Origin: Minisyncoccota bacterium | GTDB taxonomy: Bacteria > Patescibacteriota > Minisyncoccia > Phycocordibacterales > CALRHW01 | Direction of reading: 5' to 3' | Assembly (NCBI GenBank): GCA_046350795.1 | Contig: JAXLZT010000001.1 | Coordinates: forward strand, 2,411 to 66,410 | DNA length: 64,000 nucleotides | Shown here: piece by piece, positions 1-64,000 of the stretch | How the letters are laid out: each line of letters starts with the position of its first letter | Numbering within the stretch: position 1 is the first letter of the stretch | Notes under the pieces: generated by a model | Told to the model about the DNA's origin: nothing | The model's input: the letters and a program-made list of their open reading frames with translations, nothing else | Databases searched by the model: none | Made by a program: the position numbers and the translations under genes

Positions 1-202
<202 letters not shown>

Positions 203-281
203 TCAAAAAAAGGTGCTAAAAACAAAGCTTTTTACGAGTTACTTTAAGTCACTTTTGTGGTCTAAAATCGTTATAATCATA

Positions 282-310
282 TTGACATATATTTTATAGT
301 ATGATATAAT
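282..310 (+). promoter_or_regulatory. Consensus sigma70 promoter (TTGACA-17 nt-TATAAT)
   Basis: TTGACA at 282-287, 17-nt spacer, TATAAT at 305-310; predicted TSS near 317. Confidence 0.6.
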
Positions 311-390
311 TAAGCAAGTAAGGTAGTGGTAATCCGACTGACGCTCGTAGCGTCAAAGCCACCGCCTTAAGTCCTTTTTTGGAGCCAGAA

Positions 391-492
391 ATGCACAATC
401 TCACCCTCGTCATCTTCTCAGACGGTACCGTCATCGACAGCGACCATCTCGACGATGGTCCGGTCCATCCGGGACCCGGTGGCGATCACTAG
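391..492 (+). CDS. Small ORF (33 aa, MHNLTLVIFSDGTVIDSDHLDDGPVHPGPGGDH) inside a GC-rich promoter-to-terminator unit
   Basis: GGAG 6 nt upstream of ATG; consensus promoter upstream and intrinsic terminator downstream; GC ~60% versus ~35% background; no recognisable homology. Confidence 0.35.
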   Translation: MHNLTLVIFSDGTVIDSDHLDDGPVHPGPGGDH

Positions 493-529
493 ATCGTCCA
501 ACCCGAAACGACAACCGCAGAGATGTGAA

Positions 530-566
530 CACCCCGCTTAATTTTGATGCGGGGTTTCTTATTTAT
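530..566. terminator. Intrinsic terminator hairpin (ACCCCGC...GCGGGGT) plus T-tract
   Basis: 7-bp GC stem followed by TTTCTTATTT; lies between the small unit (+) and pheT (-) stop. Confidence 0.6.
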
Positions 567-595
567 ATGGATAATTTTTTATACTGATAAAAATC

Positions 596-2560
596 CTATC
601 TCACCTGCCAACCCTTTTTTGCATTTAATTCATTTGTCACTTTTTCCATTATCATATTTACCTCATCATCAGAAAGAGTTTTTTCTTGTGATTGAAATAC
701 TAAGTTATAAGCATATGAGGTCTTTGAGGTACCATCTTCAAGCTTCTTAGTAAACACATCAAACAGTGAGCTCTGCACCAAGAGGTCGCTAGCATTTTCC
801 ACAATCACAGCTATCACCTCAACTGCGGACACGTCTTCTGGCACAAACACAGCTATATCACGCAAAACAAAAGGATATGGAGATATCTTTTTATATCGTG
901 TCTGTTTTTCTGACTTCTCAGGAATAATTTTTTTGTGTTTTGGGTCTTTAAGTGTATCAAAAATATTGTTTAAGTTTATTTCTATACCGTGAGAACTATA
1001 TATCTTATTTGATATTTCTACACCAAGCTCTTTTTCTAATGCAATGCAGACACTATCAAGCATATCTTTCACGACAGCATCTGCGTTCTTTATTTTTTTT
1101 ACTGGAGCAATAGAAAAACCCAGATGCAAATATTCACCGTCCACAGAAAACACATGGCCTATTTCAAATATTTTTACAAAATCTTGTAAACCTAAAAGAG
1201 GTGCGTTGTGGACATTGAGCACAAGACTTTCTTTTAGTCCATCTGTCAGATTTGCGCGTAAATATTTTTTATCAGAAGCTAGCGGGTTTTCCAATTCCCT
1301 TTTCCCGTTATTTCTAAATGAGTATGTATACACCTCAGAAAATCCACAATCAATCAAAACTGCACGAACAGTATCAACATAAAAAATGTTTTTTTCTATA
1401 TGCACCCCACCCTTAAATTTTTTAGGTTCAATAGGAGAAATATTTAAATATCCGTACAATCGGCCTATTTCTTCTATCAAATCTTCTTTAATAACCAGAT
1501 CCAAGCGTTCAAACGGCAATGCAACAGAAAACAAATTTTCTTTTTTCTCTACAACACATCCAATACTTATCAAAATATTCGCTATTTTTTCTGGCTCAAT
1601 AGAAAAACCCAATACATTTTCTATATCAGAAAAATGTAGATCTAGAGTACGTGATACATCTTTTATATGATGATTATCAACAAGAGCAGTCACATTACCA
1701 CCCGCCAACTCACTTATTAACGCAGATACATCTTGCAAAGCCATCACCGTAAAATCTGGTGCAATGTCATTTTCAAAACGTACTGATGCGTCTGTGCGCA
1801 AACCCAACGCTTTGGCTGTAGCGCGAATTTTTATAGGATCAAAATTGGCTGATTCTATTAAAATATTTTTTGTACCAGAACTAATTTCAGCATGAGCTCC
1901 ACCTTTTATACCAGCAATACCAAGAATTTTATTATCTTTACAGTTTTCATCTGTTATAACTAAAGTGTTTGTAGGCAAACCATATGTCTTGCCATCAAGT
2001 GCAAGCATTTTTTCTTTATCCTTTGAATTACGCACCAAGATGCGATAGACACCGTTTTTTTCTACAAGCTTATCTAAATCAAATACATGTAAAGGCTGAC
2101 CCAAAGAAAACATTACATAATTAGCAGAATCAACTATGTTGTTAATTGATTTTTGACCGATAGCATGCAAAAAATCTATCAACCACTGTGGAGATGGACC
2201 TACCGATATATCTTTCATTACAATAGCACTATATCTGCGACACAAATTTTCATCTAAAATGTTTATACCTATAGCACCACTAACAAAAGACGTACTGAGG
2301 TCATCTTTTGTTTCCTCTATTTTTAAAGGATAGCCCAACAGAGCAGATATTTCCTTAGCAACACCCCTATGTGACAAACAATCGTGGGCGCGATTTGGTA
2401 ATATTTTTATATCAAAAACAAAATCAACACTATCACCGCCTTCATATTTTTCTACAGACTCGACCTCAAAAGAGTTCATGGTTAAAAGATCAGATAAATC
2501 TGATGGTTCAGGAAGTTTTTTATTAAAATATTTTTGTAACCAATTGTATGAAACTTTCAT
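596..2560 (-). CDS. pheT: Phenylalanine--tRNA ligase beta subunit (short form, 654 aa)
   Basis: Starts MKVSYNWLQKYF (tRNA-binding domain), then B3/4, B5 and anticodon-binding-like regions; directly follows pheS. Confidence 0.9.
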   Translation of the reverse strand: MKVSYNWLQKYFNKKLPEPSDLSDLLTMNSFEVESVEKYEGGDSVDFVFDIKILPNRAHDCLSHRGVAKEISALLGYPLKIEETKDDLSTSFVSGAIGINILDENLCRRYSAIVMKDISVGPSPQWLIDFLHAIGQKSINNIVDSANYVMFSLGQPLHVFDLDKLVEKNGVYRILVRNSKDKEKMLALDGKTYGLPTNTLVITDENCKDNKILGIAGIKGGAHAEISSGTKNILIESANFDPIKIRATAKALGLRTDASVRFENDIAPDFTVMALQDVSALISELAGGNVTALVDNHHIKDVSRTLDLHFSDIENVLGFSIEPEKIANILISIGCVVEKKENLFSVALPFERLDLVIKEDLIEEIGRLYGYLNISPIEPKKFKGGVHIEKNIFYVDTVRAVLIDCGFSEVYTYSFRNNGKRELENPLASDKKYLRANLTDGLKESLVLNVHNAPLLGLQDFVKIFEIGHVFSVDGEYLHLGFSIAPVKKIKNADAVVKDMLDSVCIALEKELGVEISNKIYSSHGIEINLNNIFDTLKDPKHKKIIPEKSEKQTRYKKISPYPFVLRDIAVFVPEDVSAVEVIAVIVENASDLLVQSSLFDVFTKKLEDGTSKTSYAYNLVFQSQEKTLSDDEVNMIMEKVTNELNAKKGWQVR

Positions 2561-2562
2561 AT

Positions 2563-3300
2563 TTAAAACTGATTAGTAACACGTAGATCTCCTTGGTACA
2601 AAAGCCGTACATCATCAATGCCATATTTAAGCATTGCTAGTCTATCTATACCTCCACCAAAAGCAAAACCACGATACTTTGTAGGATCTATACCCGCACT
2701 TTCTAATACCTTTGGATGCACCATTCCAGCGCCCATTATTTCTATCCAACCAGTATTTTTGCAAACAGAACAGCCTGCTCCAGCACATTTAAAACAAGAC
2801 ATATCTATCTCTACTCCTGGTTCGACAAAAGGAAAATAACTCGGTCGAAAACGAACAGACACATTTTCAGAGAAAAGTCTTCTGAAAAAATTTTCAAGAA
2901 CCCATTTCAAATGAGTAAGAGATACATCTGTATCGATCATCAAACCTTCTATTTGATAAAACTGCGCTTCGTGTGTGGCATCTGTAGCCTCATGACGAAA
3001 AACTTTTCCTGGTGCAATAATGCGAATAGGAGGCTTGTTACTCTCCATATGTCTAATCTGTACCGGAGATGTATGTGTACGCAAAAGCTGTCGAGCGTTT
3101 AATGGTTTCAGCCAAAAAGTATCCCACATATCACGAGCTGGGTGATGAGCCGGAATATTTAAAGCATCAAAGTTGTAGTGTTCATTCTCTATTTCCGGAC
3201 CATTTGCAACAGAAAAGCCCATCTCATCAAAAATAGAGATAATTTCTTTTGTAATTATTGTAATAGGATGCAAATGTCCTTTTTTATTTTCTATTTCCAT
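2563..3300 (-). CDS. pheS: Phenylalanine--tRNA ligase alpha subunit (short form, 245 aa)
   Basis: Class II aaRS motifs (FRPSYFPFVEPGVEIDM, GAGMVHPKVL, GFAFGGGIDRLAML). Confidence 0.9.
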   Translation of the reverse strand: MEIENKKGHLHPITIITKEIISIFDEMGFSVANGPEIENEHYNFDALNIPAHHPARDMWDTFWLKPLNARQLLRTHTSPVQIRHMESNKPPIRIIAPGKVFRHEATDATHEAQFYQIEGLMIDTDVSLTHLKWVLENFFRRLFSENVSVRFRPSYFPFVEPGVEIDMSCFKCAGAGCSVCKNTGWIEIMGAGMVHPKVLESAGIDPTKYRGFAFGGGIDRLAMLKYGIDDVRLLYQGDLRVTNQF

Positions 3301-3303
3301 AAA

Positions 3304-4164
3304 TTAAATCTCCGCTAACTCAAACAAAGACTTACCGTCTTTGACATATATTCGGCCATTATTTATACGAAAATCTGGATTTTTACCCTTAAAAAGAGGG
3401 TAAAAATTATGATATGAACGTGTATCTATTTCTGTAGCATATACACCATCACCCAATGACATTATTATAGCGTCATCTCTATCAGGATAAAAATCAACGT
3501 GACGTATAGGAGATACAGCATCAAATACAGTTAGAATCGGATCACACGTCTTATTTTGACAAAAATACGGAGGTATTCTAGTTATGCTTCCGGTCCATTT
3601 TGCAAAAATTTTATTGTCATCACCCCAAATCTTCATTTTATTTTTCAAAAGACCGTGAGATTCGGCAGTAGATGTAGCTGTAGTGGTTGCATCAATCGCA
3701 AGGTTAGACGTTGAAACTGGCGCGGTGTTGGTTGGTACAAAAAAATCCGACACCTTTTTGTATTCCTGTGTAGAAGTAGCGCTAGATATTTCACGAACCA
3801 CCATATTTTTCGGAACTAAAAATGGATAGAGTGGAGAAACTTCCCTTTCTGCCACTTCAACTTTCTTTGCCCAAGGATAAAAATCCTTATTAGAAACTAT
3901 CACCATATATGATTTTGGTTTTAGATTTTGCACAAAAAGCTCACGTTGAAATGTGCCAGTAGTTTTTTTAAGTTCATTATCTAAGTAGATTTCTGAACCA
4001 TACTCCGAGACAAACACATATATTCCACCTCTTTCAGCAATAGAATAATCATTAGTGAAAGTATATCCTAGAGAAAAAAGTATTATAAATGGAGAAATTG
4101 CAACAAAAATAACAGCGAAAAAAATAAAGAAAAAAGCTCGTTTTTTGGGTGCCATCGGTTTCAT
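3304..4164 (-). CDS. Membrane-anchored hypothetical protein, possibly PEGA-like
   Basis: N-terminal TM helix; no catalytic motif recognised. Confidence 0.5.
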   Translation of the reverse strand: MKPMAPKKRAFFFIFFAVIFVAISPFIILFSLGYTFTNDYSIAERGGIYVFVSEYGSEIYLDNELKKTTGTFQRELFVQNLKPKSYMVIVSNKDFYPWAKKVEVAEREVSPLYPFLVPKNMVVREISSATSTQEYKKVSDFFVPTNTAPVSTSNLAIDATTTATSTAESHGLLKNKMKIWGDDNKIFAKWTGSITRIPPYFCQNKTCDPILTVFDAVSPIRHVDFYPDRDDAIIMSLGDGVYATEIDTRSYHNFYPLFKGKNPDFRINNGRIYVKDGKSLFELAEI

Positions 4165-4186
4165 AAATATAACTATATCATAGTGA

Positions 4187-5731
4187 TTATTTTGCAGATC
4201 GATGCTTTGGCGTAACCCAAAAACCCATATATCTACCCAACATCAAACGTGTCTGGGCTTCAAGACCAGGAATAGCACCAAATATAGTAATGGTAATAGG
4301 AATAAACACCCACTGTAATATCATAAATATTTTTCTATGAAATCTAGAGTTGGCGGGAGCGGGCGGAAGAAAACTAATAGAAATAATGGCTGACATTACA
4401 AGTCCACTCATCGCCAAGATCATTAAGTTACGCGTAATGAAAGGCAAATTGTATGAAAGTATAGTTGTGTTAAATCTACCGCCTCCAAGCAATATAGGAA
4501 GCCAACCCAAAATAAAAATTAAGATTGGATTTGTGGCAAGAGACCAAAATCCCTCAAGTTGAACAAAAGCAACTCGGATTTTTTTTCTTAAAGGAATGTT
4601 TTTGTTTTTTATAATCCCAAATAAAATATATGGCACATTTTCTACTCCCCAACCCCAACGACGCTGTTGTTTATAAATATTTTTTATAGTTTGCCAAAAA
4701 GTCGGCGCCAAGTTGGCATCCATGGATACAGGATAAGAAATTGGTACAACAGAATAATTTCCATCAGAAGCGATGAAAGCATTCCAATAAATACGAGAAT
4801 CCTCTGAAACCATGTTTTTTTGCCAATAACCAATCTCATAAAGAGTCTTAAATGTAAGTGCGTGAGATGAGAAAGTTGCAAGCTTTTCTGGTCGCTCTTG
4901 TTGTATCATCTGCCAAAATGTACCAGATGTAGCTACAACACGAGACAATGCAGGAGCCTGCCATATATTATTGTTATAAAGAGGTACTGGCTGAAATGAA
5001 ACCCTATATGGATTTTCAGCAGTCAAAAAATACCAAGTGAGACATAAAAAGTACTGTTTGTAAGCAACAGTGTCTATGTCAAAAGCAGAAACAAGAACGT
5101 CTTCGTATTTTAGGTTATTTGGATCAAGTATTTTTAGACGTGCTTGTTCTGCAGAATACGCAATGTTTGAACCCTTACCAGGCATCTCTCCCGACACACC
5201 CTTTGGATGTACTGTCACCAAAAAATACCCAAACTTGTCTGCATATGTTTTTGTAATATAGTCTGATATTTCTTTTGCTTGTGGACCATCTGCTTCTTCT
5301 GAGGCAAGCACGACAGCAAGCTTTTTGTGATCATACTGTGTTTCCAAAAGAGCTTGGATACTTTTTTCCACAACCTCCAATGATTCTTTAAAATATGGAA
5401 GTATCACAAGATGCACTATGTGTTCATATTTTAGATTAGAAAACATAGTACTCCAATCGAGTTTCATATTGTGCTTCATTCGCTTCCAGTTTTGTCGTAA
5501 GTAAACAGAAAGATAGACTGTTTTTAAAAGCCAATAAAAATCAAAAATAATAATAAAAATCGCAGCATAAACTGGAAAAAAATAAGAAAGAAAAACCGCA
5601 CCCAGGATTGTGCCCCAAGCTAAAAAACCTGGAAGTATTTCCAACGAACGATACAAAAGCCTGTCTTTACCAGAAAGTTCTGTGGCCCGTCCAATATGAA
5701 TGGGTTTCTTGAGTTGGTTCATTTCTGGCAT
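4187..5731 (-). CDS. Processive family-2 glycosyltransferase, membrane-embedded (cellulose/chitin-synthase-like)
   Basis: Multi-TM protein with a QRRWGWG (QxxRW) motif and D-rich catalytic region. Confidence 0.7.
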   Translation of the reverse strand: MPEMNQLKKPIHIGRATELSGKDRLLYRSLEILPGFLAWGTILGAVFLSYFFPVYAAIFIIIFDFYWLLKTVYLSVYLRQNWKRMKHNMKLDWSTMFSNLKYEHIVHLVILPYFKESLEVVEKSIQALLETQYDHKKLAVVLASEEADGPQAKEISDYITKTYADKFGYFLVTVHPKGVSGEMPGKGSNIAYSAEQARLKILDPNNLKYEDVLVSAFDIDTVAYKQYFLCLTWYFLTAENPYRVSFQPVPLYNNNIWQAPALSRVVATSGTFWQMIQQERPEKLATFSSHALTFKTLYEIGYWQKNMVSEDSRIYWNAFIASDGNYSVVPISYPVSMDANLAPTFWQTIKNIYKQQRRWGWGVENVPYILFGIIKNKNIPLRKKIRVAFVQLEGFWSLATNPILIFILGWLPILLGGGRFNTTILSYNLPFITRNLMILAMSGLVMSAIISISFLPPAPANSRFHRKIFMILQWVFIPITITIFGAIPGLEAQTRLMLGRYMGFWVTPKHRSAK

Positions 5732-5744
5732 AACTCTCCTCTAG

Positions 5745-5817
5745 AGCCACCTGTCAGGCTTGAACTGACGACCTGCCGTTTACAAAACGGCTGCTCTACC
5801 AACTGAGCTAAGGTGGC
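5745..5817 (-). tRNA. tRNA-Thr (anticodon TGT)
   Basis: Cloverleaf GCCACCT / TAGCTCAGTTGGTAGAGC / GCCGT-TTTGTAA-ACGGC / GTCAG-TTCAAGC-CTGAC / AGGTGGC-T. Confidence 0.85.
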
Positions 5818-5819
5818 GT

Positions 5820-6260
5820 TTAATTTATCTTATCTTCTGTTGTGTTTTCTGTAAAATCTGGATGACCAACAGGTTCTACAGATGCGACTGGATCTGAATT
5901 TTTGTATTCAGAGATATTTTTCATATATTCTGATACTTCACCTGCCTGTTTTATCATATTTCTGCCACGTACAGCATGCTCTATCTTTTCATACTTTTGT
6001 CTTATACCGGCAGTCAAATCTCTCGCTTTGTTCCATACATAAAATGGAATGTGATGTGTAACAAAGAAAGAAACTTCTTGTTTTTTCTTTAAAAAATCAG
6101 ATTTTATTGTTTTCAATTTTACCTCTAGAGTTGCATCGACTTTATTTAAAAAATCTGTCGGTGCAAAAGCTCTTTTTTGCTTTAGCTCTATGGTGCGCAT
6201 AATAATCATAACAGCACACACCACAAATGATACTGCAAAAATTGAAAGAGTGATAATCAT
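5820..6260 (-). CDS. Hypothetical membrane protein (146 aa)
   Basis: ORF with N-terminal TM helix. Confidence 0.45.
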   Translation of the reverse strand: MIITLSIFAVSFVVCAVMIIMRTIELKQKRAFAPTDFLNKVDATLEVKLKTIKSDFLKKKQEVSFFVTHHIPFYVWNKARDLTAGIRQKYEKIEHAVRGRNMIKQAGEVSEYMKNISEYKNSDPVASVEPVGHPDFTENTTEDKIN

Positions 6261-6263
6261 GAT

Positions 6264-6851
6264 TTATTTTTTTGTAGAAAAACGAGCAAAACGTCCTATC
6301 TCTGTTTTTTCACCAAACTTTTGAACCGCACCCTCTATCAAACCACGTATAGTTATATCTGGGTTTTTGACATATGGCTGATCTAAAAGGGTGCGCTCTC
6401 CAAAATATGATGCGAGTTTCCCCTCCATTATCTTTGATTTCAATTCCTCTGGCTTACCCTCTATGTCTTGTGCAAATATTTCTTCAGCAGATTTTATAGC
6501 GTCTGCACCTATATCTTCTTTGCTCAAATACTGTGGATCAGCGGCAGCGATATGCATAGCTATATCATAGGCAAGCTTTTTGAAATCTTCGTTTTTTGCC
6601 ACGAAATCAGTCTCACACATTAGCTCTACTAGCACACCCACAGATCCAGTAGAGTGGAGGTAAGCTTGTACTACACCAGATCCTAGTGTGCGTTCTGTCT
6701 TTTTTAAAGCAGTTGCTTTGCTGTTTTTTTGCAAAACCATTATAGCTTTTTCCATATCACCTCCCGCTTCTTCCAATGCTTTTTTACATTGCATTACAGA
6801 TACACCGGTCTTGTCTCTTAAATCTTTTATTTGATTCGTAGTGATTTCCAT
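6264..6851 (-). CDS. tsf: Elongation factor Ts
   Basis: MEITTNQIKDLRDKTGVSVMQCKKALEEAGGDMEKA (UBA-like EF-Ts N-terminus); downstream of rpsB. Confidence 0.9.
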   Translation of the reverse strand: MEITTNQIKDLRDKTGVSVMQCKKALEEAGGDMEKAIMVLQKNSKATALKKTERTLGSGVVQAYLHSTGSVGVLVELMCETDFVAKNEDFKKLAYDIAMHIAAADPQYLSKEDIGADAIKSAEEIFAQDIEGKPEELKSKIMEGKLASYFGERTLLDQPYVKNPDITIRGLIEGAVQKFGEKTEIGRFARFSTKK

Positions 6852-6890
6852 ATTATTAAAGAACAATTATAAATCTCGTACTTATAAAAC

Positions 6891-7601
6891 TTATGCTGAT
6901 TTTTTTGCGCTTTTTCCTTCTTTGTAAGCAGAAGCTATTTCACCCACAATGTATGCAATACTTTGCATTGATACATCGTTGCCTGGAATAGCATAATCTA
7001 CTTCACTTAGATCACAATCTGATCCAGAAAGACTTACTATTTTTATGCCAGCCTGTTTTGCCTCCGCTATAGCGATGTGTTCCTTTTTAGAATCAACCAC
7101 AAATAATGCCTTAGGGAGCTCTTTCATTGGTAGAATTCCTGAAAAACTTGTGTTTAGTCTTTCAATATCTCGGTCTATAAGAAGGCGCTCTTTTTTTGTA
7201 TACTTTGCAAGCTCACCTTTTTCTTTTTGAGCTGTTAGAGTCTCTAGCTTTGTTACTCTCTTTCTGATTTCTGGGAAATTTGTGATGGTACCACCAATCC
7301 AACGTCCAGCAACATATGGCATACCCAGAGATGAAGCTATGTTTTTTACTGTTTCTTTTGCCTCACTCTTTCCTGTAACAAAAAGAATCTGACCGCCAGT
7401 TTCGCCTATTTTTCTAACAAAATCTTTTGCCTTTTCTAACTCTACGTGTGTCTTTTCAAGATCAAATATTTCAACCTTGTTTTTTACCCCAAAAATAAAT
7501 GGTTTTGCTGAAGGATGTCTTCGTGATTTTGCATAAGCAAAATGGGCTCCGGCTTTAAAGAGGTTTTCTACTGCGTTTTTTGATGTTTTCTGTGATTCCA
7601 T
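6891..7601 (-). CDS. rpsB: 30S ribosomal protein S2
   Basis: S2 family sequence; conserved rpsB-tsf arrangement. Confidence 0.9.
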   Translation of the reverse strand: MESQKTSKNAVENLFKAGAHFAYAKSRRHPSAKPFIFGVKNKVEIFDLEKTHVELEKAKDFVRKIGETGGQILFVTGKSEAKETVKNIASSLGMPYVAGRWIGGTITNFPEIRKRVTKLETLTAQKEKGELAKYTKKERLLIDRDIERLNTSFSGILPMKELPKALFVVDSKKEHIAIAEAKQAGIKIVSLSGSDCDLSEVDYAIPGNDVSMQSIAYIVGEIASAYKEGKSAKKSA

Positions 7602-7658
7602 AATTAAAATTAGTGACTAGGAGAGTCTACCAGATTATGTGGCTTCGTGCAATGGCTT

Positions 7659-8630
7659 TTATGACTTTTCAGACACACTGCCTTCTTGCCCATATTTACT
7701 GCAAGCTTCGATGATTTGATCTAGATTTCCAAGGAAAATCTGCTCTATATTGTGCCAAGACTCTTTTATACGATGATCTGTGACTCTGTCCTGGAGCACA
7801 TTATAGGTACGGATTTTTTCTGATCTATCTGCTGTACCTATTTGCCCTTTTCTGTCCTGAGATATCTTTTTTGCAGCCTCCTCCTGAGCCAACATTTCTA
7901 GCTTCGCACCCAAAATACTCATTGCCATTTCACGGTTTTTGAGCTGACTTCTTTGAGAAGTACAACGTACATCTATGCCTGTCGGCTTGTGTATGATGCG
8001 CACAGCTGTCTCCACTTTGTTTACGTTTTGACCGCCAGCACCACCAGACCGAGAAAATTCTATTTCTAGATCAGCAGGATTTATTTCTACTGTAATCTTT
8101 TTACGCATTGGCATTATAGCCACAGATGCAGTAGATGTGTGCACACGGCCCATCTTTTCTGTAGCGGGTATGCGCTGGATGCGGTGTACACCTGTCTCAA
8201 AACGCAACTCTTTATATACATCTTTTCCTTTTATCTCAAAAGAAGCTTCTTTATAACCACCAAGCGAGCTTTGGGATTCATCTATTTTTTTAAAAACCCA
8301 GCCACGTTTTGCAGAATATTTTTCGTACATCTCCGCTAGTTCCTGGGCAAAAAGAGAGGCTTCATCACCACCGGCCCCCGCTCGGACCTCTAAAATAATC
8401 TCATTTGGAAATTCATCTTCTTCTTTTTCAGAAGCCAAGATCTCATCCATTTGTTTGAGTAAATCAGCCTTTTGAGACTCAATATTTTTTAACTCCTCTG
8501 TAGCCAACTCTTTCATTGTAGCGTCTCCCTGAGACATTTCTAAAACTCCAGCTTCTTCTTTTAAAAGGCTTTGATAGTGCTCGGCGAGGTAGCTCGTTTT
8601 GACGTTATTTTTGTATTTTTCTAGGTCCAT
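7659..8630 (-). CDS. prfA: Peptide chain release factor 1 (323 aa)
   Basis: GGQ motif ([11 protein letters not shown]) and PAT tripeptide ([14 protein letters not shown]). Confidence 0.9.
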
Positions 8631-8690
8631 TATTTATTGATTATACTAGCAAAAAACTCGTTTGAATAATGCTTTTGTGATACGAAAAAA

Positions 8691-8806
8691 GCGAAAATTG
8701 ATTAATGAGTTTTATGAGACTCGCGCAGGCACTACGGTGCCGAGCGGAGCAACAATCGCAGCAGCGATTGACGCATGCTCAGAAAAATCATTAATCACTT
8801 TTCGCG
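8691..8806. repeat. 28-bp imperfect inverted repeat flanking a GC-rich ~70-nt core
   Basis: GCGAAAATTGATTAATGAGTTTTATGAG (8691-8718) pairs with the reverse complement of CTCAGAAAAATCATTAATCACTTTTCGC (8779-8806), 25/28 matches; core is GC-rich with internal hairpins (GGCAC-TACG-GTGCC); T-tracts on both sides. Confidence 0.5.
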
Positions 8807-9064
8807 TTAACCTTTTTTATTAGAAGAAACCTTCACTTTCTTCTCTTTCTTTGGAATAGCCTCTGACTTTGTGCGTCGAGATTTGAATTTTTCTACACGT
8901 CCAGCTGTATCAAGCACCTTTTCAGCACCAGTGTAAAATGGATGACAAGCACTGCAAATTTCCACCTCGATTTTCTCTTTTGTTGAGCCGAGTGTAAATT
9001 TGTTTCCACAGGCACATACTATGGTTGCCTCAGGAAAATATGTAGGATGTAACTCTTTCTTCAT
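8807..9064 (-). CDS. rpmE: 50S ribosomal protein L31 (zinc-ribbon type) with Lys-rich C-terminal tail
   Basis: [23 protein letters not shown]...[10 protein letters not shown]. Confidence 0.85.
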
Positions 9065-9115
9065 GGGCGATACTATAACAATAAAGCGCTTTTTTTGCAA
9101 CACTTACCAGATTTT

Positions 9116-10522
9116 TTACAAATCATTTAATGGATCAATCATATTGACCTGTATGCTCTGCGCAGTGGCCATTACCTGATCACCGTAAAACACGTTGGCT
9201 GGCTTTCTGCCAGGTAAACAAGCGGCGCCTGAATAATATTTACAAGCGGCATTACGCTCTGCACTATACATACCAGAGCCAGCGCCTAGATCTTTCATAT
9301 ATATACCAGTAGCCATAAAAGCATGCTCGGGAATCCACGGATCAGCTTCGTCTGCACTTAGACCCAAAGCCTTACCGATAGCCACCTTGAAAAGCTCCCA
9401 TGTAGAAGGGATAAATTGTGATGGACCCATACCCCCACCAAAACCTCGACCGACATAATACACAGTACTTGGTGGGCAGGACACCGGAGTAGAGCTATAA
9501 CTGCGACCGAGTCTATCTGTAATATTTTTAAAAGGTACAGTATCGCGAGGCGCTTTCATAATCTGCTGAAAAGCTGTGCCGGTATTTTTTCCAATACCAT
9601 TTCCTGTACTTATATCAGTCACCAAACAAGACCCAACATTTTTACCCAGATTTGATTCTTGAGTCAAAATAGCCAAAAGAAAAGCTGGCCGTACACCGGT
9701 CTTTTTTGAAACTTCATTTGCATACTCCAAAGCATCACCAAAAGGAATAGCTGCACTATCTCTCAAAGAGAAAAGCGCTGTACGTATCTGAGCCGCTTTC
9801 TGTTGTCTTTCAGCAAGCACTTGTGCATATGTTTTTTCCTGATTCTTGTTTATGCTTATGAGCCTCTTTTTTTCTGCTTCATTTGCCTCTACTTTTTTCT
9901 TTTCCAGCTCTATAGCTGCCTTTGTATCCATCTCTTGATTTTGCTTTTTTGCCAACTCAGCTTTTTCTTTTTCTGTTAGTTCTTTATTTTCTCGTATATC
10001 TGAAAAAAGATCTGCGAGTGACCTTTTTATAGAATCAAAAGCATCAGTATCTTCAAAAAAGCCAGATAAATCATCATTTGAAAGCATCACTTCTACAGCT
10101 GAATAAGAATCTATCTCATTTGTTTTTCTAATTATTTGGGATAGAGACTCTTTGCCACGCTCTATTTTTTCTTCAAGTGTTTCTATTGTTTTTTCTTTTT
10201 GACCAATATCTTTTCCAAGATTTTCAATAGCAAGACTTCTTGCTTTTATCACAAGCTTTGCTTGCTGTATTTTTGCATTTAAAATCTCTGCATCACGAGA
10301 CAGAGAAGCCGTCTCACTTTGTTTACTTTTTAAAATATCCTGCCACTGTGCTATCTCCTTTTCTGTCTGTTCGAGCTCTGCGCGTAGCTCAGCTTCACGA
10401 GCTGCAATCTTTTTTTCACTACTTGAGGATTGTGCAAAGACAAAATCAGGAAAGGTTATTTTACCAATCCACACTAATACTGTAATAAGTACTATAAATA
10501 CAAAAAGTTTAGATCTACGCAT
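9116..10522 (-). CDS. Secreted/membrane-anchored coiled-coil protein with a putative C-terminal murein hydrolase (lytic-transglycosylase-like) domain
   Basis: N-terminal TM, ~250-aa coiled coil, C-terminal region with AILTQESNLG (ES catalytic-like motif). Confidence 0.5.
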   Translation of the reverse strand: MRRSKLFVFIVLITVLVWIGKITFPDFVFAQSSSSEKKIAAREAELRAELEQTEKEIAQWQDILKSKQSETASLSRDAEILNAKIQQAKLVIKARSLAIENLGKDIGQKEKTIETLEEKIERGKESLSQIIRKTNEIDSYSAVEVMLSNDDLSGFFEDTDAFDSIKRSLADLFSDIRENKELTEKEKAELAKKQNQEMDTKAAIELEKKKVEANEAEKKRLISINKNQEKTYAQVLAERQQKAAQIRTALFSLRDSAAIPFGDALEYANEVSKKTGVRPAFLLAILTQESNLGKNVGSCLVTDISTGNGIGKNTGTAFQQIMKAPRDTVPFKNITDRLGRSYSSTPVSCPPSTVYYVGRGFGGGMGPSQFIPSTWELFKVAIGKALGLSADEADPWIPEHAFMATGIYMKDLGAGSGMYSAERNAACKYYSGAACLPGRKPANVFYGDQVMATAQSIQVNMIDPLNDL

Positions 10523-10551
10523 AAAACAAAAGAGTTTGTTTTATTCTAACA

Positions 10552-11217
10552 TTATTCTGATTTTGTAGCTTCTGCACTAGAACCCTCTGCACCCTCCTCT
10601 TCTTTCTTACCCTTCTTTTCTACTTCAATAGCAGATAGATCTATAGGAGCAGATACCTCTTCTACGATTTCTTTTGCTTCAGCAACGAGAGCTACTACTT
10701 CGTCTGCACCCTCTACTAGAGTTACGCCAGATGGAAGCACTATATCTTTTGCAAGTATTTGACTATCAAAATTTGTTAGTGTTGAAATGTCTACTTTTAT
10801 TTCATGAGGAAGATCTTTTGGCATAGCTTCAATCTTGAGCTCACGCAACACCTTAACAAGTGTACCGCCCAAGTCTTTTACACCAGGAGCCACACCAACG
10901 AATTCAAGTGGAATATGCACTTCGATTTTGTGACCTTTTTCGAAAACATAAAAATCAGCATGACGAGGAGTATCTGTCACTGGATCTAGGTCTACTTCGT
11001 GGATAAGAGCCTCTAAATCCTCACCATCCTCTCGTTTTAGAGCTACAACAGATGATTCTCCAGCCTTTTTCCAAACCTTCAAAAACTCAGCAAGAGATAC
11101 AGAAACAGGGGTAGATTTCTCCTTTTTTCCATAAAAAACAGCCGGCATTTGGCCTTTTGATTTGAGACTTTTTAGATTTTGCGGTATTTTCCGCGTTTCT
11201 ATTTTTAAACTAAGCAT
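10552..11217 (-). CDS. rplY: 50S ribosomal protein L25 / general stress protein Ctc
   Basis: MLSLKIETRK...MPAVFYG; acidic C-terminal extension. Confidence 0.85.
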   Translation of the reverse strand: MLSLKIETRKIPQNLKSLKSKGQMPAVFYGKKEKSTPVSVSLAEFLKVWKKAGESSVVALKREDGEDLEALIHEVDLDPVTDTPRHADFYVFEKGHKIEVHIPLEFVGVAPGVKDLGGTLVKVLRELKIEAMPKDLPHEIKVDISTLTNFDSQILAKDIVLPSGVTLVEGADEVVALVAEAKEIVEEVSAPIDLSAIEVEKKGKKEEEGAEGSSAEATKSE

Positions 11218-11279
11218 TCAGACATTATATATATGTAGTGTAAAAAATCAATAGGTATGATGCCTTTAGGGATTTTTGG

Positions 11280-12968
11280 CTATTTATTGGCTAAATGTGC
11301 CATCATATAGTCTGTAGAGCCCCCCACTTTTTTACCTGGATTGAATATGTTCTGCGGGTCAAAAATGTCTTTTGTTTTTTGGAAAAGTGCGGTAATCTCC
11401 GGGCCAAACATTTTTTCTAGATATGGTGTGCGAATGATGCCGTCGTTGTGCTCACCAGTAAATGAACCTTCATATGATTTTACGAGATCAAAAATTTCTT
11501 CTGAAACTATAGGTATGAGATCATGATTTTCTTTTTTGGTCATGTCCATGAGTGGAATGATGTGGAAATTGCCATTGCCCGCATGACCAGCAATGGTGTA
11601 AATGAGTTTGTATCGGTCGAGTATTGCACGCATCTTTGGTAAAAATTCTGGTAAAAATTCTGGGCGCACTACAACGTCGTCTATAAAAGGAGCCGTGCGC
11701 ATACCGCGTACATGCTTGCGAAGTAGATTGAAACTCTCGCGACGTATAGTCCAATATTTTTCTGATTCACTCATGCTTTTTGTGGCGCGCATTTTAAATT
11801 TAAAATGAGCAATCTTTAGACGAAGCGCTTTCATTTTTTCATCAATTTTCTTTTCATCATTTCCGCTAAACTCTACGAGTAAAATGAGTTTTGGTATGCC
11901 ACCAGTAAGCATCATAAAAGCTTCAGGAATAAAGCTAAAAATGAGTTTGAAAAAGCTACCAGTCTTCATAGAGCGCAACATTTCTGGTAAAAATCTAATA
12001 GCAAGCTTCATCGTGCTATCGTCATAAGACTCGACTGTCTCTGGATTAAGCTCCAGCACTTCACGCACTAGATTGCCTAGATTTTTTAGATCACGCATAA
12101 AGACGACAAAAAGTTTTGAATATTTTTCCACAGGCACAAGTCCGAGCTTTGCCTCTGTCACTATACCGAGTGTGCCCTGAGAACCAACGATGAGTTTGGT
12201 CAGATCAAAAATCCCCGCCTTTTCATCCCACACATTCCATAAATAATATCCTGCAGAATTTTTTGAAACTTTTGGTTTGGCGGAAGAGATTTTTTCGCGA
12301 TTTTCTGTGATAAGAGAGAAGATATTTTTGTAAATATTTCCTTCGTAGTCACCCTGCGCCATCTTTTTATCTAGCTCGGATTGTGTCAGTGGCTTTACTG
12401 TATACTCTTTTCCATCAGCAAAAATAACACGAAGCTCTTGTACAAAATCCTCCATTTTGCCGTATCGGAGAGTCTTTTCACCAGCAGCGTTGTTGGCAAT
12501 CATACCACCAAGGGCGCATAGATTTTTAGATGCCGTAAAACAAGGCAAAATAAGGCCTTTTTCAAGAGTTTTTGGTTCAAAGTCACGATAAAAAGTACCT
12601 GGTAAAATACGAGCACTACCACCCCGAACATGATTACCAAAAACACCATCTTTAGCGCCAGATTCCACATCTATCGAAAGCACTCCCTGCATATTTTTTG
12701 AAACGTCAGCAATAATTGACTCGTTTAGTGATCCGCCGGACATACAGCTACCAGCGGCGCGCATTGTTATTGACAATGTCGGATCTTGTGCACGATTTTC
12801 ATTTACAAATTTTACCAAGGCCTGTAGATCTGCAGAATCTTTTGGAAAAACTACCAAGCGCGGTGTCACCTCAAGCAAGCTAGCGTCACGACTGTGTATA
12901 TCGAGCGTCTTTGCATCATCTACACATTCGCCTTTTATTGCTTTCTTCAGTTCTTCTTTTAGATTCAT
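11280..12968 (-). CDS. FAD-linked oxidase (GlcD / D-lactate dehydrogenase family)
   Basis: FAD-binding PCMH domain followed by C-terminal oxidase domain. Confidence 0.75.
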   Translation of the reverse strand: MNLKEELKKAIKGECVDDAKTLDIHSRDASLLEVTPRLVVFPKDSADLQALVKFVNENRAQDPTLSITMRAAGSCMSGGSLNESIIADVSKNMQGVLSIDVESGAKDGVFGNHVRGGSARILPGTFYRDFEPKTLEKGLILPCFTASKNLCALGGMIANNAAGEKTLRYGKMEDFVQELRVIFADGKEYTVKPLTQSELDKKMAQGDYEGNIYKNIFSLITENREKISSAKPKVSKNSAGYYLWNVWDEKAGIFDLTKLIVGSQGTLGIVTEAKLGLVPVEKYSKLFVVFMRDLKNLGNLVREVLELNPETVESYDDSTMKLAIRFLPEMLRSMKTGSFFKLIFSFIPEAFMMLTGGIPKLILLVEFSGNDEKKIDEKMKALRLKIAHFKFKMRATKSMSESEKYWTIRRESFNLLRKHVRGMRTAPFIDDVVVRPEFLPEFLPKMRAILDRYKLIYTIAGHAGNGNFHIIPLMDMTKKENHDLIPIVSEEIFDLVKSYEGSFTGEHNDGIIRTPYLEKMFGPEITALFQKTKDIFDPQNIFNPGKKVGGSTDYMMAHLANK

Positions 12969-12984
12969 ACTTTGGTTGTGCCCT

Positions 12985-13854
12985 TTAATTAAGCTTATTA
13001 AAAGTCTTGAGTTTTGACTCCACTACTTTTTCTACGGCCACTACAGCACTTTTCAAAATCTTGTAAGGAGCTACTTCGTCAGGATTTTCTTGTAGGAAAA
13101 GTTTAAGCGCATCACGATATGCAACGCGGATTTCTGTGTTTATATGTACGATACCTACTCCAGCAGAGATACCAGCTTGAAAATCTTCGGCAGAATTACC
13201 AGAGCCACCATGCAAAACAAGTGGAATTTTTATTGCTTCTGAAATTTCTTTTATGCGCTCTATATTTAATTTAGGATCTACACCACCACGAAGCATGCCG
13301 TGAAAATTACCGACAGCAGGAGCAAGCATGTCTACACCAGTTTGCGCGACAAAATCTTTTGCTTGCTGTGCACTCGTCAAAGTATCCGTACCGAGATCTA
13401 CACCTTCTGGGATAGCATCCAAAACTTTTGATGACTGACCGATATATCCAAGCTCGCCTTCCACAAGCACATCCCGTCCGCAAGCACGTGCATACTCGAC
13501 ACATTGTTTTGCCATAGCCACATTTTCTTCAAATGGAAGCTTAGCGCCATCAACAATGACAGAATCAAAACCAGCGTCTATCGCCTCTTTCACTTTTTCT
13601 ACTGAGTAGGTGTGATCTGCGTTTAGAAAAATCGGGTAATCGTACTCTTCGCGAATACTTTTTACTAGAGCAGCGACCTGACGAACACCCACAAACTCTC
13701 TTTCACCCTCTGATACGCCGATAATCACGGGCACATTTAGCTTTTTTGCTGCATTAAAGATTCCCCACAGCGCCTCAAGATTTGAAATATTAAAATGACC
13801 AACTGCCACACCTTTTTGCATCGCTTCCGCGACTGTTTCTCGTAATGTTTTCAT
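12985..13854 (-). CDS. fba: Class II fructose-bisphosphate aldolase
   Basis: GHFNISNLE, LNADHT, VLHGGSG motifs. Confidence 0.85.
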   Translation of the reverse strand: MKTLRETVAEAMQKGVAVGHFNISNLEALWGIFNAAKKLNVPVIIGVSEGEREFVGVRQVAALVKSIREEYDYPIFLNADHTYSVEKVKEAIDAGFDSVIVDGAKLPFEENVAMAKQCVEYARACGRDVLVEGELGYIGQSSKVLDAIPEGVDLGTDTLTSAQQAKDFVAQTGVDMLAPAVGNFHGMLRGGVDPKLNIERIKEISEAIKIPLVLHGGSGNSAEDFQAGISAGVGIVHINTEIRVAYRDALKLFLQENPDEVAPYKILKSAVVAVEKVVESKLKTFNKLN

Positions 13855-13890
13855 GCAGTATATTTTAGCACATAAAAACAAGACCAATAA

Positions 13891-14181
13891 TTAGGCACTG
13901 TAAAGCCACAAAAAAGCCAAACCCATTAATAGAACAACGTTTATTACCAAGAAAATCGAATTCGCATAATCCAACATCCTATCTGTTTTTGAATGATTCC
14001 GAATGTTCATAATAATTAATAGAACGCTAAAAGCAAAAAGAAATTGCATGACAGCCAAAAAAGGCCCTGAAGCAATGGTTAGCATTTCATATGTATAAAT
14101 ACCCATACCGATCCAAAAAATTGCTAAAACAGTATTCGATATAATAAAAAATTTTGACATATTATCAATATTTATAAACAC
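13891..14181 (-). CDS. Small membrane protein (96 aa, 3 TM)
   Basis: Hydrophobic ORF. Confidence 0.4.
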   Translation of the reverse strand: MFINIDNMSKFFIISNTVLAIFWIGMGIYTYEMLTIASGPFLAVMQFLFAFSVLLIIMNIRNHSKTDRMLDYANSIFLVINVVLLMGLAFLWLYSA

Positions 14182-14213
14182 CTAATGAATAAAAATTATA
14201 GTATAATCATATC

Positions 14214-15215
14214 ATGTTCAAACAATTAGATTTTTTAGCAATTGGTGATATTACGACCGATGCTTTTATCAGAATCAAAGATGCCAGTGTCAACTGTGAC
14301 ATCAACAAAGAAAACTGCCAGATATGCATGGCTTTTGGTGAAAAAATTCCTTTTGAGTTTGCAGAAATAGTAAAGGCCGTGGGAAACAGCGCAAATGCCG
14401 CTGTGTCTGCGGCGCGACTCGGGCTAAATGCTGGGCTTGTAAGTGATGTTGGTAATGATCAAAATGGAAAAGAGTGTATTGCTGAGCTCAAAAGAAATAA
14501 AGTTTACACAAAATATATAAATATTCATAAAGGATTACCCACCAACTATCACTACGTTCTTTGGTACGAAGACGAGCGCACTATTTTAATCAAGCAAACA
14601 GAATATCCATATGAACTCAACTACATTGGTACACCAAAGTGGATTTACTTGAGTTCCATGGCATCCAACTCTTTGCCATATCATCTAGAGCTGGCTAATT
14701 ATTTAAAAAAATATCCGCAAATAAAGCTTGCTTTTCAACCTGGCACATTTCAGATGAAGCTCGGATATGAAAAGTTAAAAGGTTTGTATGAAAGATGTGA
14801 GGTTTTTTTCTGTAATGTGGGTGAAGCAAAAAGAATTCTCGGAATTTCAGAAAAAGATCATGTGGACACAAAAGATTTACTTGAACGAGTACATCGACTT
14901 GGACCAAAAACGGTGTGTATCACAGATGGTCCAAAGGGTGCGTATGCATATGACGGAAAAGAAGCTTGGTTTATGCCGCCATACCCTGATCCAAAGCCTC
15001 CGTACGAACGCACTGGCGCTGGTGACTCTTTTGCTTCTACTTTTACTGTGGCATTGTCGCTCGGAAAGAGTTTAGAAGAAGCACTCATGTGGGGACCGAT
15101 CAACTCAATGTCTGTAGTGCAATACGTTGGTGCGCAAAAAGGTTTGCTATCACGCAAAGCACTTGAAGAATTTTTGAAAAATGCTCCGGCGGACTATAAG
15201 CCGAGAAAAATATAA
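14214..15215 (+). CDS. PfkB-family carbohydrate/nucleoside kinase
   Basis: PfkB signature GAGDSFASTF; TATAAT at 14199-14204. Confidence 0.8.
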   Translation: MFKQLDFLAIGDITTDAFIRIKDASVNCDINKENCQICMAFGEKIPFEFAEIVKAVGNSANAAVSAARLGLNAGLVSDVGNDQNGKECIAELKRNKVYTKYINIHKGLPTNYHYVLWYEDERTILIKQTEYPYELNYIGTPKWIYLSSMASNSLPYHLELANYLKKYPQIKLAFQPGTFQMKLGYEKLKGLYERCEVFFCNVGEAKRILGISEKDHVDTKDLLERVHRLGPKTVCITDGPKGAYAYDGKEAWFMPPYPDPKPPYERTGAGDSFASTFTVALSLGKSLEEALMWGPINSMSVVQYVGAQKGLLSRKALEEFLKNAPADYKPRKI

Positions 15216-15245
15216 AAAGGAGACAATATAAAATAAAAACATTGT

Positions 15246-15286
15246 GGGCCCGGCGGATTGCATCCGCCGGGCCCATTTGATTTCTT
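15246..15286. terminator. Bidirectional intrinsic terminator (GGGCCCGGCGGAT-TGCA-ATCCGCCGGGCCC)
   Basis: 13-bp perfect GC stem plus ATTTGATTT; between convergent genes. Confidence 0.7.
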
Positions 15287-15318
15287 GTCTACCTACTTGT
15301 CCACGATCCACGAACTGT

Positions 15319-15816
15319 TCACACCCTTGCCATCGAATGCAGAGGAAAACCCTTGATGGCCATCAGTGCGCCATCAATGATCATCACCTGCTCATGAAAC
15401 GGACCGATGGGAGGAGCGACCCCGAGAAATTCCTCGAGGTAATCCTTCACCTGCTCATAGGTTGCCCCGGACAGGATCATCTGGCGAGAGCTTGTGAGCG
15501 TGTATCGGATTCCCTGACGGATGAGCTCGGGGGTGGTGGGGCTAACCTCACCACCATCCTTACCACTCACCTCCAGGCACGCGTCCCTCTTCTCCTCGAT
15601 CTTGATCTGCTCTTCCCAGCAGTTCCGGGCCCACTCCACAGACCTCAGAGCAAGACGCGCCCTGGTGACCCGGAGAATCCGTGAGGCCGTCTTGCGACGG
15701 AAACCCATGGACCTGAGCTCCTTGAACTGCTCTTCAGCAAAGATCTTGCGCCTCTTCATCTTGCTCTGCCCACGAGACCAACGATCCCTCTGCATGATTG
15801 TTTCCAATCTGCCCAA
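15319..15816 (-). CDS. Hypothetical basic protein (about 158-165 aa) in a high-GC island
   Basis: GC ~57% ORF; N-terminus KMKRRK-rich; no recognisable family. Confidence 0.45.
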   Translation of the reverse strand: MGRLETIMQRDRWSRGQSKMKRRKIFAEEQFKELRSMGFRRKTASRILRVTRARLALRSVEWARNCWEEQIKIEEKRDACLEVSGKDGGEVSPTTPELIRQGIRYTLTSSRQMILSGATYEQVKDYLEEFLGVAPPIGPFHEQVMIIDGALMAIKGFPLHSMARV

Positions 15817-15953
15817 TTAAGGGTTTGGTCGAGCCCTACTGCTCGACAGGGTGAAATGTGTGAACCGGGTGGTAGGATACCCAGTAAGTGACGACGAACG
15901 CCTCAAAAACCATAACACACATATCAAAATAAAGCAAGCAGTGGCTCGCTTTC

Positions 15954-16943
15954 TTATTTTCTCTTCAAAACTCTTTCCACCGCACTAGCGATAGCCTTCT
16001 CCCCCATTCCATAATGCTCGATAAGCTCTGCTGGTGTACCCGACTGTCCAAATTTATCATCCACACCCACAAACTCTACTGGCACTGGATTATTTTTTAC
16101 CAAACATTCTGCAACAGCACTTCCCATTCCACCGTGTATCTGATGCTCCTCTACTGTGACTATTGCACCAGCTTCTTTTGCTAGCTCTATAATAGAACGC
16201 TCATCAAGTGGCTTTATGGTAGACAAATTTAAAACCTTAACGCCAACTTTTTTTGATTCAAAATCTCGCGCAACCATTATTGCTTTATGTACAAGTGCGC
16301 CTGTAGCTACAATACCCACCTGTGTCTTCACTTTCTCTGGCTTAAAAAATATTTCTGCCTTACCTATTTCAAAATCTGTAGCCTCTGTCGTGATGATAGG
16401 AGTCTTGTCACGGGCAAGTCGTATGTATGTCGGCTCTTTTGTCTTTGCTGCAGCAATAGTCGCCTTCTTTGCTTCGATAGAATCACATGGAGAAAGTACG
16501 ACCATGTTTGGCATGACACGCATAATAGCAATGTCTTCTATTGCCTGATGTGTGCCTCCGTCTGGACCGACAGATATGCCAGCATGAGAACCCGCTATTT
16601 TTACCGGTTGATCATTGTATGCAATAGTCGTGCGTATTTGCTCCCAATTTCTTCCTGGAGAAAACATCGCATAAGATGTGATAAAAGGAATTTTGCCCAT
16701 CGCAGCCATGCCACTAGCAACAGATGCTAAATTTTGCTCAGCCACACCAATTTCTATAAAACGTTTTGGAAATTTTTGTGCAAAAAGATGCATTTGTGTA
16801 GATTCGGTCAGATCGGCGCAAAGCCCCACCACACGCTCATCTGCAATACCAGCAGAAAGCAAACCTTCACCGAAACCTTTTCGTATCGGCACCTGCTCCA
16901 CATCTTTATCAAATATTTTTGGGTTTAAATTACTCATGTTCAC
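15954..16943 (-). CDS. tkt: Transketolase, C-terminal (pyrimidine-binding) subunit
   Basis: Split transketolase; Pyr and C-terminal domains. Confidence 0.85.
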   Translation of the reverse strand: MNMSNLNPKIFDKDVEQVPIRKGFGEGLLSAGIADERVVGLCADLTESTQMHLFAQKFPKRFIEIGVAEQNLASVASGMAAMGKIPFITSYAMFSPGRNWEQIRTTIAYNDQPVKIAGSHAGISVGPDGGTHQAIEDIAIMRVMPNMVVLSPCDSIEAKKATIAAAKTKEPTYIRLARDKTPIITTEATDFEIGKAEIFFKPEKVKTQVGIVATGALVHKAIMVARDFESKKVGVKVLNLSTIKPLDERSIIELAKEAGAIVTVEEHQIHGGMGSAVAECLVKNNPVPVEFVGVDDKFGQSGTPAELIEHYGMGEKAIASAVERVLKRK

Positions 16944-17799
16944 TTTTTATCTTACCGCCAAGAGTGCGCAAAGCCGCCAGAGCCATTTCTGCTTCTTGCG
17001 CGTTTGGTGTCTTGCCGTGCCATTCAAATTTTCTTTCAAACTCAGGCACACCCTTTCCAGGAATAGTGTGGGCAATGATTAATGACGGCTTTTCAAAAAC
17101 AGCTTTTGCTTTGCCTACAGCATTTATAATGTCAGTAAAACTGTGTCCATTTATTTCTATAACATGCCAACCAAACGATCTCCATTTTTCAGCAAGTGGC
17201 TCTAGTGGCATGATATCTTCTGTAAATCCATCTATTTGAATATTATTTCGATCAATAAAACCTATTAGATTGTGCAATTTATTTTTTCCTGCAAGCATAG
17301 CTGCTTCCCATATTTGTCCTTCATTTAGCTCACCATCACTCATGAGACAATACACAAACTGCCCACTAGATACACCCTGATCGATTTTTAAAGCAAGTGC
17401 CATACCCACTGCCTGTGACAGACCAGAACCAAGAGGACCAGAACTAGTCTCAAGCATTTTTAAATACTCACGATGAGGATGACCCTGTAAACGTGAGCCA
17501 AATTTACGCAAAGTCATGAGTTCTTCTACCGGAAAATATCCAGCATGCGCCATGGTTGCATACATCACAGGACAAATATGCCCATTGGAGAGTACGAGTC
17601 TGTCTCGCTCGGCCCATTTTGTGTCATGCGGTTTGTGTCGGAGAATATGAAAATATAATGCGGTAAAAATATCCGCCATTCCCAGAGGTCCAGCAGTATG
17701 TCCAGAACCAGCTTCTAAAAGCATATGAATAATAGACTGGCGTATTTCATTTGCCTTTAGCTCTAGCCATTTTATTTTTTCGTCTGTGAGTTCTATCAT
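16930..17799 (-). CDS. tkt: Transketolase, N-terminal (thiamine-diphosphate-binding) subunit
   Basis: GSGHTAGPLGMADI and GDGELNEGQIWEA motifs. Confidence 0.85.
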   Translation of the reverse strand: MIELTDEKIKWLELKANEIRQSIIHMLLEAGSGHTAGPLGMADIFTALYFHILRHKPHDTKWAERDRLVLSNGHICPVMYATMAHAGYFPVEELMTLRKFGSRLQGHPHREYLKMLETSSGPLGSGLSQAVGMALALKIDQGVSSGQFVYCLMSDGELNEGQIWEAAMLAGKNKLHNLIGFIDRNNIQIDGFTEDIMPLEPLAEKWRSFGWHVIEINGHSFTDIINAVGKAKAVFEKPSLIIAHTIPGKGVPEFERKFEWHGKTPNAQEAEMALAALRTLGGKIKSEHE

Positions 17800-17807
17800 T
17801 TAAAAAT

Positions 17808-18512
17808 TTATGAAAACAAAGACTGAAATTCTGTCAAAGCACTCTCTACATTTTCCTGACCAAAGATTGCAGATCCTACCACCAACCTATTTACTCCCGC
17901 TTCAGCTAGTTTGGGCGCTACAGATAAACTTACGCCACCATCAATACTAATTATATGTTCAGGATATCTGTTGCGCAAATCTTCAATCTTTGCAAAAACT
18001 TCTTCATTAAAAGGATTGCCCTGCACACCTATTTCGGATATACCCATAAACTGCACAAAATCTATTTGCTCCATAAGTGGATAAAGCACTTCGTTTGGTG
18101 TGGCTATATTTATAGCGAGTCCTATCTGTGTATAAAGTGGCGAATCTTTTGCCACACTATTTTTGCGTAAAGTTTCTAAAAATATGCGTGGCTCACTGAT
18201 AGATTCAAAATGAAAAATAATTCTTTTTGCTCCAGCACTGACCCAGTCTCGCCAAATTTTCTCTGGCTCTTTGACCATAAGGTCCACTTCAAAATCCAAA
18301 TCGTTCCAAAATGGAAAACCTTCTTCTTCACGCAAGATTGATAGAAAGTTTTTGTCTTGTTCTGATGTTGCATAAGGCCAAGTCTTCTTTGTAGTCAATC
18401 TACCGTCCATAATATCTATTTGTACAAGCGATGTGAGCCCTACCACTGAATGCATTTTTTCTTCAAGGTCAGCAAAACTTGTTGGCATTATTGCAGGAAT
18501 AATTTCAACCAT
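17808..18512 (-). CDS. rpe: Ribulose-phosphate 3-epimerase-like protein
   Basis: TIM-barrel; position in the pentose-phosphate cluster. Confidence 0.65.
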   Translation of the reverse strand: MVEIIPAIMPTSFADLEEKMHSVVGLTSLVQIDIMDGRLTTKKTWPYATSEQDKNFLSILREEEGFPFWNDLDFEVDLMVKEPEKIWRDWVSAGAKRIIFHFESISEPRIFLETLRKNSVAKDSPLYTQIGLAINIATPNEVLYPLMEQIDFVQFMGISEIGVQGNPFNEEVFAKIEDLRNRYPEHIISIDGGVSLSVAPKLAEAGVNRLVVGSAIFGQENVESALTEFQSLFS

Positions 18513-18516
18513 ATAT

Positions 18517-18999
18517 TTAATTTATTTTAATTTCGTCTAGCTTTTTAAGTCTTCTCACGTGACGTTCATCATTTGAAAATTGAGTGGCAAGCCATACTTC
18601 TACAGCGTCTTTTGCATCTTTTTCAGATAGAAAGCGTGCGCCGAGTGAAAGAATGTTTGCGTCATTGTGCTCCCTTGATGTAATTATCTCTTCAGGAATG
18701 TGTCTGTTGTCGTTTGTTTTATATTGTCCGTTGAAAACTACAGCTCGCACATGCGGAAATCTGTTTGCTACCATGGCCTCACCCTGACCAGAACCACCTA
18801 AAATAATTCCCTTTTCTGTACCACCACTTTCTGATACAGCCTTTGCAAGCGGTGCAATAAAATCTGGATAATCATCATCAGCGTTAAATTCAAAAGCGCC
18901 AAAATCCTGGACCTCATAGCCCAAATCTCGCAAAAAAGGCATTAATTCATTTTTTAATTCAAAACCAGCGTGGTCTGATGCTATAAATATCTTTTTCAT
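18517..18999 (-). CDS. rpiB: Ribose-5-phosphate isomerase B
   Basis: MKKIFIASDHAGFELK, GGSGQGEAM. Confidence 0.85.
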   Translation of the reverse strand: MKKIFIASDHAGFELKNELMPFLRDLGYEVQDFGAFEFNADDDYPDFIAPLAKAVSESGGTEKGIILGGSGQGEAMVANRFPHVRAVVFNGQYKTNDNRHIPEEIITSREHNDANILSLGARFLSEKDAKDAVEVWLATQFSNDERHVRRLKKLDEIKIN

Positions 19000-19093
19000 G
19001 ATCTTATTGTAACATTTTCAATATTATTATAGAATCACCGTTGAAATGTTCTCGACGTAGAGAGCAATACGTAAGTTCACAAGGAGGAACGGT

Positions 19094-19681
19094 ATGGGTA
19101 CAACAACACCAGACAAAACCGGTCCTGTGGAGATGAAGACCGGACTCAGTCTGAGCAGGTGTATTCCCCAGATCGCATCTGGGATCGTCGCGGAGGAAAA
19201 TGTGGCGAGGATCATCACCGCTACCAAGTACAACAGCGAGGAGAAGTGGAAACTCGCTGAAGACAAGCTCGCGAATGGTGACTGGGCAGCACATCCCGAG
19301 GCGGTGAACATTCTCCGGAGACTTCGTGTCGCCGGCAAGATCGTTCAGCCCCTCCTCGACAAGGGTCAGAAACCTGTTCTGCCAACTGATGGCAGGATCT
19401 GGATCTCTGAAGACGAAGAAGAAGATCTGCAGTGGACAACAGCTATCCCGGTTTCCGAGAAGGCTTCTCCCAGCCCAGCTGTCACTACTGATCCGATTGA
19501 AGTCATGGACGATCCCGCCCCAACGACGGCAAAGGCTCGTGCCACCACACCATCGGCCACCCGTACGACCCCACCCGTACGCGACATGCCACCCGCCACA
19601 CCAAAGGTGACTGGATGGAGGAGTTTCTTCGCCATCCCCAACTGGATCCGTCTGAGGTCGAAGAGGTCGAAACACAAGTGA
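19094..19681 (+). CDS. Hypothetical protein (195 aa) with Pro/Thr-rich C-terminal half, high-GC island
   Basis: Strong SD AAGGAGG 7 nt upstream; terminator downstream; GC ~55%. Confidence 0.55.
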   Translation: MGTTTPDKTGPVEMKTGLSLSRCIPQIASGIVAEENVARIITATKYNSEEKWKLAEDKLANGDWAAHPEAVNILRRLRVAGKIVQPLLDKGQKPVLPTDGRIWISEDEEEDLQWTTAIPVSEKASPSPAVTTDPIEVMDDPAPTTAKARATTPSATRTTPPVRDMPPATPKVTGWRSFFAIPNWIRLRSKRSKHK

Positions 19682-19726
19682 ATCACCTCGACATTCGACC
19701 AAAACCATCGCGAGACAAGGACCCAC

Positions 19727-19762
19727 CGTCCTGCTGTCGCGGTGGTTCTTTGTTTATAAGAT
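19727..19762 (+). terminator. Intrinsic terminator (CCACCG...CGGTGG plus TTCTTTGTTT)
   Basis: Hairpin plus T-tract after the 19094..19681 ORF. Confidence 0.5.
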
Positions 19763-19809
19763 TAAAAAATAAATCAAGAAAACCAGACAGATTTTAAATC
19801 TTAAAAAAA

Positions 19810-20448
19810 TTAAAATCCTTTTATTTTTAATGTTGCGTCCATCTCCCTTAATTGCGCCTTCAATTTAACGTCTTTTATGTTTCCAGAATTAAGAAGTTTT
19901 CTTGCTTCCTCATACTTACCCAACTCCATATATATATAAATTAAACTGTATGTAATTCGCTCTCGATTAGTTTCATCTATCGTGACATCTTTCAAATTTT
20001 CATTTGCTCTTTCAGCAGCTCTTAGGAAATAAGTTTGCGCCTGAGATGAATCACCCTTTTCTCTCAATATCATTCCAAAGCACAGATAGGCGGTATACCT
20101 TTCATGATCAAGTAGCCAAACTTGATTACATCTCTTCATAGCGGTGTCAAAATCTTTTGGATCTTTTTCTATATAAGAAAGAGCCCCACCAAAGATTCCA
20201 TCAGTAGCATCTACTAGATTTTTTTGTGAAAGAGCCGAGCGCACAAAAGTTTCATCAATCTTTTTTATTTCTTCAGATCTATTTGCAATATATGACTTAT
20301 AATCTTCTGCGCCATACATTGGCTTAATATTTGTAAAATTTCCATTACTTTTTGAGAGGTTTTTTACAAAAAATAAAGCAACCATAATAATCGCGACTAA
20401 CGCAACGACGAAAAAAACCTTCGAAAAACCTCTCCGTGAATTTAACAT
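19810..20448 (-). CDS. Membrane-anchored TPR-repeat protein
   Basis: N-terminal TM; TPR-like repeats. Confidence 0.55.
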   Translation of the reverse strand: MLNSRRGFSKVFFVVALVAIIMVALFFVKNLSKSNGNFTNIKPMYGAEDYKSYIANRSEEIKKIDETFVRSALSQKNLVDATDGIFGGALSYIEKDPKDFDTAMKRCNQVWLLDHERYTAYLCFGMILREKGDSSQAQTYFLRAAERANENLKDVTIDETNRERITYSLIYIYMELGKYEEARKLLNSGNIKDVKLKAQLREMDATLKIKGF

Positions 20449-20456
20449 GATTTAAT

Positions 20457-21482
20457 TTAAATAAACTGGCCAGATTTCACCACATGATCTACGAGCGTAT
20501 GGGTATACCCCATTTCGTTGTCATACCATGCAAGTACTTTTACAAGATTTCCGCCCACTACACGTGTAAAAGAAAGATCTGCGATAGACGCAAAACGACT
20601 TCCCTTTATGTCAGATGATACCAACTGTTCTTCTGTGACAGAAAATATATTTACCCAACGTTCATCCTTTGAAGCTTTTTTCAAAATTTCATTTACTTCT
20701 TCTTTTGTTGTATCGCGCTTGGCAATAAAAGTAATGTCTGCAATAGAACCCACCACAACAGGAACACGCATAGATATACCATCAAACTTTCCTACAAGCT
20801 CAGGAAAAGCTTTTGTTACAGCAATAGCTGCACCAGTAGATGATGGCACTATGTTTTGTGCAGCAGATCTACCTTCACGAAAATCTTTTTTATTTGGACC
20901 ATCGACTATAGACTGACTCGCTGTATAAGCATGCACTGTGTTTAGCATTGCTTTTTCTATACCTATAGCTTCATGCAAGATTGCAATAAGAGGACTCGCT
21001 GAGTTTGTAGTACAAGAAGCGTTTGAAGTAACAACACAGCTAGCAAACTTGTCTTCGTTGATACCCATTAAAATAGTAGCGCCATCTGCAGGAGCTTCGT
21101 CTTTTGCAGGAGCACTAATCACTACACGTTTTGCGCCAGCAGTGATATGCACCTTTGCACTTTCAAAAGAAGTGAAAAGTCCTGTTGACTCCACCACAAC
21201 ATCAACACCCAAATCTCCCCAAGGCAAAGCCGCTGGTTCTTTTTCACTAAAATACTTTACTGTCTTTCCATCAACCAACAAAGATTTTTTATCTTCAGCA
21301 ACAGAAACATCAAAAGGAGTCACACCATAAGCAGTGTCGTACTTTAGTAAATAAGCAATGTTGTCTATGTTGCCGAGATCATTTACAGCAACGACTTCCA
21401 AATCCTTTCTACCATGAGCTACTTTTATAAATGCTCGCCCTATTCGCCCCGCACCATTTATCGCAACTTTTATTTTTTTCAT
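20457..21482 (-). CDS. gap: Glyceraldehyde-3-phosphate dehydrogenase
   Basis: INGAGRIGR Rossmann motif, SNASCTTN active site. Confidence 0.9.
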   Translation of the reverse strand: MKKIKVAINGAGRIGRAFIKVAHGRKDLEVVAVNDLGNIDNIAYLLKYDTAYGVTPFDVSVAEDKKSLLVDGKTVKYFSEKEPAALPWGDLGVDVVVESTGLFTSFESAKVHITAGAKRVVISAPAKDEAPADGATILMGINEDKFASCVVTSNASCTTNSASPLIAILHEAIGIEKAMLNTVHAYTASQSIVDGPNKKDFREGRSAAQNIVPSSTGAAIAVTKAFPELVGKFDGISMRVPVVVGSIADITFIAKRDTTKEEVNEILKKASKDERWVNIFSVTEEQLVSSDIKGSRFASIADLSFTRVVGGNLVKVLAWYDNEMGYTHTLVDHVVKSGQFI

Positions 21483-21528
21483 TAATAAATATTCTTAATC
21501 TATAAGTGCTCTTAATTATATAACATTA

Positions 21529-22548
21529 TTACTCTATAGACATTGGCTCTGATTTTTTCTCTTCTTTCTTTCCATGAGAATGTCCATCTACTTCGTAGCT
21601 AGTGTTTTGTGCTTCAAAGAAATTTACAAGCTCATACACGTCTGTAGCTGTACTCATCCACTTTGCTGGATTTGTAACATTGTAATGCTTTGGCAAACCG
21701 AGCTCTTCGAGTCGGCGATCAGCTACATATTGTACGTATTGATTTACATAGTCTGCGTTTAGACCAAGTATTCCACGAGGGAAAAGATCTTTGTTGTAAG
21801 CGACTTCCAAATCAACTCCTTCTATTACTATGTTTCTTATTTCGTTTGCAAACTCTTCTGTGAGAAGCGCCTGATTTTCTTCCAAAATATTGTGAATTAG
21901 ATTTATTCCAAACTGTAGATGAAGACTCTCATCGCGAAGAACCCAATTTATCATTGAACCAAAATTGCGAAGCTGATTGCGCTGACGGAAAGAAAGGGCA
22001 ACCATAAATCCACTGTAAAACCAAATGCCTTCCATCACTATGTTTGTAGCAACAAGATTTCTAATGAAGTCTTTTTTTCCTTCTACAGTAGATATATCAA
22101 GAGTATCTTCTGTCATCCTCTTCATGTATTTTCCGATATAAGCTTCTTTTGCAAGCATTGAAGGCACCTGTAGATGAAGATCGAAAATCTTTTCTCGATC
22201 AAAAGGGAAAGTTTCAAGAACGTACTCAAAAGCTACACAATGATTTGCTTCTTCCCACATTTGCTTTGCGAGATACAAATGACATTCTGGAGATTTGAGG
22301 TAAGGATAAATACCGAGAGCGATAGATCTGTTGACTATGAGTTCGGCTGGATTAAAGAACGCCATTAAAAATTTAACAGCGTGTCTTTCATCTTCTGTCA
22401 TTTTTTCCCAATCTTCCAAATCTTCTTTAAGAGCGATTTCATGTGGAAACCATGTATTTCTTACTGCTTGATTATATAGATCGTATGCCCACTTATAATT
22501 TAGTGGATGCAAATTCATATCTTCTGGTGAGGCTTTTCCTATGAGCAT
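21529..22548 (-). CDS. nrdB: Ribonucleoside-diphosphate reductase beta subunit (class I)
   Basis: Ferritin-like di-iron ligands (EEANH, ESLHL). Confidence 0.85.
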   Translation of the reverse strand: MLIGKASPEDMNLHPLNYKWAYDLYNQAVRNTWFPHEIALKEDLEDWEKMTEDERHAVKFLMAFFNPAELIVNRSIALGIYPYLKSPECHLYLAKQMWEEANHCVAFEYVLETFPFDREKIFDLHLQVPSMLAKEAYIGKYMKRMTEDTLDISTVEGKKDFIRNLVATNIVMEGIWFYSGFMVALSFRQRNQLRNFGSMINWVLRDESLHLQFGINLIHNILEENQALLTEEFANEIRNIVIEGVDLEVAYNKDLFPRGILGLNADYVNQYVQYVADRRLEELGLPKHYNVTNPAKWMSTATDVYELVNFFEAQNTSYEVDGHSHGKKEEKKSEPMSIE

Positions 22549-22575
22549 ATTTTATTTTTATTATCGTTCTTGTAA

Positions 22576-25230
22576 TTACTGACAACTATCACAAACATTT
22601 GCTTCTGAAGGATCTTCTGGCATATGCACTTTATATTCCTTCTTCATCTCTACATGACTCGATGGTGGTGTAAAAGATGTTGGTGTAGAAGACGCGACGG
22701 AAGCAAATCCTTTCATTTCTACTTTTGGTGTTTGTACATTTTGAGCTACAAAAGAAGGTTGCGCTGGAACTGTTTCTAGTGGTAAAGGAGAAGTCACCGC
22801 ACCCACAGCAGCAAAAGCGGGAGTAGAGAGTGGTGACGCAGCTTTCATAGAGGAAACACCAGCAAATCCAACCTTTCCTATTTTCTGTGCTTTATTTACA
22901 GACACGGTGCTCTGTTCGGCAGTATGACGAGGCTTCATGTGTAGATAGTAAGTAGTCTTTACTCCCTTTTCCCAAGCACTCATGTAAATATTTATAGTCT
23001 CATCAATATCTCTAGTCTCTAGATACATATTTCTAGACAGAGCTTGATCAATCCACTTTTGAGCACGAGCTGCGACTTCTACATAAGCATAAGGAGAAGT
23101 TGTAAATGATGTTTTGTAAATATCTTTTATGTGCTGAGGTATTTGCTCTATTTGAGAAATATCTCCCTGGTTTTCGATAATCAAAGCTCTTGTCTGCTCC
23201 CAAATACCCATGTTCTTTAAATCTTTCACAAGATTGTGATTCAAATCCAAATATTTTCCTGAAATTTTATTTCTAGAAAAAACCTGCGCAAAACGTGGAT
23301 CAATACCAGGAGTAGTAGCTGCAACCAATCCAATATTTGCGTTTGGAGCGACAGCCATCAAGGTAGCGTTTCTGATTCCGTTTTTCACTTTTGCTCGTAG
23401 CACGTCCCAATTTAATCCTTTGTGTTTACTTTCTTTTGAAACAGTCAGTGGTATTCCTCTATCAGCTTCAAGTGTTTGCAATGTATCAAAAGGAACTTTT
23501 CCTTTTGACCATTCTGATCCTGCAAAATTTGTATAACTTCCCCTCTCTTGAGCAAGATTTGCGCTTTCATCTATCGCCATGTAGCTAATGAATTCAAAAA
23601 TCCTGTCAGCAAAATCCCAAGCATGAGGGCTGTCATATGACATGCCGAGTTTTTCTATCGTATCTGAAAAGCCCATGACACCGAGACCCACAGCTCTATT
23701 TTCTCTATCTGATTTTACAGCTTCAGGTATAGGGAGCTCGTTTATATCAATCAAATTGTCTAACTGTCGCACAGCGAGGCGAATACTGTCTTCCAATTTT
23801 CCCCAATTTACCTCTTTGTTTTTTACGTGAGCAGCTAGATTTAGAGAAGCTAGATTACATACAGCTACATTGTCTTTGTCTTGAGGTAGACAAATCTCAG
23901 TACAGAGATTGGACATATGGATAGTGCCGGTATTGTTGTTTAAAGCACGCAAATTTATAGGATCTTTCCAAGTCAACCAAGGGTGAGATGTTGTTTGCAA
24001 AGCAACGAGGATTTGTCTGAATTGTTCTCTAGCTGGAACCTTTTTGAAAGTTCGAAGCTTACCAGCATTCGCCATCTCTATGTATTCTGCATATCTCTTT
24101 GCAAATTTTTGTCCGTAAAGCTCGTTTAAATCTGGAGTTTCTTTTGGATCAAACATATACCAATCTTCACTTGCCTTCACACGACGCATAAATTCATCAG
24201 AAAGAAACGCAGCGGTATTTGCAGTACGCATTCTCATGTAATCATCTCCAGCGTTGTGTTTCCAATCAATAAATTCTGGAAAATCAAGATGCCAATTTTC
24301 CATATAGAAACAAAGTGCTCCCTTCTTTTTACCTCCTCTTTGAATAGCACGGATAGCTGTATCGATAATTTTTGCAAAAGGTGTAGGACCTGTAGATGTG
24401 CCGTTGTTTGAAAGCAAAGGAGAACCCGCTGCGCGAAGTTTTGTCATTGACGCACCAATACCTCCAGAGCCTTTTGACAACTTCATTACATCAGAAACTG
24501 ATTTTGCAATATGATCCATGTCGTCGTGGATTTCAAGCAAGAAACAATTTGAAAGAGATGGTCGAGTAGTACCTGCACCCAAGTTTGTTGATCCTCCCGC
24601 AAGATATTCGAGCTTAGACATTTTGTTGTAAAACTTTTTTGCTTGCTCAGTCGGATCTTTTTCGTTGTAAGAAAGTCCCATCGCAACTCTCATGAAAAAA
24701 TATTGCGGGGTCTCGCGAGGGGTTTGATCTAAATTTTTTAAAGCATATCTGTTGAGCAAACTAGAAAGTCCTGCGTATTGAAAAAATTCATCACGTTCAA
24801 TATGAAGTGCGTCTGCTATTTCTTCAAGACGAAACTTCTCAATCATATTTTTATGAAGTTTTCCTTCTTCTACTCCTTTTTTTATAAAAGAAATGAAGGT
24901 TTGCTTGTGTCTTCTTTCCAAATCCGCATCATCATCCTTATCAAACTCACCAATCACCTTTCGGTAGACAGTTTTTAGCAAAAGTCTTGTTGCAACCTTG
25001 TCATAATCAGTGTCTTCTTTGACGTTTTGTAGTGCAGCATTGATAGTAGCCTGATCTATTTCTTCTGTTGTGATGCCATCATATAAAGTGAGACGAGTTT
25101 CTGTTGCAATCTGAGTCACCATTCCTATCGGATCAAGCATTCCCTTACAAGCTCGCTCGATTGATCTATTTATTTTATCTGCATTAAAAGATTCGTGGGC
25201 TCCGTCTCTCTTTTTTATTGTGATGCTCAT
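22576..25230 (-). CDS. nrdA: Ribonucleoside-diphosphate reductase alpha subunit (class I) with ATP-cone and ~150-aa Ser/Thr/Pro-rich C-terminal extension
   Basis: ATP-cone at N-terminus (KRDGAHESFNADKINRSIERA), catalytic NLCTEI..C, C-terminal CDSCQ. Confidence 0.9.
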   Translation of the reverse strand: MSITIKKRDGAHESFNADKINRSIERACKGMLDPIGMVTQIATETRLTLYDGITTEEIDQATINAALQNVKEDTDYDKVATRLLLKTVYRKVIGEFDKDDDADLERRHKQTFISFIKKGVEEGKLHKNMIEKFRLEEIADALHIERDEFFQYAGLSSLLNRYALKNLDQTPRETPQYFFMRVAMGLSYNEKDPTEQAKKFYNKMSKLEYLAGGSTNLGAGTTRPSLSNCFLLEIHDDMDHIAKSVSDVMKLSKGSGGIGASMTKLRAAGSPLLSNNGTSTGPTPFAKIIDTAIRAIQRGGKKKGALCFYMENWHLDFPEFIDWKHNAGDDYMRMRTANTAAFLSDEFMRRVKASEDWYMFDPKETPDLNELYGQKFAKRYAEYIEMANAGKLRTFKKVPAREQFRQILVALQTTSHPWLTWKDPINLRALNNNTGTIHMSNLCTEICLPQDKDNVAVCNLASLNLAAHVKNKEVNWGKLEDSIRLAVRQLDNLIDINELPIPEAVKSDRENRAVGLGVMGFSDTIEKLGMSYDSPHAWDFADRIFEFISYMAIDESANLAQERGSYTNFAGSEWSKGKVPFDTLQTLEADRGIPLTVSKESKHKGLNWDVLRAKVKNGIRNATLMAVAPNANIGLVAATTPGIDPRFAQVFSRNKISGKYLDLNHNLVKDLKNMGIWEQTRALIIENQGDISQIEQIPQHIKDIYKTSFTTSPYAYVEVAARAQKWIDQALSRNMYLETRDIDETINIYMSAWEKGVKTTYYLHMKPRHTAEQSTVSVNKAQKIGKVGFAGVSSMKAASPLSTPAFAAVGAVTSPLPLETVPAQPSFVAQNVQTPKVEMKGFASVASSTPTSFTPPSSHVEMKKEYKVHMPEDPSEANVCDSCQ

Positions 25231-25539
25231 GGTTTTTTGATTCGTTAATACAGTTGTAAAAGTTTGTCATATCATTTTACATTAAAAAAGTAGTCACCAG
25301 AACAGTGGATAAGCCTATTTTTGGTGGTTAGATAATAGAAAAACGGCAACGTAAAGATGGCTCTTAAATGAGCCTTATATAACAAAACAAAATGACAGAT
25401 TTTTGAAGAAAAAATAAAGAAAAAATAAAAAAATAACCGGTTTTTGTAAGAAAAAGTGAAAAAATTAATGAAAAGGGGGCGAGTCCTGCTAAACTCGCTC
25501 CCTGTGGCAATTCATTGGCGCAATTTCCCGCGCACGCAT

Positions 25540-26502
25540 TTAGATTGATGTCTTAGCGATCTTTCGATCTGGTGTTTTTACATTCCACACGAGTCCCAAC
25601 AAACGGAAGGTGCAGATGATGTAATAACTCGGATCGATTTCCCACCAACGATGTTGCACCGTGGCAGATACCTGATCGTAGTGATGGTTGTTGTGCCAAC
25701 CCTCACCACCAGTAATGATCGCAACCCACCAACTATTGCGTGACTCATCTTTTGACTTGTAGTTTTGGTAACCCCACATGTGTGTCGCCGAATTGACGAG
25801 CCAAGTGGAGTTCCAAAAAAACACAGTCCTCACCGCAACACCCCAAACAACGAAGCTGAGTGCCGTCTGGTAAGCTTTGGTGATGCCGTCTTGCGCAAAA
25901 CCAATAACAAAACCGACAGCAAAGATGACGATGGCGTGCAAGAGCCACACCAAAAGCCAACGGTTGTGCCTGTGCATCCACACGTGGAAAGGATCTCTCT
26001 GCAAATCTCTGGTGTTTTGGTACACTGCCTCTCCCTCAATCGCCTTATTGAAAAAGAGGAGCCAACCAATGTGAGACCACAAGAAATTTACTAGTGGCGT
26101 ATGCGGATCGGGTTGTGTGTCGGAATGATGATGATGCCTGCGATGTACAGACACCCACCAAAGACTCGAACCTTCAAGGTTGCAGAAAGCGAGCATTGTG
26201 AGAAGTCGCTCAAACCACCTTGAACATTCAAAACTACGGTGAGTGAGTAGACGGTGGTAGCAGATGCCGATGCCACACCAACCAATGGGCACGATCAGCG
26301 CAAACATCAAGGCAAGAGCCGAGCCAGAAAAAAAACTCGGCACCAATCCGCACAGCGCAAGTACACCACCCACAACAACAAACAAGTGCAGTGAGATGAT
26401 GAAGATCGCGCTTACCCAGTTGGGTGATATCACACCCTCAGGTATCTGTAGTGGATCCACGTTAGAGGGATCACGCACAGAATCAGCTTTAATAACACTC
26501 AT
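25540..26502 (-). CDS. Membrane fatty-acid (acyl-CoA/acyl-lipid delta-9-type) desaturase, high-GC island
   Basis: Three His boxes HRLLTH, HRRHHHHSD, HNNHHYD; 4 TM; SD AAGGAG 9 nt upstream; GC ~55%. Confidence 0.8.
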   Translation of the reverse strand: MSVIKADSVRDPSNVDPLQIPEGVISPNWVSAIFIISLHLFVVVGGVLALCGLVPSFFSGSALALMFALIVPIGWCGIGICYHRLLTHRSFECSRWFERLLTMLAFCNLEGSSLWWVSVHRRHHHHSDTQPDPHTPLVNFLWSHIGWLLFFNKAIEGEAVYQNTRDLQRDPFHVWMHRHNRWLLVWLLHAIVIFAVGFVIGFAQDGITKAYQTALSFVVWGVAVRTVFFWNSTWLVNSATHMWGYQNYKSKDESRNSWWVAIITGGEGWHNNHHYDQVSATVQHRWWEIDPSYYIICTFRLLGLVWNVKTPDRKIAKTSI

Positions 26503-26556
26503 GGTGATCGTCTCCTTGGATAGATCTAAGAGGAAATGGAAGGAACGCAAACTATA

Positions 26557-27015
26557 CTATAGCACAACCCTGTCTCCCACCTTTATCTTATTTTTTTCTA
26601 CAAAACCAGAATTAACTTCCAAAACATACATGGCTTCTTTTGGTGGAATAAATATCTCAGGAAAAGATTCTGGCTTTGCGTCTTCTTTTATATAAATAAC
26701 GTGGAAATTTTCATCAATCCAGACTATATCTATCGGAAATTTCATATCTTTCATCCAAATACCGGCTAATTGAGGCTTTTCAAATACAAAAAACAAACCA
26801 GAGTCAGGAGGCAAAGAGTCACGACCAGACAAACCGTGCATTCTTTTTTCTTCTGTATCTACCTTCTCTATATTTATGTAAACACCTCCTATAGAAAATC
26901 CGTTGACTGGAGCAAGAGTCGCCTTTTTGTAATAGAAAAAACAAAAAAGCAAAATTAGAAAAATAGAAACGGCAAGAAAAACACTTTTTTTATTTTTCAT
27001 CTTTCTTTGGATCAA
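26557..27015 (-). CDS. DUF192-family protein (secreted)
   Basis: N-terminal TM; DUF192-like core (FPIDIVWIDENFHVIYI). Confidence 0.6.
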   Translation of the reverse strand: MIQRKMKNKKSVFLAVSIFLILLFCFFYYKKATLAPVNGFSIGGVYINIEKVDTEEKRMHGLSGRDSLPPDSGLFFVFEKPQLAGIWMKDMKFPIDIVWIDENFHVIYIKEDAKPESFPEIFIPPKEAMYVLEVNSGFVEKNKIKVGDRVVL

Positions 27016-27361
27016 GAGTAAGACAAATAGAATTTATACAATATCTATGTCCGGTCTCTGTGGGACCATCTGGAAAGACATGTCCGAGATGTGCTCCACA
27101 TTTTTTACAAAGCACTTCGGTGCGAGTCATCCCCAGATCGTTGTCTTCACGTGTTTCAATATTTTCGTTTGAAATTACGCTATCAAAACTCGGCCAACCA
27201 GTGCCCGAATCAAACTTTGTATCGGAGGAAAAAAGTTCTGTACCACAAGACGCGCATTTGTAGGTGCCTTTTTCTTTTGAGTTCCAATATTTTCCAGAAA
27301 AAGGAGCTTCTGTCCCCTTTTCCCACATTACTTTCTTTTGTTCTGGAGTTAGATCTTCCAT
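26990..27361 (-). CDS. msrB: Peptide methionine sulfoxide reductase MsrB
   Basis: Two CxxC zinc pairs and catalytic RYCINS motif. Confidence 0.9.
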   Translation of the reverse strand: MEDLTPEQKKVMWEKGTEAPFSGKYWNSKEKGTYKCASCGTELFSSDTKFDSGTGWPSFDSVISNENIETREDNDLGMTRTEVLCKKCGAHLGHVFPDGPTETGHRYCINSICLTLDPKKDEK

Positions 27362-27382
27362 AAAGATAATTATAGCAAAAAA

Positions 27383-27961
27383 TTATCTCCTATATCTAAA
27401 GCAATCAACCGTATGATCATTAATCATTCCTACCGCCTGCATAAAAGCGTAGCAAATAGTAGAGCCGACAAACTTAAATCCACGCGCTTTCATATCGGCG
27501 CTCATTGCATCAGACTCTACAGAACGAGATGGTAGATGTTTATGCGTCTTCCATTTATTTATTTTTGGCTTACCTCCCACAAACTGCCAAATATATTTAT
27601 CAAAAGTGCCAAACTCTTTTTGTATCTGCAAAAATTGCTGTGCGTTTGTGATAGTCGCGCGGATTTTTAGCTGATTGCGGATTATGCCGGCGTCTTTCAT
27701 TAGAGACGCGATTTTCTTTTCATTGTACCTGGCGATTTTCTTCGCATCAAAATTATTAAAAGCCTTACGAAAATTTTCTCGCTTTTTTAAAATAGTTAGC
27801 CACGATAGACCAGCCTGAAATGCATCTAGCACCACAGCTTCAAAAAGTTTTTGATCATCATGTACTGGCATACCCCATTCTGTATCATGGTATGCGCGAT
27901 ATATGGCGTCATCACTCACCCATCCGCAACGGATTTTTTGTTTTTGAAGAGTTTTTTTCAT
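27383..27961 (-). CDS. tag: DNA-3-methyladenine glycosylase I
   Basis: Tag family; start moved to M33 of the ORF because upstream codons overlap tRNA-Ser. Confidence 0.85.
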   Translation of the reverse strand: MKKTLQKQKIRCGWVSDDAIYRAYHDTEWGMPVHDDQKLFEAVVLDAFQAGLSWLTILKKRENFRKAFNNFDAKKIARYNEKKIASLMKDAGIIRNQLKIRATITNAQQFLQIQKEFGTFDKYIWQFVGGKPKINKWKTHKHLPSRSVESDAMSADMKARGFKFVGSTICYAFMQAVGMINDHTVDCFRYRR

Positions 27962-27964
27962 TTC

Positions 27965-28054
27965 TTGGCGGAAAGAGAGGGATTCGAACCCTCGATACCC
28001 TTTCGGATATACCACCTTTCCAGGGTGGCCCATTCGACCGCTCTGGCATCTTTC
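27965..28054 (-). tRNA. tRNA-Ser (anticodon GGA), long variable arm, CCA encoded
   Basis: GGAAAGA acceptor, CCACC-CTGGAAA-GGTGG anticodon arm, long variable arm, GGTTCGAATCC T-arm, CCA. Confidence 0.8.
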
Positions 28055-28076
28055 CAATACTATATATAGAACAATA

Positions 28077-28976
28077 CTATACTCTGTCTTTCATCCCTCG
28101 CAAAATAGCAACGCGCTCGGCGACCGGTGGATGCGTCATGAAAAGTTTGCCAAGTGCGTGGGCGCGCGCGCCAAACGGATTGGAAATAAAAAGGTGCGCC
28201 GTCGCATTCGTAGCCCGACTCATTGGTGCGCGCGCGCCGGCAGAAGATATTTTTTCTAGCGCCGAAGCGAGACCTTCTGGATAGCGAGTGAGCAATGCAC
28301 CAGAAGCATCAGCAAGAAATTCACGCTTACGAGAAATAGCCAGCTGAATAAGCAAAGCCACAATCGGCGAAAGAATAGCCAATACTATTCCAATAAGCAT
28401 AATAATACCTCCACCATTATCACGATCACGGTTTCCACCTCCAAACATTCTCATTCTCAAAAACATATCCGAAAGAATAGATACAAAACCCACCAAAACC
28501 ACCACCACAGTAGAAAGCAACATGTCTCTATTTCCAATATGAGAAAGCTCGTGCGCAATGACACCTTCAAGCTCCGTGCGATCTAGTATTTGCAAAAGTC
28601 CACTAGTCACTGCCACCACAGCATGCTCTTTGTTGCGACCAGTAGCAAAAGCATTTGGGGATGCGTCTGAAATAATATAGAGCTTGGGCATTGGTAGACC
28701 AGCAGTAATAGAGAGATTTTCTACAATATTCCATAGCTCTCTATGCTCATCACGTGCCACCGGCACAGCTCGATACATTTTTAAAACAAGCTTGTCAGAA
28801 AACCAATACGCACCAATATTCATAGCTATACTGAAAAAGACTGCGAAATACAAAATACCAGGATTATTGTATGCGACACCAAAAAACCAACCGAAAGCTA
28901 TGATGACAACAAAAAATATTGCCATCAAAAACCAAGTCTTAAAAATATTGGCAGACTGATGTTTGTAGATATTCAT
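28077..28976 (-). CDS. htpX: Zinc metalloprotease HtpX (M48)
   Basis: HELSHIGNRD (HExxH) plus TM helices. Confidence 0.85.
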   Translation of the reverse strand: MNIYKHQSANIFKTWFLMAIFFVVIIAFGWFFGVAYNNPGILYFAVFFSIAMNIGAYWFSDKLVLKMYRAVPVARDEHRELWNIVENLSITAGLPMPKLYIISDASPNAFATGRNKEHAVVAVTSGLLQILDRTELEGVIAHELSHIGNRDMLLSTVVVVLVGFVSILSDMFLRMRMFGGGNRDRDNGGGIIMLIGIVLAILSPIVALLIQLAISRKREFLADASGALLTRYPEGLASALEKISSAGARAPMSRATNATAHLFISNPFGARAHALGKLFMTHPPVAERVAILRGMKDRV

Positions 28977-28988
28977 ATTTTTACCAAA

Positions 28989-29549
28989 CTAAAACTTCAC
29001 ATTTACTGGCTCTTGCGCAGGAGCATTGTCTGGCAGGTCAAAGAATTCCATTTTTGAAAACTTAAAAATACCCGCTACGATTTTGCCCGGGAAAGATTCT
29101 ACAGAAATATTAAGGTCACGTACATTTGTATTATAAAAACGTCGTGCTGCTTGGATTTTGTTTTCTGTATCTGAGAGCTCTCGCTGAAGCTCGAGAAAAT
29201 TGGTATTCGCTTTTAGATCTGGATACGCTTCGGCAACAGCAAAAACACTTTTAAGTGCATCTGTTAGCATATTTTCTGCCTTTCCCTTTTCTGCCAAACC
29301 ACCTGCTCCTGCACCGACACCCATCGCTGCTGCGCGCGCTTTTGTAACATTTTCAAAAGCATTACTTTCATGTGTTGCGTATCCCTTTACAGTATTTACT
29401 AGATTTGGGATGAGATCATATCGGCGTTTTAGCTGTACCTCTATATCAGACCAAGCCTCTTTTGCACGATTTACCAAACGGACAAAACTGTTGTAGGCAA
29501 ATACAAACCAAAGTGCAATAACCACCAAAATCAATATAGCTATAAACAT
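28989..29549 (-). CDS. lemA: LemA-family protein
   Basis: N-terminal TM and LemA core; usual lemA-htpX pairing. Confidence 0.8.
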   Translation of the reverse strand: MFIAILILVVIALWFVFAYNSFVRLVNRAKEAWSDIEVQLKRRYDLIPNLVNTVKGYATHESNAFENVTKARAAAMGVGAGAGGLAEKGKAENMLTDALKSVFAVAEAYPDLKANTNFLELQRELSDTENKIQAARRFYNTNVRDLNISVESFPGKIVAGIFKFSKMEFFDLPDNAPAQEPVNVKF

Positions 29550-29649
29550 GGTTTTTTTGATTTATTATCTATTAGAAAGCAAATTATACCACAAAAAGCC
29601 CATATATAGAGTATTTGCATTATTTCCCCAAATTTGTATAATCTTTTAA

Positions 29650-29886
29650 ATGACAATTATTGCTTCTATATTACCGTATATACAGATAGCGTTATCTATA
29701 GTACTGATCGCTCTGGTACTACTACAGCGATCTGAAGCCGGCCTCGGTGGCGCCTTTGGCGGAGGAGATGGTTTTAGCTCTGGATTTCATACGCGAAGAG
29801 GTTTAGAAAAAACTCTATTTATAGGAACCATTGTCGTTGCTGGCTTATTTGTTGTTGCGTCTTTTCTCTCATTTTTCCTAAAATAA
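29650..29886 (+). CDS. secG: Preprotein translocase subunit SecG
   Basis: Two-TM protein with the Gly-rich loop. Confidence 0.75.
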   Translation: MTIIASILPYIQIALSIVLIALVLLQRSEAGLGGAFGGGDGFSSGFHTRRGLEKTLFIGTIVVAGLFVVASFLSFFLK

Positions 29887-29935
29887 TCTCTTAAAATTAA
29901 ACAAAACTTAAATTGTATTAGTTTGTCTATTCTAT

Positions 29936-31672
29936 ATGAATACTCGTAATAGGGCGCGCGTCCCTTTCTCAAAAAAAATCCTTACTCCAATAAAAACTTT
30001 TTCTGTATTAGAAAGAAGCATATTTTTTGTATTTTTTGGACTTTTTATTTTAAGTGGTCTTTCTATAATTTGGAATATAAACGAACACTTTTTAGTAGAT
30101 GTACCAAACCGTGGCGGTACACTCACAGAAGGTATTGTTGGGTCACCTCGTTTTATCAATCCACTATTATCAATATCTGATGCTGACGAAGATCTCACCT
30201 CTCTCATTTATTCTGGTCTACTCAAAGCCACTCCAAGCGGAGAACTCATAGATGACCTCAGCAAAGAGCATCACATCTCAGACGACGGCCTAGAATACTC
30301 TTTTACATTAAAAGACAATATTTACTTTCATGATGGTGAACCAGTTACCGCAAGCGACGTAGAATTTACCGTAAAAAAAGCCCAAGACAGCCAGCTCCGC
30401 AGTCCAAAACGTATCAACTGGGATGGAATAACTGTAAAAAAAATAGACGATAAAAATATCAAGTTTATTTTAAAACAACCATATTCCCCTTTTATAGAAA
30501 ATCTCACAATGGGCATCCTACCTGAGCACATCTGGAGAAGTCTAGACTCAGACCAGTTTGCTGCAAGTCTTTTCAATACAGAACCAGTGGGCTCTGGGCC
30601 ATATAAAATAAAAAAAATAAAAAGAAACTCTGGTGGTGTACCAACATATTACCAGCTTGAACCATTTTCTAAATATTCACTCGGTGAGCCATATATAAAA
30701 AATCTTTTACTATCATTTTACACAAATGAAGAAGATGCCTTAGAAGCCTTTACAAACGGTGATATAGAAAGTATTAGTGGTATACCACCACAGACAGTAA
30801 ATCAGATAATAAACCAAAGAACTCGTATAGAAAAATCTTCTTTACCACGCATATTTGGAGTGTTTTTTAATCAAAATCAAGCGCCAGTACTCATCAATAA
30901 AGAAGTACGCGCAGCACTCAATATGGTAGTAGAAAAAAATAGAATAGTGCAAAGCGTTCTTGGTGGATACGGTATGGTTATAAACGGACCACTTCCTTTT
31001 GCAAATCTAAAACAAGAAGAAAATACAGATGTATCAACATCTACACCGACAGATATGGCTCTAGAGTTACTTAGTAGAAATGGCTGGACACTAAATCAGA
31101 CTACAGGCGTAATGGAAAAGAAAACAAAAAAAGAAACCATTCCACTATCTTTTTCAATATCAACAGGAGATGCACCTGAACTAAAACAAACAGCCCTAAT
31201 CCTACAAGAAGAATGGCAAAAGATCGGTGCTCATGTAGATATAAAAATATTTGAAACCGGAGATTTAAATCAAAATATTATCCGACCACGCAAATACGAT
31301 GCTTTGCTTTTTGGTGAGGTAACGGGCAGAGATTTTGACCTATACCCCTTCTGGCATTCTTCACAGAGAAACGATCCAGGTCTAAACATAGCAATGTATG
31401 TAAACAGTAAAGCAGATAAACTTTTAGAAGAAATGAGATCAACCACAGACAATGCCGTAAAAGAGGAAAAGTATGCTGGATTTGAACAACTGATAAAAGA
31501 TGACATACCAGCGATATTTACATATACACCAGATTTTATATATCTTGTACCCACAAAGTTAAAAAATATAAAACTTGGAGAAGGTATAAAAGCATCAGAA
31601 AGATTTATGAATGTTCACGAATGGTACATAGAAACAAACAAAGTATGGAAGATATTTGTTAAAAACAATTAA
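29936..31672 (+). CDS. ABC transporter substrate-binding protein, family 5 (oligopeptide-type), membrane-anchored
   Basis: N-terminal TM; SBP_bac_5-like; no permease genes adjacent. Confidence 0.65.
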   Translation: MNTRNRARVPFSKKILTPIKTFSVLERSIFFVFFGLFILSGLSIIWNINEHFLVDVPNRGGTLTEGIVGSPRFINPLLSISDADEDLTSLIYSGLLKATPSGELIDDLSKEHHISDDGLEYSFTLKDNIYFHDGEPVTASDVEFTVKKAQDSQLRSPKRINWDGITVKKIDDKNIKFILKQPYSPFIENLTMGILPEHIWRSLDSDQFAASLFNTEPVGSGPYKIKKIKRNSGGVPTYYQLEPFSKYSLGEPYIKNLLLSFYTNEEDALEAFTNGDIESISGIPPQTVNQIINQRTRIEKSSLPRIFGVFFNQNQAPVLINKEVRAALNMVVEKNRIVQSVLGGYGMVINGPLPFANLKQEENTDVSTSTPTDMALELLSRNGWTLNQTTGVMEKKTKKETIPLSFSISTGDAPELKQTALILQEEWQKIGAHVDIKIFETGDLNQNIIRPRKYDALLFGEVTGRDFDLYPFWHSSQRNDPGLNIAMYVNSKADKLLEEMRSTTDNAVKEEKYAGFEQLIKDDIPAIFTYTPDFIYLVPTKLKNIKLGEGIKASERFMNVHEWYIETNKVWKIFVKNN

Positions 31673-31706
31673 AATTTAATTAAAAACATTTAAAAGAAAT
31701 AAAAAA

Positions 31707-33620
31707 ATGAAAAACGAAGATATACAGATTCCAGATATGCCAAAAGCGACAATGCCTGCCACACGCACAGTTGCGCCCACTACACCATCACGTACACCAA
31801 CAACAACTCATAGAAGTGCTGGTATACATTCTCGTGGTGGACAGAGAAATAGAACTGGCGGACATCACAGCCGACGCCCTATGGGTATGCGCCGTGATCC
31901 AGCACCAAAAGCAAGAAAGCCGGATGATGTTATCCCCCCTATCGGAGACAGTATTCGCATTATTCCACTTGGAGGTGTAGAGGAAGTTGGAAAAAACATG
32001 ACAGCTATTGAGTATGGAAATGACATTATCGTACTCGATATGGGTTTTGGTTTTAAAGAAGAAGATACTCCTGGAGTAGACTATATTTTGCCAAACACAA
32101 AATATCTAGAAGACAGGAAAGACAAAATCCGTGCAGTCATCATTACTCACGGACATCTCGATCACATCGGCGGTATTCCTTTTATCATGCCTCGTATTGG
32201 CAATCCCCCTTTATATTCTCGCTATCTGACTACACTCATGATACGCAAGCGACAAGAAGAATTTCCACATCTTCCACCTTTTGAAATAAACGTAGTAGAA
32301 AAAGACGATCGCATCAAAATCGGCAATCTTTCTGTACGATTTTTTGCTGTGACTCATACTATCCCCGACTCTATGGGAGTTATTATTGAGACACCTTATG
32401 GATCTATTGTAAACGCTGGTGATCCAAAACTAGATCATGACGATGGTATTCCTACAGAAGCAGAAGAAAAAGAGTATGCAAAATTCCAAAAAGAAAAGGT
32501 GCTACTTTTCATGAACGATTCAACAAACGTTGAAAATCCCGGCTTCTCTACTCCAGAAAAATTGGTACACAAAAACCTAGAAGAAATCATAAAAAACATA
32601 AAAGGTCGCCTCATCATCGGTACTTTTGCATCTCAGCTTGAGCGCATCATAAAAATAATCCAGATTTGTGAAAAATATGGCAAAAAAGTGATAGTTGAGG
32701 GCCGTAGTATGAAAACAAACGTAGAGATTGCAAAACTTGCAAACATGTTTAGTACAAAAAAAGATACTATCATCCCTATCGAAGACGCAGAAAAGTATCC
32801 GCCAGAAAAAGTGCTAGTACTAGCTACCGGTCCACAAGGTGAAGAATTTTCAGTACTTGCTCGTATGGCAAATAGAACCCACAAGAGCTTTAAAATAAAT
32901 AAGCGTGACACTATTTTGCTTTCATCTTCTATTATTCCAGGCAATGAAAAAAAGGTGCAGAAACTAAAAGACAACATTGCTCGGCAAGGTGTGAAAATAA
33001 TTCACTATCGTACTTCTGACGTGTATATTCATTCTACAGGTCACGGCAATCGTGGTGAGCTAGAGTGGATGTTTAAAAAAGTAAATCCAAAGTTTTTCAT
33101 GCCTATTCACGGCAACCACTACATGCTTCGTCTACACGCTCAGACTATAGAAGCACTTGGTATGCCTGAAGAAAATATCATCATTCCTGACAACGGCACA
33201 ATCATAGAAATACAAGACAAAGGCACAAAGCTCGTAAGACTAAAAGAGACTGCGCCAAGCAATATGATGATGGTGGACGGATTTTCTGTTGGTGATATGC
33301 AGGAGGTAGTGTTGCGTGATAGAAAAATGCTAGCCGAAGATGGTATGTTTGTCATCATTGCGAGTATAAACCTAAAGACTGGAAAATTACGTAAATCTCC
33401 AGATATTATTTCTCGAGGGTTTGTGTATCTGCGAGAATCTCAAGACCTACTTCAAGACGCAAGACATTTAATTAAGAAAACAGTAGAAGATACTACTGCG
33501 GGAATGAATCCTATCAACTTTGATTATGTAAAAGAAAACATTTCAGAGACTGTTAGCAGATTCCTTTTCCAAAAAACAGCAAAAACTCCTATCGTAATAC
33601 CTGTAGTGCTTGGAGTTTAA
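31707..33620 (+). CDS. rnj: Ribonuclease J (metallo-beta-lactamase/beta-CASP) with ~85-aa disordered Arg/Thr/Pro-rich N-terminal extension
   Basis: HGHLDHIGG motif, beta-CASP and C-terminal domain. Confidence 0.85.
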   Translation: MKNEDIQIPDMPKATMPATRTVAPTTPSRTPTTTHRSAGIHSRGGQRNRTGGHHSRRPMGMRRDPAPKARKPDDVIPPIGDSIRIIPLGGVEEVGKNMTAIEYGNDIIVLDMGFGFKEEDTPGVDYILPNTKYLEDRKDKIRAVIITHGHLDHIGGIPFIMPRIGNPPLYSRYLTTLMIRKRQEEFPHLPPFEINVVEKDDRIKIGNLSVRFFAVTHTIPDSMGVIIETPYGSIVNAGDPKLDHDDGIPTEAEEKEYAKFQKEKVLLFMNDSTNVENPGFSTPEKLVHKNLEEIIKNIKGRLIIGTFASQLERIIKIIQICEKYGKKVIVEGRSMKTNVEIAKLANMFSTKKDTIIPIEDAEKYPPEKVLVLATGPQGEEFSVLARMANRTHKSFKINKRDTILLSSSIIPGNEKKVQKLKDNIARQGVKIIHYRTSDVYIHSTGHGNRGELEWMFKKVNPKFFMPIHGNHYMLRLHAQTIEALGMPEENIIIPDNGTIIEIQDKGTKLVRLKETAPSNMMMVDGFSVGDMQEVVLRDRKMLAEDGMFVIIASINLKTGKLRKSPDIISRGFVYLRESQDLLQDARHLIKKTVEDTTAGMNPINFDYVKENISETVSRFLFQKTAKTPIVIPVVLGV

Positions 33621-33638
33621 AAAATAAAAAAACAAAAG

Positions 33639-33675
33639 GTCGCCTCCGAATGAGGAGGCGACCCGTTTGGTTTTG
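33639..33675. terminator. Bidirectional intrinsic terminator (GGTCGCCTCC-gaatga-GGAGGCGACC)
   Basis: 10-bp stem plus CGTTTGGTTTT. Confidence 0.65.
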
Positions 33676-33702
33676 GTAGGAGTCCCTACCTAGGGATTGG
33701 AC

Positions 33703-34377
33703 CTACTTGCTCGTGGGCGGTTGCGTCGCAGGGCTCTGGGTGATGGAGCAACTCGAGGCTCCAGGCCCCCCGGCAGAACAGGAGGCGCTGCTGGCCTGAC
33801 TGCCGAGCACGCACTTGCACACCGGGTAGATGCCACTCGAGTTGAAGTTGCAGCAGGCGAAGTAGGCACTGTTGCCACAGGTCACCTGACACGTCTGAGG
33901 GCCCGCCGATGACGGGTTTCCATCAGCCGACGTCGAAACGTCAACGAAGGATCCCACGACCACCATGTTCCCAGCTCCGAGCTTGAGAACTTCCGGCTGA
34001 GACCCACCCATGATGAACTCGACGTCGGTGTGGCCACGATTCCAAATGAGCCCAGAGACAATCTCCTCGCCCATGGGAACCATGTCCGGGAACGTGTAGA
34101 CACGCCCAGACACCGTCGTGAGACGCCCGATCACGGTCAAGAGACCGGCGTCGTTCACGTACAGGGGTGCGGGGACGACGATGTACTCAGCCACGTTGAA
34201 CGTGAGGCCGATCGTTGCCATTTCCTCCGGCGACACCGAGGTCGCCCAGAGAAGGGTCCGCAGATCCCGGTCTTCCACCTTGCCGTTGGTAGAAGCGGTG
34301 GACGTCGAAGTGGTGATGAACGCCACCAGGCCCAGCACCAAGAGAACGAGAGCAGACAACGTCCGTGTCCGATTCAT
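33703..34377 (-). CDS. Secreted Cys-rich hypothetical protein, high-GC island
   Basis: Signal peptide (MNRTRTLSALVLLVLGLVAF); C-terminal Cys-rich tail; GGAG SD; GC ~58%. Confidence 0.55.
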   Translation of the reverse strand: MNRTRTLSALVLLVLGLVAFITTSTSTASTNGKVEDRDLRTLLWATSVSPEEMATIGLTFNVAEYIVVPAPLYVNDAGLLTVIGRLTTVSGRVYTFPDMVPMGEEIVSGLIWNRGHTDVEFIMGGSQPEVLKLGAGNMVVVGSFVDVSTSADGNPSSAGPQTCQVTCGNSAYFACCNFNSSGIYPVCKCVLGSQASSASCSAGGPGASSCSITQSPATQPPTSK

Positions 34378-34479
34378 GTGAATTCTCCAGTGAGTTACAG
34401 GATGCTTTGGCCTCAACGCACCTTGCGTCAAGTAGATTCCAATGTGCATCTAAAATTCACGATACGCTCATATAAAACT

Positions 34480-34508
34480 TTGTCAAGTCACCTAAGCAGA
34501 GATATAAT
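34480..34508 (+). promoter_or_regulatory. Sigma70-like promoter (TTGTCA-17-TATAAT) giving a near-leaderless MFS mRNA
   Basis: TTGTCA 34480-34485, TATAAT 34503-34508, ATG at 34519. Confidence 0.5.
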
Positions 34509-34518
34509 ATACACCAGT

Positions 34519-35700
34519 ATGTTACACACATTATCACGTCACAAACTAGCCGTTATTTATATCTCAAATCTCCTGCTTTCTTTTCACTACTTTTTGATAC
34601 TTTATATTCATTCTTCATATATCGGTACGTATTTTAGTGAATCAAAACTCGCAATGCTCTATATTGTTGGTTCGGGAGTCAATCTGATTTTATTTTTTAA
34701 TATTCCCCATATCTTAGACCGCATCGGTAATTACAAATTTACCCTTTGGGCTATCATTTTAGAAGCAGTAGCTATCACTGGACTAATTGTTGGCACCTCA
34801 CAGCTATCTATCGGTCTTTCTTTTGTATTACATCAAGCTGTCATATCCATGATACTTTTTGGATTAGATATTTTTCTAGAGGGTGCAACAAAAAATGAAA
34901 AAGAGACTGGATCAATACGCGGTCTTTACCTTACACTATCAAATACAACCTTGGTCTTTTCACCACTTATTATCGGTATTTTACTCACAGGTAATAATTT
35001 TTGGATAGTATATTTGGTTTCACTTGTATTTCTATTTCCACTATTTTTCTTGATTAGAAAATATTTAAGAGATGCAAAATACAAAAAGAAAGAAAAGGTC
35101 TACATTATAAAGACAATAAAACAGCATAGAAAAAATAAAAACATCACCGCGATTTTGTATTCACATTTTATGCTTCAATTTTTCTATGCATGGATGGTGA
35201 TATATATGCCAATATATTTACATCAACATATCGGCTTTTCTTGGCAAGAGATAGGAACAATCTTTACAGTAATGTTACTGCCTTTTATGCTCTTTGAGTT
35301 GCCACTTGGCACCGTTGCAGATAAAAGATTTGGAGAAAAAGAAATACTTGTGATTGGTTTTATTATCATGGCAATTTCTACTTTTTTAATACCCACAATC
35401 AAAAGTCCTTCTGTAATAATTTGGGCAATAATTCTTTTTATGACTCGTACTGGCGCAAGCTTTGTAGAAGTTACATCTGAAAGTTATTTTTTCAAACACG
35501 TAAACGAAGAAAATACTGGACTTATTAGTCTTTTTAGAATGGCGCGACCATTTGCATATATTAGCGCACCAATGATAGCAACAATGACTATTTACTTTTT
35601 TAGTACGCAAAATACGTCGTACGGATATATATTTTCTGTCTTAGCGATACTAATGCTTGTTGGTGTACGATATAGCCTGAGAATAAAAGATACTAAATAA
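34519..35700 (+). CDS. MFS transporter (12 TM)
   Basis: Start set at MLHTLS; upstream ORF codons overlap the opposite-strand gene and look spurious. Confidence 0.7.
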   Translation: MLHTLSRHKLAVIYISNLLLSFHYFLILYIHSSYIGTYFSESKLAMLYIVGSGVNLILFFNIPHILDRIGNYKFTLWAIILEAVAITGLIVGTSQLSIGLSFVLHQAVISMILFGLDIFLEGATKNEKETGSIRGLYLTLSNTTLVFSPLIIGILLTGNNFWIVYLVSLVFLFPLFFLIRKYLRDAKYKKKEKVYIIKTIKQHRKNKNITAILYSHFMLQFFYAWMVIYMPIYLHQHIGFSWQEIGTIFTVMLLPFMLFELPLGTVADKRFGEKEILVIGFIIMAISTFLIPTIKSPSVIIWAIILFMTRTGASFVEVTSESYFFKHVNEENTGLISLFRMARPFAYISAPMIATMTIYFFSTQNTSYGYIFSVLAILMLVGVRYSLRIKDTK

Positions 35701-35709
35701 ATCTAGCTC

Positions 35710-36471
35710 TTATACACCTTTCTTTATCTCCAAATACATGAACAGTGGAATTTCTTTTCTCATTCTGTCTTCTTCTTTTTGCCTTGGACCCGCGTCGCTT
35801 TTTTTATGAGAAATCCACTCTTCTAGACGAGTCACAACAAATCCTCCAGAACGAAATAATTTAAAATAAAACTGAATTGGTCTATGAAAAGAAATGGTTT
35901 GTTCTTTTTCTTTTTGTCCTGGATGCATATCTATTTCTACTTTTGATTCTGAAATATACTTATCTATACGACGATATTGTTTTTGAGCAACATCATCCCA
36001 ACCCCAAGATGATCCTTTCGGGATTCTAAAAGATGGATGATTGAGTACTATGTGCATACTTCCGCCTTGCGACAAAACCCTACTGCATTCATACAACATT
36101 TCTTTTACCTCCTCTATATTTTGAATAGCAAGCACAAGAGAAATCTTGTCTACTGACGCATCAGCTATTCCCTTTAACTTATGTGCAGGTGTAACAACGT
36201 ATTTTATATTTGGATCAGAATTTTTCCTAGCAATACTGATGAGCTCTTTTGAAATATCTACACCCATCACCTTTTTTGATAAAGTAAAAAATTCTCGAGT
36301 AAAAAAACCTGTGCCACAAGCCAAATCTAAAATACTATCAGTAGGCTTGATATCAATTAGCCGAAGTAGGTTTGGTAAAATCACTTTCTTATGATAAGAA
36401 TCTTGATTTTCTGAAAGATGATTTTCATACCAATCCGCTACCACGCCCCATGATGTATTTTTATTTTTCAT
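35710..36471 (-). CDS. Class I SAM-dependent methyltransferase
   Basis: Motif I ILDLACGTGFFT. Confidence 0.75.
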   Translation of the reverse strand: MKNKNTSWGVVADWYENHLSENQDSYHKKVILPNLLRLIDIKPTDSILDLACGTGFFTREFFTLSKKVMGVDISKELISIARKNSDPNIKYVVTPAHKLKGIADASVDKISLVLAIQNIEEVKEMLYECSRVLSQGGSMHIVLNHPSFRIPKGSSWGWDDVAQKQYRRIDKYISESKVEIDMHPGQKEKEQTISFHRPIQFYFKLFRSGGFVVTRLEEWISHKKSDAGPRQKEEDRMRKEIPLFMYLEIKKGV

Positions 36472-36473
36472 AT

Positions 36474-37037
36474 CTAAAATTTTATCGGTATACTTATACT
36501 TTCATCATTCTCTGGTAAACCAGATGGATTGTCACGCTGTAAAATAAGTGTACCTGTATCCGTGGTAACACCATCAAATTTAAGCTCAGCATAAAAACCC
36601 ACAAAATCTTTGGTCATCCAATCAGTCTTTGCCGTCACCGGTATTGTGGCTATTTCTTTTCCATCCGCATCTAAAAGTCGAGCAGGAAATGATGCCTCAA
36701 AAAACCAGCTACCCCTCGCCTCACCTTCGATCTTTATCGGATTTGAAACAGTATCACCTGGTTTTGGACTTGTGACTTTTATATTACCAACCACAGTCTC
36801 ATCATTTGATGGAAGAGATGCGGTTGATATTTTTTCATCAAAACCCCTGCCGTCTGGCAGAGTACACCTGCGAGGATATGATTCAGTGACCGGATACCCA
36901 TTTTCTGCACAGGCTATAAAGCTATCTATAGAAAGCATGGCCTTTTTTTCTCTCATATAAAAAACCGTAAAGTACAACGAGACCATCAGTACAAGTGTCA
37001 GTATAATGATTATTTTTTTCATATATCTATTATGCAC
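36474..37037 (-). CDS. Hypothetical secreted/membrane-anchored protein
   Basis: N-terminal TM. Confidence 0.45.
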   Translation of the reverse strand: MHNRYMKKIIIILTLVLMVSLYFTVFYMREKKAMLSIDSFIACAENGYPVTESYPRRCTLPDGRGFDEKISTASLPSNDETVVGNIKVTSPKPGDTVSNPIKIEGEARGSWFFEASFPARLLDADGKEIATIPVTAKTDWMTKDFVGFYAELKFDGVTTDTGTLILQRDNPSGLPENDESISIPIKF

Positions 37038-37135
37038 TTTTTAACAAATCAGCAAATTTCTACCCATTTCATTGCATCAAAAATATCCCCCGCCCAACAC
37101 AGCGATCTCGTTGTTTGTGATTTCTTTCATATAGA

Positions 37136-37510
37136 TTAGTTTGCTCTTGGACCCAAAAGAAAGAGAGAAAAAGTGGCTATAGCTAGACCACCATCACGCA
37201 CACCAGTAGGACTTAAACCAAAAGACCAAGCAATACCAGCAAGGTGTAAAGCCAACAAAAGAGCAACGATGCGAGTAAAAATATTTAATATAAGCAAGAC
37301 AGCTCCTATAATCTCCAAAATACCATTTGTAAGTATAATTTTTTCAGAAGTAAAAAAAGCAGGAAGGGATTTTAATATAGCCCAGTCAGGCAACATGCGA
37401 ACCCATTGTGATGGATGCATTACTTGTTGTATACCAAACCATAAAAAGACAGCAGCGATACCAAAGCGCAATACTATAAAACCAAACCTCTGCATTTTAT
37501 ATGAATCCAT
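37136..37510 (-). CDS. DoxX-family membrane protein
   Basis: 4-TM DoxX-like. Confidence 0.6.
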   Translation of the reverse strand: MDSYKMQRFGFIVLRFGIAAVFLWFGIQQVMHPSQWVRMLPDWAILKSLPAFFTSEKIILTNGILEIIGAVLLILNIFTRIVALLLALHLAGIAWSFGLSPTGVRDGGLAIATFSLFLLGPRAN

Positions 37511-37516
37511 AAAAAA

Positions 37517-37912
37517 TTAATTAATTAATACACCAATAAAAAATCCGTCTAACTCATTTGCTGGTCTAGACTGTCCACCGTGCTGATCGTTGAAAGCAGG
37601 ACTTCCATCTTTTCCGCAAATGCTGAGTATAGCTCCCTGTCCACCTGGATGTTGTCCTATCCAAGAAGTAAGGTTGTAAACTTTGCCATTGATAGCACTC
37701 CAGCAATCAGTCTTTGAGTTGTGTGTTTGCACTTGAGCCATGGTAAAAGATGATGCGGTCTGAGTTGTAGGTGCAGGTGTAGATGTGGGTGCAGTCGTAG
37801 ATGTAGGTGCAGATGGATTTTGTTTATCATTTCCGTTGCTAGATATAGTAAAAATAATGCCACCAGCAAGGACAATCAAAATCACGACACTAATTATTAT
37901 ATTTCTATTCAT
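37517..37912 (-). CDS. Membrane-anchored cytochrome b5-like heme-binding domain protein
   Basis: N-terminal TM, TP-rich linker, cyt-b5 fold with HPGG and FNDQHGG motifs. Confidence 0.7.
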   Translation of the reverse strand: MNRNIIISVVILIVLAGGIIFTISSNGNDKQNPSAPTSTTAPTSTPAPTTQTASSFTMAQVQTHNSKTDCWSAINGKVYNLTSWIGQHPGGQGAILSICGKDGSPAFNDQHGGQSRPANELDGFFIGVLIN

Positions 37913-37954
37913 GATTATTTAATTATACCAAAATCAAATTTATTTTCTATTTTA

Positions 37955-38503
37955 CTAAATAGCTTTCACCTCAATAAGTTTTGTATTTATAATTTTCAAA
38001 TATTTAGATACACCAAAAGACGGCCTGACGGACATTGGTTCATCAGCACCCCTTTCAGCATAGTTAACTATTATTTGCCCATCTCTTATCTCTGTTGTCT
38101 GCGGTGCTATCCTGTCTCCAATAAAAACAGCATTCGTGCCTGTATAACCCTTTTTACTACCCAAAGCAACGACAACGTAGAAAAAAGTACCACTGCCACC
38201 GCCATCTTGCGTCACCAAAAAAGCAACATCTGATATTCCATCAGCATTCAAATCCCCCACCGCTTCATTTCCAAAATACTCAGTTGTGATCTTTGATATA
38301 GATTCTGGGGAAACTTTTGTTTGTGCAAAACCATTTTTTAGTGTAATTTTTTGACCCTCTATGTCATAAGTAGCATCTTTAAAGTTTGAAGTAGGAGCAT
38401 AAACCATCGGACGATCAACTTTAAAAAATAGTATGGTTGCAATAATAAACAAAACCACAATCACCATAAGAAACAAAAAATTTCTCTTTAAAATAATTGC
38501 CAT
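37955..38503 (-). CDS. Hypothetical membrane-anchored protein
   Basis: N-terminal TM. Confidence 0.45.
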   Translation of the reverse strand: MAIILKRNFLFLMVIVVLFIIATILFFKVDRPMVYAPTSNFKDATYDIEGQKITLKNGFAQTKVSPESISKITTEYFGNEAVGDLNADGISDVAFLVTQDGGGSGTFFYVVVALGSKKGYTGTNAVFIGDRIAPQTTEIRDGQIIVNYAERGADEPMSVRPSFGVSKYLKIINTKLIEVKAI

Positions 38504-38730
38504 TGGTTAATTATAGCAAAAAAACTTGCAATGGTTTTATATGGTTCGTCTGTACAACCAAGATCACTCCAACTGTGGATAACTTCATTGAAAAGAGAAC
38601 CGATGGGTATAGTATTAAGGATGAATTCGTTCAAACACTCGTACCCCAAGATGGGACAGCTCATCTTTCTCCCCTCCGCCACCCCGGCCAATGACAACAA
38701 GGCTGGGGTGGTTTTCCATATTTATTAAAG

Positions 38731-39735
38731 CTAAATCTTGTCTTTGTGTTCAGAAAAATAGACATTCTTTTTAGCTATGCCCATTTTGGCAAATTTTTTC
38801 AAGAGAAAGTCTTTCATCTCTTTTTCGCTTTTAAAAGCAATCTTCTTTTTTCCATCTAGCACCGCCCATTGTCCCACCTTTCGAAGTACATCCATTTTGC
38901 TTAACACTATGCGATTGACGCCGTTCATCCTTATCGCGCGCTCCATCAGATTTAGATTCATCCAGTTGCACTGACGAGGTCGGCCAGTAGTAGATCCGTA
39001 TTCCTCACCTACTTTTCTGATTTCTTCAAAAATTTTGTCTGCAGGCTCAAACTTTTTGTTGCCGACATAGGTCTCGTATATTTTTGCTACACCCCAGACA
39101 TCTTTTATTGCAGTAAAAGGCACTGCGTTTAAAATCATACCGCCCACTGTACAGTGGCTAGATGTTACAAAAGGATAATCTCCCCAATCAATATCGAGTC
39201 CAAAACCCTGAGCACCCTCACCGAGCACATATGTATTTTTATTTTTTACATGAAACTCTTCGTATAGGTCTATGAGATACGGCTTTAGCTCTGGCACACT
39301 CTCAGCTCGGATACCTGTGCGAGCATATTTGTTTCTGTAGGTCGGACCATTGCCACGTTTTGTCGTACCTATCTTACTATCAGAACCGTCTTCATTTTTA
39401 TTTTCTTCTGTGATGATATGAGTATTTTTTGCAATGAAAATTTTGCCTTTTGTCTTTATACCACCAGCCTCTAGCTCTTTTATCTCTTTCATAAACTGCA
39501 CTGGATCGAGCACACAGCCCGGACCAATGACAGATTTTATTCCAAAAAACACACCGACAGGTATGTGATGCGTCACAAACTTTTTCCCCTTATGATAAAT
39601 AGTGTGGCCCGCATTGCACCCTCCGTTGTAACGCAAAACGTGTGTAAACTTTTTAGTCTTGCACAAATGATGCGCTACTTTTCCCTTCGCACAATCTCCA
39701 TATTGCAAATCAACAATTACGTCTGTTTTAATCAT
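38731..39735 (-). CDS. purA: Adenylosuccinate synthetase (short form)
   Basis: P-loop-like QYGDCAKGKV, GTTKRGNGP, GSTTGRPRQ. Confidence 0.85.
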   Translation of the reverse strand: MIKTDVIVDLQYGDCAKGKVAHHLCKTKKFTHVLRYNGGCNAGHTIYHKGKKFVTHHIPVGVFFGIKSVIGPGCVLDPVQFMKEIKELEAGGIKTKGKIFIAKNTHIITEENKNEDGSDSKIGTTKRGNGPTYRNKYARTGIRAESVPELKPYLIDLYEEFHVKNKNTYVLGEGAQGFGLDIDWGDYPFVTSSHCTVGGMILNAVPFTAIKDVWGVAKIYETYVGNKKFEPADKIFEEIRKVGEEYGSTTGRPRQCNWMNLNLMERAIRMNGVNRIVLSKMDVLRKVGQWAVLDGKKKIAFKSEKEMKDFLLKKFAKMGIAKKNVYFSEHKDKI

Positions 39736-39852
39736 ACGAAAGAATCATATCAGAAAAAAACTGTTTTTAAAATTGGCTTGGCAAAAGTGACTTTATAACA
39801 TAATCTATACCTTGGATAGGAAACACCACCAAACAACAGGAGAAAGCTACCA

Positions 39853-40656
39853 ATGGGGACAAACGGAAAATCAAATCCGGACCGCTCCAAAGAGAGCGAC
39901 TCCGTGGATGTCTGGAAGCAGTACAAAGAGAATCCGAGCCAAGAGCTACGGAACAAACTCATACTCATGCATTACGGGGTTCTACTCGGCCACGCAAAAC
40001 GACAACACATCAGACTGAGGAAAATACTTTCCGTTGAAGAACTCGCGTCATACGGGCTCGATGGACTGATAGATGCCATTAATGCGTTTGATCCTGAACG
40101 TGGCATCAGGTTTGAGACATTCTGTTCACCCAGGATCTGGGGCTCGATGATAGACGGAATCCGCGAGATGGACTGGATCCCTCGCCTAGTCCGATCTAGA
40201 ACACGCAAGATTGAATCTGCGAGGGATCGTCTCAAACTGTCCTTGGGTCGAGATCCAACCCCCGAGGAAATACGAGAGGAACTCAAACTCAGCCCTGAAC
40301 AATATGAGAAAGAGAGTGGTGATTCACAACCAAAACACACCAACTCCCTCTCTCGTGAAGTGTGTGGGAATCAGCAAGGTGGCCGTGAGGTCTCACAAAT
40401 AGACTTCATCGAAGACGATGGATGTGAGAAGCCTGGAGATGAAGCCGATAGACAGGACCTGAGAAGATTCATGACTCGGGGGCTAGACCAGAAAAGTAGG
40501 CTCATCATCATCCTTCATCACTTCGAAGGCTTCAGCATGAAGGAGGTTGGTGAAATACTCTTCATGAGTGAGTCTCGGATATCTCAAATGCACACCGCAG
40601 CAATAGACGTGATTAGGTCAAACCTCGCACTGAAAGAGCTGTTGGACAAGCGTTGA
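39853..40656 (+). CDS. RNA polymerase sigma factor, sigma-70 family (FliA/WhiG-like group 3), high-GC island
   Basis: Region 2 (YGLDGLIDAINAFDPERGIRFETF), region 3, region 4 HTH (FSMKEVGEILFMSESRISQMHTAAIDVIRSNL); GGAG SD; GC ~55%. Confidence 0.8.
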   Translation: MGTNGKSNPDRSKESDSVDVWKQYKENPSQELRNKLILMHYGVLLGHAKRQHIRLRKILSVEELASYGLDGLIDAINAFDPERGIRFETFCSPRIWGSMIDGIREMDWIPRLVRSRTRKIESARDRLKLSLGRDPTPEEIREELKLSPEQYEKESGDSQPKHTNSLSREVCGNQQGGREVSQIDFIEDDGCEKPGDEADRQDLRRFMTRGLDQKSRLIIILHHFEGFSMKEVGEILFMSESRISQMHTAAIDVIRSNLALKELLDKR

Positions 40657-40678
40657 GAACAAAAAACAAAAACGCCTT

Positions 40679-40710
40679 TGGGCCGCCACGAAAGTGGCGG
40701 CCCATTTCAC
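40679..40710 (+). terminator. Intrinsic terminator (GGGCCGCCAC-gaaa-GTGGCGGCCC)
   Basis: 10-bp GC stem plus ATTTCACAT. Confidence 0.55.
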
Positions 40711-40791
40711 ATCATGTTATTGCCAAAAAAATATCATTGTGATTATATTGTGGGTGAAAAGTACACGCACAACCAACCCAGGAGCAACGAA

Positions 40792-41718
40792 ATGCCCAGC
40801 AAAAGCACCAGTGCAACCAAGTCAGAAAACGGTCAAGAACAGACCGGACAAATGCTCACGGTGGATATCAATCGTATTCGTCCGTTCAAAGAACAGCCGA
40901 GAACGTACTTCGAATCGACAGGTATCACCAACCTATCGAAAAGCATCAGGAACAAGCAGCGCCTCCCGATTTCCGTCATGCGCATTGAGGATGATCCCAG
41001 GCATGACTTCGAAATCATTGACGGAGAGCGTCGATTTCGAGCCGCAAAGGAGGCCGGGGTCAACAGGATTCTCGTTTGGATCAAGACCATCAGAAGCAAA
41101 GATGAGCAGTTCATCGACTCTGTGGTCTCCAACTTCGGACGAGAAAACCACACGGTTTTGGAGAAGGTAAACGCCTTCACTCGACTGCGACAGTGGTACA
41201 GCGCAGAAGAGATCGCTGAGCTGTGTGGTTGTCACTTCACGACCGTCTACCAGTACTTGTCACTTTCGAAGTTGGTGCCGGAAGCGTTGAAGAGGCTCGA
41301 TCCGAGCCTGCCAGAAGATGAGATGCTCAACTTCTCCACAGCAGCAAGACTCGCAACCCTTGATCCAGAGATCCAGCTCGACGTGCTTGAGCAGATCAGT
41401 GGCAAGAAGATGCCACATCGAGAAGTTCGACATTTCGTCCGGGCAAGAGCGCACGAGTCTGGAAAGCTGTCCAGCAGCAAGACGAAACCTGACAAGTATC
41501 GTCACAGACACTGGAACATGTTCACAGGATTTGTGAACCGGAGCGTTCAGGAGGCGAAAAGCATTGCCGACATGCCTGACAGCATGTTCGTGGAGGCTGT
41601 CACATCACGAACGAGAGCAGAAATGGAGTATTTCGAGAAGGAGGCCAACGCCCTCATTCGTGAGATCGAGAAACTCAAGAACAAGGTGATGAGAGCCAAG
41701 AAAACATCCTCGAAGTAG
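40792..41718 (+). CDS. ParB-like protein (ParB/Srx N-domain with GERRFRAA CTP-binding box, HTH, C-terminal coiled coil), high-GC island
   Basis: IIDGERRFRAAKEAG; HTH (SAEEIAELCGCHFTTVYQYL); start set at MPSKS with AGGAG SD. Confidence 0.75.
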   Translation: MPSKSTSATKSENGQEQTGQMLTVDINRIRPFKEQPRTYFESTGITNLSKSIRNKQRLPISVMRIEDDPRHDFEIIDGERRFRAAKEAGVNRILVWIKTIRSKDEQFIDSVVSNFGRENHTVLEKVNAFTRLRQWYSAEEIAELCGCHFTTVYQYLSLSKLVPEALKRLDPSLPEDEMLNFSTAARLATLDPEIQLDVLEQISGKKMPHREVRHFVRARAHESGKLSSSKTKPDKYRHRHWNMFTGFVNRSVQEAKSIADMPDSMFVEAVTSRTRAEMEYFEKEANALIREIEKLKNKVMRAKKTSSK

Positions 41719-41756
41719 TGGCGACCCAGAGGATTAGAAATCAACCAAAGCCATTC

Positions 41757-41790
41757 GGGGCCCCGCAATCTGTCGCGGGCCCCTTTTAAT
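41757..41790. terminator. Bidirectional intrinsic terminator (GGGGCCCCGC...GCGGGCCCC)
   Basis: GC stem plus TTTTAATTTT. Confidence 0.65.
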
Positions 41791-41797
41791 TTTATAT

Positions 41798-42199
41798 TTA
41801 CCCTACCATCTGCGTACAATGAGCACATCTAGTCGCTTCGAGAGGAATTTCGCTCAAACACTCTTTGCATTTTTTTGTAGTCGGATCTGCTGGTGGAGCC
41901 TTGCGAGAACGAGATACGAGCATGTTCATTGGCTTTATAACAAAAAAGAAAATAGCACCTGCGACCAGAATAAAAGAAATAACTGCGTTTATAAGATGTC
42001 CGATCATAAACTGACTGCCATTTATGGTAAAAAACCAGCCAGAAAAATCTGGCACTTTTGCAATCGCTGAAATAAATGGCGTGAGCAGATCTGACACCAG
42101 AGCGTTGACCACCGTACCAAAAGACGCTCCGACCACGACTCCGACTGCCAAATCAATCACATTTCCTCTGAGTAAAAATTGTTTGAATTCTTTTAGCAT
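41798..42199 (-). CDS. mscL: Large-conductance mechanosensitive channel MscL with C-terminal 4-Cys zinc-ribbon-like tail
   Basis: NVIDLAVGVVVGASFGTVVNALVSDLLTPFI; C-terminus CKECLSEIPLEATRCAHC. Confidence 0.85.
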   Translation of the reverse strand: MLKEFKQFLLRGNVIDLAVGVVVGASFGTVVNALVSDLLTPFISAIAKVPDFSGWFFTINGSQFMIGHLINAVISFILVAGAIFFFVIKPMNMLVSRSRKAPPADPTTKKCKECLSEIPLEATRCAHCTQMVG

Positions 42200-42214
42200 A
42201 ATAATTAATTTAAA

Positions 42215-42676
42215 TTATTGGAATATAAAATTCCAAATTCTACTAAACAAACCCACTCGTTTTGTCTGCACTACTGGTTCAGTTTTTTGTTCCACTGGAG
42301 CTGTTTTTACTACTTCTGCCACGGGCTTTTGCACTGGCAAAGTTTTTTTCACCTCAGTTTTTACAGGAGTCATGTTTTTTACCGGAGCCACAATCGGCTC
42401 CACTATCGGTTGCACAGTGGTCTTCTGCTCGATAATTTTTGGCTCTATATATTTCTCTGGTTCATCATATGAAGCACACATGATCATTGATGAATACTGA
42501 ACACTACTATTTCTCCAGCCATCCTTACAAATAACACTACCATCACTATCTCGCCCAGACGCACAACTCACTCCCCCATGACCAGAACACGCTCCGCTCG
42601 TAGCGAAAGCCAAAGTGGGAGTGAGTAAAATAAATGCTAGTACAGTTAGCAATTTTTTCATATTAAGTTTTATCAA
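42215..42676 (-). CDS. Secreted hypothetical protein with Cys-rich N-domain and PV/KT-rich repeats
   Basis: Signal peptide; repeat-like low complexity. Confidence 0.45.
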   Translation of the reverse strand: MIKLNMKKLLTVLAFILLTPTLAFATSGACSGHGGVSCASGRDSDGSVICKDGWRNSSVQYSSMIMCASYDEPEKYIEPKIIEQKTTVQPIVEPIVAPVKNMTPVKTEVKKTLPVQKPVAEVVKTAPVEQKTEPVVQTKRVGLFSRIWNFIFQ

Positions 42677-42820
42677 AATAATTTAAATAAAAATATATTT
42701 GTGGCCCACAAATCTTTGATACTTCAACCAAAGATTCTTTAGGGGGTGAAAACTTCTCCTGCTGGGACCATATCTATCTTATTATCTTTAATATTTTAAT
42801 AGTAAGACAGAATTCAAAAA

Positions 42821-43015
42821 CTATTTATCCTTAGACACAACCACTAAACCATCTTGTGTCAGAGCCCACACAAGAGATATAACCCAACCAACAACAGTAA
42901 AACCTAGAAAAAAATTCAAAGCAAATATTGCGCCTTTATTTCTTTTGCGCTTATTGAAAGCAATAATACTTGGTAAAAAATAAAATAGTATTAATAATAT
43001 GATAAAAATCAACAT
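42821..43015 (-). CDS. Small membrane protein (64 aa, 2 TM)
   Basis: Hydrophobic ORF. Confidence 0.35.
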   Translation of the reverse strand: MLIFIILLILFYFLPSIIAFNKRKRNKGAIFALNFFLGFTVVGWVISLVWALTQDGLVVVSKDK

Positions 43016-43178
43016 GTAATATATTGTATTATAAGAATAACATGAATGAAAGTGCTGGTCGTATCAAACTAGAACCGTAGTCGGTCAAGCTCGGTAAAGT
43101 TATTTTAGCATCTTTTCGTTTTTCAAATCGATGTATCTTGAGCATATAGAAAAACCGTGCTTATATTAGTTCATATTT

Positions 43179-43919
43179 ATGGAATACAGGAAATGGAAAG
43201 ATAACAACATCATCGTCTGCCTGACAAAAAAAGAGATTGGTATATTCCTGAAGCAAGCAAAATGGGAACTAATAGAGAAGATTATGGTGGAGAAGAGGTG
43301 GAGTCTAGCTGATGTAATGGCGGATCAGAAAAAGGTACTGGAAGTTGTCCAGCCAGTTTCTGAGTCTCTTGCTGAAGACAAGGATGAGGTAGAAATATTT
43401 GTCGCCTTCGACTCGATTGTAGATTTCTACAAATCCGACAGTCTAATATGCTTTCCATTGCGGGCAAACTTCAATACAAGTCGAGATACAATAAATAGTT
43501 TTTCAGAACTAAAGAATTCAATCGAGGAAGCAAGTCCTGATGACATTATTATCTTTGATGGTGTCAACTATCGATCCTTTCAAATGAAACGATACCGAGG
43601 AAAGCTTGAGACTCAGGATATCGGTAAATATATTGTCAATAAGATTGAAGGGTACGGCAACCTAGGCGACCGAAATTTGCTCGTCATTCCACAATCTGAT
43701 CTTCCATTCAATATTGATTTTCATGAGCTGCACGATTTCCTAAAGAACGAGAAGCCACCGATTACCGGACAGGTTCTTGTTGGATTCAACGCCAACAACA
43801 AAGAATTCTTACTTAATCAAGTGTACCCAGACCTGAATACTAGTTCTATCCCCATAAGAGAGTCTGCACAAAAACTATCTAAAGTCTGGAGGAAAATGAA
43901 AAACAATAACGATCAGTAG
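43179..43919 (+). CDS. Hypothetical protein (246 aa), upstream partner of the DUF4238 gene
   Basis: Stop at 43917-43919 followed 2 nt later by the DUF4238 start (operon); GC elevated relative to flanks. Confidence 0.55.
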   Translation: MEYRKWKDNNIIVCLTKKEIGIFLKQAKWELIEKIMVEKRWSLADVMADQKKVLEVVQPVSESLAEDKDEVEIFVAFDSIVDFYKSDSLICFPLRANFNTSRDTINSFSELKNSIEEASPDDIIIFDGVNYRSFQMKRYRGKLETQDIGKYIVNKIEGYGNLGDRNLLVIPQSDLPFNIDFHELHDFLKNEKPPITGQVLVGFNANNKEFLLNQVYPDLNTSSIPIRESAQKLSKVWRKMKNNNDQ

Positions 43920-43921
43920 AT

Positions 43922-44821
43922 ATGCAAAAGCGACACCACACAGTACCTCGTTGCTATCTTGAGCAGTTCATTGATACGAACGGTGATATTTGGAGTCTAG
44001 ATACAAGCAATAAAATATTTAATACTAAACCGAACAACATTCTCGTCGAAAGCCACTTCTACCGGATAACGCTAAAGGACGGGAGTAAAAGTGTGGTTGT
44101 TGAAAATACACTTGCCGACATTGAGGGCAGATACGCCGAAATATTCAGGAATAAACTTTCTCAAGACAAGTTCCTTACATCTGAGGAACGTGCGTATGCG
44201 TCTGTGTTCTTGGCATCTTTACTGCATCGAACTAGACCAAATAGAGAGGGTCTGAGAGGTATGCTCTCTAGCCTCAAGAAATCGGCTGAAGAATGGAGGG
44301 AGCAACTAAAATGGCTTTCACCGGAACAAAAGCGTATCATAAGTGCAACCCCCTCTACTGGAGAGTCCATAAATATTGAGGATCTGGAGAAAGGACTGGA
44401 GAACTGGGATGAGCATCATTCTGCAAGCTTGATTGACCACATTACACACACAGCACAAGTACTTTTCAATATGAATTGGTCAGTCTGGAAGTATCCGTCT
44501 GGTCAAGGAAGCTTCCTAACTTCTGACGACCCGTTCGTGATGAGGCGTCCTGCAGCAGAATTGAAATACGGGAAAAATGCTATCGGTAGCCAAGCGGGTC
44601 TTCTTTTTAAAGATGTAGAGATAACCATTCCCCTTTCCAAAGAGCGCCTTCTCCTAGCCGGTTGGATACTAGAACGCGATAGCTATATCGAAGCTACAGC
44701 TGACACAGCAGAAGCAATGAACCAGCGGACAATTTTGGCTTCGTCAAAACACGTTATCGCTTGCAATAAGAAGCAGTTGGAAGAAGTCATAAAAAAGTAT
44801 CCTCCTCTCCCCAAGCCATAA
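43922..44821 (+). CDS. DUF4238 domain protein (anti-phage-associated family)
   Basis: N-terminus MQKRHHTVPRCYLEQF matches the DUF4238 signature (HH-VP--YL--F). Confidence 0.7.
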   Translation: MQKRHHTVPRCYLEQFIDTNGDIWSLDTSNKIFNTKPNNILVESHFYRITLKDGSKSVVVENTLADIEGRYAEIFRNKLSQDKFLTSEERAYASVFLASLLHRTRPNREGLRGMLSSLKKSAEEWREQLKWLSPEQKRIISATPSTGESINIEDLEKGLENWDEHHSASLIDHITHTAQVLFNMNWSVWKYPSGQGSFLTSDDPFVMRRPAAELKYGKNAIGSQAGLLFKDVEITIPLSKERLLLAGWILERDSYIEATADTAEAMNQRTILASSKHVIACNKKQLEEVIKKYPPLPKP

Positions 44822-44871
44822 CAATCCTGAAATAAAACGCCTCTCGAGTGCGATAACCCATCTCAACCTAG

Positions 44872-44942
44872 CTGCCGATCAGGGACTCGAACCCCAATTA
44901 ACCGCTCCAGAGGCGGTCGTCCTACCATTAGACGAATCGGCA
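44872..44942 (-). tRNA. tRNA-Gln (anticodon CTG)
   Basis: TGCCGAT acceptor, ACCGC-CTCTGGA-GCGGT anticodon arm, GGGGTTCGAGTCCC T-arm. Confidence 0.8.
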
Positions 44943-44995
44943 ATATTATCCCTACGATACTGGAAAAAGACACTATTTTCAACTATAATAATGGA

Positions 44996-46546
44996 ATGTC
45001 ATCAGAACCAATGAAAAATCTAGCTACAAAGCTAGCCACAATACAGACACAGACACTTTCTTCCGACAAAAGCAAACAAATATTCGAAGTTAACAATCTC
45101 ATAGGTAAAGCGGCCACTTTTTACGAAAAAGTGCGATACCTTGTCGACTACAAAGAAGAGCACACTATTAGACGCAATGCATTGGAGCGCATCCTCAAGA
45201 GAAAGATGGTCATCGAGGGTCGCAACGTCACAGGAGTCTCTATCCTCCAAGAGCTTGCTAGTGGACAATACATTCCTGAAGAAGTAGTAACAGAAGAGCT
45301 GGGCCAAAAGCTAAATAGCATTCTTTTAAAATTCCTGAGGCTCGAAGAGCTGTCCGGCGAGACCGGTGTCGTAGCAAAAAGACTACTTAGCTTTACTGCT
45401 TCAGAGATAGACTACACACTGAGTCACTATCATCATGTCACCGACCATGCCATCATCGATACTTTCTATGAAATGATGCGTAAAAATGTGTCCATGTCTG
45501 GCGTGATGGAGCGAGAGCTGGACAATGCTCTCTACTGCGCATGCCACCGAGCTCTCGTGCGTGCTGATGATGAAGGTCTAGCATATGCTCTATGGCTAAA
45601 GTATGTTCCAGAATGGCACACTATTACTGATGACGGACTTGCTGATCTAGCAAAGCAACTAAAACAAACTATTTCTGCTATAGATGCTTCTGTAAAAAAT
45701 CCTCTACAATGGCGACTCGTACAAAAACTAAAAAACGAAACGATTTATTTTTTGATCGTACGCGAGCTAGTCCAACAATATGGACCAGAATCTAGCCGAA
45801 TACTCGAGACTCCGGGTGAAATGGAAATATTTACACAGTCTTTACTTGAGAAAAAATACAAAAAAGAAAATGAACGTATACGAAAGAGTGGTATTCGCGC
45901 CGTTATTTATCTTTTCTTTACCAAGGCAATATTTGCTCTAGGACTAGAACTACCATATGAATACCTCGTGCTTAGCACAATGAACTACGTGCCTATTTTA
46001 GTAAACTTACTCTTCCCCCCTATCCTTCTTTTTATCGCTACACGCGGAGTGGGATCATTCAACAAAAACAATACAAAAGCAGTACTCACTGGCATGAGAG
46101 AGATGTTTTATGATGGCAAGATAGCAAAGATTAAAATAAAATCACACAGTACTGTCATTGCTTTCATATTTACTCTCGTATATCTAGTCTTTGCTGGTGC
46201 TGTATTTGGCGCGATGGTCTCTGTACTTCATTTCTTCCATTTCAATGTCGTTAGTATAGCCATTTTCCTTTTCTTCTTGGCGCTCGTAAGCTACTTTGCT
46301 TTCCGCATCAGATACAATGCAAAGAGATGGAAAACCACTCAAAAAGAAAATATTATTACACTCATCACCAGCTTGCTTACCGTGCCAGTCATTCGTACAG
46401 GACGATGGCTGAGCCAGTCTTTCTCTAGTATCAATGTGTTTGTCATCATCATGGACTTCATCATTGAAACTCCATTCAAGCTACTGCTCGATTTTTCAAA
46501 TCAATTTATCACTTATTTAAAAGAAAAGACTCCGGAGATTTATTAA
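44996..46546 (+). CDS. Hypothetical membrane protein (516 aa; soluble N-terminal ~300 aa plus 4-5 C-terminal TM)
   Basis: ORF with TM segments. Confidence 0.5.
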   Translation: MSSEPMKNLATKLATIQTQTLSSDKSKQIFEVNNLIGKAATFYEKVRYLVDYKEEHTIRRNALERILKRKMVIEGRNVTGVSILQELASGQYIPEEVVTEELGQKLNSILLKFLRLEELSGETGVVAKRLLSFTASEIDYTLSHYHHVTDHAIIDTFYEMMRKNVSMSGVMERELDNALYCACHRALVRADDEGLAYALWLKYVPEWHTITDDGLADLAKQLKQTISAIDASVKNPLQWRLVQKLKNETIYFLIVRELVQQYGPESSRILETPGEMEIFTQSLLEKKYKKENERIRKSGIRAVIYLFFTKAIFALGLELPYEYLVLSTMNYVPILVNLLFPPILLFIATRGVGSFNKNNTKAVLTGMREMFYDGKIAKIKIKSHSTVIAFIFTLVYLVFAGAVFGAMVSVLHFFHFNVVSIAIFLFFLALVSYFAFRIRYNAKRWKTTQKENIITLITSLLTVPVIRTGRWLSQSFSSINVFVIIMDFIIETPFKLLLDFSNQFITYLKEKTPEIY

Positions 46547-46627
46547 TCAATATAAAGAAAAGCCACCGGGTTAGGGTGGCAGAGGGGTGTCGTGAGTGGT
46601 GAGAAAAGATGACGGTCGATGGCAGGA

Positions 46628-46825
46628 TCAGAGTGGCTGACCAAACCGGTCAAGGGCCAGACAGCCACTGCAATCCTTCCAAAACCCCTGACGCTTGTCG
46701 TAGTGCAGACCGTGTGCCCTCCCAGCATCCCGGTTTTGCGGATTGCTCGGGAGCAAGTCGCTGTCAAACTGAGGCTTGGCGGGCTCAGTCACCTTTTGCG
46801 ACGACAACTCCGCTTTCTTTTCTGA
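46628..46825 (-). CDS. Small hypothetical protein (~66 aa), high-GC islet
   Basis: CAGGAG SD 8 nt upstream of MSEKK; hairpin terminator at 46572-46588 (CCACC-gggttag-GGTGG) plus T-tract. Confidence 0.4.
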   Translation of the reverse strand, partial: SEKKAELSSQKVTEPAKPQFDSDLLPSNPQNRDAGRAHGLHYDKRQGFWKDCSGCLALDRFGQPL

Positions 46826-46878
46826 CATGTGTGTCTCCTGTTTCGTGGTGTGCAAACCCAGAGTAATGTATCACGGTT

Positions 46879-48564
46879 TTAAGGTTTCTTCCAGTCTTTT
46901 AAAGATGCTTTTACAAAAGCAGTAAAAAGAGGATGTGGATCTAGGGGTCGCGCCTGAAACTCTGGATGAAACTGTGTGGCAACGAAAAACGGATGATCTT
47001 TGCGCGGTAGCTCTATGATTTCCATGAGCTTGCGACTAGGCGACACCCCAGAAAATACAAGTCCCGCTTTTTTTAATTTTTCTACATAATCTGGATTGAC
47101 CTCATATCGATGTCGATGTCGTTCAGAAATATTTCCTGAATCATATGCCTCACGCGCAATACTTCCCTTTTCTAGTCTAGCTGGATATGCACCAAGTCGC
47201 ATTGTGCCACCATAATTATTTTCCATCATATTTCTCTCCTGCTCTGGCATGATGTAAATCACCGGATACTCTGTCTTTGGATTGACTTCTGTGGTATGCG
47301 CACCAGACAATCCAGCCATGTTGCGCGCATATTCTATGACGGCGAGTTGCATACCATAGCAAATACCAAAAAACGGAATCTTATTTTTTCGCACATATTC
47401 TATTACTTTTATTTTCCCTTCGACAGCAGTCTTGCCAAATCCACCCGGTACGAGCACGCCATCATATTTATCCAGCTCGCTTAAATCTTTTTTACCAGAC
47501 TCAAAATCTCCAGCGTTTAAGTAGTGAAGCTTTGGCTTTACACCAAGCCTGTATGCAGAAAATTTTATAGCGTGGATGATAGAGATATATGCATCTGAAA
47601 GAGAAAACTCACCTGAATCAAAATATTTTCCCACTATCGCTATGTTGACCTCGCCATTTCCATTTTTTACATGTTTGATTAATTTTTTCCATTCGGTCAA
47701 ATCGCCCACGCGATTTTTTGGCCTCAAAGAAAGTGTCTCGCAGAGAATGTTACTTAGATTATCACGTTCAAAATTGACTGGCACATCATATATACTTTCT
47801 ACATCGGGGGCAGATATAACATTTTTTGTGTGAATATTACAAAAGAGGGCGATTTTTTCTTTTCTTTTATTATCCAAAGGCACCTCGCTACGCGCAATGA
47901 TGACATCAGCCTGTACGCCCACACTATTTAGTGAGCGAGAAGCGTATTGCGTTGGCTTAGTTTTCATTTCTCCTATTTTGCTTGGCATAGGCAGATAAGA
48001 CACCATAACAAAAGCCACATCGCTTGGATATTTTGAACGCATCATACGAGCGGCCTCGAGAAAAAGTACGTTTTGATACTCACCTATCGTGCCACCTATC
48101 TCTATGACAGTCACGTCAGCATCTGCATTTTTTGCAGCTTTTTCTATACGACGAATCACCTCCAAAGGCACATCTGGCACCACCTCCACAGTCTTGCCTT
48201 TGTATTCTAGATTGCGCTCTTTGCGTATTACCTCCTGATACACGCGACCAGTCGTCATATAGTTGATACGAGTCAGATCAATATTTAGAAAACGCTCATA
48301 GTTGCCCATATCTTGATCTGTTTCATCTCCATCTTTTAGTACAAAAACTTCACCGTGCTCAGTTGGATTCATGGTGCCTGCATCTACGTTGATATATGGA
48401 TCGATTTTTAAAGCAGTAACACTAAAACCACGAGCTTTTAAAATAAGAGCGATAGAAGAAGCAGCGACACCCTTGCCCACACCAGACATTACTCCACCGG
48501 TGACGAAAATATATTTCCTGATTTTCCGAGTACTCCGTTTTTTCTGTGATTTCCGTTTTTTCAT
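46879..48564 (-). CDS. pyrG: CTP synthase
   Basis: Synthetase domain plus glutamine amidotransferase (GICYGMQ). Confidence 0.9.
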   Translation of the reverse strand: MKKRKSQKKRSTRKIRKYIFVTGGVMSGVGKGVAASSIALILKARGFSVTALKIDPYINVDAGTMNPTEHGEVFVLKDGDETDQDMGNYERFLNIDLTRINYMTTGRVYQEVIRKERNLEYKGKTVEVVPDVPLEVIRRIEKAAKNADADVTVIEIGGTIGEYQNVLFLEAARMMRSKYPSDVAFVMVSYLPMPSKIGEMKTKPTQYASRSLNSVGVQADVIIARSEVPLDNKRKEKIALFCNIHTKNVISAPDVESIYDVPVNFERDNLSNILCETLSLRPKNRVGDLTEWKKLIKHVKNGNGEVNIAIVGKYFDSGEFSLSDAYISIIHAIKFSAYRLGVKPKLHYLNAGDFESGKKDLSELDKYDGVLVPGGFGKTAVEGKIKVIEYVRKNKIPFFGICYGMQLAVIEYARNMAGLSGAHTTEVNPKTEYPVIYIMPEQERNMMENNYGGTMRLGAYPARLEKGSIAREAYDSGNISERHRHRYEVNPDYVEKLKKAGLVFSGVSPSRKLMEIIELPRKDHPFFVATQFHPEFQARPLDPHPLFTAFVKASLKDWKKP

Positions 48565-48599
48565 TGGCGGTAAATTTATTATATTTTGGTAATTTTATT

Positions 48600-49526
48600 T
48601 TATACTTTCAGATATCTTTTAACTGCCATGTAGCTAGATACTGCGCCCACAAACACTCCAGAACCTACAACAACCAAAAAGATTTCGCCAAAATTTGATA
48701 CATAATATTCAAAGACATTTATACCCACAAAAAAGCTTTCGGTCATAGAGCCGAGCCATAGAGTAATAGGATAAAAGATACCCAGAGTAAGTAGTCCAGC
48801 AATAACACCGTACATAATACCAGCGACCACAAACGGCCCGCGTATGTATATAGCACTAGCACCCACTAAACGCATGACAGATATTTCCTCGCGAGAGATA
48901 AATATGACGAGACGTATAGTATTAAAAGTAATAAGTATAGAAATAATCACCAAAATAATAGTAGCCAAAAATCCAAGTCTGTCTGCTGAGTCTATGATCT
49001 GTGTGAGCTTATTTATCGCGTCTTTATTTTTTGCATAGTTTATATTATCGACTATCACTTTTCCGTTTTGTGAAAGAATATTTTCACCTTGTAAAAAGTT
49101 TGCGATGCCTTCGTATTGCTGAGGCTCTTTTGCTTTTATGTTTAGTTTTGCACCAAGAGGATTTTCTCCGAGCTCATCGAGAGCTTGCAGAGTAAACTGA
49201 TCATTTTCATGTCGCTTGCGAAAATTGGCCAACTCCTCTTCTCTTGAAACATACTCCACATTTTTTACTTCTGGCAATTTCTCTACAGAACTCTTTATAG
49301 CTAAAATATCACTTTCTTCTGCTGTCGTAACAAAATACACATTCACATCTACTTTGTTGCGTATAGCCTCTAGACTAGAATCTAAAATTGCACCAAAAAA
49401 AATAACAGAGCCAATGACAGATAGCGTCACCACCATCACTAATACAGATGAAAGTGACACAAAGCCATTGCGGAAAAAACCAAAAAAACCAGACTTTATT
49501 ATTCTTTTTATATTAGTTTTGAGCAT
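48600..49526 (-). CDS. ftsX: Cell division permease FtsX
   Basis: 4 TM with periplasmic loop; adjacent to ftsE. Confidence 0.8.
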   Translation of the reverse strand: MLKTNIKRIIKSGFFGFFRNGFVSLSSVLVMVVTLSVIGSVIFFGAILDSSLEAIRNKVDVNVYFVTTAEESDILAIKSSVEKLPEVKNVEYVSREEELANFRKRHENDQFTLQALDELGENPLGAKLNIKAKEPQQYEGIANFLQGENILSQNGKVIVDNINYAKNKDAINKLTQIIDSADRLGFLATIILVIISILITFNTIRLVIFISREEISVMRLVGASAIYIRGPFVVAGIMYGVIAGLLTLGIFYPITLWLGSMTESFFVGINVFEYYVSNFGEIFLVVVGSGVFVGAVSSYMAVKRYLKV

Positions 49527-49528
49527 AC

Positions 49529-50209
49529 TTAAATCACATATTTACCCTCTTTATCATCACGTATGATTCTACCATTTTCCATGGTAATCACGCGCTTGCC
49601 AAGCGAGTCTATAACACCCTTATTGTGTGTAGTCAAAATCACCATAGTACCGAGATCATTTATCTTTTTTAAAATCTGCACTATTTCATATGTGTTGACT
49701 GGATCTAGATTTCCCGTCGGCTCGTCGGCAATGATAATGTCTGGCTGATTGACAATAGCACGAGCTATAGCGACTCTTTGCTTTTCTCCCCCAGAAAGCT
49801 CGTGTGGGAAGCTCCAAATCTTGTGGCCCAGATCTACAAGAGCGAGCACGTGGGGCACATCAGCCTGTATTTCCTCATCTGTCCTACCCGCCGCCTCCAT
49901 AGCAAAAGCAATATTTTCAAAAACAGTCTTATGTGGCAAAAGTCTAAAATCCTGGAAAACCATTCCTATCTTTCGGCGAAAATTGTTGATCTCTTTTGGT
50001 TTCAAAGCATGCACATCTGCTGACTCGATAAACACACGGCCAGAAGTCGGCTTGTCTTCTGCGAGAAGCATTTTTAGTAAAGTTGTCTTCCCTGATCCAG
50101 AATGACCAACTATAGAAACAAACTCTTGAGGCTCAATAGAAAAAGTGACATTTTCAAGTGCGACAGAGTTGTCAGCATATACTTTTGAAACTTTATCAAA
50201 ATAAATCAT
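49529..50209 (-). CDS. ftsE: Cell division ATP-binding protein FtsE
   Basis: Walker A GHSGSGKTT, ABC signature LSGGEKQRVAIARA. Confidence 0.9.
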   Translation of the reverse strand: MIYFDKVSKVYADNSVALENVTFSIEPQEFVSIVGHSGSGKTTLLKMLLAEDKPTSGRVFIESADVHALKPKEINNFRRKIGMVFQDFRLLPHKTVFENIAFAMEAAGRTDEEIQADVPHVLALVDLGHKIWSFPHELSGGEKQRVAIARAIVNQPDIIIADEPTGNLDPVNTYEIVQILKKINDLGTMVILTTHNKGVIDSLGKRVITMENGRIIRDDKEGKYVI

Positions 50210-50312
50210 GGTTTTGGTAGCATTTTCTGGTTAATTGTAGCATGAAAATTGGGTTGTAAAAAATAAGACCGCCCATTGACAGTACGGGGTTATTTATATA
50301 TTTTCTTACATA

Positions 50313-50420
50313 GAAACCGAGGCGTTGTGTCTCGGTTCAATTGTGTTCACAAGTGGTACTTGTGAACATTTACAGGGTTGCATCAGGTTGTTGCAACCAC
50401 AGTGTGGCTGTGCCACAGAG
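50313..50420 (+). promoter_or_regulatory. Cluster of four consecutive palindromes/hairpins upstream of a high-GC gene (candidate operator array or structured leader)
   Basis: AACCGAG-GCGTTGTGT-CTCGGTT (50315-50337); GTTCACAAGT-GGT-ACTTGTGAAC perfect 23-bp palindrome (50345-50367); GTTGCA-N9-TGCAAC (50377-50397); CCACAGTGTGG / GTGGC-TGT-GCCAC (50397-50416). Confidence 0.5.
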
Positions 50421-50426
50421 GAAAAA

Positions 50427-50945
50427 ATGAACAAGAATCCTATACAGATCGCCAGCGAGGAGTACGTGGCTGATTTCCCCTTCATCGAACACTGGGTGAG
50501 GCAGTACTACAACTCGCTCCGAACAATCACTGTAAAGAGATTGGATTTGGAGGCGCTACAACGGGTGGCCGAACTCTTCTATTTGTTCTTCTTTACTCAC
50601 TGGACACAAATCATCTGTGTCAGCAAAGATAAGAAGATCATGTGTGAGGCTCAGTTTGGCGGAACATTCTTTCACATAACTCCCTGGTGGGCTCCATGGA
50701 GGTGGAAGATTTGCAAAGTCGTAGGACATTCAGCTCTAGACACCCTTATGGGGCTCAATGAGCAAGATCTGGCTCGTGTCGGATATGTACTAATGGTCAC
50801 GGGCATAGACAACGGAAGTGTCAACATCATAATCTACAAGCTTCCAAAAGACCGCACTCTCTCGGAGTTTGTGGATGATGAGAAAGCCAGAATCAAATCC
50901 GAGGCTCGAGTAGAAATTGCTCGTGAAGCTTCGGTTGTTCGATAG
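50427..50945 (+). CDS. Hypothetical protein (172 aa), high-GC island
   Basis: GAGGA SD; Trp-rich (PWWAPWRWK); no family recognised. Confidence 0.5.
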   Translation: MNKNPIQIASEEYVADFPFIEHWVRQYYNSLRTITVKRLDLEALQRVAELFYLFFFTHWTQIICVSKDKKIMCEAQFGGTFFHITPWWAPWRWKICKVVGHSALDTLMGLNEQDLARVGYVLMVTGIDNGSVNIIIYKLPKDRTLSEFVDDEKARIKSEARVEIAREASVVR

Positions 50946-50970
50946 ACGATCGATGTGATTGCCAGACAGT

Positions 50971-51004
50971 GGCCCCAGGGATTTCATCCCTGGGGCCATA
51001 TTTT
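50971..51004. terminator. Bidirectional intrinsic terminator (TGGCCCCAGGGAT-ttc-ATCCCTGGGGCCA)
   Basis: 13-bp stem plus TATTTTTTA. Confidence 0.7.
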
Positions 51005-51880
51005 TTACAACCCCCTCTCGGCTTCAATAAACTCATCTAGGTCACCGGCGAGAACACGGTCTATATCTCGCACCTCTACGTCTGTGCGGTGATCCTTTAC
51101 CATTTGATATGGATGCATCACGTATGAGCGGATCTGACTGCCCCACTCATTTGTCGTGGTCTTACTGACATACATCCCCTTTTCTTTGCTTTTTCTATCT
51201 TCTTCTAATTTTTTATATAGTTTGCCTTGCAATACTTTGAGGGCATGCTCACGATTTTGCGCCTGAGAGCGCTCAGAGTCGGCCTGCGTAGCTAGGCCGG
51301 TCGGAATATGCACCACACGTACGGCTGTCTCACGTTTATTTACATTCTGACCTCCAGGACCGCTAGATCTGGAAAATTCAAATCTCAAATCTTCTTCCGG
51401 AATTTTTAAATCATCATGTCTATCAAATTTTGGTATCACTTCTACCATTGAAAAAGAAGTGTGGCGAAGCTGTTTTGAGCTAAATGGAGAAATGCGCACG
51501 AGACGATGCACACCTGATTCATTTTTTAGAGTGCCGTACACATTTTTACCAGATATTTCTATAGTCACATTACGATACCCACCATGATCATTTTCATTTT
51601 TATGCAATGTCGCACAACCCCAACCTTTTTTCTCAATATATTTTAAATACATTTCTAGTAAGATATGGGAAAAATCCTCAGCATCATCTCCGCCGGCGCC
51701 AGAAAAAATAGTCATTATGGCGTCTCCCTTGTCGTATTTCCCTACCCCCTCTAAATCATTTTTTAAATCTCCTAGCTCGCGAACTTTTGCCTGAGCTTTT
51801 TCTTTATCATTCCAAAAATCGGGTGAGGACATTTGTGCTTCAAGCGAAGCAATCTTTTCCAAAATCTCTTCTTTCTTCAT
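51005..51880 (-). CDS. prfB: Peptide chain release factor 2 (short, 291 aa; no programmed frameshift)
   Basis: SPF tripeptide (RISPFSSKQLRHTSF) and GGQ (SGPGGQNVNK). Confidence 0.85.
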   Translation of the reverse strand: MKKEEILEKIASLEAQMSSPDFWNDKEKAQAKVRELGDLKNDLEGVGKYDKGDAIMTIFSGAGGDDAEDFSHILLEMYLKYIEKKGWGCATLHKNENDHGGYRNVTIEISGKNVYGTLKNESGVHRLVRISPFSSKQLRHTSFSMVEVIPKFDRHDDLKIPEEDLRFEFSRSSGPGGQNVNKRETAVRVVHIPTGLATQADSERSQAQNREHALKVLQGKLYKKLEEDRKSKEKGMYVSKTTTNEWGSQIRSYVMHPYQMVKDHRTDVEVRDIDRVLAGDLDEFIEAERGL

Positions 51881-51921
51881 ATTAAAAGTATATCAGGCGA
51901 TTTCGTTTTTTATAAATTAAA

Positions 51922-51957
51922 TGGCCAGGGATCCAACAAGTGGGTCCCTGGCCTTTT
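51922..51957. terminator. Intrinsic terminator hairpin (GGCCAGGGATCC-aacaagt-GGGTCCCTGGCC plus TTTTT)
   Basis: 12-bp stem plus T-tract. Confidence 0.55.
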
Positions 51958-52334
51958 TGCCAGTTACGGGCGTTTCCTTGGGTGACCAAGGGCCGAATGC
52001 GCGGTGCTCTTTAGCGTCCGTGCTCGTGGAGGAGGAAGAGTGGCTTCGAAACACCTATGCACCACAATGCACAGGATCATCGTCGTCTTGTCTTCACTGG
52101 CCTCGACTATCTCCGGTTTTTGCGCCGCCCGACAACTGACAAACCAGGTCTGAAACAGAGCTCCTTGGTAGCTCATGAACCGACCCCTTGGGGTGGCACG
52201 AGGGTTTTGGCCTTGTTGGCCTTGGGCTCGTTTCTTTACTGGATTTGCTCTCTGAAGATGAATATTATACCTCTAATAAAAAAGTGCAAGGGTTTAATTA
52301 TGTGGTTGTGGATTACTAAAAATCACACAATTTC

Positions 52335-52410
52335 TGGAGCCATTGGCCGGGATTGAACCGGCGACCTCGTCATTACCAATGACGTGCTCTACCAACTGAG
52401 CTACAACGGC
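52335..52410 (-). tRNA. tRNA-Thr (anticodon GGT), CCA encoded
   Basis: GCCGTTG acceptor, CGTCA-TTGGTAA-TGACG anticodon arm, GGTTCAATCC T-arm, CCA. Confidence 0.85.
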
Positions 52411-52536
52411 TTATTAGCTAAAGTGCATTACTACCAAGACAGCTACAACGGCTTATTAGCTAAAGTGCATTACTACCAAGACAGCTACAACGGCTTATTA
52501 GCTAAAGTGCATTACTACCAAGACAGCTACAACGGC
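52399..52536. repeat. Tandem direct repeat, 42-bp unit x3.3 (AGCTACAACGGCTTATTAGCTAAAGTGCATTACTACCAAGAC), beginning inside the 5' end of tRNA-Thr(GGT) and extending upstream
   Basis: Three identical units at 52399-52440, 52441-52482, 52483-52524, plus a 12-nt partial; each unit carries the first 12 nt of the tRNA and a TTGGTA...TAATAA promoter-like leader. Confidence 0.85.
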
Positions 52537-52614
52537 GTAAATTAATGATACACAAAGTTTGCAAATCCGCCAAAAATATGGATAATTTTGGGATATACTC
52601 ATTTCAGGAAATAT

Positions 52615-52687
52615 GTCGGGGTAGCTCAGTTGGTAGAGCACAGGACTCATAAGCCTGGGGTCGTGGGTTCGATCCCCACCCTCGACA
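52615..52687 (+). tRNA. tRNA-Met (anticodon CAT; elongator-type or tRNA-Ile2)
   Basis: GTCGGGG acceptor (G1-C72 paired, so not initiator), CTCATAA anticodon loop, GTGGG-TTCGATC-CCCAC T-arm; A31-G39 mismatch noted. Confidence 0.7.
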
Positions 52688-52740
52688 CAAGTTTTGCAAC
52701 ATTGTGCGCAAAACGAAAATTTGTTAGATTATAGCCTATT

Positions 52741-52814
52741 GCGGTCGTAGCTCAACTGGTTAGAGCACTCGCCTGTCACGTGAGAGGTTGAGGGTTCAAG
52801 TCCCTTCGACCGCG
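52741..52814 (+). tRNA. tRNA-Asp (anticodon GTC)
   Basis: GCGGTCG acceptor, CTCGC-CTGTCAC-GTGAG anticodon arm, GAGGGTTCAAGTCCCTT T-arm. Confidence 0.8.
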
Positions 52815-52835
52815 CAGTAAGTATAAAAACAAACC

Positions 52836-52870
52836 AAAAACCGCCCACGAGGGCGGTTTTTGGTTTATAT
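52836..52870 (+). terminator. Intrinsic terminator (AAAAACCGCCC-acga-GGGCGGTTTTT)
   Basis: Hairpin plus T-tract after the tRNA pair. Confidence 0.65.
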
Positions 52871-52925
52871 AGCAAAAGTTTCAGCCACTGCCACTAAGAT
52901 AATTCCGAACATCTTTTTATACTTG

Positions 52926-52996
52926 TTGCGGGAGCTGGAATTGCACCAACGCCTGGAGGTTATGAGCCTCCCGAGATACTACTTCTCTATCCCGCG
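52926..52996 (-). ncRNA. Degenerate tRNA-like element with CAU anticodon loop (possible tRNA pseudogene or tRNA-like RNA)
   Basis: rc reads CGCGGGA-TA-GAGA-AGTAGTA-TCTC-G-GGAGG-CTCATAA-CCTCC-AGGC-GTTGG-TGCAATT-CCAGC-TCCCGCA-A; canonical anticodon arm, C1/A72 mismatch, no G18G19, G at position 55. Confidence 0.35.
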
Positions 52997-53043
52997 ATTA
53001 GGTTTTTATAGTATCACAAAATATCAAAATAACAAGAGGAATA

Positions 53044-53067
53044 GGCGCGCGGCGGACGCCGCGCGCC
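53044..53067 (-). terminator. GC hairpin (GGCGCGCGGC-ggac-GCCGCGCGCC) downstream of the HEPN gene
   Basis: 10-bp stem directly after the stop of the 53072..53779 gene. Confidence 0.5.
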
Positions 53068-53071
53068 ACCT

Positions 53072-53779
53072 TTATATATACTTAAACTCCTCAAAAACAG
53101 ACTTATATAAAGCGATTACACGTCTTGCCTCTCGCTCATTTAGTTCAAAATTGGCACCTTCATGGGCGATCATATTTCTTACCTTATGCGCCTCCCAAGC
53201 ATTGTTGAGAGTATTGAAATCACTTACTTCTATTCCCTTTAGTCTCTCACCCAAGTTGTCACCATGATAACCCATACTTTTTGTCATTTCATCCAAAATA
53301 CTATCTGATTCAATGATCGCTATCTTCCAATCATTTGGATTTGTGGACTCTATATGCTCCAACACACGCTCCCATCTTTTATTTTGCACAGAAACTGGTG
53401 TAGACATCACGCTAGCATTTGAATCTTTTGATTCTGTGATAGCCCCTGCTGGTTTTGCATATTTTGCTTTTATCTGTTTCGAAAGTTTGGACATCTTTCT
53501 GTATACAGAAACTATCATGTACACAAGAAACACTGATACAAAGAAAGAAATAATTTTAAATATCGGTAATGTGCGCCAAAACCATTTTGACAAATGTTCA
53601 AACCAACCAGAATCATCTAAAGGATTGCTACTCTGCAAAAATCCAAAGAAATTGAGCACAGCATAGCTAAGTAAGGCAATCAAAACACCCGCGATAACAA
53701 GAAACTCCCACACATTTGAGGCGCCAAGTGGACCAGCATCTGAAGGAGCTGATTTTTTATCTTTTTTATCGTCTGCCAT
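53072..53779 (-). CDS. Membrane-anchored protein with C-terminal HEPN-like (DUF4145-type) domain
   Basis: Two N-terminal TM helices; C-terminal helical domain with KVRNMIAHEG (Rx4H HEPN motif, the DUF4145 signature RN-AAH). Confidence 0.55.
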   Translation of the reverse strand: MADDKKDKKSAPSDAGPLGASNVWEFLVIAGVLIALLSYAVLNFFGFLQSSNPLDDSGWFEHLSKWFWRTLPIFKIISFFVSVFLVYMIVSVYRKMSKLSKQIKAKYAKPAGAITESKDSNASVMSTPVSVQNKRWERVLEHIESTNPNDWKIAIIESDSILDEMTKSMGYHGDNLGERLKGIEVSDFNTLNNAWEAHKVRNMIAHEGANFELNEREARRVIALYKSVFEEFKYI

Positions 53780-53801
53780 TTATATAAGTATACTATGCAA
53801 A

Positions 53802-55241
53802 CTACTCATTCAAAAATTCTTTTCCCACAGCAAACAAAATATCTTCGCGACACTCGGCTGACATAAACTGTAAGCCTAGTGGTAAATCTACTCCGTCTTT
53901 TTTTACAAAACCAGAAGGTACGGAAAGCGCGGGAATTCTCGCTATGTTTGCTGGCACAGTAAAAATATCCGCTAAATACATTTCGACTGGATTATCTTTC
54001 TTTTCTCCAAGCTTAAAAGCTGGTGTAGGAGTCGTAGGTGTAATGATCACATCTACTTTTTCAAAAGCTTTTGTAAAATCATCAATGATGAGCTTGCGGG
54101 CATTTTGTGCTTTATTGTAATACGCATCATAGTAGCCAGATGAAAGTACGTGTGTACCGACCAATATACGTCGACGCACCTCTTTCCCAAATCCTTTTCC
54201 ACGAGTTTTTTTGTAATCTTCTAGCAAGTTTTTTCCATCAACATGTAGACCAAACTTTACCCCATCAAAACGTGCCAGGTTTGAAGACACTTCTCCCGGC
54301 ATAATGATGTAATACGCGGGTAAGGAATATTTTATATGTGGCAATTCAATATCTTTTATTTCATAGCCAAGCGATTCAAGTTTTTTTATTGATTGATCAA
54401 AATTGGCACGAACTTCTGGATCTAAGCCATCTATATACACCATATCGCGAGGCACACCAATAACAGGCTTTTTTGACTTCAAAGGCTGTGCCTGCATTTT
54501 TTTATACAAATCATTGGGCAGAGTCGTACTATCAAAAGCATCATGTCCACGAATTGTATTAAATAAAATTTCTGCGTCAGTCACGCTGCGAGTAATAGGA
54601 CCTATTTGATCAAGAGACGAGCCCATAGCCATAAGGCCGTAGCGAGATACACTGCCATATGTCGTCTTTAGTCCAACAACACCACAAAAACTTGCAGGCT
54701 GACGCACAGAACCCGCCGTATCAGAGCCCAAAGATGCAAGGGCGCCATGCATAGCGACAGATGCAGCTGCGCCACCAGAAGATCCACCCGGCACCCTACT
54801 CTCATCGAGCGGGTTGCGAGTCACACCATATGCAGAAGTCTCAGTCGAGCTACCCATAGCAAACTCATCCATGTTTGTGCGACCAAGAAAAACAACACCG
54901 GCTTCTTTTAAACGAGTCGCAACAGTAGAATCATATGTCGCAGTGTAGTTTTCAAGTATTTTTGATGATGCACTCGCCTTTTTCCCTTTTACTAAAATAT
55001 TGTCTTTGAGAGCAAGAGGAATACCCGCAAGCACACTGTCTGTACCTGCATCTATCATCTTTTGAGCTTCTTCTATTTGCTCATCCAGATCATCGTAAAG
55101 CTCGAGGTATGCGTGCACTGTCTTGTCACGTTTTTCTATCTCATCTAAATACGCCTGACAAAGTTCGCGCACCGAAAAATCTTTTTTTATAAGATGATCG
55201 TGTGCTTTGGCGATAGTCATTTTATCCAAATCAATTTTCAT
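53802..55241 (-). CDS. gatA: Glutamyl-tRNA(Gln) amidotransferase subunit A
   Basis: Amidase signature GGSSGGAAASVA. Confidence 0.9.
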   Translation of the reverse strand: MKIDLDKMTIAKAHDHLIKKDFSVRELCQAYLDEIEKRDKTVHAYLELYDDLDEQIEEAQKMIDAGTDSVLAGIPLALKDNILVKGKKASASSKILENYTATYDSTVATRLKEAGVVFLGRTNMDEFAMGSSTETSAYGVTRNPLDESRVPGGSSGGAAASVAMHGALASLGSDTAGSVRQPASFCGVVGLKTTYGSVSRYGLMAMGSSLDQIGPITRSVTDAEILFNTIRGHDAFDSTTLPNDLYKKMQAQPLKSKKPVIGVPRDMVYIDGLDPEVRANFDQSIKKLESLGYEIKDIELPHIKYSLPAYYIIMPGEVSSNLARFDGVKFGLHVDGKNLLEDYKKTRGKGFGKEVRRRILVGTHVLSSGYYDAYYNKAQNARKLIIDDFTKAFEKVDVIITPTTPTPAFKLGEKKDNPVEMYLADIFTVPANIARIPALSVPSGFVKKDGVDLPLGLQFMSAECREDILFAVGKEFLNE

Positions 55242-55261
55242 TGTCGTTTTTTATTATGTTT

Positions 55262-55552
55262 TTACAGAATTTTCTTTACTTTCAAATAATCACCTTCTCG
55301 ATCAGGCATTTCAGCCAAAATCTCCTCCGTAAAAGCACCTGTCTCGTGCGGAGTATGATCCTCTCGCATCACATTATTTACTAGCGCATCATCGCTTTTC
55401 TCAATTTTTTCTGTCTTGATATTGGCATCTTCTATCTGACCAACGTATTTCAGAATATTTTCTAAATCCTTTTGAAAACCAGCCTTTTCCTCCTCCGGTA
55501 TCTCTAGGCGAGCCAAATCTGCCAGCTTTTCTATATCTTTTATTTCAATCAT
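55262..55552 (-). CDS. gatC: Glutamyl-tRNA(Gln) amidotransferase subunit C
   Basis: MIEIKDIEKLADLARLEIPEEEKAGF; start set at the internal Met to avoid overlap with ligA. Confidence 0.75.
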   Translation of the reverse strand: MIEIKDIEKLADLARLEIPEEEKAGFQKDLENILKYVGQIEDANIKTEKIEKSDDALVNNVMREDHTPHETGAFTEEILAEMPDREGDYLKVKKIL

Positions 55553-55556
55553 GTTC

Positions 55557-57626
<2,070 letters not shown>

Positions 57627-57642
57627 TCAATTATTAAATGGC

Positions 57643-58227
57643 TTAATAAACGGTTCGCAGAGCACGCTCAAGTCGACGTGAATTGTTGATATCACAAGTA
57701 TTATACCCACGTGATTCTATAGTAGTAATGATAATACCAGATGGCTCACCCAACAACGGATCACTTGGTCGCTTATTTACACGCACTATAGCACAAGGTC
57801 CAGTAATATCACCGTTTCCGTTTATGAAAAACTGAAAAATACTGTTTACTTGACCACTACCATCTGCGTCACCGCCAAGCTTTGCTGTAGTAGGTGTGGG
57901 TGGAGTAGGTACAGTGTACACCTCAGAAACACCATTGATAATTTCATTTCCATTACAATTAATGTCGTTAGCGGCATTTCCATTTGTGTAAAAGGCACTC
58001 TGTCCATTTGGATTTCTAGGATTTTTTGTATCCCAAAAAAGAGCACACTCTACACCAGTATCTGCAGCATAAAAAGCAGTCTGTGAATCCTTTCCTACAT
58101 ATGAAAGCAAAAGTTCTTTTAAAGATACATTGGAAAGTGCATATGTCACAAGAAGAAGGGTGCTCGTAATAATCACAGCCATAAGCAATGCAAATCCTTT
58201 TTCTTTTTTAATGTTTTTTATTTTCAT
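57643..58227 (-). CDS. Type IV minor pilin / pseudopilin-like protein
   Basis: Prepilin-type N-terminus KGFALLMAVIITSTLLL. Confidence 0.6.
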   Translation of the reverse strand: MKIKNIKKEKGFALLMAVIITSTLLLVTYALSNVSLKELLLSYVGKDSQTAFYAADTGVECALFWDTKNPRNPNGQSAFYTNGNAANDINCNGNEIINGVSEVYTVPTPPTPTTAKLGGDADGSGQVNSIFQFFINGNGDITGPCAIVRVNKRPSDPLLGEPSGIIITTIESRGYNTCDINNSRRLERALRTVY

Positions 58228-58228
58228 T

Positions 58229-58852
58229 TTAATAATCCAAATCTTTAAGTTGTTGCCAGTTGTACAAATTTTCTGACACTTCCACAGATCTATCTATACC
58301 GTTTTGTTTCCAATTGACCCTAACTTTTACTACAATCTGATTTTCACCATTATCCTGAGGATCACCGTCTTCTCTAAATATACTTATCTCTCTGTAAAAA
58401 GAACTCTGTGTCTTATTTAAATTTGATTCATATTGAAATTGTCCTGTTATATCATTCATGTAAAAAAGTGGGCATCCTTCTGCTGGACACGGCAAAGGTT
58501 TTCCATATAGTGGATTGCCTTCTGGATCAGAAAGTTCACCTGTACTATCAACAAAACACTCCTGGTCACCGTAACAAGGATCATTTTGGTCTTTCGCAAA
58601 ACCATTAAGCCAGGAAACATCTTCTGATCTATTTTTTAACATTTCCAAACCATTATTGTCTCTCAAGTGTCTTATTTGTTCTATTCCCTCTTGCGCCAAA
58701 TAGTAAGCAGTGATTTTGTTTTTAGCATAATTTGTAGACTGCAAACTTGATTGAGCGACAGCAAAAGTACCAGTAATAGAAAGAAGTAAAATAGATATAG
58801 CCACCAAAGCTTCGATAACTGTAAATCCTTTTTTTAGAAAATAATTTTTCAT
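58229..58852 (-). CDS. Type IV minor pilin-like protein
   Basis: N-terminus KKGFTVIEALVAISILLL (G/FTxIE prepilin motif). Confidence 0.65.
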   Translation of the reverse strand: MKNYFLKKGFTVIEALVAISILLLSITGTFAVAQSSLQSTNYAKNKITAYYLAQEGIEQIRHLRDNNGLEMLKNRSEDVSWLNGFAKDQNDPCYGDQECFVDSTGELSDPEGNPLYGKPLPCPAEGCPLFYMNDITGQFQYESNLNKTQSSFYREISIFREDGDPQDNGENQIVVKVRVNWKQNGIDRSVEVSENLYNWQQLKDLDY

Positions 58853-58855
58853 AAA

Positions 58856-59545
58856 TTATTTGTATACTATATCCAAAGATCTCTGGGTAATGGTCGTCTG
58901 TATATTAAACTGTGTTTTTGTAGACTCTTTTACACCAGCATATCCGCGCACCACCATTACCACACGTGGCTGTCTAGTATCTCCATCTGCAAAACCAGTT
59001 TGTTTATCTACAATAAGTGGCTCTGTATCAAAAACATAAAAAGATAGACTTTCTATATCCACCTCTGGAGAAGTAATCGAAACAAAAGAATCATCTTCTG
59101 TGCTATTTATAGATCTTTCTACTCGACCAATGTTTGTTTCTGGATCATTTACAAATCTATATCTAATTACGTCATTCACATTTCCGTCACCATCTAAATC
59201 TTTATTTGATAACATTGTTATTTCTTTTCCTGGATCAGTATTTTGACCTGCATTTTGATTACAATCAGCATTTTCGCCAATATAATCTCCTGGATTATTT
59301 CCATTTGGATACAAACTGTCTGCTATACCACAAAAATATCCTTTGCTCACAGTCATATTTTTTGCCATACCGTTTATCACCAAATTTAGATTATTTATCA
59401 CCGACTTCATGCTCTGATTTTTTTTGTTTACGTCTAAGATAGATAAAACGGCCGTAATACTAATGAGCATTACAATAGTAAAGATAGAGACCGCTACAAG
59501 CATTTCTATCAAGAGGAAACCATTTTTTTTATTTCTTTTTATCAT
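58856..59545 (-). CDS. Type IV minor pilin-like protein
   Basis: N-terminus KNGFLLIEMLVAVSIFTIVM. Confidence 0.65.
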   Translation of the reverse strand: MIKRNKKNGFLLIEMLVAVSIFTIVMLISITAVLSILDVNKKNQSMKSVINNLNLVINGMAKNMTVSKGYFCGIADSLYPNGNNPGDYIGENADCNQNAGQNTDPGKEITMLSNKDLDGDGNVNDVIRYRFVNDPETNIGRVERSINSTEDDSFVSITSPEVDIESLSFYVFDTEPLIVDKQTGFADGDTRQPRVVMVVRGYAGVKESTKTQFNIQTTITQRSLDIVYK

Positions 59546-59565
59546 TATCTTATTATCAAACCTAC

Positions 59566-60279
59566 CTATTCAAAAGCATTGCCTGGATCACCATTATCGA
59601 TAGGATCACCCGCCTCTTCAGACAAATATACAAGACACGAATCATTTACTATAGAAATTTGTCCTGTGGTATAAACATCTATTTGTTTTTCTCTACCTTG
59701 TGGCGACATGAGACATACCCTCACGGCTTGTGAAGCATGCCCACTACTAAACTCAAATCTAGCGTCTGGATCTGGTCGAGTAAATGTAATATCCAACTTG
59801 TCTCTTTTTACGTTGCCATTTCCATCATTAACGTCACAATACCAACCACTACTAGTACCAGCCTGCTCACATAAAGCGAATATATAATTGCCCCTACCGA
59901 TATCTGTCTTTTTTAATACCACATCTTGCATAGCATTATATTTTCCATCATGAACACCAAAAGCATCGGCAACATCAGCAAAAAATATAAAACTTAGATT
60001 ATCTTTACTTTTTCCAGTCGCAGTAGCGCCGAAATGTATACCGTATGGAGTATTAAATCTTTCTTCTTCTGGAGTATTTACACCCTCTTTAAAATCTCGC
60101 GCGCTCACCCCATATACCTGTGCCTGACGCAAAGCGAGTGCAACTTCATAGGATAAGTTTGTTATTTCTAGATTGTCGTTAAATTTTTGATGATTATAAA
60201 TAATAACAGCAGAAACAACGGCCATAATGGAAAAAGAGACCATTAGTTCAATCAGTGTAAATCCTTTTTTATATTTCAT
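59566..60279 (-). CDS. Type IV minor pilin-like protein
   Basis: N-terminus KKGFTLIELMVSFSIMAVV. Confidence 0.65.
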   Translation of the reverse strand: MKYKKGFTLIELMVSFSIMAVVSAVIIYNHQKFNDNLEITNLSYEVALALRQAQVYGVSARDFKEGVNTPEEERFNTPYGIHFGATATGKSKDNLSFIFFADVADAFGVHDGKYNAMQDVVLKKTDIGRGNYIFALCEQAGTSSGWYCDVNDGNGNVKRDKLDITFTRPDPDARFEFSSGHASQAVRVCLMSPQGREKQIDVYTTGQISIVNDSCLVYLSEEAGDPIDNGDPGNAFE

Positions 60280-60288
60280 GAATTTGTG

Positions 60289-61083
60289 CTAAAAAAAAGC
60301 CAAATATTTAGAGATATGAATGATATCCCAACCAAAGAAAAACACGAGCAGAGTACCGATGATAATAAACGGTCCAAAAGGTATTTCACTCTTCATTGTA
60401 AGATTTTTAGAAGACAAAGACAATACGCGACTCAAGATAATGAGCGTCAAACCCACTATCGCACCGATCCAAAAGGCCAATACAAGCGCAGAAATACCGC
60501 GCACAAAACCAAGCATAAAACCTACACCAACGACGATTTTGGCATCACCCAAACCTATCCATCGCCCACCAGACACCAGCCATAAAAGTGCGAAAGGTAG
60601 AGCAAGTATTGGACCAGCTAGAACATCCAAAAGAGAGTTGTTATGTAAGTAAAAAAAAGAGAAGAGAGAGAAAGCTAGCGTCACTGCCCCAAAAATAAAA
60701 GACCAAGAATCTGGAATTATTTTATGCTTAAAATCATAAATACTGATAACAATCAAAATACTGATAACAAAAAAATAATAGAAAATGAGCGGACTCAGAC
60801 CGACGTGTAAAAAAGTAGCCAAGAAAAGGAGTCCAGTGACAAGCTCAACGAGCGGATATTGTAGCGAGATCTTGCTTTTACACGCACTGCATTTACCTCC
60901 AAGAAAAATAAAACTAAACACAGGAATTAATTCATACCAATGAAGTGTTTTGCTACAAGAAAAACATTGTGATCTGCCACGCGCTATAGGCAATCCTGTA
61001 TTATGTCTCAAAGCAACGACGTTTAAAAAACTGCCCACTATAGTTCCAAAAATAAATATAAAAAATGAAATAAGTAAATACAT
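60289..61083 (-). CDS. pilD: Prepilin peptidase (A24 family)
   Basis: N-terminal CFSC...CSAC zinc cluster; multi-TM A24 core. Confidence 0.8.
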   Translation of the reverse strand: MYLLISFFIFIFGTIVGSFLNVVALRHNTGLPIARGRSQCFSCSKTLHWYELIPVFSFIFLGGKCSACKSKISLQYPLVELVTGLLFLATFLHVGLSPLIFYYFFVISILIVISIYDFKHKIIPDSWSFIFGAVTLAFSLFSFFYLHNNSLLDVLAGPILALPFALLWLVSGGRWIGLGDAKIVVGVGFMLGFVRGISALVLAFWIGAIVGLTLIILSRVLSLSSKNLTMKSEIPFGPFIIIGTLLVFFFGWDIIHISKYLAFF

Positions 61084-61089
61084 TAATAA

Positions 61090-61587
61090 CTAATTACAAG
61101 TAACGTCACCCGAAGCTAAATTTGTTGTTATTTCTTTTGATACGCCAGTACTATCTATACACCAAAAATTTCCGTTGCTTGGCAGGGTCACAGTCATGGC
61201 ATATGCATCACCAGTAGATCTGCATGTAATGGTAGATCCCGCTGGATAAAGAGTGTGGCTGGTAAGCTGAAACATCCCCGAAGGCACATCTTCAAAAAAT
61301 ATCACGTCTGGTCCAGCTTCGGCAGCAAAAACTGATTTAAATATTCGCCATCCAACTTCTGGACCTATAGTCCGACACAAATCTGTATCATCGCCATAAT
61401 TTTCATGCTCTGAGTAATAAAGAGCTGCGGCTTTTTTTACACTATCCAACTGAGATTTTACTGCACTGTCCCGTGCTTTTATACGAGCAGTTTGCAATGA
61501 AGCAAGCACCACAGATGAGAGTAGGCCAATAATAGCGATAACGACTAGCAATTCGATAAGTGTAAATCCTTTTTTTACAGATTTCAT
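61090..61587 (-). CDS. pilA: Type IV major pilin (PilA-like)
   Basis: MKSVKKGFTLIELLVVIAIIGLLSSVVLASL; start set at MKSVKK. Confidence 0.8.
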   Translation of the reverse strand: MKSVKKGFTLIELLVVIAIIGLLSSVVLASLQTARIKARDSAVKSQLDSVKKAAALYYSEHENYGDDTDLCRTIGPEVGWRIFKSVFAAEAGPDVIFFEDVPSGMFQLTSHTLYPAGSTITCRSTGDAYAMTVTLPSNGNFWCIDSTGVSKEITTNLASGDVTCN

Positions 61588-61632
61588 TACAAATAATTCT
61601 AACACACAAATCTTCACATTAATCCACACAAC

Positions 61633-61660
61633 AAAAAACCGCCTTTGGGCGGTTTTTTGT
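61633..61660 (-). terminator. Intrinsic terminator (AAAAAACCGCC-tttg-GGCGGTTTTTT)
   Basis: Hairpin with flanking A/T tracts downstream of the second pilin gene. Confidence 0.65.
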
Positions 61661-61681
61661 TTCTATAAAATCAAGAAATGA

Positions 61682-62215
61682 TTAACATTTAACTGAACCG
61701 TTTGCAGGACCAGGAGCCTTTGGTGTAATTTCGCCAGCAAAACCACTACTGTCTATACACATAGCTTTAGCAGTGTTTGACAACACAACCTGAATGAAGT
61801 ATTCATCAGCATCAGCTGTACATGTAACAGCGCCTGCTGTAGATGGAGCTGTACCACCGCCACCGACAGTACCAAGAGTGTAATTATCACCACCCCCACC
61901 ACCACCAGTCAAAGCAGTACCAACCAAAGATCTTGAAACAGAATCCAATGATGTAAGAACAGCGGAAGCATTTGTTCCTGCTACCGGCGGATTAGCATCT
62001 GTAGGACAAGTGTTTGCGTATGAACCAGTATTTGAATCATAAGCCAATTCAGCTCCAGCTCTAGCCTGGTTTAGACCAGCCTTAGCAGCCGCATCCTTTC
62101 CTTTTGATCGAGCAGTATTCAAAGAAGCCAAAACAACTGATGACAAGATACCAATGATAGCGATAACAACTAGCAATTCGATAAGTGTGAAACCTTTTTT
62201 AGTATTTTTAAACAT
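61682..62215 (-). CDS. pilA: Type IV major pilin (PilA-like), Gly-rich variant
   Basis: MFKNTKKGFTLIELLVVIAIIGILSSVVLASL; C-terminal Cys pair. Confidence 0.8.
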   Translation of the reverse strand: MFKNTKKGFTLIELLVVIAIIGILSSVVLASLNTARSKGKDAAAKAGLNQARAGAELAYDSNTGSYANTCPTDANPPVAGTNASAVLTSLDSVSRSLVGTALTGGGGGGDNYTLGTVGGGGTAPSTAGAVTCTADADEYFIQVVLSNTAKAMCIDSSGFAGEITPKAPGPANGSVKC

Positions 62216-62392
62216 ATTAAACTTTTTATTAATAATTTTTATAACTTTATAATGTAAATTATTTTCTGCTTCCCTCCGCGGGAAGGGTATAAATCGACCG
62301 CTTTGTCCCTCGTCGGGAAACGTTTCTTAAAAACGTATGTATGTATTATATCTCAAATAAACAAGTGCAACAAAGACCGTGTGGATAACCGC

Positions 62393-63595
62393 CTAAAATG
62401 AAGAAGCAATGTTGTAAATAGGCATCAAAACAGATGCGAGGAGAGTTCCTACACCAAGACCAAGACCCACCACCATTACTGGCTCAATCAAATCAACAAG
62501 CGTGTCCACAGCAGCGACCACTTCTCGCTGATAAAATTTTGCAAGAGTTTTTAAAATATTTCCAAGCTCTCCAGTCTCCTCTCCCACTTTTATCATCTGT
62601 GTCATGATGCTTGGTATTTCTACAAACTGACTAAATGCTGTAGATAGCGAGCTACCACCCTTTACCGCCTCCAAGCTTCTATCCAAAATATCTTTATAAA
62701 TATCATTACCTACCACGGCAGAAGTAGTTTCGATCGCCTTTACCATTGATATACCACTGAGCACCATGGTGTTCATGTTGTCTGCGATACGAGAGAGGTA
62801 GAGCTTGCGATACAAATCACCTAGATATGGCACGCTAAGCTGAAACTGATTGAAAGCTTGTTTACCCTGCTTTGTATCTATGTATTTTTTAAATAAAAAT
62901 CCGCCAATAATAAGTGCGATTACAAAATACAATCCGTAGTTTATAAAAAAGCCACTCAAACCAAGAACGATTTTTGTATATATAGGTAGCTCTTGACCAG
63001 ATTCTTCTAGTATTGGTGCTATTTTTGGAATGATCACCGTAAACATCAAAGCCATCACGCCCACGAAAGCGACCACAACAAAAGCCGGATAAATAAGTGC
63101 ATGCTTTGCTTTTGATGACACTTCATATGAACGATCCAGATAGTCAGCAAGGTATCCAAAAGTTTGGTCTAGCTTACCAGACTCTTCACCAGATCGGACC
63201 ATATTGATATAGAAATCAGAAAAAATATGTGGATGTTTTTCGAGTGCTTTTGAAATAGCGCTTCCCTCCTGAATATCATCTGCCACCTTACTTAGAGCAT
63301 CGCGAAGCTGAGTATTTTCTACTTGGGCTGCAAGAAGTTTGAAAATACGTAGCGCAGACACCTGTGCTTCAAAGAGTGTTGCCATCTGTCTAGAAACTAT
63401 GACAATATCCTTATTTGAAACACGATTCAAAAAGGGAATCTTTTTCAAAAAAGATCCGCTACGAACTGGTTTTATATACGAAATCACAAGTCCACGCCCT
63501 TGAAGCAAAGTAACAGCTGTGTCCAAACTAGATGCTTCTACAGATCCATCTTTTGTTTCACCTGTATTATCTATTGCTTTATAGTTGAAGAGCAT
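62393..63595 (-). CDS. pilC: Type IV pilus assembly platform protein PilC (GspF family)
   Basis: Two GspF repeats; 3 TM. Confidence 0.85.
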   Translation of the reverse strand: MLFNYKAIDNTGETKDGSVEASSLDTAVTLLQGRGLVISYIKPVRSGSFLKKIPFLNRVSNKDIVIVSRQMATLFEAQVSALRIFKLLAAQVENTQLRDALSKVADDIQEGSAISKALEKHPHIFSDFYINMVRSGEESGKLDQTFGYLADYLDRSYEVSSKAKHALIYPAFVVVAFVGVMALMFTVIIPKIAPILEESGQELPIYTKIVLGLSGFFINYGLYFVIALIIGGFLFKKYIDTKQGKQAFNQFQLSVPYLGDLYRKLYLSRIADNMNTMVLSGISMVKAIETTSAVVGNDIYKDILDRSLEAVKGGSSLSTAFSQFVEIPSIMTQMIKVGEETGELGNILKTLAKFYQREVVAAVDTLVDLIEPVMVVGLGLGVGTLLASVLMPIYNIASSF

Positions 63596-63609
63596 ATTTT
63601 TTTAAAAGA

Positions 63610-64000
63610 TTAAAGAAGTTTCTCAAGAACTTTTGGATTACTAGAAAACTTATAAGCATTTTCTACTGTTATCTCTCCAGCACGCACAAGCTCCACCAAA
63701 GAACGATTGAGGTCTATCATTCCTTCACCTGAGCTTGTTTCTATAATTGTATTTATCTCATGTGTTCTTTTGTCACGAATTACGTTTGCCACAGCGGTGT
63801 TGTTGATGAGAAGCTCATATGCTGGTATGAGTCCACCGGAAATACGCGGTATAAGTCTTTGTGAAAATATTCCAACCAAGCTTCCCGCCAACTGCAAACG
63901 AATCTGAGATTGTTGTTCTGGTGGAAATGAATCAATGATACGCTCCACTGTCTGAGATGCGCTATTGGTATGAAGTGTAGAAAAAACCATGTGACCTGTT
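63610..64000 (-). CDS. pilT: Type IV pilus ATPase (PilT/PilB family), C-terminal part; gene continues past window end
   Basis: His-box region MVFSTLHTNSASQTVERIID and C-terminal domain. Confidence 0.75.
   Translation of the reverse strand, partial: TGHMVFSTLHTNSASQTVERIIDSFPPEQQSQIRLQLAGSLVGIFSQRLIPRISGGLIPAYELLINNTAVANVIRDKRTHEINTIIETSSGEGMIDLNRSLVELVRAGEITVENAYKFSSNPKVLEKLL

Follow-up and report, generated by a model that had tools for sequence, protein, structure and literature searches.

The locus lies in a 64,000-nt stretch of DNA (the whole of which is called the window below) from Candidatus Paceibacterota, a lineage of the candidate phyla radiation with a tiny genome. Two adjacent genes, designated A and B, were located on the plus strand between a divergent membrane-protein gene and a tRNA gene, and the features of the region were as follows.

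42821..43015, minus strand: divergent gene for a 64-aa membrane protein of the Imm_superinfect family (PF14373; Pfam 2.2e-17, PHROG 'immunity to superinfection' 1.6e-19)
43136..43178, plus strand: leader with a promoter-like site (TTGAGC, 18 nt, TATATT at 43138-43167, from a consensus scan); left edge of the conserved cassette
43179..43919, plus strand: gene A, 246 aa, ATG start; member of an unnamed PD-(D/E)xK-like nuclease family, with putative catalytic residues E72, D122, Q135 and K137
43922..44821, plus strand: gene B, 299 aa, opening with MQKRHHTVPRCYLEQF; DUF4238 protein of the Rst_DUF4238 / DUF4238-Pers type
44822..44870, no strand: 49-nt spacer between B and the tRNA, partly conserved in the relative L092 by alignment
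44871-44942, minus strand: tRNA-Gln(CTG) (ARAGORN, and Rfam at 55.8 bits); on the right, the variable locus ends at its 3′ end
44996..46546: ORF for a 516-aa membrane protein, downstream of the pair and the tRNA

The promoter-like site, gene A and gene B together form a cassette of ~1.7 kb (1.69 kb). The junction between the two genes reads TAG-AT-ATG, in agreement with the 2-nt gap given in an earlier note on this DNA; the importance which that note had attached to the gap was not upheld, as gaps of <=5 nt were present in 27% of the co-directional neighbour pairs in the 64-kb window. The same note had described the pair as higher in GC than its flanks. The GC content was found to be 0.393 for A, 0.441 for B and 0.419 for the pair, the mean over the window being 0.398 (sd 0.034), and 28% of the pair-sized segments were at least as GC-rich as A and B together; a lower GC was seen only in an intergenic stretch of 163 nt, rich in AT, and in the small gene immediately upstream. 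The composition was thus not atypical, and GC was rejected as an island signal. The Imm_superinfect gene is a neighbour of the cassette and is not conserved with it, being absent beside the pair in a related contig (L001).

The product of gene B was searched against Pfam, and a match to PF14022 (DUF4238) was obtained at E=2.5e-38 with 132.5 bits (cut-off 27), extending over residues 4-283 of the protein and positions 1-280/281 of the model. The assignment of 43922..44821 to DUF4238, made earlier from the opening residues, was therefore borne out by the HMM at full length and above the gathering score. The PADLOC model DUF4238-Pers (PDLC03000) also recognised B (E=2.2e-15, 54.9 bits), its best stretch covering residues 176-283 only; the DUF4238 protein of the P2-like phage pro483 matched this model at full length with 725 bits, and the two proteins were 26% identical across ~290 aa. 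The AF2 model of B had a pLDDT of 89.6. No solved-fold relative was matched when this model was used in structure comparison, and a PDB sequence search with the DUF4238 family gave no match either. In the indexed database, 46 relatives of B were retrieved which were 44-85% identical over most of their length, and no DUF4238 relatives were found in viral contigs. A single DUF4238 gene was reported to provide strong T7 resistance in E. coli, its molecular function not being known (Rousset et al. 2022, PMC9122126). Judged from its sequence, B is a genuine DUF4238 protein, and it is a distant new member of this known defence family.

The upstream partner had been regarded as a protein with no recognisable domain. 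This stood as far as libraries are concerned, with gene A giving no match in Pfam, PADLOC, PHROGs or NCBIfam, but it did not stand with respect to family and fold. A fast word-indexed search returned A itself and one 80% identical relative only, and an exhaustive phmmer search recovered 155 cluster representatives at E<=1e-3, 116 of them at E<=1e-10 (clusters defined at 50% identity). Among the best 150 of these 155, most members were 200-250 aa in length. When 65 members of the family were scanned against Pfam, nothing significant was obtained, including with any Pfam PD-(D/E)XK family; no sequence relatives of the family were found in the PDB, and Foldseek with A likewise gave nothing significant. 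Hence no profile link joined A to any described family in Pfam, PADLOC, PHROG, NCBIfam or the PDB sequences, and the A family appears to be undescribed in the libraries searched.

An AlphaFold model of A, based on 65 sequences in the alignment, reached a pLDDT of 96.1 and a pTM of 0.90, so that structure prediction of the 246-aa partner alone, as suggested in the earlier note, provided a confident PD-(D/E)xK-like model. It consists of a helix (68-83), three strands (89-94, 123-126 and 131-139), a second helix (145-159) and a further strand (166-171), and the order of these elements is that of the PD-(D/E)xK core (alpha-beta-beta-beta-alpha-beta). The residues expected at the active site of such a fold were highly conserved across 151 members of the family: E72 was present in 136 of 137, D122 in 146 of 146 and K137 in 142 of 143, while position 135 was occupied by Q in 125 members and by E in 18, with no other residue observed. 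In the model these sites map to the first core helix, the beginning of the second strand and the third strand. A thus carries the E...(P)D...(D/E)xK signature, in which Q stands for the canonical D/E in most members of the family. From the predicted fold and the conserved residues we assign A to an unnamed PD-(Q/E)xK nuclease-like family and regard it as a putative nuclease; it is from these features that we infer nuclease activity.

Further copies of the pair were recovered from two related contigs. In L001, A and B were 80 and 78% identical to those of the window and separated by a 1-nt gap; in L092, the C-terminus of A was 79% and B 85% identical, again with a 1-nt gap. Nucleotide similarity between L001 and the window was confined to 43136-44816, that is, the promoter-like site and both genes, with unrelated flanks on either side, and the blastn alignment of L092 extended to window position 44892. 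A and B, along with their promoter, are conserved together in three lineages that have diverged from one another. Synonymous sites were saturated in full-length A (pS 0.76, pN 0.115), and over both genes pS ranged from 0.66 to 0.76 and pN from ~0.09 to ~0.12; dN was equal in the two genes (0.125 for A, 0.132 for B), and dN/dS was ~0.06 for B and ~0.10 for the C-terminal third of A. Saturated pS together with low pN and equal dN indicated that A and B are under purifying selection and co-diverging.

A more remote case was provided by the 1.2-kb contig L053, in which just 1 nt separates an A-family gene, 35% identical to that of the window, from a downstream ORF with a DUF4238 start, opening MAGTPKDHYVPQLYLDAF...EKHFYTV; with this one included, the stop-start spacing was 1-2 nt in 4 of the 4 pairs (window, L001, L092 and L053). 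The DUF4238 N-terminus of L053 is a 68-aa fragment only, recognised with a pairwise E=9e-5 (31% identity over 55 aa) and a profile E=0.006. In a neighbour-joining tree without support values, L053 and the window clade fell on distant branches, numerous unpaired members coming in between, and the unpaired L036, L048, L033, L085 and L011 (36-41% identity) were closer to the window's A than L053 was. Since the DUF4238 family is rare, the recurrence of A followed by DUF4238 in L053 would be hard to explain by chance, and it favours some functional affinity between the two families.

Outside the window clade, 31 A-family loci could be judged, and this was the only one of them in which DUF4238 follows A. 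As for the sensitivity of the DUF4238 profile, the 26%-identical phage protein was still found with it at 1e-28. The A and B families are mostly separate in distribution. An upstream gene occurring elsewhere without DUF4238, as an unrelated housekeeping gene, was what the earlier note had set against its own proposal; the gene was indeed found without DUF4238 at the other 30 of these 31 loci, but it is not a housekeeping gene.

The tRNA-Gln gene had been proposed as an island insertion site immediately downstream of the pair. Being on the minus strand, it faces the pair with its 3′ end, 50 nt past the stop of B. Two relatives of the window, L089 and L090, share similarity with it starting from 44871 and 44865, respectively, that is, from the tRNA 3′ end; to the left of the tRNA the window shares nothing with either, and A and B are absent from both. 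Because similarity to relatives breaks at the 3′ end of the tRNA, the locus of the pair was taken to be variable, the pair being missing from this site in those relatives. This part of the proposal was retained. Three other marks of an island were lacking. As the earlier note had remarked, no integrase is visible: no integrase or recombinase family was found within ~10 kb on either side (gene table, identical contigs L002/L003), and no prophage genes were seen within ~10 kb of the pair. With up to 3 mismatches allowed, the 22-nt tRNA 3′ segment occurred only once in the window, there were no flanking direct repeats or att repeats of note at the pair, and a short motif common to the spacers, AACGCCTCTCGAG, was no commoner than expected by chance. 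No DNA-methylase family was found within ~10 kb of the window's pair, so that A has no cognate methylase there of the kind a type II R-M enzyme would have.

On the other side of the tRNA, homologues of the 516-aa protein were present in L089 (87%) and L090 (63%) in the order tRNA-Gln, 516-aa gene, pyrG, ftsX, ftsE, prfB, with the same tRNA directly upstream of the homologue in L089 and with one gene between in L090. The protein has at least 268 full-length clusters in Paceibacteria and Kaiserbacteria-type genomes. The 516-aa gene, earlier listed as an associate of the pair, was hence ruled out as a third component, being a conserved core gene in fixed synteny in genomes without the pair.

The surroundings of other A-family genes were sampled with a DNA motif of fixed spacing (FQxKxY-19-YG-6-N[LF]), which fits only ~28% of the family members. 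It yielded 61 metagenome loci, 40 of them with a true A-family member; the sample is partial and many of its contigs are short. Among 131 neighbours at 38 non-redundant A-family loci, the commonest Pfam families were HsdS, N6_N4 methylase and D12 methylase (4 each), followed by serine-recombinase domains (3-4), HsdR domains, SduA_C and AbiU2 (3 each) and GmrSD (2). Housekeeping singletons also occurred among these neighbours. Gene orders at several of these loci are given below.

L044: HsdM, a 259-aa protein, HsdS, A, HsdR
L059: upstream order as in L044; the contig stops ~185 nt past A
L081: Shedu SduA, HsdS, HsdR, A, serine recombinase
L028: as L081, with A directly after hsdR; the contig ends sooner, and SduA is seen in L081
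L033, L048 and L085: N6_N4 methylase, then A 9 nt on
L032: DUF2779/Cas4-like, HNH, A, HNH_2
L056: CBASS SMODS+AGS_C, AbiU2, A

A-family genes thus usually stand alone, in defence or mobile neighbourhoods. No match to gene A was obtained by tblastn against phages and plasmids, and the DNA-motif search found no member of the family in viral contigs.

The neighbourhoods of other DUF4238 genes were also inspected. Around ~20 loci encoding DUF4238 proteins 44-64% identical to B, flanks of up to 5 kb per side were examined for A-family ORFs at permissive thresholds, and none of the loci had one. The genes around them varied and were once more of mobile or defence-like type. Six of these ~20 loci contained large serine recombinases; ParB-methylase fusions, other methylases, GIY-YIG, HNH, Hypoth_Ymh, DUF5677, DUF4209 and NUDIX were among the remaining neighbours. 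In L007-L009 a cyclodipeptide synthase (CDPS) gene overlaps the DUF4238 stop by 4 nt. The tight neighbours of DUF4238 genes other than B (CDPS, NUDIX, Hypoth_Ymh, DUF5677, DUF4209 and unannotated proteins) were not related to A, and the A-family profile showed no relation to any of the upstream or downstream partners of these genes. Among more distant members, the plasmid gene in Burkholderia YI23 stands alone, other plasmid genes have an unrelated upstream gene overlapping by 4 nt (73 aa in B. gladioli, 455 aa in Streptomyces), and the pro483 gene is a lone insert flanked by the phage genes A (replication) and Q (portal). Co-occurrence in related genomes, which the earlier note had put forward as a check, was therefore seen for the three lineages with A and B and for the L053 pair, but not for the ~20 close DUF4238 relatives.

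Taking these data together, we favour a co-transcribed small anti-phage islet composed of two separable defence modules that act independently, a reading to which we would give an even chance of being correct. A and B would share one transcript starting at the promoter in front of A, and B would probably be translated through re-initiation after the stop of A. A would act as a metal-dependent PD-(Q/E)xK-type nuclease that cuts invading or, suicidally, host nucleic acid, and B would act as the single-gene Rst_DUF4238 does; each would most likely work alone, with linkage reflecting co-mobilisation and co-selection and not an obligate partnership. We prefer independent modules because DUF4238 works alone in E. 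coli, the two families are mostly apart and tight spacing is normal in this DNA; we infer the defence role of both genes and their independence of action. The adjacency of the pair, held through saturating synonymous divergence, counts against independent modules. The rival reading, a two-gene DUF4238 variant as proposed in the earlier note, is an obligate two-component system, in which the DUF4238 protein would sense infection and recruit or activate the A nuclease (or the reverse) and neither would work alone. Such a system would agree with the spacing of 1-2 nt in all four pairs, with one conserved promoter region located upstream of A only, with the equal dN of the two genes and with the transfer of the whole cassette to other surroundings in L001; in addition, distant plasmid DUF4238 genes often have a 4-nt-overlapping upstream gene, which hints at a variable partner. 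An obligate pair was considered possible, though it would have to be called the less expected outcome, and it was given that much weight because the same order and spacing recur in an A-family lineage remote from that of the window. The evidence opposing it is that one DUF4238 gene is enough in E. coli (PMC9122126), that the other gene is missing at 30 of 31 A-family loci and at all of the ~20 close DUF4238 relatives, that gaps of <=5 nt are ordinary in the window, and that the DUF4238 part of L053 is a short fragment. The description of the locus as a candidate defence cassette is accordingly sound, and its description as a two-component variant is possible and unproven. In the same tentative sense, and with some doubt, A followed by DUF4238 may be a genuine two-component anti-phage system with a new PD-(Q/E)xK family as the effector of DUF4238, the A family also serving as a free-standing or plug-in effector in ultra-small bacteria and being built into operons with type I R-M, methylase, AbiU2 and HNH genes.

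The frequent serine recombinases and DNA methylases near both families would also suit a role outside defence, where A would be a selfish or maintenance nuclease (an orphan restriction enzyme, a homing-type enzyme or the addiction module of a small mobile cassette) and B a passenger whose cellular role is not known. The position of A 9 nt after an N6_N4 methylase in L033, L048 and L085 resembles that of a type II restriction enzyme, and the biochemistry of DUF4238, the model of which has no solved-fold match, is not known. At the window's pair, however, there is neither a DNA-methylase family within ~10 kb nor a recombinase or att repeat; the neighbours of the A family include the non-R-M defence genes Shedu, AbiU2, CBASS SMODS and GmrSD, the DUF4238 family has a member tested against phage (PMC9122126), and neither family was found in viral contigs. 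We consider a non-defence role improbable for these reasons. The tight two-gene operon with a nuclease-like first gene might also call to mind a toxin-antitoxin-like pair, one product neutralising the other until infection, but the two products, of 246 and 299 aa, are large, the families live mostly apart, which a toxin would not tolerate unless harmless alone, and no toxin or antitoxin family was matched in Pfam, PADLOC, PHROGs or NCBIfam, DUF4238 being the sole family matched. A pair of this kind would be very surprising.

DUF4238 is a validated defence gene that is mechanistically blank, and a recurrent, tight nuclease partner would suggest how phage is blocked or killed. If true, the two-component reading would offer the first mechanistic handle on DUF4238, and a pairing that proves functional would be a new version of the DUF4238 system; should A and B simply lie side by side, the locus would be one more small defence islet of the usual kind. 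Irrespective of any tie to DUF4238, the A family, with ~155 clusters and a textbook catalytic signature, is absent from Pfam and PADLOC 2.0, and it offers a cheap candidate addition to defence-system catalogues. The defence genes of the candidate phyla radiation are poorly charted, and the present locus is a minimal cassette, free of any integrase, at a variable site beside a tRNA. It is a solid, testable candidate and not a categorically new system.

In comparison with tRNA-linked islands, the cassette is alike in that it abuts a tRNA 3′ end, and in that the content next to this end varies between three related genomes, the tRNA and the genes beyond it being syntenic; it is unlike them in having no integrase within ~10 kb, no tRNA 3′ repeat and no compositional anomaly. 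Accessory genes embedded in type I R-M operons are known, PrrC being an example. A-family genes resemble them in lying between hsdS and hsdR (L044) or directly after hsdR (L028 and L081), whereas the window's copy has no R-M genes nearby and A is unlike the PrrC-type anticodon nucleases.

Within the PD-(D/E)XK superfamily, the named comparators are DUF1780/PA4535 (1y0k), the CdiA-CT of B. pseudomallei 1026b (4g6v), NucC, Can2/Card1 and Shedu SduA. A differs from the superfamily in that Q usually takes the place of the canonical D/E, in an N-terminal hairpin and helical extension of ~65 aa, and in an extra C-terminal beta unit bearing the invariant N204 and P217. It has no attached sensor domain (CARF, SAVED and the like).

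The closest known system is Rst_DUF4238 / DUF4238-Pers, the anti-phage protein that acts as a single gene and comes from the hotspot of P2-like prophages (Rousset et al. 2022, PMC9122126). B is only 26% identical to its pro483 protein, and the PADLOC model matches B mainly over residues 176-283. The known host context is an enterobacterial prophage, whereas B resides in a Paceibacterota chromosome next to a tRNA; the E. coli protein was tested against phage, whereas the anti-phage role of B is putative. The pro483 gene is a lone gene, but B comes second in a conserved cassette of two genes and so does not present itself as a single gene in a mobile hotspot. The two proteins are nevertheless similar in size (299 aa for B, 309 aa for the pro483 protein), and they share the H-x-V/L-P/S-x-C-Y-L-x-x-F start and the SF(L/I)TSD(D/N)P and LLLAG motifs.

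A further pairing of an A-family gene with DUF4238 was found on L053, a short metagenome contig, in which (positions 1-907) the A-family gene is separated by a 1-nt gap from the N-terminus of a DUF4238 gene. This is a second A-then-DUF4238 pair, deeply diverged, with the DUF4238 part seen for 68 codons only, up to the contig end. In L092, which carries a closer pair, the region 3′ of the DUF4238 gene (85% identical to gene B; L092 1176-1330) is conserved with the window across the spacer and a further stretch of about 22 nt that looks like the 3′-end of tRNA-Gln. ARAGORN found no tRNA in this region, so the segment may be what is left of a tRNA gene, or else a tRNA of unusual form.

Around the cassette, four further features of the window were recorded:

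39853-41718, a sigma-70-like gene, then a ParB_N/HTH gene
42821-43015, minus strand, membrane protein of 64 aa that matches PF14373 (2.2e-17) and PHROG 1039, the "superinfection immunity" family of T4 Imm
46547-46878, 332-nt stretch separating the 516-aa gene from pyrG, GC 0.542
50244-51017, stretch of about 775 nt between ftsE and prfB, missing from the relative L089

The sigma-70-like protein (267 aa, with regions 2, 3 and 4) and the 346-aa ParB_N/HTH protein encoded after it have genes with GC of 0.49-0.51 and GC3 of 0.53-0.63 (window, 0.398). This pair alone is of clearly foreign composition near the cassette, and it may be left over from an element of plasmid or phage origin. The PF14373 gene lies 163 nt upstream of gene A in divergent orientation, and its adjacency to the cassette was not kept in L001, another locus carrying the A-B pair.

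On the far side of tRNA-Gln, the spacer between the 516-aa gene and pyrG measures 332 nt in the window versus only 39 nt in L089, the relative in which the 516-aa gene is 87% identical. On its minus strand this spacer carries an ORF of some 66-75 aa, with AGGAGA ahead of it; the Rfam search gave no significant match for the spacer. The ftsE-prfB stretch holds a TTG-start ORF of 206 aa (50325-50945; GC 0.463).

DUF4238 genes were also observed beside other neighbours. In L007 (5001-9771), and likewise in L008 and L009, a DUF4238 gene with 60% identity to B shares a 4-nt overlap with a gene for a cyclodipeptide synthase (PF16715), a different candidate DUF4238 partner. After these come a gene of MerR type and one for a large serine recombinase, adjoining tmRNA/smpB, and the locus is likely an integrative element. 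Two distant plasmid genes were as follows:

L098 2262-3469, B. gladioli, 73-aa upstream gene, 4-nt overlap
L100 1122-3439, Streptomyces, 455-aa upstream gene, 4-nt overlap

These overlapping upstream genes are unrelated and without a Pfam match, which hints that DUF4238 often occurs with a variable upstream partner.

Nuclease-like A-family genes were, in turn, found within type I R-M operons, in L044, L081 and L028. Up to the point where its contig stops, L028 repeats the order of L081; the serine recombinase was seen in L081:

L044 156-6582, HsdM, 259-aa protein, HsdS, A, HsdR
L081 3716-9816, Shedu SduA, HsdS, HsdR, A, then serine recombinase

Follow-up and report, generated by a model that had tools for sequence, protein, structure and literature searches.

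Within the window, by which we mean the whole 64-kb stretch of DNA that was analysed, a gene for a small membrane-anchored protein with a HEPN-type domain follows ligA, gatC and gatA and adjoins a cluster of tRNA genes (Table 1). This gene, referred to here as 2TM-HEPN, is a vertically inherited core gene of Paceibacteria and no toxin, and the neighbouring CAU tRNA with its odd D- and T-loops is, by its sequence features, a genuine initiator tRNA of the lineage. On balance we lean towards the explanation that the locus is a housekeeping block with an ordinary initiator tRNA and a membrane-tethered HEPN endoribonuclease, and that their adjacency reflects frozen synteny. A first-pass annotation of this DNA had likewise described a membrane anchor joined to a HEPN-type domain at the C-terminus with its Rx4H motif, which our analysis supports, and had raised a possible toxin role for the protein and a possible decoy role for the tRNA-like element beside it, neither of which held up. 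The 2TM-HEPN family, the A18-G55 elbow and the self-copying tRNA leaders described below are absent from the databases and literature searched; a literature search found nothing relevant on HEPN proteins in Patescibacteria, on an A18/G55 elbow, on initiator tRNA in CPR or on tRNA leader mimics.

Table 1. Features of the 2TM-HEPN locus, in window coordinates.
Feature	Position	Strand	Basis and remarks
tRNA-Thr (GGT)	52335..52410	-	
tRNA-Thr 5'-leader tandem repeat	52399..52536	-	3.3 x 42 nt, 100% identical, TRF score 276
Elongator-type tRNA, CAU	52615..52688	+	Met-CAT call; Met, or Ile2 after lysidine modification
tRNA-Asp (GTC)	52741..52815	+	ARAGORN/Rfam searches
Bidirectional terminator-like hairpin	52829..52868	.	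Between tRNA-fMet (-) and tRNA-Asp (+)
Initiator tRNA-fMet (CAU)	52925..52996	-	C1xA72, A11:U24, A18/G55 elbow variant
Terminator-like hairpin	53044..53067	-	10 G-C pairs, 5 nt past the HEPN stop, then a T-rich tail
2TM-HEPN gene, 235 aa	53072..53779	-	Stop codon included; ORF list; 100% match to P0001
C-terminal HEPN-type helical domain, residues 134-231	53087..53380	-	AlphaFold2, Foldseek, Pfam
R-N-M-I-A-H (Rx4H motif), residues 201-206	53162..53179	-	Read from the sequence
Predicted membrane helix 2, ~residues 70-93 in helix 59-107	53501..53572	-	AlphaFold2
Predicted membrane helix 1, residues 23-50	53630..53713	-	Full-length AlphaFold2; hydrophobic VWEFLVIAGVLIALLSYAVLNFFGFL
gatA	53802..55241	-	22 nt upstream of the HEPN gene, same strand
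gatC	55262-55591	-	Upstream of gatA; Pfam families in L001
ligA	55557-57596	-	Precedes gatC; Pfam families in L001

The 2TM-HEPN protein

NCBI lists the same 235-aa sequence, residue for residue, as a "hypothetical protein" from a Candidatus Paceibacterota MAG. Its full-length AlphaFold2 model consists of helices 23-50 and 59-107, a disordered stretch 108-133 and a C-domain 134-231, and the two long hydrophobic helices agree with the two N-terminal membrane helices of the first-pass annotation. A Lys/Arg-rich juxtamembrane stretch, YRKMSKLSKQIKAKYAKP, directly follows the second hydrophobic segment, and under the positive-inside rule its charge would place the C-domain on the cytoplasmic side. 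In longer homologues (378-696 aa), SH3_3-like repeats lie between the two membrane helices; a GatA-HEPN fusion was considered as the origin of these long forms and rejected, since the extra length consists of the SH3-like repeats.

The C-domain is predicted to be an all-alpha four-helix up-and-down bundle (AlphaFold2 model of the domain, mean pLDDT 91.3, predicted helices 12-24, 29-49, 72-91 and 96-112 plus one short helix). It contains the annotated KVRNMIAHEG segment, in which R201, N202, A205 and H206 are invariant across alignments of 30, 120 and 47 homologues, and the wider invariant pattern among homologues reads W-E-A-H-K-x-R-N-x-x-A-H. None of the HEPN models of Pfam matched the window protein itself. 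HEPN_Swt1 (PF18731) was matched by 13 of 30 homologues, all under the gathering cut-off, with a best match of E = 1.1e-5 over profile positions 19-110 of 115; the top HEPN score among the homologues was 26.1 bits against a curated cut-off of 27.5. The other sub-threshold matches of homologues were to RiboL-PSP-HEPN, Hypoth_Ymh and DUF4145, all of which we take, from their names and general knowledge, to be HEPN-type models. DUF4145 (PF13643) was reached by a single homologue out of 30 (E = 0.022, 15.2 bits against a cut-off of 23.1) and not by the query. The earlier label of a DUF4145-like HEPN domain is imprecise, the best of the matches, all sub-threshold, being to Swt1.

Structure comparison points in the same direction: the best Foldseek PDB matches of the C-domain are the HEPN proteins 1wty, 2hsb (probability 0.96), 1wol and 2q00, a result weakened by E values of 0.1 or worse and by the promiscuity with which four-helix bundles match. 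PDB sequence profile searches with full-length and C-domain alignments returned only designed helical or unrelated proteins and no solved structure of a sequence relative, and NCBIfam, PADLOC and PHROG scans of the 235-aa protein gave no meaningful match. A helical domain of ~100 aa, with R-N-x-x-A-H near the C-terminal half of the domain, is common to the protein and the Swt1-like HEPN family. In eukaryotes Swt1 is a soluble protein that combines its HEPN domain with a PIN nuclease domain, whereas the HEPN-type domain here is coupled to a two-helix membrane anchor and occurs in Patescibacteria. DUF4145 proteins have an RN..AH-type motif in common with it, and differ in that the 2TM-HEPN gene sits in a housekeeping operon and not in a restriction or abortive-infection island.

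Conservation of the locus

The family is very large. A word-indexed search recovered 437 homologues at E <= 1e-3, and 2929 representatives of 50%-identity clusters were found at the same threshold; the family occurs in at least 587 species genomes, and its named matches come from Patescibacteria only. The identity of ligA, gatC and gatA was taken from the ORF list and the Pfam families of genes called in an independent contig, L001. In all 75 loci compared gatA lies near the 2TM-HEPN gene, upstream on the same strand in 74 and inverted in one. The gap between the two genes is below 300 nt in 63 of the 75, a count that underestimates adjacency because many matches begin inside the protein. The conserved gatC-gatA-HEPN block includes ligA, and at one locus, L042, the HEPN gene stands directly between gatA and gatB; a motif scan of the 64-kb window did not find gatB. 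Of 73 loci, 42 have the initiator tRNA on the same strand within 300 nt of the HEPN gene, and 59 have it within 1.5 kb. No CRISPR context was seen at the loci examined, and no antitoxin-like partner was found beside the gene, its neighbours being gatA and tRNA in nearly all loci. The breadth of the family, its fixed gatC-gatA synteny and the absence of an antitoxin or of a PADLOC or PHROG match all speak against the toxin or abortive-infection role proposed initially.

The initiator tRNA and its elbow

ARAGORN calls the CAU element a tRNA-Met(cat), and in a search of the 64 kb it scored 54.8 bits (E = 4.9e-9) with the Rfam tRNA model RF00005, whose gathering score is 29. Both results are at odds with its description as degenerate and tRNA-like. 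All four stems are intact. The aberrant loops that had suggested this description are real: the D-loop, AGUAGUA, lacks GG, and the T-loop, UGCAAUU, has G55, both departing from the tRNA consensus.

Initiator tRNA of E. coli is marked by CAU, C1xA72, A73, A11:U24, G-C pairs in the anticodon stem and the acceptor stem CGCGGG.../...CCCGCA. The window tRNA shares the anticodon, the acceptor stem with its C1xA72 (marked non-canonical in the cmscan alignment), A73, A11:U24 within a GAGA/UCUC D stem and the G-C pairs 30:40 and 31:39. It differs in having A-U at 29:41, as do most of its orthologues, and so two rather than three consecutive G-C pairs, in A18 and G55, and in the lack of an encoded CCA. 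Our survey, which covered 64 kb of the source genome and 10-16 kb of each related genome, found orthologues at the same syntenic site in 67 related genomes. Among the resulting 68 initiators position 1 is C, A or U against A or U at position 72, mostly mismatched, and A11:U24, with A at the second position of the D-stem 5' strand, is present in nearly all. G30G31/C39C40 occurs in 68 of 68, a figure built into the set by its selection on the anticodon-stem sequence ggctcataacc.

The elbow exists in two states in these 68 genes: A18G19/G55C56 in 44 and G18G19/U55C56 in 24, with no discordant case (Fisher p = 6.7e-19 for 18/55 covariation, not corrected for phylogeny). The canonical G18/U55 initiator thus occupies the same syntenic site in one third of the genomes, and A18/G55 was also found in five elongator tRNA-Met genes. 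We read the odd loops as a compensated, alternative elbow pair in which A18-G55 replaces G18-Psi55. Both G18 and U55/Psi55 have been termed universally conserved in tRNA (review, PMC7912444). To count independent switches, a neighbour-joining tree built from the HEPN C-domain was analysed by parsimony; the 17 changes, against 22.9 in shuffled data, were uninformative, as this tree is too weak. With A18-G55 initiators in two thirds of the genomes, the group lends itself as a natural test case both for the architecture of the tRNA elbow and for enzymes that read it, such as TruB, TrmH and RNase P.

The labels pseudogene and decoy do not fit this CAU tRNA: with intact stems, orthologues in 67 genomes and perfect 18/55 covariation it is, as far as its sequence tells, a working tRNA. 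The first-pass annotation had tied its decoy reading to HEPN profile matches and to conservation of the element. The profile matches are weak, and conservation is clear, yet it is the syntenic conservation of an initiator tRNA with a compensating A18/G55 change that led us to drop the idea of a decoy or substrate mimic.

Interpretation of the locus

The block ligA, gatC, gatA, 2TM-HEPN, tRNA-fMet, tRNA-Met, tRNA-Asp, tRNA-Thr would be a frozen arrangement of Paceibacteria (Patescibacteria/CPR), with 2TM-HEPN as the presumed last gene of a ligA-gatCA operon. Its product may sit in the inner membrane, with its N- and C-termini on the cytoplasmic side, a short outside loop between the membrane helices that is expanded by SH3-like repeats in homologues, and a disordered linker leading to the cytoplasmic HEPN domain. 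It would act as a metal-independent endoribonuclease, its active site formed by face-to-face pairing of HEPN domains as in other HEPN RNases, and could serve RNA turnover or processing as a membrane-tethered RNase that is constitutive or modulated by envelope signals. Topology, dimerisation, nuclease activity, substrates and physiological role are all conjectural here. By analogy the protein resembles RNase Y, a general RNase anchored to the membrane, and RNase E, which is likewise membrane-tethered. If active, it would be a candidate housekeeping RNase of reduced-genome organisms that cannot be grown alone. The family as a whole, found in very many Paceibacteria and without annotation, combines a canonical HEPN motif with a membrane anchor in a translation-related operon.

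The KEN domain of Ire1 and RNase L is a HEPN-type RNase activated by dimerisation, and Ire1 has its sensor across the membrane. An essential core sensor of this kind, in which the loop between the membrane helices, with up to about seven SH3-like repeats in homologues, senses the outside and the HEPN domains then pair and cut transcripts of the tRNA cluster or others, perhaps the self-mimicking leaders among them, seems to us very doubtful. The far-side sensor and cytoplasmic HEPN-type RNase of Ire1 find a counterpart in the homologues with an SH3-like outside loop, but 2TM-HEPN lacks a kinase domain as well as KH or HD domains, and the likeness is one of analogy only.

Among the alternatives to the preferred housekeeping reading, a toxin or abortive-infection anticodon nuclease, with the adjacent CAU element as decoy, substrate mimic or repair partner, is in our view extremely improbable. 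PrrC and RloC are HEPN nucleases that cut tRNA anticodon loops, and both the HEPN motif and the proximity to CAU tRNAs in most genomes would suit such a role. What speaks against it is that the tRNA scores high, shows initiator identity features and has a compensated elbow, that the canonical form occupies the same site in one third of genomes, that the HEPN gene is a core gene whose housekeeping synteny is fixed and beside which no antitoxin-like gene lies, that PADLOC and PHROG scans gave no match, and that a terminator-like hairpin stands between gene and tRNA. An unlikely but more serious alternative is that the C-domain is a non-catalytic HEPN-like bundle and the protein a membrane scaffold, pore or RNA/nucleotide-binding anchor. 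Its model is Csx28, the accessory protein of type VI-B CRISPR-Cas13b, which combines an N-terminal membrane helix with a four-helix HEPN-like fold and forms an octameric pore in which the motif arginine faces away from the interface. Both membrane proteins are small, have a membrane helix at the N-terminus and hold a four-helix HEPN-like bundle in the cytoplasm, and the HEPN profile matches of our family are all sub-threshold. Csx28, however, has a motif described as divergent, is activated as a pore by Cas13b and is CRISPR-linked and sporadic, whereas 2TM-HEPN has two membrane helices, lineage-wide conservation, no CRISPR context and a canonical motif whose R, N and H are invariant over at least 120 diverse homologues, as would be expected of a retained active site. 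The 50 best Foldseek PDB matches did not include Csx28.

The close association with gatCA and with the tRNA genes, which we treat as synteny, could instead reflect a tRNA-specific function. The enzyme would then either cleave RNAs transcribed from the neighbouring tRNA cluster, self-mimic leaders included, or serve as a quality-control factor for misacylated tRNA upstream of GatCAB. The co-oriented position just downstream of gatA, its place between gatA and gatB in L042, the gatCA linkage at 75 of 75 loci, the tRNA-cluster linkage at 59 of 73 and the unusual leader modules on tRNAs of the lineage are all compatible with this. Where gene order is conserved, however, such linkage is indistinguishable from frozen synteny; ligA, which has no tRNA role, belongs to the same block, the leader module is confined to a small share of tRNA genes, and a membrane anchor has no obvious use in such a function, so that we consider a dedicated tRNA enzyme quite unlikely.

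Transcription signals and tRNA leader repeats

The tRNA cluster noted initially was found in full, with Thr-GGT (-), Met-CAT (+), Asp-GTC (+) and Met-CAT (-). The strong terminator-like hairpin that would separate the HEPN gene from tRNA-fMet argues against their co-transcription, and a weak candidate promoter lies just upstream of the tRNA. Weak Rfam matches also took up the bidirectional hairpin on the other side of the tRNA as a terminator stem. Searches of a GC-rich region at 51915-52250 gave no Rfam match even at E <= 10, no intron-containing tRNA with ARAGORN and no similarity in 82 related loci.

The tandem tRNA-leader repeats pointed out before were recovered as perfect copies, each 42-nt unit consisting of the first 12 nt of tRNA-Thr, GCCGTTGTAGCT, followed by GTCTTGGTAG. 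Explanations of the units as sigma-70 promoters (hexamer spacings misfit by eye, and a consensus scan gave no promoter inside the units), of a stable fold formed by leader and tRNA-Thr together (z = -0.3) and of pairing between the mimic and the leader 3' end (which on inspection fits locus L099 and fails at others) were rejected. The repeats belong to a recurrent module, in which tRNA leaders copy the 5' end of their own tRNA: it recurs at other loci, also in tandem arrays, and was seen in ~5% of the surveyed tRNA genes. It may represent a novel element for processing or regulation, or else a mutational signature specific to the lineage. In at least nine tRNA species the leader copy follows the acceptor sequence of the tRNA concerned. 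By coordinate arithmetic, contig L001 ends inside the leader array.

Organization of the HEPN locus

The first-pass annotation had described this locus as a membrane-anchored, DUF4145-like HEPN protein beside a degenerate tRNA(CAU)-like element and tandem tRNA-leader repeats, pointing to toxin RNases among HEPN domains and calling a decoy conceivable. That observation proved largely real, while its reading held in part for the domain and failed for decoy and toxin. The window derives from a genome of Candidatus Paceibacterota (Patescibacteria/CPR). A hypothetical protein that NCBI lists for such a MAG is identical to the 235-aa product of the HEPN gene, and on the minus strand its ORF follows ligA, gatC and gatA, with a gap of 22 nt to gatA. 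Co-transcription with the downstream CAU tRNA is doubtful in the window, since a terminator-like hairpin follows the HEPN gene and the tRNA has a weak candidate promoter of its own, an extended -10 site (TTGTTA, 16 nt, TG-A-TACTAT) found by eye and under the threshold of the consensus scan.

Features around the HEPN gene in the window
Feature	Position	Strand	Remark
ligA	55557-57596	-	
gatA	53802-55241	-	
HEPN gene (235-aa ORF)	53072-53779	-	
G-C hairpin with T-rich tail, terminator-like	53044-53067	-	downstream of HEPN gene
CAU tRNA	52925-52996	-	downstream of 53044-53067 hairpin
Terminator-like hairpin, bidirectional	52829-52868		downstream of CAU tRNA
tRNA-Asp and second CAU tRNA		+	
Leader module (tandem repeat)	52399-52536	-	
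tRNA-Thr(GGT)		-	behind tandem repeat
GC-rich stretch	51915-52250		between tRNA-Thr(GGT) and prfB
Release factor 2-like ORF	51005-51880	-	SPF motif

An initiator tRNA with an unusual elbow

The CAU element downstream of the HEPN gene was called tRNA-Met(CAT) by ARAGORN and scored 54.8 bits (gathering score 29; E = 4.9e-9) when the whole window was searched with the Rfam tRNA model, in whose alignment all four stems are intact. Hallmarks of the E. coli initiator tRNA-fMet are an unpaired 1:72, A11:U24 and G-C pairs adjoining the anticodon loop. The window tRNA has a non-canonical C1xA72 with discriminator A73, a D stem GAGA/UCUC (A11:U24) and an anticodon stem GGAGG/CCUCC, in which 29:41 is A-U, leaving two G-C pairs out of three. 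The aberrant loops noted at first pass are genuine: the D-loop AGUAGUA has A18 G19 instead of G18 G19, and the T-loop UGCAAUU has G55 instead of U55.

An initiator-type CAU tRNA was found in 67 of the 80 related loci kept, mostly directly after the HEPN gene, giving with the window copy 68 sequences (63 distinct) from the window and loci L003-L082. In these Paceibacteria initiators, D-loops with ..AGUA (A18G19) occur exactly with T-loops UGC... (G55C56) in 44 of them, window included, and ..GGUA (G18G19) exactly with UUC... (U55C56) in the other 24; discordant 18/55 combinations are absent (0/68; Fisher p = 6.7e-19, relatedness ignored). The A18/G55 combination also appears in five elongator tRNA-Met genes (L013, L020, L037, L052, L074), with D-loop AGGUAGUUA and T-loop UGCAA.U. 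According to a review (PMC7912444), G18 and U55/Psi55 meet at the tRNA elbow and are universally conserved; our literature search found no mention of A18 together with G55. From the high score, intact stems, initiator features, conservation and loop covariation in the loci compared we conclude that the supposedly degenerate element is neither a pseudogene nor a decoy; judged by its sequence, it works as an initiator tRNA whose elbow pair is an alternative one. Several elongator tRNA-Met and tRNA-Thr genes (L027, L033, L041, L047, L051, L056, L066) depart from the conserved U55 in a different way, combining a T-loop UCCGAUU (C55) with a normal G18G19 D-loop.

A membrane-anchored HEPN family in a housekeeping context

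In the AlphaFold2 model of the full-length HEPN protein (mean pLDDT 81.5), helices span residues 23-50 and 59-107, residues 108-133 form a disordered linker, and residues 134-231 fold into a compact helical domain, which modelled alone reaches a pLDDT of 91.3. This C-domain carries the motif W-E-A-H-K-x-R-N-x-x-A-H, whose R, N, A and H are invariant in every alignment made. The window protein matched no Pfam HEPN model; HEPN_Swt1 was matched over nearly its whole length by 13 of 30 homologues (best E = 1.1e-5, with 26.1 bits where the cut-off is 27.5), and RiboL-PSP-HEPN, Hypoth_Ymh or DUF4145 by a few. The top Foldseek PDB matches were the HEPN proteins 1wty, 2hsb, 1wol and 2q00, at E-values of 0.1 or worse and with cytochrome b562-like bundles close behind. 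On the combination of motif, predicted fold and consistent weak profile matches we accept the C-domain as HEPN-type. The membrane anchor, with its two hydrophobic helices, and the motif likewise stand; DUF4145 as the specific family we reject.

A Lys/Arg-rich stretch follows the second hydrophobic segment, and long homologues (378-696 aa; P0156, P0177, P0142, P0174, P0145) carry 2 to about 7 SH3_3/Tudor-like repeats (consensus ...GPxYxxGxRYWYVDFxSGPDGWV...) between the membrane helices; the inter-helix loop is therefore predicted to lie outside the cell and the C-domain inside. The repeats suggest an extracytoplasmic binding or sensing module.

Relatives occur in at least 587 genomes (scan of one genome per species), and the C-domain profile matched 2929 50%-identity cluster representatives at E <= 1e-3; in all of the 150 matches listed the domain sits at the C-terminus, and the source names seen among relatives are all Patescibacteria groups. 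gatA adjoins the HEPN gene in all 75 loci with enough upstream sequence (same strand and upstream in 74), with gatC upstream in 73 and ligA in 64. In the related locus L042 (about 5560 onward), gatB (KYRTTVGLEIHAELK...) directly follows, placing the HEPN gene inside gatCAB there (gatC-gatA-HEPN-gatB); no gatB motif was found near it in the window and 78 other loci. Of 73 loci, 42 have the initiator tRNA downstream on the same strand at a distance of up to 300 nt and 10 have it on the opposite strand at up to 500 nt; in 59 it is no more than 1.5 kb away. In L038, only the HEPN gene is flipped, while gatA and the tRNA cluster are arranged as usual.

The HEPN gene was not associated with any antitoxin-like gene, defence-system model or phage family, and this, together with its distribution and conserved neighbours, does not fit a mobile toxin. 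It fits a core gene that is inherited vertically within a housekeeping block of frozen order, and the family appears to form a new branch of the HEPN superfamily that is very large and membrane-anchored.

What the analysis shows is the anatomy of the protein and its conservation. We infer that it would be a cytoplasm-facing, membrane-tethered HEPN endoribonuclease, acting as a dimer and expressed together with gatCA, with a putative part in the turnover or processing of RNA; where homologues have ectodomains, signals from outside the cell would perhaps modulate it. The chief alternative is that the HEPN-like membrane protein is non-catalytic, for which Csx28, a membrane helix with a HEPN-like bundle that works as a pore, provides a precedent. 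A tRNA-dedicated role is possible and would suit its neighbours, but it cannot be told apart from synteny. Nothing here is categorically new; the HEPN branch, the initiator tRNA with its covarying non-canonical elbow pair and the leader module are each unannotated and testable.

Repeated tRNA 5' ends in tRNA leaders

The tandem tRNA-leader repeats reported at first pass lie upstream of tRNA-Thr and proved to be 3.3 perfect copies of a 42-nt unit, each opening, on the tRNA-Thr strand, with the first 12 nt of tRNA-Thr, GCCGTTGTAGCT, and continuing with GTCTTGGTAG where the tRNA itself has CAGTTGGTAG. A promoter-like site (TTGGCG, 17 nt, TATCAT) stops 8 nt short of the first unit, and by coordinate arithmetic the independent assembly L001 terminates within the array. 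The predicted structure of leader plus tRNA-Thr is not significant (z = -0.3); its minimum-energy fold has the first unit compete for the 3' acceptor strand of tRNA-Thr.

Of 196 tRNA genes in related loci, 9 are preceded within 200 nt by a copy of their own 5' 12-mer (11 or more of 12 bases), compared with none in the controls (downstream, 0/186; reverse complement, 0/196; the tRNA's own 3' 12-mer, 0/196); a more sensitive scan raised the frequency hardly above 5%. These cases include tRNA-Met, Asp and fMet, with tandem arrays in L047, L076 and L082 and one diverged unit upstream of tRNA-Thr in L005. Besides the window, the module was located in L005, L008, L018, L024, L040, L041, L047, L049, L066, L076 and L082 and in metagenome loci among L086-L203, with one to three units per leader and tandem periods of 37 to 73 nt. 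Each unit carries the tRNA's acceptor 5' strand and UAGCU, then GUY replacing C13-A14-G15, then UUGGUAG, and its acceptor part varies in step with the tRNA that follows (Thr, Phe, Lys, Ala, Met, Asp, fMet). A metagenome scan yielded 127 occurrences of GTAGCTGTYTTGGTAG, 28 of them 37-146 nt upstream of a same-strand tRNA, namely Thr (three anticodons), Phe, Lys (two anticodons) or Ala; in 21 of these 28, the 7 nt preceding TAGC equal that tRNA's acceptor 5' strand. Transcription of the module is probable, as inspection of several loci revealed -10-like boxes 22-27 nt ahead of the first unit. The module may have arisen repeatedly as a by-product of partial duplication, or it may act in cis when the pre-tRNA folds or is processed; no link to the HEPN gene was demonstrable.

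A GC-rich stretch upstream of prfB

The stretch between tRNA-Thr(GGT) and prfB has 52-56% G+C (about 40% around it), folds far better than shuffled sequences (minus strand, z = -6.0; plus strand, z = -4.5) and terminates in a 13-bp hairpin. It takes the place of the relatives' tRNA-Thr(CGT), which the window lacks there; searches for Rfam families, intron-containing tRNAs and similar sequences in related loci were all negative. Candidates for the stretch are a prfB leader and a structured RNA of unknown kind. The release factor 2-like ORF is only 291 aa long and lacks the usual N-terminal segment.
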